DNA from: a virus
Taxonomy: Duplodnaviria > Heunggongvirae > Uroviricota > Caudoviricetes
Virus record (IMG/VR): IMGVR_UViG_3300025131_000004
Reading direction: 5' to 3' (one strand)
Length of the DNA: 10,491 bases
Shown: piece by piece, positions 1 through 10,491 of the stretch
Layout of the letters: each line of letters begins with the position of its first letter
How positions within the stretch are numbered: the first letter of the stretch is position 1
Notes under the pieces: generated by a model
The model's database searches: none
Told to the model about the DNA's origin: nothing
Seen by the model: the letters and a program-made list of their open reading frames with translations, nothing else
Translations under genes and position numbers: made by a program

Positions 1-95
1 TCAGTGATCTGCCGAAACTTTCCATTCTTTTTCTTTACTGAATAGATTCGATAGTAACTATGTCTATTCGCTAAGATGTCACTGAGTCCAGACAT
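1..95 (-). CDS. 5' end (partial, runs off window) of a probable retron-like reverse transcriptase
   Basis: ATG at 95 with AGGTGA upstream, overlapping the HNH 3' end by 25 nt. Translation: MSGLSDILANRHSYYRIYSVKKKNGKFRQIT(E). Y-x-x-(F/Y)-x-(I/V)-x-K-K-x-G-x-x-R-x-I is the typical first conserved block of retron/retron-like RTs. Only 31 codons are visible and no YxDD is in the window. Confidence 0.6.
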   Translation of the reverse strand, partial: MSGLSDILANRHSYYRIYSVKKKNGKFRQIT

Positions 96-718
96 TCTTC
101 TTCACCTGGTAGGAAGTTTCTCCATGAAGAATGAACCTTGCTGACTCCTGCTGTCATTGGTTTCCATTCTGGAATGTAAGGCTTCGATAGAAGTTTCATT
201 CCTGCTTCTTTTGGAGTTCTGTTCCCCTTCCTTTGATTGCACTTGATACATGCTGTCACACAATTATCAAAGTTGGTTCCAGGGAAACGCATGGTTGGAT
301 GGTTTCTTGGTATCACATGATCTATGTTGATACGCGGCCTGCCATTGCTATCTCTTCTGTTTCTCTTGAAATCATTACCACAGTACTGGCATCTATAGTT
401 GTCTCTTTCAAAGACACCACCTCTGCTGTATTTCAGTTCATGCCTAGGTAGTCTGTCGTACTTGGTAAGAATGACCACTCTAGGAACTAGGATGGGTGTT
501 CCTGGACCATGCCTAACAAAGTCCTCGAACAATTCCATCTGCTTTTCATTGACTGGCAGAGTTCTCCACGCAGAGAAATCATGAACCATTCCAGTTCTAT
601 GATCTAGAGCGTTTACCGTTCCAGAGCATAGTCTTGTGAATGCTCTTCCTACTTCAATGATATGAATAGGAAACCATTGTTTGTTTAGTACTAAAGTATC
701 ACCACGGATGCCCATCAT
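71..718 (-). CDS. HNH endonuclease (McrA/COG1403-like, Zn-binding)
   Basis: N-terminal LVLNxxWxP block, then ERDNYRCQYCG, IDHVIPR and NCVTACIKCNQRKG. AAGGAG RBS at 723-728. Start is 718 or 715. Confidence 0.93.
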   Translation of the reverse strand: MMGIRGDTLVLNKQWFPIHIIEVGRAFTRLCSGTVNALDHRTGMVHDFSAWRTLPVNEKQMELFEDFVRHGPGTPILVPRVVILTKYDRLPRHELKYSRGGVFERDNYRCQYCGNDFKRNRRDSNGRPRINIDHVIPRNHPTMRFPGTNFDNCVTACIKCNQRKGNRTPKEAGMKLLSKPYIPEWKPMTAGVSKVHSSWRNFLPGEEECLDSVTS

Positions 719-735
719 CCATCTCCTTTAGGTTG

Positions 736-960
736 TGGTAGTTTCAGGAATCGAACCCAAATGCAGACAATCCCCTCTGTGTTAACAAAAGTGGAAAGGT
801 GAATTGTGTGCTTACACCAGCTCTACCTTGAAATTCAATCCATAAGCTCCATGGCTTAGGTTCTCTTTGGCAATGCCCTTACTTAGCCTCTAACCATCAC
901 TCGTTTAAGAGGCACCGTAGGAATCAGATCGTCGTCTGCTCTGCTTATGAATCAAACTAC
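736..960 (-). ncRNA. Putative tRNA-like/tmRNA-like structured RNA with a ~160-nt insert in place of the anticodon loop
   Basis: Terminal helix GTAGTTT(960-954)/AAACTAC(744-738). T-arm-like TGGG-TTCGATT-CCTG (759-745). 8-bp helix GCAGACGA(939-932)/TTGTCTGC(770-763) sits in the anticodon-stem position. No canonical D-arm. Confidence 0.5.
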
Positions 961-963
961 AAG

Positions 964-991
964 CAAGGGGCCAGCTGTGCTGAGCCCCTTG
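964..991 (-). other. Near-perfect hairpin capped by a C-ACA-G triloop
   Basis: CAAGGGGC-TCAGC-ACA-GCTGG-CCCCTTG. The U-G pair is compatible on the minus strand. There is no good U-tract, so it is not clearly a terminator. Confidence 0.7.
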
Positions 992-1066
992 TATATGCTT
1001 ACCGTTCCTTAGAGGTCCCTATTGGTTTGTCTCTGTCCCTCATATTGGGTAAGCAATGCAGTCTAA

Positions 1067-2137
1067 TCAGACTGCCAGTTCTACCTCGGCTACTTGATCC
1101 TCAGTCGTCTCTACCACTTCGATCGTAGGAGTCTCTTCGACGACTGTCGCCTTCTTCTTCTTACGCTTTCGTGGATATGCAACCTTATAAAGGTCTAGCT
1201 CCTTCAGGGTGGTATCAAAGTTTACGATCTTCTCATGAGCAGCTTGGATAGCTGTTCTGGTCAAACGAACAGGAGTTATCCTGTTGGTGTTAGCCTTGAA
1301 GTAGACCATATGATAACCCAACGGTTCATGTCTCAATATTACTTGCAGTGCATTGTATAATACTTGTGCTGCAGTCATATTGACCGAAATACTTTGGGGG
1401 TTGGCCAAAGCTCTCATTGCACAGTTCTCAGGGTTTTCTGCTTCGGTGGGCAACAAGCCCATCTCTCCGAAAGCACTTGGGAACTGTTCAAAGAAACAAG
1501 GGAGCCTGAATGCCTTTGGAATAGGCACTTCTTCAGAATCTAAGTCTGGGTCTTCCAAAGCAGAGATGGTGTCCCTGCTTTGTCCTTTATACGCGATGAC
1601 CATTTGACCTGTGAACTGTTCGTTTCCTGAGTCCAACCAGAAAGTCTCTAGGTGCTCAGGTCTCTTCATGTACCACTTGAAGAACAGTGCTCTTGTCTTG
1701 TTGTTGTCTACGCATGTAATCAAGATAGGACTTGCGTTGGTAGATTGGGTATAGATCAGAGCATTGATGTCTTCGTTGCTCTCTAGATAGCCATTGTAGT
1801 AGGCGATATCAATGCCAAAGGCATTTGAATATCTCTTTGCCATGACTTCAGCTTTGTACTTGTTGACATCAGCTCTTACAAACTGTTGTCTTACAAGATT
1901 CTTATCTTCTACCTTGTCACCATCAACCAAGACCAGCCTTAGGCTGTCAGGTTTCTTGTTGCCCATGCCACCACGTCTCAACTTGTTGATGAGTGAGATG
2001 TATCGTGCCAGGTGTGGAATCAGATAGCCGCCAGTTCCTCCACATCCCACTACGATGACGACCTTGTCGATAGATCTATCGGAAGGCCCTCGATTATAAT
2101 AGCCGTGGAAGTTATGTACTGTATTAATTTCTCGCAT
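1067..2137 (-). CDS. ThiF/E1-like ubiquitin-activating enzyme (PRTRC-type ThiF)
   Basis: VGCGGTGG nucleotide-binding loop, VDGDKVEDKNLVRQQF, CVDN, WLDSGN, and candidate catalytic Cys in ENCAMRALANPQ. I prefer the start at 2137 (TAAGGA RBS just after the JAB stop) over 2206. Confidence 0.9.
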   Translation of the reverse strand: MREINTVHNFHGYYNRGPSDRSIDKVVIVVGCGGTGGYLIPHLARYISLINKLRRGGMGNKKPDSLRLVLVDGDKVEDKNLVRQQFVRADVNKYKAEVMAKRYSNAFGIDIAYYNGYLESNEDINALIYTQSTNASPILITCVDNNKTRALFFKWYMKRPEHLETFWLDSGNEQFTGQMVIAYKGQSRDTISALEDPDLDSEEVPIPKAFRLPCFFEQFPSAFGEMGLLPTEAENPENCAMRALANPQSISVNMTAAQVLYNALQVILRHEPLGYHMVYFKANTNRITPVRLTRTAIQAAHEKIVNFDTTLKELDLYKVAYPRKRKKKKATVVEETPTIEVVETTEDQVAEVELAV

Positions 2138-2144
2138 TGTATCC

Positions 2145-3464
2145 TTACTCGCCAAACGTTTCGCTTGTCTCGTGAAAATCTCGAAGAGCCTCGTTGATAG
2201 TTTCATTGTGACCTATGGCCGCCAATCTACCTACGATATGATAGATGTCATCTTGATCAGCTATGTTACAGATTGCATCGATGTAGTCGTAGATCGCTGC
2301 TTCGTCAGCAAGGAGCCAGCTGAACTCTTCGAATTGATCTGGAGGATCAATACCTACCAAGTATTCAGAGACCCAATCTGGATCTTCTCCGAAGGTATAA
2401 AGAAGCTCTCTATCATCCTTGCCAAGACCAAACTTCTCCCACCAGTCGACAGTCTGTTCACCAAAAGCATCTCTTATCTTCTGGATCCTGTCTTCTTCCT
2501 TCGGAAGGTAGTACGTCCTGCTCGGACCCCACTCCCCAAAGAGGCTCGGATCGAACGAGGACTTGGTCTTGAATTCAACTGGAATTCCATTGACGATTGA
2601 GTCTGGTCTGCCTTGAAAGCGGCTCCTTGGCCTGACAACCTGCTTTCTTGCAGCTACGTGTGCAATATTCGCCCGCCATACAGCTTCGGGAATTTCTACC
2701 ACAGGAATATTTTCCAATCCATCCACTGTGTCGGATTCGATATCAAAGATCTCGTCAAGACTAAGTGGAACCTCTTGACCTGTAACACAGGAGACTGCAC
2801 GCAAAGCCCATTCAGGCAGAGCTTTCTGGATCTTGCCAACTACTCCATAAAGTCTGAAGGCTTTCTCGTCAGCAGTGTCGGTTCCTGAAAAGTAACCAGA
2901 CATTGTGTTGTGAGAATGAATCTCCATAGCTGTGATGAGGTTCGGATCCGCTTCTTTGGTAAGATCACGCTCATAACGGACTCCACCCTTGCTGACCACA
3001 TGCTTGGGAACGTCAATGAAGTACTCCTGCTTCTCGATGTCAAAGTAGATGACTGCGTATGCCTCAGCCTCATTCATCTCTTTACAAATTTTTCTGAAAA
3101 AGGTGACGATCTGAGCAAAGTGATTGATTGGGATACGTGGAAGAGTGAGCTCAAAATTAGGCTCGACGTCTTCAGGGTGTCCAGGAATCTTGAACTCAGC
3201 TTCTCTTGTTGTAATTGTTCCAATTGGATTGCTTTCAATTACATAGAGACCATCACCACGGACAATCTTTGTTCGTGGCTTGTCATACGTACCACTCTCA
3301 GACACGTCGGTCACATAACCATAGTATCTATTTTGGAGCTGTTCTCTTACGGTGCTCTTGTTCTTTTGAGTTTCCATGACTGCCTCTTTCTTGGCAGCGG
3401 ATTGCCTATCAATCATATTTTTTAGAGCAGCGATGCTGCCATTCGTACTAGTAAGTTTGTCCAC
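2145..3464 (-). CDS. Prokaryotic JAB/JAMM peptidase (PRTRC protein A-like) with long acidic C-terminal extension
   Basis: EAEAYA...MEIHSHNTMSGYFSGTDTADE matches the JAMM motif E-x(n)-HSH-x7-S-x2-D. GTG start with GGGAG RBS. Confidence 0.88.
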   Translation of the reverse strand: MDKLTSTNGSIAALKNMIDRQSAAKKEAVMETQKNKSTVREQLQNRYYGYVTDVSESGTYDKPRTKIVRGDGLYVIESNPIGTITTREAEFKIPGHPEDVEPNFELTLPRIPINHFAQIVTFFRKICKEMNEAEAYAVIYFDIEKQEYFIDVPKHVVSKGGVRYERDLTKEADPNLITAMEIHSHNTMSGYFSGTDTADEKAFRLYGVVGKIQKALPEWALRAVSCVTGQEVPLSLDEIFDIESDTVDGLENIPVVEIPEAVWRANIAHVAARKQVVRPRSRFQGRPDSIVNGIPVEFKTKSSFDPSLFGEWGPSRTYYLPKEEDRIQKIRDAFGEQTVDWWEKFGLGKDDRELLYTFGEDPDWVSEYLVGIDPPDQFEEFSWLLADEAAIYDYIDAICNIADQDDIYHIVGRLAAIGHNETINEALRDFHETSETFGE

Positions 3465-4128
3465 TGAATGTCTCCCTGATTAGATCCTTGATGGTCTTGT
3501 TTAGCTGCTTCCCCTCAAGAGGAAAGGTTCCATTCCTGACACATGTTGAGATGAATCCATCAGTGCCACCTAGGTGGCCGTTGAATGGTGTTGAATAGAA
3601 TGCATTCACAACCCCTCTGCAAGAGGCGATGTCTGTAGCTTCAATACGATTGCTTCCCCAACAGATGGCACCACCGCTATACGTGTTGCCATAGCCTGTG
3701 AAGTTATACAGTGTATCGGTATCAAACTTGACGCCATGTTGAAGAGCAAAGACCTTGGAGTCTCTGTATCTATTTGGCTGCCGACCACCTCGTCCTGCTG
3801 CCTTGGGTGCACCTAGCTGGAAGGCAAAGATCAAGTGAGGAAATGGCACCTGCTTGATGATCTCTCCGGTATAGCCCCAACGAATGTCCACCTTACGAGG
3901 ACCACTCTGATAAAGAACTGCCTCTGTGTCACCTTGGCGGCCGACAAAGACAACGCCAGTATCAGAACAAGGCATCATGCCTGTATCAAATGCAGTTTCA
4001 GAAAAGAGATACTTCAAGTCATCAGGATTGATGGTCTTGGTAGACTGAGAGTTTCCTCGTACCTCTGTAATTGTGGTTCCCTGCTCATCGATTTCGATGA
4101 TCAGTTTGTCTGGATCAGTTCTTGGCAC
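3448..4128 (-). CDS. Prokaryotic E2 family D (PRTRC protein B-like) conjugating enzyme
   Basis: PFPHLIF, then LYNFTGYGNTYSGGAICWGSN with the candidate active-site Cys in ICWG, then FYSTPFN. It is adjacent to JAB and E1. Confidence 0.8.
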   Translation of the reverse strand: MPRTDPDKLIIEIDEQGTTITEVRGNSQSTKTINPDDLKYLFSETAFDTGMMPCSDTGVVFVGRQGDTEAVLYQSGPRKVDIRWGYTGEIIKQVPFPHLIFAFQLGAPKAAGRGGRQPNRYRDSKVFALQHGVKFDTDTLYNFTGYGNTYSGGAICWGSNRIEATDIASCRGVVNAFYSTPFNGHLGGTDGFISTCVRNGTFPLEGKQLNKTIKDLIRETFSGQTY

Positions 4129-4131
4129 TGC

Positions 4132-5019
4132 CTACTCCAACGCTATGTTCATTAAGGGAACACGATCGAAATCCACTGTCCCCATGTTATTTGTTTCTGT
4201 CATTCGAAAGGTTACGATGTTTTGATCTGGATCAAAAACGTATGTCTTTGGTACATTGTCATAAATGACCTTGGGTGCTGTTGTAACAGGAGGCTCCCAA
4301 GTACCCTCTTCTGTGTACTTGGTGAACGCTGCTCTCTTTCTCGCTTTGAGTTGAGCCTGCTCTTCAAGCCAATTCTCTTTGTTGTCAGCAATCTCACAGC
4401 AATTATCAATAATTGCTTTGATCTCAGGTAGCTTTTCAATAAGACTATAAAGACCACAATTAGTTGCATTGAGGCTTACAGTAAAGGCTCCATTGTAATT
4501 GTCCCAAGCAAAACTGATCTTGTTTGGCTCTGCTGCCATCGTGGTCTTAAGATCATTAAAGCTGGCTCTATGAGCACTTTGCAAGAAAGAATGTGTCCGT
4601 CGACCATAGTTGTCAGCATTAGCTCGAGTAGTATCTAACTCACTGATAATACTCCAATATTTTGCTTGTTGTGTTTCGTTTTCTACAGGTGTGGGGTTGG
4701 TTCTTTCATATCGACGGGTACGGGGGTTCCAAACTTCTTGATTGCGACGATTGTAACCATACCTATTGTAGACACCGATTTGATAACCACAGACACCGCG
4801 AATCTTTTTTATCTCCCAATCAGGAAAATAAAAAGAGATGGCAGAACGAAGTAGTCGACCTGACACTGCATCGTAGGACTTCTGTCCTCCTCTCTCAGCT
4901 TCTTGCCAAGAGATCATTTTTCTGTCACGTCCTACAACACCAAGATCTTTCAGCTTCTTATGAGCACGAAGATAGTCTAGATAGTAGTGAAAGGATTTGA
5001 CCTTTGCAGCTGTATCCAT
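4132..5019 (-). CDS. Hypothetical protein (295 aa)
   Basis: Long ORF, TAATG-coupled to the upstream gene. No motif recognised. Confidence 0.8.
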   Translation of the reverse strand: MDTAAKVKSFHYYLDYLRAHKKLKDLGVVGRDRKMISWQEAERGGQKSYDAVSGRLLRSAISFYFPDWEIKKIRGVCGYQIGVYNRYGYNRRNQEVWNPRTRRYERTNPTPVENETQQAKYWSIISELDTTRANADNYGRRTHSFLQSAHRASFNDLKTTMAAEPNKISFAWDNYNGAFTVSLNATNCGLYSLIEKLPEIKAIIDNCCEIADNKENWLEEQAQLKARKRAAFTKYTEEGTWEPPVTTAPKVIYDNVPKTYVFDPDQNIVTFRMTETNNMGTVDFDRVPLMNIALE

Positions 5020-5306
5020 TAGATAAAGTTATCTCCCTCTCCAATGATTGCAGGAATTATAGACACACGAGAAACCCATTTCGCTGCCTGAGTGGCAGTC
5101 TCTTTGAGCCCGTCAATGTTTCCCTTGACGGCATCTAGCTCATCATCACCAAATTCGAACTCATCGATTAGGTTTAGATAGTCTTGATGAGACCTGAGAT
5201 TAACAAGTCTTCTAAGAAATTGTAGGTGTGGTCCAGGCAAGGTTTCAGTAAGCTCTTCACTTTCTGCAACTGCCTTCGCCAACTCTGTTAGAAATGGATT
5301 ACTCAT
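5019..5306 (-). CDS. Hypothetical acidic protein (95 aa)
   Basis: Start reassigned to ATG 5306 (AGAAGG RBS), which avoids overlap with the Ubl gene. Its stop overlaps the next start. Confidence 0.7.
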   Translation of the reverse strand: MSNPFLTELAKAVAESEELTETLPGPHLQFLRRLVNLRSHQDYLNLIDEFEFGDDELDAVKGNIDGLKETATQAAKWVSRVSIIPAIIGEGDNFI

Positions 5307-5352
5307 ATGACCTTCTTTGTGGACCAGAGGCTCGGCGGCATGGCCCTGAGCG

Positions 5353-5547
5353 TTAGCCCTTGTTGCCAGCGGTGACTGCGAAGTCCCAGTACGTAGCATC
5401 ATCGGTTTCGCTTACACGAACCGTGCTATTTGCTAGCTCCGGGAACTCCTCAGAAAGAACCTCACCGAACAGGCGTGGCGTAACACCACCCGCTGTGTCG
5501 ACAGGGATCTCTTCACCGTTGTAACGTGCATAAACTGGCTTTGCCAT
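5353..5547 (-). CDS. Ubiquitin-like modifier (PRTRC protein C-like), C-terminus AGNKG
   Basis: 64 aa with a strong AAGGAGGT RBS, an FPELANSTV block resembling PRTRC-C YPEL motif, and a terminal G-x-K-G. E1/E2/JAB genes follow downstream. Confidence 0.8.
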   Translation of the reverse strand: MAKPVYARYNGEEIPVDTAGGVTPRLFGEVLSEEFPELANSTVRVSETDDATYWDFAVTAGNKG

Positions 5548-5561
5548 TATGTGTTACCTCC

Positions 5562-5984
5562 TTATCGGTTTTGCAATCTGGTAACCGTAGCCTTGTAGGC
5601 TATGATTGAGCGTTGCAGACTCGCGTTCTCAGCAGTGAGACGTGCGATCTCTTCAGCAAGAGCGCCATCTTCTTCTACATCTACAGCAACGACACCCCAG
5701 ACATCAGTCTCGGGCACCTCCTCTGCAGCGAGATGATCAGCTAGAGCATCGCGTGCGTTCTCACGTGCGATCTCTACCTCATCCACTCGTAGAAGCAGGT
5801 CCTCAGCAGTTGCCAAGACTAGATCATCTAGTACTTCAGCATCATCACAGACGTTGACCACCAGGGCATTGCCTGCACGACCGATAACACTATGTAGTGC
5901 ACCGTTCTGCTTGACCTTGAGACTCCACTCACCAAAGTTCTCATCCATATCACTAATGAATTGACTTAGCGTCTTTGTACTCAT
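5562..5984 (-). CDS. Hypothetical acidic protein with C-terminal coiled coil
   Basis: GGAGG RBS. The tail LAEEIARLTAENASLQRSI has a heptad pattern. Confidence 0.8.
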   Translation of the reverse strand: MSTKTLSQFISDMDENFGEWSLKVKQNGALHSVIGRAGNALVVNVCDDAEVLDDLVLATAEDLLLRVDEVEIARENARDALADHLAAEEVPETDVWGVVAVDVEEDGALAEEIARLTAENASLQRSIIAYKATVTRLQNR

Positions 5985-7572
5985 TACTTTCCTCCACTAA
6001 TTTCAAGAGCTTATGTTGTTCGTTCAACTCGGGTTCATCTAGGACCCGCTCAAGAAGATTCTTTAAGATGCGACCATAAACAGGGCCAGGCTCTAGTCCC
6101 AACTCCTTCAGATCCTTGCCACCTATGGCAAGGTCATTCGTCTTCAGCGCATTGCTGTCTTTGATTGCTGCCTCGTACATATACTTGGCTAGCCTCTGAT
6201 GGAAGGTGGTTCCATGTTTCTTTCTATTTCCCGCTCTGTCCGCAGCACGAAGCAGCAGCAGGTCATAGAATTGTTGTTCACCACCTACCTTTCTGACCAA
6301 TCTTCTGATAGCTGACAGTGAGCTCTCATCCGAGATCTTTGTAGCATTGACAGAGCGATCTTCATTACACCTGGAACACTTGTCCTTGTCTGGTAGATAC
6401 GCTGGTCTGTCAGGTGCATACTTAGAGTAGTAACTACGCCAGATGTGTCCCTTGTCACACTTACTCTCATAAGTTTCACTGTCTAATCTAAAGAGATGGT
6501 ATCTGATCAGATTTGTAACCCTTTCACGAGTCTTGTTGCTGAATCGAAGCTGTTTAAGCTGCCGATCACCAATAGAAGCACCGATTGCATCATGTGCATA
6601 GAAGGTACAGTCTTCAACAACTTCCCTTACCTTTCCACACTTGATACAACCAGTACGATTCTCTGGTGCTCTTTTTCCACAACCTCTACATGTATAGGTG
6701 ATTCCCTTTGATTGGGGCTTTCCTACATCATGCAGCAAAGCTGCAAGCACCAGCTCTGGATCACTGGTGGTGTTCTTCATCGCTACACATGCCAGGACAC
6801 TATGAGTCCATACATCATCAGCATGATAGATATTCTGAAGGCATCCGATCGATGGAACCATCTTAGGAAGCAGATACCGTACCGCTCCTGTAGTTTTGAC
6901 CAGCTCAAGGCTTCTGAAGAGATTATCTCCTGAACCCTTGAACATCTTCATCAACTCGTCCCTTCTCCGTTCCCAAGACACAACAGACAGACCATCAATA
7001 TTTTTGGTCATCTCTTTCAGATCTCTGGAACGAATGAAGAAGCCTAGTTGAGATACAAACCTGATCCCTCTTAGGATTCGAAGATAGTCTTCCTGAATCC
7101 GATCGGCCGCCGCGCCTACAAAACGAATCGTCTTCTTGTTGATATCTTTGATACCATCAAAAGGATCAACTAGTTTTTGCGATTCGACATCAAAAGCAAT
7201 GGCATTCATCGTAAAGTCACGACGAGCCAGGTCTTCCTCAATGGTCTTAGCCCACTCTACTGTGGCTTTACGACCATCAGTGGTTATATCTTTACGGAAG
7301 GTAGTAACCTCAATGCTTTCGGATTCAGAGAAACAACCTCTCTGCAGAATGGTCATAGTTCCGTGGGCCTCTCCCGTTGGAACCACTCTCCATTCTTTTC
7401 CTGCGAAAGCAATACACATCTCATCAGGAGTTGCATTGGTAGCGATATCTATATCGTTGAAAGGCCTGCCAATCAAGGCATCACGAACACACCCACCTAC
7501 GTAGTAGGCTTGGTAACCGCTATCAATCAGGCGAGTAGCAACTGCCTTGGCTGTCTTTGAAACTGTAATCAT
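5953..7572 (-). CDS. cca: Class II tRNA nucleotidyltransferase (CCA-adding type) with HD domain and two Cys-rich insertions
   Basis: VGGCVRD, DIDIAT, DLARRDFTMNA, EDYLRILR (EDxxR templating motif), and the HD-domain motifs YHADDVWTHS and ALLHDVGK. Confidence 0.9.
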   Translation of the reverse strand: MITVSKTAKAVATRLIDSGYQAYYVGGCVRDALIGRPFNDIDIATNATPDEMCIAFAGKEWRVVPTGEAHGTMTILQRGCFSESESIEVTTFRKDITTDGRKATVEWAKTIEEDLARRDFTMNAIAFDVESQKLVDPFDGIKDINKKTIRFVGAAADRIQEDYLRILRGIRFVSQLGFFIRSRDLKEMTKNIDGLSVVSWERRRDELMKMFKGSGDNLFRSLELVKTTGAVRYLLPKMVPSIGCLQNIYHADDVWTHSVLACVAMKNTTSDPELVLAALLHDVGKPQSKGITYTCRGCGKRAPENRTGCIKCGKVREVVEDCTFYAHDAIGASIGDRQLKQLRFSNKTRERVTNLIRYHLFRLDSETYESKCDKGHIWRSYYSKYAPDRPAYLPDKDKCSRCNEDRSVNATKISDESSLSAIRRLVRKVGGEQQFYDLLLLRAADRAGNRKKHGTTFHQRLAKYMYEAAIKDSNALKTNDLAIGGKDLKELGLEPGPVYGRILKNLLERVLDEPELNEQHKLLKLVEESNEYKDAKSIH

Positions 7573-7574
7573 GA

Positions 7575-8240
7575 TTATGCACCTACGATTTGATCGACCA
7601 TTCCCTTCTTACCGTACTCCAAACAATCCTCTGGACTCATCCAATAGTCATGCTTCAAGTCTGATCGAACCTTGGACTTACGTTGTCCACAAGTCTTTGC
7701 GATTCGATTTACTGCCTGTTCATGAAGCATCTCTGTCCACCTCATGTCATCTTTCAACTCTTGGTATGTACCCCAAGCTATAGATGATAATTGATGAATC
7801 ATCATATAAGAGCTGGGTGTGATAACCCTGCCCCCTGGAGCACCACTCATAGCAATGAGAGCACCCATGCTTGCAGCATAGCCTTCTACATATGTGATGA
7901 CTGGTGAACTGATGGCGTTCATGCAATCAATGATTGCATTCCCATCGATGATGCTACCTCCAGGAGAATTGATGTACATGATAATAGGGGGATTCATATC
8001 CCACCTATTATATTCAGCATCATATTCTCTTAGGGCTCTAATGATCTTGGAAGATACCGTCGTTCCAATTGGCTTGTCCAGATAGATTTCTCTTCGCTCA
8101 TCAACAATGATGATCTCGTTTTGATCTCCACCCAAGCTACTCTTTGTTCCCTTCTTCTCAGAAGGAGTTGAGGAATTAGTAGGCGGTCGTCTGTTCAGTA
8201 ACCTGTTCAAATCGAACGGGTGAGTTGCGGAGTGACTCAA
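7575..8240 (-). CDS. clpP: ClpP-family serine protease subunit
   Basis: YINSPGGS, AASMG (catalytic Ser), MIHQ (His), HDYWMS (Asp region). TTG start with GGGAG RBS; the exact start is uncertain. Confidence 0.92.
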   Translation of the reverse strand: MSHSATHPFDLNRLLNRRPPTNSSTPSEKKGTKSSLGGDQNEIIIVDERREIYLDKPIGTTVSSKIIRALREYDAEYNRWDMNPPIIMYINSPGGSIIDGNAIIDCMNAISSPVITYVEGYAASMGALIAMSGAPGGRVITPSSYMMIHQLSSIAWGTYQELKDDMRWTEMLHEQAVNRIAKTCGQRKSKVRSDLKHDYWMSPEDCLEYGKKGMVDQIVGA

Positions 8241-8475
8241 GTGTATCTCCCTGCTTTACGGATCTGCGATTGACTCCGGAAAGAACTAGATGCTTGTGAC
8301 CATTACTGGCACGTGTGATGATGTCTACGATGAGACCTCGACAAACGATAGTGTCTTCACGATAGACCAATACGCCGTCGTTGATCTGGAAGTCTGCAAA
8401 GTCCGCTGGGGCTGTGAGTGTGAACTCATTGCTGGTGGGATCTACAAAGAACCCATCTACTGTAATTCTATTCAT
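8176..8475 (-). CDS. Hypothetical protein (99 aa, beta-rich)
   Basis: TAATG-coupled to the upstream ORF. Overlaps the clpP start by 65 nt. Confidence 0.65.
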   Translation of the reverse strand: MNRITVDGFFVDPTSNEFTLTAPADFADFQINDGVLVYREDTIVCRGLIVDIITRASNGHKHLVLSGVNRRSVKQGDTLESLRNSPVRFEQVTEQTTAY

Positions 8476-8747
8476 TAGAATATTTCTCCTTCTTCGTCTT
8501 CAGTTACAGAGATGACAATGATGTCTCCCCTCAATCTGAAGTGATGTGCCTTGACCTCACGGTCAGGATCTGGGTTAAGGTGTCTTACATAGGCCCGAAG
8601 CAAGTCGGTGACCTTGGCCACCTCTTCTTCTGTTACCTCGAATACATCCTTAAATTCTTCTTGAGCAAACTGTAGAAGTTCTCGTTCCCACTTTGGATTA
8701 CGATCACCTTCCCAGTACTCTCTAGGTGAGTATAATTTTCTCGCCAT
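8475..8747 (-). CDS. Hypothetical acidic protein (90 aa)
   Basis: Start reassigned to ATG 8747 with an AAGAGGT RBS 6 nt upstream. The longer 8792 start would run into the structured RNA. Confidence 0.7.
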   Translation of the reverse strand: MARKLYSPREYWEGDRNPKWERELLQFAQEEFKDVFEVTEEEVAKVTDLLRAYVRHLNPDPDREVKAHHFRLRGDIIVISVTEDEEGEIF

Positions 8748-8780
8748 GTTATGACCTCTTAAGAGGATTAGATCTGATAG

Positions 8781-9032
8781 AGGATAGGACACTGCCTACC
8801 CTATAACAGTCGAGATGTGTTCACGCTGAGGAGCTCAGCAGTCACTGCAGTGATGTCCCAGTTCGAGTCGACGAATCTGTTCGGCGACCTCGAGGACATG
8901 TCCTGGTCATCTCATGAAGAGCTATAGTCGTGGCCTTCTCGGTTCCGCGAACTGCTGTGCAGTGATTACGCGAGACCGAGAGGCCGTAGACTATAGCTCT
9001 TCCTGTTAAGCTCCTGTTTTCACAGTACACTT
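8781..9032 (-). ncRNA. Structured RNA unit 3 of putative array
   Basis: GUA/GA motif hairpin with GAAA loop (9032-9008). 87-nt stem capped by C-ACA-G (9002-8916) whose base is a 14-bp perfect helix. Nested 3' domain closed by GAGATG/CATCTC. Terminal C-AGT-G hairpin (8802-8781). Confidence 0.7.
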
Positions 9033-9512
9033 TATGGTGAGCTAAGCTTGGGCACTGCCCAACCATAGCTCACTTTATTTAGATATTTTATCTAAATAAT
9101 AACTAAAGTGGACTGTTGTTTAAATTAAGAGTGAGCTGACTCAGCTGTGCTGACAAAACGCGAACGGGATTTAAACATATGTCTACTTTAGTGACACTAG
9201 TCTCCTTCTTTTGGAAGTACGACTATTGGGACCCAGGCCTGGACACCGCCAAGTCTAGGGCCATCTTCGAGCGCGCCGGAGCGCTCTTCGTCCGGCATGC
9301 GCAGCTGGCCAAAACTCCAGATCTATATCTGGCGCCGTCGGGCTGCTCGTTTCCCGGATCCGCCACCTGGTGGCGGACTTCACGTCCGGGAAGATCTTCG
9401 AAGAGCGAGACCCGACTTTGTCCTGAATGAGAGGCAGGTGACTGTGTCACCGACCGCTGAACATTCTGGATCTTAGTCGGGTCTCTACCTCTACCTCCTG
9501 TTTACACAGTAC
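9011..9512. repeat. 17/18-nt direct repeat CTCCTGTTT(A/T)CACAGTAC at 9011-9028 and 9495-9512
   Basis: Read directly. The single difference falls in the loop and switches one GNRA tetraloop for another (GTAA vs GAAA on the minus strand). Confidence 0.9.
9037..9225 (-). ncRNA. Structured RNA unit 2 of putative array
   Basis: GUA/GA motif hairpin (9225-9198). 91-nt stem capped by C-ACA-G (9192-9102). AT-rich hairpin (9099-9075). C-AGT-G hairpin (9073-9037). Confidence 0.65.
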
Positions 9513-9518
9513 GGTAGA
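9226..9518 (-). ncRNA. Structured RNA unit 1 of putative array
   Basis: GUA/GA motif hairpin with GTAA loop (9518-9490). 79-nt stem with an 11-bp base, capped by C-ACA-G (9485-9407). Several GC-rich 3' helices follow. Confidence 0.65.
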
Positions 9519-9519
9519 T

Positions 9520-9562
9520 AAAAGAAAGGCCCCGCCCCCTGTGTGCACCGGGGACGAGGCCT
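9520..9562 (-). terminator. Intrinsic-terminator-like hairpin after TROVE gene
   Basis: AGGCCTCGTCCCC / GGGGCGGGGCCT long GC-rich stem with G-U pairs on the minus strand, followed by TTCTTTT. Confidence 0.65.
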
Positions 9563-9592
9563 GACACCATGGCTATTAAGCCTAGGTTTTCT

Positions 9593-10491
9593 TTAGAAGT
9601 TCTTTCGAATGTATTCGATAGTAGGGGTCACCTTCTTATCTCCTACGCTCTCCAGTCCTTCAAACTGTGCGAAAGTATTGAAGATCTTCTCAGACCATCC
9701 AGATACCAGATTCACATTCTTGTCTTCGGACGGAACCTGAGATCCACTTCCGTAAGGCATGAGGTCGACTGAATGAATCTTGACCTCTCTATTATATTTT
9801 CTACGATAGCTGTCTATTGCACTGTATAGGGCTGGCGCATCTGCTCCATATCCCATACTTCCATAGCACTGCATGTCGGAAAGGATGACAATCCTATCGA
9901 CCCTTAGCTTAGAAGCACTAAGCAACTCGACTGCCTTATGAGCATAGGTTGCATGACCACACTTCCTTGCTGCAGTCTGAATCTTACCCATCGTAGCAAT
10001 GACAGAGTCATTCTTGTTCAGGACTGCCATCGCTGCTGACTGTCCGAATGGAATGACTACTCCATTCTCAGATGCCTTGAAACAGATAGCTCCCATCAAC
10101 TGAGAGACCTGCGCTGCATTGAGTGAAGACCTCTGAGAGACCGTCGCTCCATACATGGACCCAGAGACATCGACCAGCACTGCAGTGTTACCTGACAGTT
10201 CTACGATGTTCTCTACGGACATATCCAAAGCACGTTCAACGGCTGCTTGTAGATTCTGTACTGAGAAATGATTGACAGCCGTTGCTCGAGGAGCAGCGTA
10301 ATCATATCCACTATAGAAATTACTTGCTGCTGAGAACTTCTTTGTCTCTGCCCCTGCCTCTTCCAATGCGATTCCTGCTGTGAAGAATCTAAATGGAAGC
10401 TGACGAGACCTTGCGACCTGCTCAGGGTCGGTAAGCTTTGCAACTACAGTAGCTATCGTAGTTTGAGAGACATTGGCCTGAACCAAGTTCC
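9593..10491 (-). CDS. TROVE-domain + vWA protein (Ro60/Rsr/TEP1-like), 5' part outside window
   Basis: RQLPFRF block, vWA MIDAS motif VLVDVSGSM, RIVILSDMQ, and SVDLMPYG. The frame is open to the window edge. Confidence 0.88.
   Translation of the reverse strand, partial: NLVQANVSQTTIATVVAKLTDPEQVARSRQLPFRFFTAGIALEEAGAETKKFSAASNFYSGYDYAAPRATAVNHFSVQNLQAAVERALDMSVENIVELSGNTAVLVDVSGSMYGATVSQRSSLNAAQVSQLMGAICFKASENGVVIPFGQSAAMAVLNKNDSVIATMGKIQTAARKCGHATYAHKAVELLSASKLRVDRIVILSDMQCYGSMGYGADAPALYSAIDSYRRKYNREVKIHSVDLMPYGSGSQVPSEDKNVNLVSGWSEKIFNTFAQFEGLESVGDKKVTPTIEYIRKNF

What the first reader, a model, noticed from the sequence alone, without database searches (positions are those of the whole stretch)
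1..95. Hidden reverse-transcriptase start coupled to the HNH gene
The ORF track misses a short open frame at the window edge: MSGLSDILANRHSYYRIYSVKKKNGKFRQIT(E). The sequence shows the ATG, RBS and 25-nt overlap with HNH. The Y..Y.VKK.NG..R.I block is known to open retron-type RT domains. By inference the 3' end of this operon is ncRNA -> HNH -> RT, a compact RNA/nuclease/RT module in a phage-like genome. It lacks the ATPase that accompanies HNH in PtuAB-type (type I-A) retrons, at least upstream of the RT.
Basis: partly seen in the sequence, partly recalled or inferred. Interest (0 to 1): 0.82.

Follow-up and report, generated by a model that had tools for sequence, protein, structure and literature searches.

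The report
Phage retron-type RT behind inserted HNH
The short open frame at the window edge is the true start of an intact retron-type reverse transcriptase of an uncultured marine giant phage, but the HNH nuclease gene and folded RNA in front of it look like a later insertion, not the enzyme's original partners.

Summary
Window 3..95(-) is the first 31 codons of a 289-aa ORF that continues past the window edge. The ORF carries every retron RT hallmark (NAxxH, YADD, VTG). It scores as a retron RT in PADLOC, NCBIfam and against solved structures.

A tree and gene-context comparison show this RT is a core gene of a family of large phages. There it directly abuts a ThiF/E1 gene of a PRTRC-like E2-JAB-E1 cassette and is followed by a small protein and an SSB-tailed SpoVG-like protein. 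Only one subclade (this phage and four relatives) has the 240-350 nt structured RNA plus HNH wedged between E1 and RT, so a single insertion is the most parsimonious history.

The HNH protein belongs to a generic PLMP+HNH (IshB-like) family. In 87 of 88 loci that family has no RT nearby, and in 11 of 88 it sits just behind a genuine tRNA. This explains the tRNA-like 3' end of the gap RNA. No PtuA ATPase is present, no retron msr/msd could be shown, and HNH-RT binding is untested.

This scan has already found the E2/JAB/E1 + retron-RT pairing on other phage DNA. What is new here is the inserted RNA-HNH cassette.

The parts
3..95 (-). First 31 codons of the retron-type RT. The gene continues beyond window position 1 to G000:C1:26356 and is 289 aa in all.
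   Evidence: motifs NAxxH, YADD and VTG lie in the extension
102..107 (-). SD-like AGGTGA, 6 nt upstream of the RT ATG, inside the HNH coding sequence
   Evidence: read from the sequence
71..718 (-). HNH nuclease gene, 215 aa, with an N-terminal PLMP-like domain plus a CxxC...DH...N...CxxC...N HNH core (IshB-like architecture). It stops with TAG and overlaps the RT start by 25 nt.
   Evidence: Pfam HNH 5e-10; AF2 model pLDDT 88.6; N-terminal domain aligns to residues 1-53 of eight IscB/IsrB structures, Z 4.0-5.0; invariant catalytic and Zn residues
719..1066 (-). 348-nt non-coding stretch between ThiF and HNH. It is a structured RNA region made of a 5' Y-shaped domain, a middle part and a tRNA-like 3' module.
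   Evidence: no ORF; whole-region fold z -2.5; present only in the HNH+ subclade
948..1069 (-). 5' Y-shaped RNA domain with a 12-bp closing helix and two hairpins. It begins at the ThiF stop codon.
   Evidence: dG -48.5 kcal/mol, z -6.2, 0 of 200 shuffles as stable; L007 counterpart z -3.1
736..960 (-). tRNA/tmRNA-TLD-like module. It has a T-arm (UUGGG|UUCGAUU|CCUGA, loop at 755-749) and an acceptor-like 3' strand AAACUAC at 744-738. That strand pairs with GUAGUUU at 960-954; an alternative local partner is GGUAG at about 827-823.
   Evidence: the same topology with different paired sequences occurs in L003, L005 and L007; not a canonical tRNA
1067..2206 (-). ThiF/E1-like gene (PRTRC ThiF-like). 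It is the conserved upstream neighbour of the RT across the phage family.
   Evidence: Pfam ThiF 7e-15; TIGR03736 100.7 bits; synteny
2145..3464 (-). JAB-like gene (PRTRC_A-like)
3448..4128 (-). Prok-E2_D / PRTRC_B-like E2 gene

Best explanation
The frame at 3..95(-) starts an intact, probably active retron-clade reverse transcriptase. This RT is a vertically inherited core gene of a family of large uncultured phages. Its ancestral setting is E2 - JAB - ThiF(E1) | RT - small protein - SpoVG-like protein with an SSB-type tail, with E1 and RT translationally coupled.

In the ancestor of one subclade (this marine phage, L003/4, L005/6, L007, L010), a cassette landed exactly in the E1|RT junction and has been inherited with the RT since. 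The cassette consists of a structured RNA with a tRNA-derived 3' module plus a PLMP+HNH (IshB-like) nuclease gene, of the kind that normally sits behind tRNA genes in phage tRNA arrays.

Shown: the gene, its motifs, its family, the synteny, the polarity of the insertion, the HNH architecture, and the tRNA link of the HNH family.

Inferred: (1) the RT makes a small cDNA or ssDNA from an RNA template that is not yet identified, and the SSB-tailed SpoVG-like protein handles it; (2) the HNH cassette is a selfish or homing-type passenger, now co-expressed with the RT only because of the tight phage gene packing; (3) the tRNA-like module acts as a processing or CCA-addition signal at the 5' side of the HNH-RT message.
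For: RT identity: 289-aa ORF with NAxxH, YADD and VTG; RVT_1; PADLOC retron RT_III-A 236 bits, then XIII, II-A, X; NCBIfam retron St85 208 bits against group II 59 and Drt 46 or less; best solved relatives are Ec86, Kva2, Ec78, Ec67 and Ec83 RTs. All motifs are invariant in 15 family members.

Core-gene status: ThiF abuts or overlaps the RT in L008/9, L126 and L127. E2-JAB-ThiF-RT is conserved in eight loci, including L026 at 31% RT identity. SpoVG follows the RT even in L026. A conserved small protein lies between RT and SpoVG.

Insertion polarity: the HNH+ RTs form one clade (88/93), sister to the HNH-less L008, inside a 99/93 phage clade whose other branch is HNH-less. HNH and RT identities co-vary within the subclade.

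HNH is generic: only 1 of 88 family loci has an RT, and the nearest outgroups have none. 11 of 88 lie 18-150 nt behind a real same-strand tRNA. PLMP-like N-terminal domain.

tRNA-like module: T-arm plus a 6-7 bp terminal helix in all four genomes, with different sequences; 2-4% of shuffles match it in three of the four.
Against: All loci with the ThiF-RT pair are syntenic relatives, so adjacency may reflect shared ancestry rather than function. HNH has kept intact catalytic residues and its overlap with the RT across a deep subclade (48-64% identity), which also fits a recruited, functional partner. The 5' gap domain is a very stable Y-shaped RNA (z -6.2) with a closing helix and two hairpins, a shape compatible with a retron msr-msd. 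No alternative template RNA was found next to the RT in the HNH-less phages. No expression or biochemical data exist.
Confidence: 0.6

Rival explanations
1. One reading: ncRNA -> HNH -> RT is one tripartite retron. The gap RNA (its Y-shaped 5' domain) is the msr-msd template, and the HNH is a stand-alone nuclease effector held in check by msDNA. This would be an ATPase-less relative of type I-A retrons, used by the phage for superinfection exclusion or counter-defence.
For: Retron-clade RT. Structured RNA upstream with a closing helix plus two hairpins, z -6.2. HNH and RT are co-inherited and overlapping in five diverged genomes. HNH catalytic residues are intact.
Against: An RT with the same architecture exists without HNH or RNA in the sister and outgroup phages. 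The HNH family is not RT-dedicated, at 1 of 88 loci. PtuB similarity is confined to the HNH core at 25 bits, and there is no PtuA. The RNA is separated from the RT by the whole HNH gene, unlike the nearest ordinary retrons, where the gap lies directly before the RT. No Rfam retron msr hit. The 3' third of the RNA is tRNA-like, not msd-like.
Confidence: 0.17
2. The gap RNA is a guide or scaffold (omega-RNA-like) for the IshB-like PLMP+HNH protein. Together they form an RNA-guided nickase or homing unit that works independently of the RT.
For: PLMP-like N-terminal domain matched to IscB/IsrB residues 1-53. HNH core is closest to IscB/Cas9. The structured RNA ends just before the HNH RBS, as omega-RNAs do in IscB loci. 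IshB is described as PLMP+HNH, and omega-RNAs are reported for the family (PMC10734217, PMC11610941).
Against: Fold scores are low (Z of 5 or less). Most family members have short upstream gaps (median 62 nt) or a plain tRNA upstream. No IS200/605 features were seen. No guide-target match was sought or found.
Confidence: 0.1
3. The RT belongs to another RT class (a diversity-generating retroelement, a group II intron, or an Abi/DRT defence RT) rather than the retron clade.
For: Motif 1 alone (Y..Y.VKK.G..R.I) is shared by several prokaryotic RT classes. Phage RTs are classically DGR RTs.
Against: LPQGACTSP, NAxxH and VTG are retron-type (Mestre 2020, PMC7736814). There is no TR/VR repeat pair anywhere near. 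Group II model 59 bits against a cut-off of 300, and Drt models 46 bits or less. No intron RNA in Rfam.
Confidence: 0.03

Closest known systems
Bacterial retrons, nearest by RT sequence to type III-A (PRTase-associated) and the St85 / Ec86 (II-A) RT families (Mestre et al. 2020, PMC7736814)
   Same: RT of about 290 aa with region X NAxxH, YADD and region Y VTG. Best HMM and solved-structure matches are retron RTs. The nearest bacterial relatives, L128 and L129, are PRTase-CE + gap + RT loci.
   Different: It is carried by a lytic-type giant phage as a core gene. Its neighbours are E2/JAB/E1 and a SpoVG-like protein, not any of the 13 catalogued effector types. No msr-msd was shown. In the HNH-less relatives there is no non-coding space at all before the RT.
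Type I-A retrons (Retron-Eco7/Ec78: ncRNA + RT + PtuA ATPase + PtuB HNH; PMC12673091, PMC12475279)
   Same: A retron-clade RT sits next to an HNH nuclease gene.
   Different: There is no PtuA ATPase. The HNH has a PLMP+HNH architecture and matches PtuB only over the HNH core (25 bits). The HNH lies between the RNA and the RT. The HNH is absent from sister phages.
IshB / IscB / IsrB OMEGA nucleases (Altae-Tran 2021, as reviewed in PMC10734217 and PMC11610941)
   Same: About 200 aa, an N-terminal PLMP-like domain plus HNH, no RuvC, and a long structured RNA directly upstream of the ORF.
   Different: No IS200/605 context. The fold match is weak (Z 4-5). The family more often follows tRNA genes than long non-coding RNAs. 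RNA guidance is untested.
Free-standing HNH homing endonucleases in phage tRNA gene clusters (for example T4 SegB-type and T5 tRNA-region HNH genes; from my own knowledge, not checked here)
   Same: The HNH gene lies immediately downstream of a tRNA or tRNA-like element in a large phage. It is patchily distributed among relatives and inserted between two otherwise adjacent genes.
   Different: Here the tRNA is degenerate (tmRNA-TLD-like, with no D stem and a poor anticodon arm) and is preceded by an extra, very stable RNA domain. No cleavage site or homing is shown.
PRTRC cassettes (ParB-related, ThiF-related; TIGR03735-03737) and Bil/CBASS-type E1-E2-JAB systems
   Same: E2-like, JAB and ThiF/E1 genes lie in one operon directly upstream of the RT.
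   Different: All three score below the NCBIfam cut-offs. They are phage-borne and coupled to an RT and a SpoVG-like protein. I found no published description of this pairing.

Membership tests
Retron (RT component) | RT with region X NAxxH between RT2 and RT3, YxDD, and region Y VTG in RT7 | tested here: met
   TNAELH, YADD and SVTG in P0003, invariant in 15 relatives; PADLOC retron RT models at 1.6e-70; definition from PMC7736814
Retron (whole system) | msr-msd ncRNA with a1/a2 inverted repeats and a branching G, next to the RT | tested here: inconclusive
   The Y-shaped domain at 948-1069 has a 12-bp closing helix and two hairpins. However, it lies about 850 nt from the RT start (window 948 versus 95), behind the HNH gene. 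It has no Rfam hit and no clear unpaired G after the 5' strand, and it is absent in sister phages.
Retron (whole system) | RT-dependent msDNA | not testable with these tools
   Needs expression and nucleic-acid extraction.
Retron type I-A (Septu-like) | PtuA ABC/SMC-type ATPase encoded with the HNH | tested here: not met
   No ATPase among the genes from ClpP to the tmRNA.
Retron type I-A (Septu-like) | PtuB-family HNH | tested here: inconclusive
   PADLOC PtuB 2.5e-06, 25 bits, HNH core only. The profile found no PtuB chain in the PDB at E 0.01 or better.
IshB-like (OMEGA family) nuclease | N-terminal PLMP domain | tested here: inconclusive
   The top eight VIA-align rows are IscB/IsrB residues 1-53, but Z is only 4.0-5.0 and Foldseek E is 0.3-1.4. 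The sequence motif VLVLN..W.PI....V..AF resembles PLMP.
IshB-like (OMEGA family) nuclease | HNH domain present, RuvC absent, about 180-200 aa | tested here: met
   215 aa with HNH, HNH_5 and HNH_4 only; NCBIfam IscB and Cas9 HNH region; model
IshB-like (OMEGA family) nuclease | IS200/605 context with a guide-bearing omega-RNA | not tested
   No transposon ends or TnpA were looked for beyond the Pfam scans of neighbours, and no guide-target search was done.
tRNA / tmRNA | Matches the tRNA or tmRNA covariance model, or ARAGORN at default settings | tested here: not met
   Window: none; only at ARAGORN ps60. L003 gets a marginal tRNA-Ile call. No similarity to the phage's own tmRNA.
Diversity-generating retroelement | Template/variable repeat pair near the RT | tested here: not met
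   No direct repeats of 40 nt or more in the window or L001, and none within 15 kb in a self-BLAST of the record.
Group II intron RT | Maturase-type RT scoring above the family cut-off, with intron RNA domains | tested here: not met
   TIGR04416 58.7 bits against a cut-off of 300; no intron family in Rfam
PRTRC cassette | ThiF, protein A (JAB) and protein B (E2) above NCBIfam cut-offs | tested here: not met
   100.7 against 144.75, 44.1 against 101.8, and 23.7 against 131.45 bits. These are related genes, not members.

The most novel reading that the evidence does not exclude
After its insertion, the RNA + PLMP-HNH cassette has been wired to the RT. The structured RNA (Y-domain plus tRNA-like 3' end) would be the RT's template or primer, and the HNH would be its nuclease arm. 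That would give an ATPase-less RNA/nuclease/RT machine in a lytic giant phage. It would be either a new retron type with a stand-alone HNH effector, or a nick-primed (target-primed) reverse-transcription element built from separate IshB-like and retron-like parts.
Probability: 0.15. Interest if true: 0.85.

Novelty: new variant of a known kind. Interest (0 to 1): 0.5.

Why it matters
Retrons are known as bacterial anti-phage systems. Here a retron-clade RT is a conserved core gene of large lytic-type phages, tied to a ubiquitin-like E2/JAB/E1 cassette and an SSB-tailed nucleic-acid-binding protein. I found no publication describing this setting, and its function is unknown.

This window adds a natural experiment. 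One subclade carries an RNA + IshB-like HNH cassette at the E1|RT junction, and its sisters do not. Comparing the two forms could show whether the RT needs a nearby RNA. It could also show whether PLMP+HNH proteins use their upstream RNAs, and what tRNA-like modules do in phage messages.

In practical terms, the case also shows that an ORF cut by a window edge can hide a gene that changes the reading of a locus.

Tried and rejected
(1) Complex prediction on RT (A3) + HNH (A4) gave no verdict, score 0.00. It is not evidence either way.

(2) The look-up of sequencing runs listed no RNA holder; only marine and vent DNA metagenomes hold the stretch. Read laying on four runs showed near-identical contigs, three SNPs, no joints and no insertion-less variant, so it says nothing about expression or mobility.

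(3) Rfam at permissive thresholds found nothing in the gap of the window or its relatives, including tRNA, tmRNA, retron msr and group I/II introns.

(4) The idea that the gap RNA is a copy of the phage's own tmRNA was rejected: the local alignment score equals the shuffled mean.

(5) ARAGORN finds no tRNA in the window at default settings. The tmRNA call at ps60 has no tag and is not trustworthy.

(6) The viral contigs and metagenome-contig scans gave no further members of the HNH+ subclade. Covariation therefore rests on only four genomes, and MAFFT alignment of the gaps is poor (49% column identity).

(7) No cultured phage has a close RT relative; the best is 34%.

(8) I looked for an RNA between RT and SpoVG. 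That stretch encodes a conserved small protein, and the L127 gap there is unstructured (z -0.7).

(9) The promoter/terminator consensus scan found nothing useful in the gap.

(10) Whole-protein Foldseek of the HNH model sees only the HNH core. The N-terminal domain had to be folded separately.

(11) There is no second copy of the HNH or the RT in the 120-kb record.

Full report
**Observation.** The window is G000:C1:27128-37618 of a 120,396-bp virus record that CheckV estimates as 56% complete. The ORF listing reports a 3'-open ORF at 3..95(-) with an ATG start. The HNH ORF at 71..718(-) ends with TAG at 73-71 and the RT ATG is at 95-93, so the overlap is 25 nt. An SD-like AGGTGA lies 6 nt upstream of the ATG. 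In the stored record the frame continues to a 289-aa ORF (L001:726-1595(-), P0003). One base differs between the window (position 25, A) and the record (G), which changes residue 24 from N to S.

**What the ORF is.** P0003 contains TNAELH (region X, NAxxH), YTRYADD and QSVTG (region Y). These are the retron RT signatures as defined by Mestre et al. 2020 (PMC7736814).
- It matches Pfam RVT_1 at 6.5e-21.
- It matches 83 PADLOC retron RT models. The best is RT_III-A (236 bits), followed by XIII, II-A and X.
- It matches NCBIfam 'retron St85 family' at 208 bits (cut-off 235), against 59 bits for group II intron RT and 46 or less for the Drt models.
- A profile of the six closest homologues finds Ec86, Kva2, Ec78, Ec67 and Ec83 retron RTs as the best solved structures (3e-45 to 4e-30). 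Group II RTs come in near 1e-12.
- There is no DGR-type template/variable repeat and no intron RNA.
- Two relatives at 36-38% identity (L128, L129) are ordinary PRTase-CE + gap + RT loci, that is, type III-A-like bacterial retrons.

**Context across relatives.** A search of 5.8 billion proteins gave five relatives at 53-58% identity, one at 42%, and a group of about 255 aa at 38-47%.
- The neighbourhoods of the 53-58% group (L003/4, L005/6, L007, L010) read ThiF, a 240-350 nt gap, HNH, RT, a small ORF, SpoVG, tmRNA, and further on Whirly.
- In L008/L009 (42%), L126 and L127 (about 43%) the ThiF gene overlaps the RT start by 1-8 nt. There is no gap and no HNH.
- tblastn with the window's upstream proteins shows E2-JAB-ThiF-RT conserved in all of these, and in L026 (RT 31% identical, 188-kb contig). 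In L026 an unrelated 196-aa ORF with no Pfam match occupies the ThiF|RT slot, and SpoVG again follows the RT.
- All catalytic and retron-signature residues are invariant in 15 family members.
- A maximum-likelihood tree puts the phage ThiF-coupled RTs in one clade (99/93). Inside it the five HNH+ RTs form a clade (88/93) sister to HNH-less L008, and the other branch is HNH-less.

One gain of 'gap + HNH' is therefore the most parsimonious history. RT architecture does not differ between L008 and the HNH+ clade.

**The HNH protein.** P0002 has Pfam HNH/HNH_5/HNH_4 domains, invariant CxxC...DH...N...CxxC...N residues and a confident AlphaFold model (pLDDT 88.6).
- Foldseek sees only the HNH core, matching Cas9, IscB and McrA.
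- Folded alone, residues 1-95 (pLDDT 85) hit IscB/IsrB first.
- VIA-align places eight IscB/IsrB entries at the top, each aligned over its own residues 1-53, which is the PLMP domain. Z is only 4.0-5.0.
- PLMP + HNH without RuvC is the architecture described for IshB (PMC10734217, PMC11610941).
- Similarity to PtuB is limited to the HNH core (25 bits), and no ATPase is encoded nearby.

The family is not RT-dedicated. Of 88 family loci from viral and metagenome scans, only the one from this clade has an RT within the flanks. The nearest outgroups at 37-41% identity lie in a bacterial chromosome and in other giant phages without an RT. Instead, 11 of the 88 lie 18-150 nt downstream of a genuine same-strand tRNA, often inside tRNA arrays. 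Within the subclade, HNH identity (64, 53, 52, 48%) tracks RT identity (58, 55, 54, 54%), so the two genes have been inherited together since the insertion.

**The 348-nt gap.** It matches no Rfam family even at E up to 10 and is not similar to the phage's own tmRNA.
- Its 3' part has a canonical T-arm (UUGGG|UUCGAUU|CCUGA) followed by a 7-nt acceptor-like strand.
- All four genomes show the same topology: a terminal helix, a 9-15 nt spacer without a D stem, a central helix, and the T-arm.
- The terminal-helix sequences differ between genomes: GUAGUUU/AAACUAC, GGACAU/AUGUCC, UGGUACG/CGUACCA and GGUGGUA/UGCCACC. The helix is matched by 2-4% of shuffles in three genomes and is not significant in L003.
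- ARAGORN calls a marginal tRNA-Ile in L003 at default settings. It calls nothing in the window unless the threshold is lowered a great deal.
- This agrees with the earlier unchecked note e1-5436098. Given how often this HNH family follows real tRNAs, it is best read as a tRNA-derived module.
- The 5' 122 nt (948-1069) fold into a very stable Y shape (-48.5 kcal/mol, z -6.2). L007 has a comparable domain (z -3.1).
- In the window, the 3' strand of that Y domain is also the distal partner of the acceptor strand, so the two folds exclude each other.

Whether the Y domain is a retron msr-msd, an omega-RNA-like scaffold or something else cannot be decided from four poorly alignable sequences.

**Downstream genes.**
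- The stretch between RT and SpoVG encodes a conserved 55-70-aa protein, including an uncalled ORF in L005.
- The SpoVG-like proteins end in an SSB-like ...(I/P)PF tail.
- A tmRNA follows.
- Upstream of the E2/JAB/E1 genes lie a CCA-adding enzyme and ClpP.

**Earlier notes and the literature.** This scan has already reported the E2/JAB/E1 + retron-type RT pairing in other phage genomes, once with an SSB-tailed SpoVG-like protein (e1-1833665 and others). I confirmed the pairing independently only within this syntenic phage family, so shared ancestry remains a confounder. I found no publication describing it. Retron-type RTs in cultured jumbo staphylococcal phages are annotated but unexplained.

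**Verdict.** The proposed RNA/HNH/RT triad is most likely not the ancestral functional unit. The RT belongs to a phage E2-JAB-E1 | RT - small protein - SpoVG module. The RNA + IshB-like HNH is a subclade-specific, tRNA-linked insertion at the E1|RT junction (confidence about 0.6). Recruitment of the cassette into RT function stays possible (about 0.15-0.2) and is directly testable.

Noticed in passing
window 25 (= L001 about 1526): The window and the stored record differ by a single base (A versus G), changing RT residue 24 from N to S.
   Followed up: yes
window 71-73; G000:C1 c43654-43727: The HNH gene stops with TAG, and the phage carries a CTA-anticodon (amber suppressor) tRNA. Read-through would add 11 residues (RIDIVTIESIQ) before a TAA. 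The ThiF gene of L003 also ends in TAG.
   Followed up: partly
L001:225-593(-); L005:6134-6505; L127:5901-6263: The SpoVG-like proteins downstream of the RT all end in an SSB-like C-terminal tip (...APIPF, ...GNPPF, ...MDVIPF). This suggests they dock onto partners of the host SSB.
   Followed up: partly
L001:593-781(-); L005:5908-6120; L003:6233-6436; L009:5944-6102: A conserved 55-70-aa protein of unknown function overlaps the 3' end of the RT gene. It was not called in L005.
   Followed up: partly
L044, L045, L069, L122, L090, L093, L062, L065, L052, L085, L088: Members of the PLMP+HNH (IshB-like) family sit 18-150 nt behind genuine same-strand tRNA genes, often inside phage tRNA arrays (11 of 88 loci). 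'tRNA then HNH' therefore looks like a recurrent unit.
   Followed up: partly
window 954-960 versus 738-744 and 1057-1068: GUAGUUU can pair with the 5' strand of the Y-shaped domain or with the acceptor-like 3' strand of the tRNA-like module. These are two mutually exclusive folds and could act as an RNA switch.
   Followed up: no
L026:2409-2999: In a distant relative (RT 31% identical), a different 196-aa ORF with no Pfam match occupies the same ThiF|RT slot. The junction seems to tolerate or attract insertions.
   Followed up: partly
window 5953-7572, 7575-8240, 9593-10486; G000:C1 c25373-25778: A CCA-adding enzyme with an HD domain, a ClpP-like protease, a Ro60/TROVE gene and a tmRNA (tag ADMIESIETVFAGLRADFAMIFGSGELALA) all lie within about 12 kb of the RT. 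This is an RNA-repair/quality-control type neighbourhood.
   Followed up: partly
L008:4019-4066 and L009:6830-6877: Only a 48-nt fragment matches the tmRNA model in the gap after SpoVG in the L008/L009 phage, and ARAGORN finds no tmRNA there. This may be a divergent or degenerate tmRNA.
   Followed up: no

What the first reader, a model, noticed from the sequence alone, without database searches (positions are those of the whole stretch)
8781..9518. Array of three sequence-divergent, structure-conserved RNA units immediately downstream of a TROVE (Ro60-like) gene
Each unit on the minus strand has the same architecture. First comes a hairpin with a GUA/GA internal loop (9518-9490, 9225-9198, 9032-9008). 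A 4-5-nt linker follows. Next is a 79-91-nt irregular stem (9485-9407, 9192-9102, 9002-8916) capped by a C-ACA-G triloop (GGTGAC-ACA-GTCACC, TCAGC-ACA-GCTGA, ACTGC-ACA-GCAGT). Variable 3' helices end each unit, and units 2 and 3 both finish with a C-AGT-G triloop hairpin. The stem sequences are unrelated, so structure rather than sequence is conserved. It is established that bacterial/phage Ro60 genes are flanked by Y RNAs, but I find no tRNA-like YrlA T/D module here. By inference this is a new class of Ro/TROVE-bound RNAs, or an array of hairpin templates for the RT at the far end of the locus.
Basis: partly seen in the sequence, partly recalled or inferred. Interest (0 to 1): 0.92.

Follow-up and report, generated by a model that had tools for sequence, protein, structure and literature searches.

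The report
Structured RNA-like array beside phage Ro60
Just after the Ro60-like (TROVE) gene of an uncultured marine phage lie three tandem, strongly folding non-coding units that match no known RNA family and may be unusual partner RNAs of that protein, but neither transcription nor binding has been shown.

Summary
Window 9518-8781 (minus strand) is a 738-nt non-coding spacer between a 575-aa phage Ro60/TROVE gene and a small-ORF/ClpP/CCA-enzyme cluster. It folds far better than shuffles (z = -12.6). It holds three units built alike. Each has a 27-29-nt hairpin with a GUA/GA internal loop (H1), a 4-5-nt linker, a 79-91-nt irregular hairpin tipped C-ACA-G (L), and a variable 3' part (D).

- H1 occurs three times in the 120-kb genome, only here.
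- L3 and L1 are the two most stable ~100-nt hairpins found in the genome.
- Stem sequences differ between units while pairing is kept.
- Rfam and ARAGORN find nothing here. The Rfam YrlA model does detect Y RNAs next to TROVE in two control phages.
- No similar unit flanks about 160 other TROVE genes.

My best reading (about 0.4) is a lineage-specific array of structured RNAs tied to the Ro60 protein, with H1 as a protein-binding handle. This is inference. The long hairpins fold equally well on both strands, so a DNA-level role is not excluded. All strain variants are nearly identical, so there is no orthologue covariation.

It is retron-type, lies 8.7 kb away and has its own upstream RNA-like spacer, so the template idea is unlikely.

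The parts
9593..10491 (-). 3' part of the 575-aa Ro60/TROVE gene; the gene runs on beyond the window to 11320 in window numbering.
   Evidence: Pfam gives TROVE plus vWA_Ro60/DUF7788, and PHROG 850 'RNA-binding protein' at 3e-27. The full length was read from the genome. PDB relatives are 9L5Y/9KOP at 1e-19 and 2NVO at 5e-6.
9519..9565 (-). Terminator-like element: a GC-rich 12-bp hairpin (9565-9527) followed by a U-run. It ends one base before unit 1.
   Evidence: Fold; part of it was found by the consensus scan. It has two U-G pairs, so it forms well only on the minus strand.
9490..9518 (-). Unit 1, H1 hairpin: 6-bp outer stem, GUA/GA internal loop, 4-bp inner stem, GUAA loop.
   Evidence: Folds at -13.6 kcal/mol on minus vs -9.9 on plus.
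9407..9485 (-). Unit 1, long irregular hairpin L1 (79 nt, 31 bp) tipped C-ACA-G.
   Evidence: z = -7.6. Second most stable of the long-hairpin candidates screened in the genome.
9229..9404 (-). Unit 1, 3' part D1. It holds a 141-nt three-way junction closed by a 7-bp helix that carries CGAA on both strands (9404-9264), then a 34-nt hairpin (9262-9229). G+C is 64%, against 48% for the genome.
   Evidence: z = -4.65 for the junction. Internal 21-nt repeat starting UCGAAGAU. No codon periodicity.
9198..9225 (-). Unit 2, H1 hairpin: 5-bp outer stem, GUA/GA loop, 4-bp inner stem, CAAAA loop.
9102..9192 (-). Unit 2, long irregular hairpin L2 (91 nt, AT-rich, 7x7 internal loop) tipped C-ACA-G.
   Evidence: z = -4.7 on minus and -5.9 on plus.
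9037..9099 (-). Unit 2, 3' part D2: an AT-rich hairpin (9099-9075) and a hairpin with a C-AGU-G triloop (9073-9037).
   Evidence: z = -7.0.
9008..9032 (-). Unit 3, H1 hairpin: 4-bp outer stem ending in a U-G pair, GUA/GA loop, 4-bp inner stem, GAAA loop.
   Evidence: Folds at -7.3 kcal/mol on minus vs -1.9 on plus.
8916..9002 (-). Unit 3, long irregular hairpin L3 (87 nt, 35 bp) tipped C-ACA-G.
   Evidence: z = -10.3. Most stable of the long-hairpin candidates screened in the genome. Shares a 20-nt stretch (75%) with L2 next to the tip.
8781..8913 (-). Unit 3, 3' part D3: a 104-nt domain closed by a 6-bp helix (8913-8810; weak, z = -1.9) and an end hairpin with a CAGUGU loop (8802-8781).
   Evidence: The end hairpin is 80% like that of unit 2.
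8475..8747 (-). First gene after the array: a 90-aa ORF with AAGAGG 8 nt before the ATG. It is followed by a 99-aa ORF, ClpP and a CCA-adding enzyme.
   Evidence: Gene calls on sister contigs; Pfam.

Best explanation
The spacer is an array of three paralogous structured non-coding RNAs. They are read from the minus strand as part of this phage's long RNA island: about 30 tRNAs, then Ro60/TROVE, then the array, then ClpP, a CCA-adding enzyme and a tmRNA. Each unit carries the same 'handle', H1. H1 is a short hairpin whose GUA/GA loop has the sequence signature of the bulged-G (sarcin-ricin / loop E) motif, a common protein-docking module. Joined to H1 are a roughly 40-bp rod (L) and a variable 3' body (D). 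The most likely partner is the Ro60/TROVE protein encoded immediately upstream. On that reading the units play the part of Y RNAs, which bind or gate Ro60 or tether it to another factor, without being YrlA-type tRNA mimics.

Shown: the anatomy, its uniqueness in the genome, pairing kept through sequence change, and the lack of any known family.

Inferred: transcription, processing into units, and binding to TROVE.
For: 1. The fold is extreme: z = -12.6 for the spacer, and each L has z between -4.7 and -10.3.
2. H1 is found only here in 120 kb, three times in 485 nt on one strand, against about 2.3 relaxed-motif hits per whole shuffled genome.
3. Compensation among copies, read: in H1, 6 of 9 pair positions change on both sides while staying paired. 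In the top 5 bp of L, 4 of 5 positions do so below an invariant C-G / ACA tip.
4. Minus-strand RNA features: GNRA loops GUAA and GAAA, a GUAC...GGA core identical to the bulged-G core of the 23S sarcin-ricin loop (my knowledge of that motif), and a U-G pair beside the loop in unit 3. All three H1 hairpins fold better on minus than on plus.
5. There is no coding signal and no Pfam hit for the ORFs inside.
6. Context: same strand as, and directly behind, a true Ro60 homologue. Bacterial and phage Ro60 genes are known to have partner RNAs within a few kb, often several (PMC4201824; PMC12135203).
7. This phage has no YrlA within 20 kb, although the model finds YrlA in control phages. The protein therefore has no other visible partner RNA.
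8. The only strain difference is a 1-nt insertion in a predicted unpaired junction.
Against: - There are no expression data.
- A canonical-looking intrinsic terminator sits between TROVE and unit 1, with no room for a promoter after it. Transcription would need read-through or an unknown phage promoter.
- The long stems fold as well or better on the plus strand. Their mismatches include as many A-C (G-U on plus) as G-U, so they show no RNA-strand-specific selection.
- No related array lies next to about 160 other TROVE genes.
- The nearest TROVE relatives carry other elements downstream: a different conserved hairpin in L015/L016 and T-arm-like modules in L017/L096.
- The H1-L part lacks the defining Y-RNA shape, which is a 5'/3' closing stem with a bulged Ro-binding helix.
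Confidence: 0.4

Rival explanations
1. The units are structured RNAs with a partner other than TROVE. Candidates are a protein-binding or decoy RNA for a host or phage factor that recognises the bulged-G hairpin or long duplexes (RNase III, a dsRNA-binding defence protein, a ribosome-directed toxin), or stable RNAs like the function-unknown small RNAs in the T4 tRNA cluster.
For: The structural evidence is the same as for the best explanation. Near-perfect 30-37-bp duplexes are classic RNase III substrates (my knowledge). The array has no Y-RNA shape and no homologue beside other TROVE genes.
Against: Direct adjacency and shared strand with TROVE, which otherwise lacks a partner RNA. No candidate partner protein was identified. 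The H1 loops are not the GAGA loop of the sarcin-ricin loop, so a strict mimic is excluded.
Confidence: 0.22
2. It is a DNA-level element. The three long imperfect inverted repeats act as hairpins or cruciforms in single-stranded or supercoiled DNA, for instance as a priming, replication or recombination signal, a hairpin promoter for a phage polymerase, or decaying palindromic insertions.
For: The long stems and the whole region fold equally well on both strands, and L2 and L3 fold better on plus. Most internal loops are symmetric (1x1, 2x2, 3x3, 7x7), as expected from point mutations in a former perfect palindrome. G-U and A-C mismatches are balanced. A terminator lies just upstream. Unit 1's 3' part has foreign-looking G+C of 64%.
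Against: H1 favours the minus strand, with GNRA loops and a U-G pair. The 3' parts are multi-branched rather than simple palindromes. The array sits inside a one-directional gene block, not at a strand switch. The non-palindromic tip C-ACA-G and the H1 loop are kept while the stems drift, which points to a read-out of one strand.
Confidence: 0.17
3. It is a processed leader or spacer. The array has no trans function. It serves as a set of processing, stability or regulatory hairpins between the TROVE message and the downstream ORF90-ORF99-ClpP-CCA operon, like the RNase III sites between T7 early genes.
For: No terminator follows the array, and the last hairpin abuts the next gene's ribosome-binding site.
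Against: 738 nt with three elaborate, paralogous three-part units is far more than processing sites need. The conserved H1 handle suggests specific recognition.
Confidence: 0.12
4. One reading: the long hairpins are templates (msd-like) for the retron-type reverse transcriptase at the far end of the locus.
For: A retron-type RT really is encoded at window -774..95 (Pfam RVT_1 6.5e-21; PADLOC RT_III-A 1.6e-70; NCBIfam retron St85 family 1.7e-61, below its cutoff) behind a PtuB-like HNH. Retron msd regions are long irregular hairpins (my knowledge). A hairpin with the same CAGC-ACA-GCUG tip as L2 sits in the spacer upstream of HNH-RT.
Against: The RT is 8.7 kb and about 12 genes away. Retron RNAs lie next to their RT, and this RT has its own 348-nt structured spacer. 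The units have no flanking a1/a2-type inverted repeats beyond random expectation. An 11-nt match in 10 kb is expected by chance about twice.
Confidence: 0.04

Closest known systems
Bacterial and phage YrlA-type Y RNAs with Ro60/Rsr (Rfam RF02553; Chen et al. 2014, PMC4201824)
   Same: Non-coding, highly structured, one to several copies, same strand and within a few hundred nt of a Ro60/TROVE gene, set in a tRNA and RNA-repair neighbourhood that includes a CCA-adding enzyme.
   Different: There is no tRNA-like T/D module. The H1-L part has no 5'/3' closing stem with a Ro-binding bulged helix. There is no RF02553 hit at E <= 1 within 20 kb, while control phages score 1e-6 and 2e-3. The units are 190-290 nt rather than 80-130.
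Thermus phage phiLo Ro60 with Yrl1/Yrl2 (PMC12135203; PDB 9L5Y, 9KOP)
   Same: It is the closest solved relative of this TROVE protein (E 1e-19). Its partner RNAs are phage-encoded hairpin RNAs next to the gene, more than one copy, and not tRNA mimics.
   Different: Yrl1/2 lie upstream of the gene and are short stem-bulge-stem hairpins defined by a CGAA motif. Here the array is downstream. CGAA is not enriched (5 seen, about 3 expected). Only the three-way junction in unit 1 has a CGAA-bearing closing helix.
Bulged-G (sarcin-ricin / loop E) motif hairpins, e.g. 23S rRNA 2653-2667
   Same: H1 has the core 5'-GUAC...GGA-3': G bulge, U-A and A-G non-canonical pairs flanked by a C-G pair, near a GNRA-type loop.
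   Different: The loop is 4 bp further away and is GUAA, GAAA or CAAAA rather than GAGA. The flexible A-C/U-C region is replaced by Watson-Crick pairs. The resemblance is by sequence signature only, and the 3D fold was not tested.
'Handle' RNA arrays beside phage Ro60-like DUF2828 genes
   Same: The general plan matches: a phage Ro60-type gene next to 3-10 tandem small structured RNAs that share one conserved handle and differ in their bodies.
   Different: That handle is a clamp helix plus ACAGCAA/CAGCWA, and the protein is DUF2828. Here the protein is true TROVE, the handle is a GUA/GA hairpin, and ACAGCAA is absent from the array.
Retron msr-msd RNAs
   Same: They have long irregular hairpins of 80-90 nt preceded by a short hairpin, and a retron-type RT is present in the same phage.
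   Different: The units are not adjacent to the RT and have no a1/a2 repeats. There are three tandem copies rather than one.

Membership tests
YrlA Y RNA (RF02553) | Match to the covariance model | tested here: not met
   No hit at E <= 1 in the window or in 20 kb around TROVE, nor at E <= 10 in the spacer. As a positive control, the model hits upstream of TROVE in Streptomyces phage Quantum (43 bits) and Gordonia phage Rabbitrun.
YrlA Y RNA (RF02553) | tRNA-like domain (T arm, D arm, acceptor-like stem) | tested here: not met
   ARAGORN finds none in the window. There is no Rfam tRNA hit in the spacer. No T-loop hairpin was seen on reading the folds.
YrlA Y RNA (RF02553) | Encoded within about 4 kb of a Ro60 orthologue | tested here: met
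   The array starts 75 nt after the TROVE stop codon, on the same strand.
Canonical Y RNA (Ro60 partner) | 80-130 nt; 5' and 3' ends form a long stem with a bulged Ro-binding helix (CGA/CGAA) below a large internal loop | tested here: inconclusive
   The H1-L parts do not have this shape. The 141-nt junction domain of unit 1 (9404-9264) is closed by a 7-bp helix carrying CGAA next to a 5-nt bulge, which is compatible but not specific.
Canonical Y RNA (Ro60 partner) | Physical binding to Ro60 | not testable with these tools
   Needs EMSA or co-purification.
Retron msr-msd RNA | Lies directly beside its RT and is flanked by inverted repeats a1/a2 | tested here: not met
   The RT is 8.7 kb away. 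Best flank duplexes are -13.6, -4.2 and -13.8 kcal/mol, against a random mean of -11.7 with sd 4.2.
Bulged-G (sarcin-ricin/loop E) motif | 5'-GUA-3' opposite 5'-GA-3' between Watson-Crick pairs | tested here: met
   Present in all three H1 copies, with invariant GUACU...AGGAG.
Bulged-G (sarcin-ricin/loop E) motif | S-turn three-dimensional fold | not testable with these tools
   No RNA 3D prediction or probing is available.
Handle RNAs of DUF2828 Ro60-like phage proteins (scan notes) | Clamp helix next to ACAGCAA / CAGCWA | tested here: not met
   There is no ACAGCAA in the array. The motif is not arrayed in the 160 TROVE loci either.

The most novel reading that the evidence does not exclude
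A new class of Ro60/TROVE partner RNA. Each is a modular RNA built from a bulged-G hairpin handle, a 40-bp rod with a fixed C-ACA-G tip and an exchangeable 3' body, encoded as a three-copy array. This would show that phage Ro60 proteins have recruited partners unrelated in fold to Y RNAs or tRNA mimics. A bolder variant, at a few per cent, is that the H1 hairpins imitate the ribosomal sarcin-ricin module to divert a host factor or toxin that targets it.
Probability: 0.3. Interest if true: 0.75.

Novelty: new variant of a known kind. Interest (0 to 1): 0.55.

Why it matters
Ro60 proteins are widespread in bacteria and large phages, but their RNA partners are known for few of them and are mostly tRNA mimics. 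A Ro60 gene followed by three elaborate units of a quite different build, in a phage that otherwise shows no Y RNA, gives a concrete and cheap binding test of purified protein against three RNAs. If it binds, the range of RNAs that Ro60 rings use would widen. It would also give the bulged-G hairpin a role as a portable handle. If it does not bind, the array is still one of the most strongly folding non-coding stretches in this phage and would be a candidate for an unrelated phage RNA or DNA signal.

Tried and rejected
- **Rfam.** I searched the window, 20 kb around TROVE, and the spacer alone at E <= 10. Only noise came back: generic miRNA-precursor hairpins far below threshold.
- **ARAGORN on the window.** Nothing.
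- **blastn of the spacer against 50,697 phage records.** No match.
- **Exact-motif scan of IMG/VR with the 18-nt H1 core.** One chance hit inside a coding region of an unrelated AT-rich contig.
- **Close relatives for covariation.** Six contigs of the same phage are 99.9-100% identical in the spacer. The next TROVE relatives are at most 43% identical. The CCA enzyme has no relative in IMG/VR by the pattern scan.
- **H1 descriptor scans over 1.02 Mb of 160 TROVE loci.** Two stringencies were used. Hits are few, lie partly inside ORFs, and none is followed by a long hairpin.
- **Long-hairpin scan of the same loci.** Assorted hairpins, none like the units.
- **'ACAGCAA handle' from earlier scan notes.** Absent here.
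- **C-AGU-G and C-ACA-G as genome-wide signals.** No general enrichment outside the array.
- **Coding reading of the inner ORFs (74, 75 and 83 aa).** No Pfam hit and no codon periodicity.
- **Retron a1/a2 test.** Negative.
- **MAFFT alignment of H1.** It put the gap in the stem rather than the loop, so the pair-count tool could not be used and I counted pairs by hand. For the same reason I built no covariance model.
- **ESM Atlas look-ups of the two small ORFs after the array.** They gave only weak leads.
Full report
**Setting**

The window is bases 27128-37618 of a 120-kb IMG/VR virus record, estimated 56% complete. The same phage occurs on a 195-kb contig and in several marine metagenomes.

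All genes here lie on the minus strand. Read 5' to 3' on that strand, the order is:
- about 30 tRNA genes, including a CUA-anticodon tRNA
- a DNA ligase and an AAA protein
- a 575-aa Ro60/TROVE gene (window 9593 to beyond the window end)
- the 800-nt spacer in question
- ORFs of 90 and 99 aa, a ClpP-type protease, and a CCA-adding enzyme with an HD domain
- four ORFs of unknown function (140, 64, 127 and 295 aa)
- a PRTRC-like E2/JAB/E1 cassette
- a 348-nt structured spacer, a PtuB-like HNH and a retron-type RT
- SpoVG and a tmRNA

The TROVE protein is a true Ro60 homologue. Its best solved relative is the Ro60 of Thermus phage phiLo (E 1e-19), followed by D. radiodurans Rsr.

**The observation**

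After the TROVE stop codon comes a small hairpin. Next is a GC-rich 12-bp hairpin with a U-run (9565-9519) that looks like an intrinsic terminator. One base later the three units begin.

Each unit starts with H1, which has an outer stem of 4-6 bp, GUA opposite GA, a 4-bp inner stem and a 4-5-nt loop (GUAA, CAAAA, GAAA). A linker of 4-5 nt follows. Then comes a single irregular hairpin of 79, 91 or 87 nt whose tip is always C-ACA-G.

The 3' parts differ:
- Unit 1 has a 141-nt three-way junction plus a hairpin.
- Unit 2 has two hairpins.
- Unit 3 has a weakly folding 104-nt domain plus a hairpin.

The end hairpins of units 2 and 3 are 80% alike and carry CAGUG in the loop. In unit 3 the predicted loop is a hexaloop, so 'triloop' holds only if C and G pair across it.

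**Is it more than chance?**

Yes.
- The spacer folds at -367.7 kcal/mol, against -258.9 +/- 8.6 for dinucleotide shuffles (z = -12.6).
- Taken apart, L1, L2 and L3 have z of -7.6, -4.7 and -10.3. The H1 hairpins have z of -3.1 to -3.7 despite being about 30 nt. Coding controls of similar size give -0.05 to -2.6.
- The strict H1 pattern occurs exactly three times in the 120-kb genome, all here.
- A relaxed pattern is expected about 2.3 times per genome on both strands. Apart from these three it is seen only once, in the antisense of a tRNA.
- An inverted-repeat seed screen of the genome found 12 long-hairpin candidates. L3 and L1 are the two most stable of them, and L2 is also among them.
- C-ACA-G triloops on stems of at least 5 bp number 10 on this strand in 120 kb, and three of them are here.

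**Structure kept while sequence changes**

The three units have almost no sequence in common outside GUACU...AAA...AGGAG in H1, the ACA tip, a 20-nt stretch shared by L2 and L3, and the end hairpins.

Counting by hand:
- In H1, 6 of 9 pair positions change on both sides among the three copies and stay paired. The one exception is an A-A at the outermost position of unit 3.
- In the top five pairs of L, 4 of 5 positions do the same below the invariant C-G.

This is paralogue covariation from only three copies. It is real but statistically thin, and I could not feed it to the pair-count tool because MAFFT misplaced the single gap.

**RNA or DNA, and which strand?**

This is the weak point. The whole region folds at -326.2 kcal/mol on minus and -321.6 on plus, and L2 and L3 fold better on plus. 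G-U pairs are few on both strands, at 13 of 261 against 17 of 263. The mismatches in the long stems are mostly symmetric (1x1, 2x2, 3x3, 7x7). They include as many A-C as G-U, which is what a drifting DNA palindrome would also show.

Several features favour minus-strand RNA:
- All three H1 hairpins fold better on minus: -13.6, -8.7 and -7.3 against -9.9, -7.3 and -1.9 kcal/mol.
- Two GNRA loops are present.
- GUAC...GGA is the core of the bulged-G motif of the sarcin-ricin loop (my knowledge of that motif).
- A U-G pair lies beside the loop in unit 3.
- The 3' parts are multi-branched rather than simple palindromes.
- The array lies in a co-directional RNA-gene island.

I put RNA against DNA at roughly 4:1.

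**Known families**

Rfam finds nothing in the window at E <= 1, nothing in 20 kb around TROVE except the tmRNA and tRNAs, and only sub-threshold miRNA-hairpin noise in the spacer at E <= 10. ARAGORN finds no tRNA in the window.

As a positive control, the Rfam YrlA model picks up Y-RNA-like elements just upstream of the TROVE genes of Streptomyces phage Quantum (43 bits) and Gordonia phage Rabbitrun. This phage's Ro60 gene therefore lacks the usual tRNA-mimic partner within reach of the model.

**Relatives**

The six other contigs of this phage that were retrieved are 99.9-100% identical in the spacer. The one difference is an extra A in a predicted unpaired junction.

The next TROVE proteins are at most 43% identical. 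In 160 such loci (1.02 Mb) I found no H1 followed by a long hairpin, and the few H1-like hits fall in ORFs or have nothing after them.

The closest relatives carry other things behind TROVE. L015 and L016 share a different conserved irregular hairpin. L017 and L096 have T-arm-like elements. The association 'structured RNA-like element behind TROVE' is therefore general, but this particular design is so far unique to one lineage.

**The reverse transcriptase**

An ORF of 289 aa starting at window base 95 and running off the window is a retron-type RT (Pfam RVT_1 6.5e-21; PADLOC RT_III-A 1.6e-70; NCBIfam retron St85 family 1.7e-61, below its cutoff). It sits behind a PtuB-like HNH.

It is 8.7 kb from the array. 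It has its own 348-nt spacer, which contains a T-arm-like element and a hairpin tipped CAGC-ACA-GCUG. The three units lack flanking inverted repeats beyond random expectation. I rate the template idea at about 4%.

**What it most likely is**

I commit to an array of three paralogous structured RNAs functionally tied to the Ro60 protein (0.4). H1 would be the shared protein-docking handle, and L plus the 3' part would be the body. The unit 1 junction domain, closed by a CGAA-bearing helix next to a bulge, is the piece most like the stem-bulge-stem Ro-binding site described for phiLo Yrl RNAs (PMC12135203), but CGAA is not enriched.

Rivals are:
- RNA with another partner (0.22)
- a DNA-level hairpin signal or decaying palindromes (0.17)
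- a processed leader (0.12)
- RT templates (0.04)

**Novelty and score**

Ro60 genes with neighbouring partner RNAs are known (PMC4201824, PMC12135203), and earlier notes of this scan report other phage Ro60-like genes with arrays of handle-bearing RNAs. Those handles are different.

The design here matches no catalogued family, so I class it as a new variant of a known kind. It rests on one phage lineage, without expression data or orthologue covariation.

Noticed in passing
window 1-718 and beyond (genome 26353-27845): A retron-type RT of 289 aa (PADLOC RT_III-A 1.6e-70; NCBIfam retron St85 family 1.7e-61, below cutoff) lies directly behind a PtuB-like HNH (215 aa) in a phage genome. It looks like a phage-borne retron-like module.
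   Followed up: partly
window 719-1066 (minus): A 348-nt non-coding spacer upstream of HNH-RT (z = -2.8). It has a GGGUUCGAUUCC T-arm-like element near a 7-bp terminal helix ending ...ACUACCA, and a GC-rich hairpin tipped CAGC-ACA-GCUG, the same 11 nt as the tip of L2. It is not called by ARAGORN or Rfam and is probably the RT's own RNA.
   Followed up: partly
window 1067-4128: A ThiF/E1 (379 aa), a JAB-like protein (439 aa) and a Prok-E2 (226 aa) match PRTRC-system models (TIGR03736/03735/03737, below cutoffs). A ubiquitin-like conjugation cassette is unusual in a phage.
   Followed up: no
L003 14847-14920 (genome 38846-38919, about 400 nt upstream of TROVE): ARAGORN calls a tRNA-Met(CAU) with an odd D region. 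Rfam's tRNA model does not report it at E <= 1, so it may be a tRNA-like element rather than a working tRNA.
   Followed up: no
window 8176-8475 (99-aa ORF, second gene after the array): The ESM Atlas model (pLDDT 0.64) resembles the beta-barrel domain 2 of EF-Tu/IF2/EF-G (TM 0.62-0.75). This is only a lead, but it is notable next to hairpins that carry a sarcin-ricin-type motif.
   Followed up: no
window 9229-9404: The 3' part of unit 1 has 64% G+C against 48% for the genome and shows no codon periodicity. It may be acquired DNA.
   Followed up: partly
L015 4800-4890 and L016 4770-4850: The two closest viral TROVE relatives (41% identity) share a conserved irregular hairpin about 150 nt after TROVE, with 3' strand GCUGGGGAUKUGUGCGU. 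It is a candidate partner RNA of that subclade and is unrelated to the units here.
   Followed up: partly
L017 4507-5046; L096 2534-3344: T-arm-like GGUUCGAUUCC elements that were not called as tRNAs lie downstream of TROVE in two 38%-identical relatives. They may be YrlA-like tRNA mimics below Rfam threshold.
   Followed up: no
genome 43654-43727 and 25373-25778: The phage carries a CUA-anticodon (amber-reading) tRNA and its own tmRNA (Rfam 89.7 bits) with a 30-residue tag.
   Followed up: no
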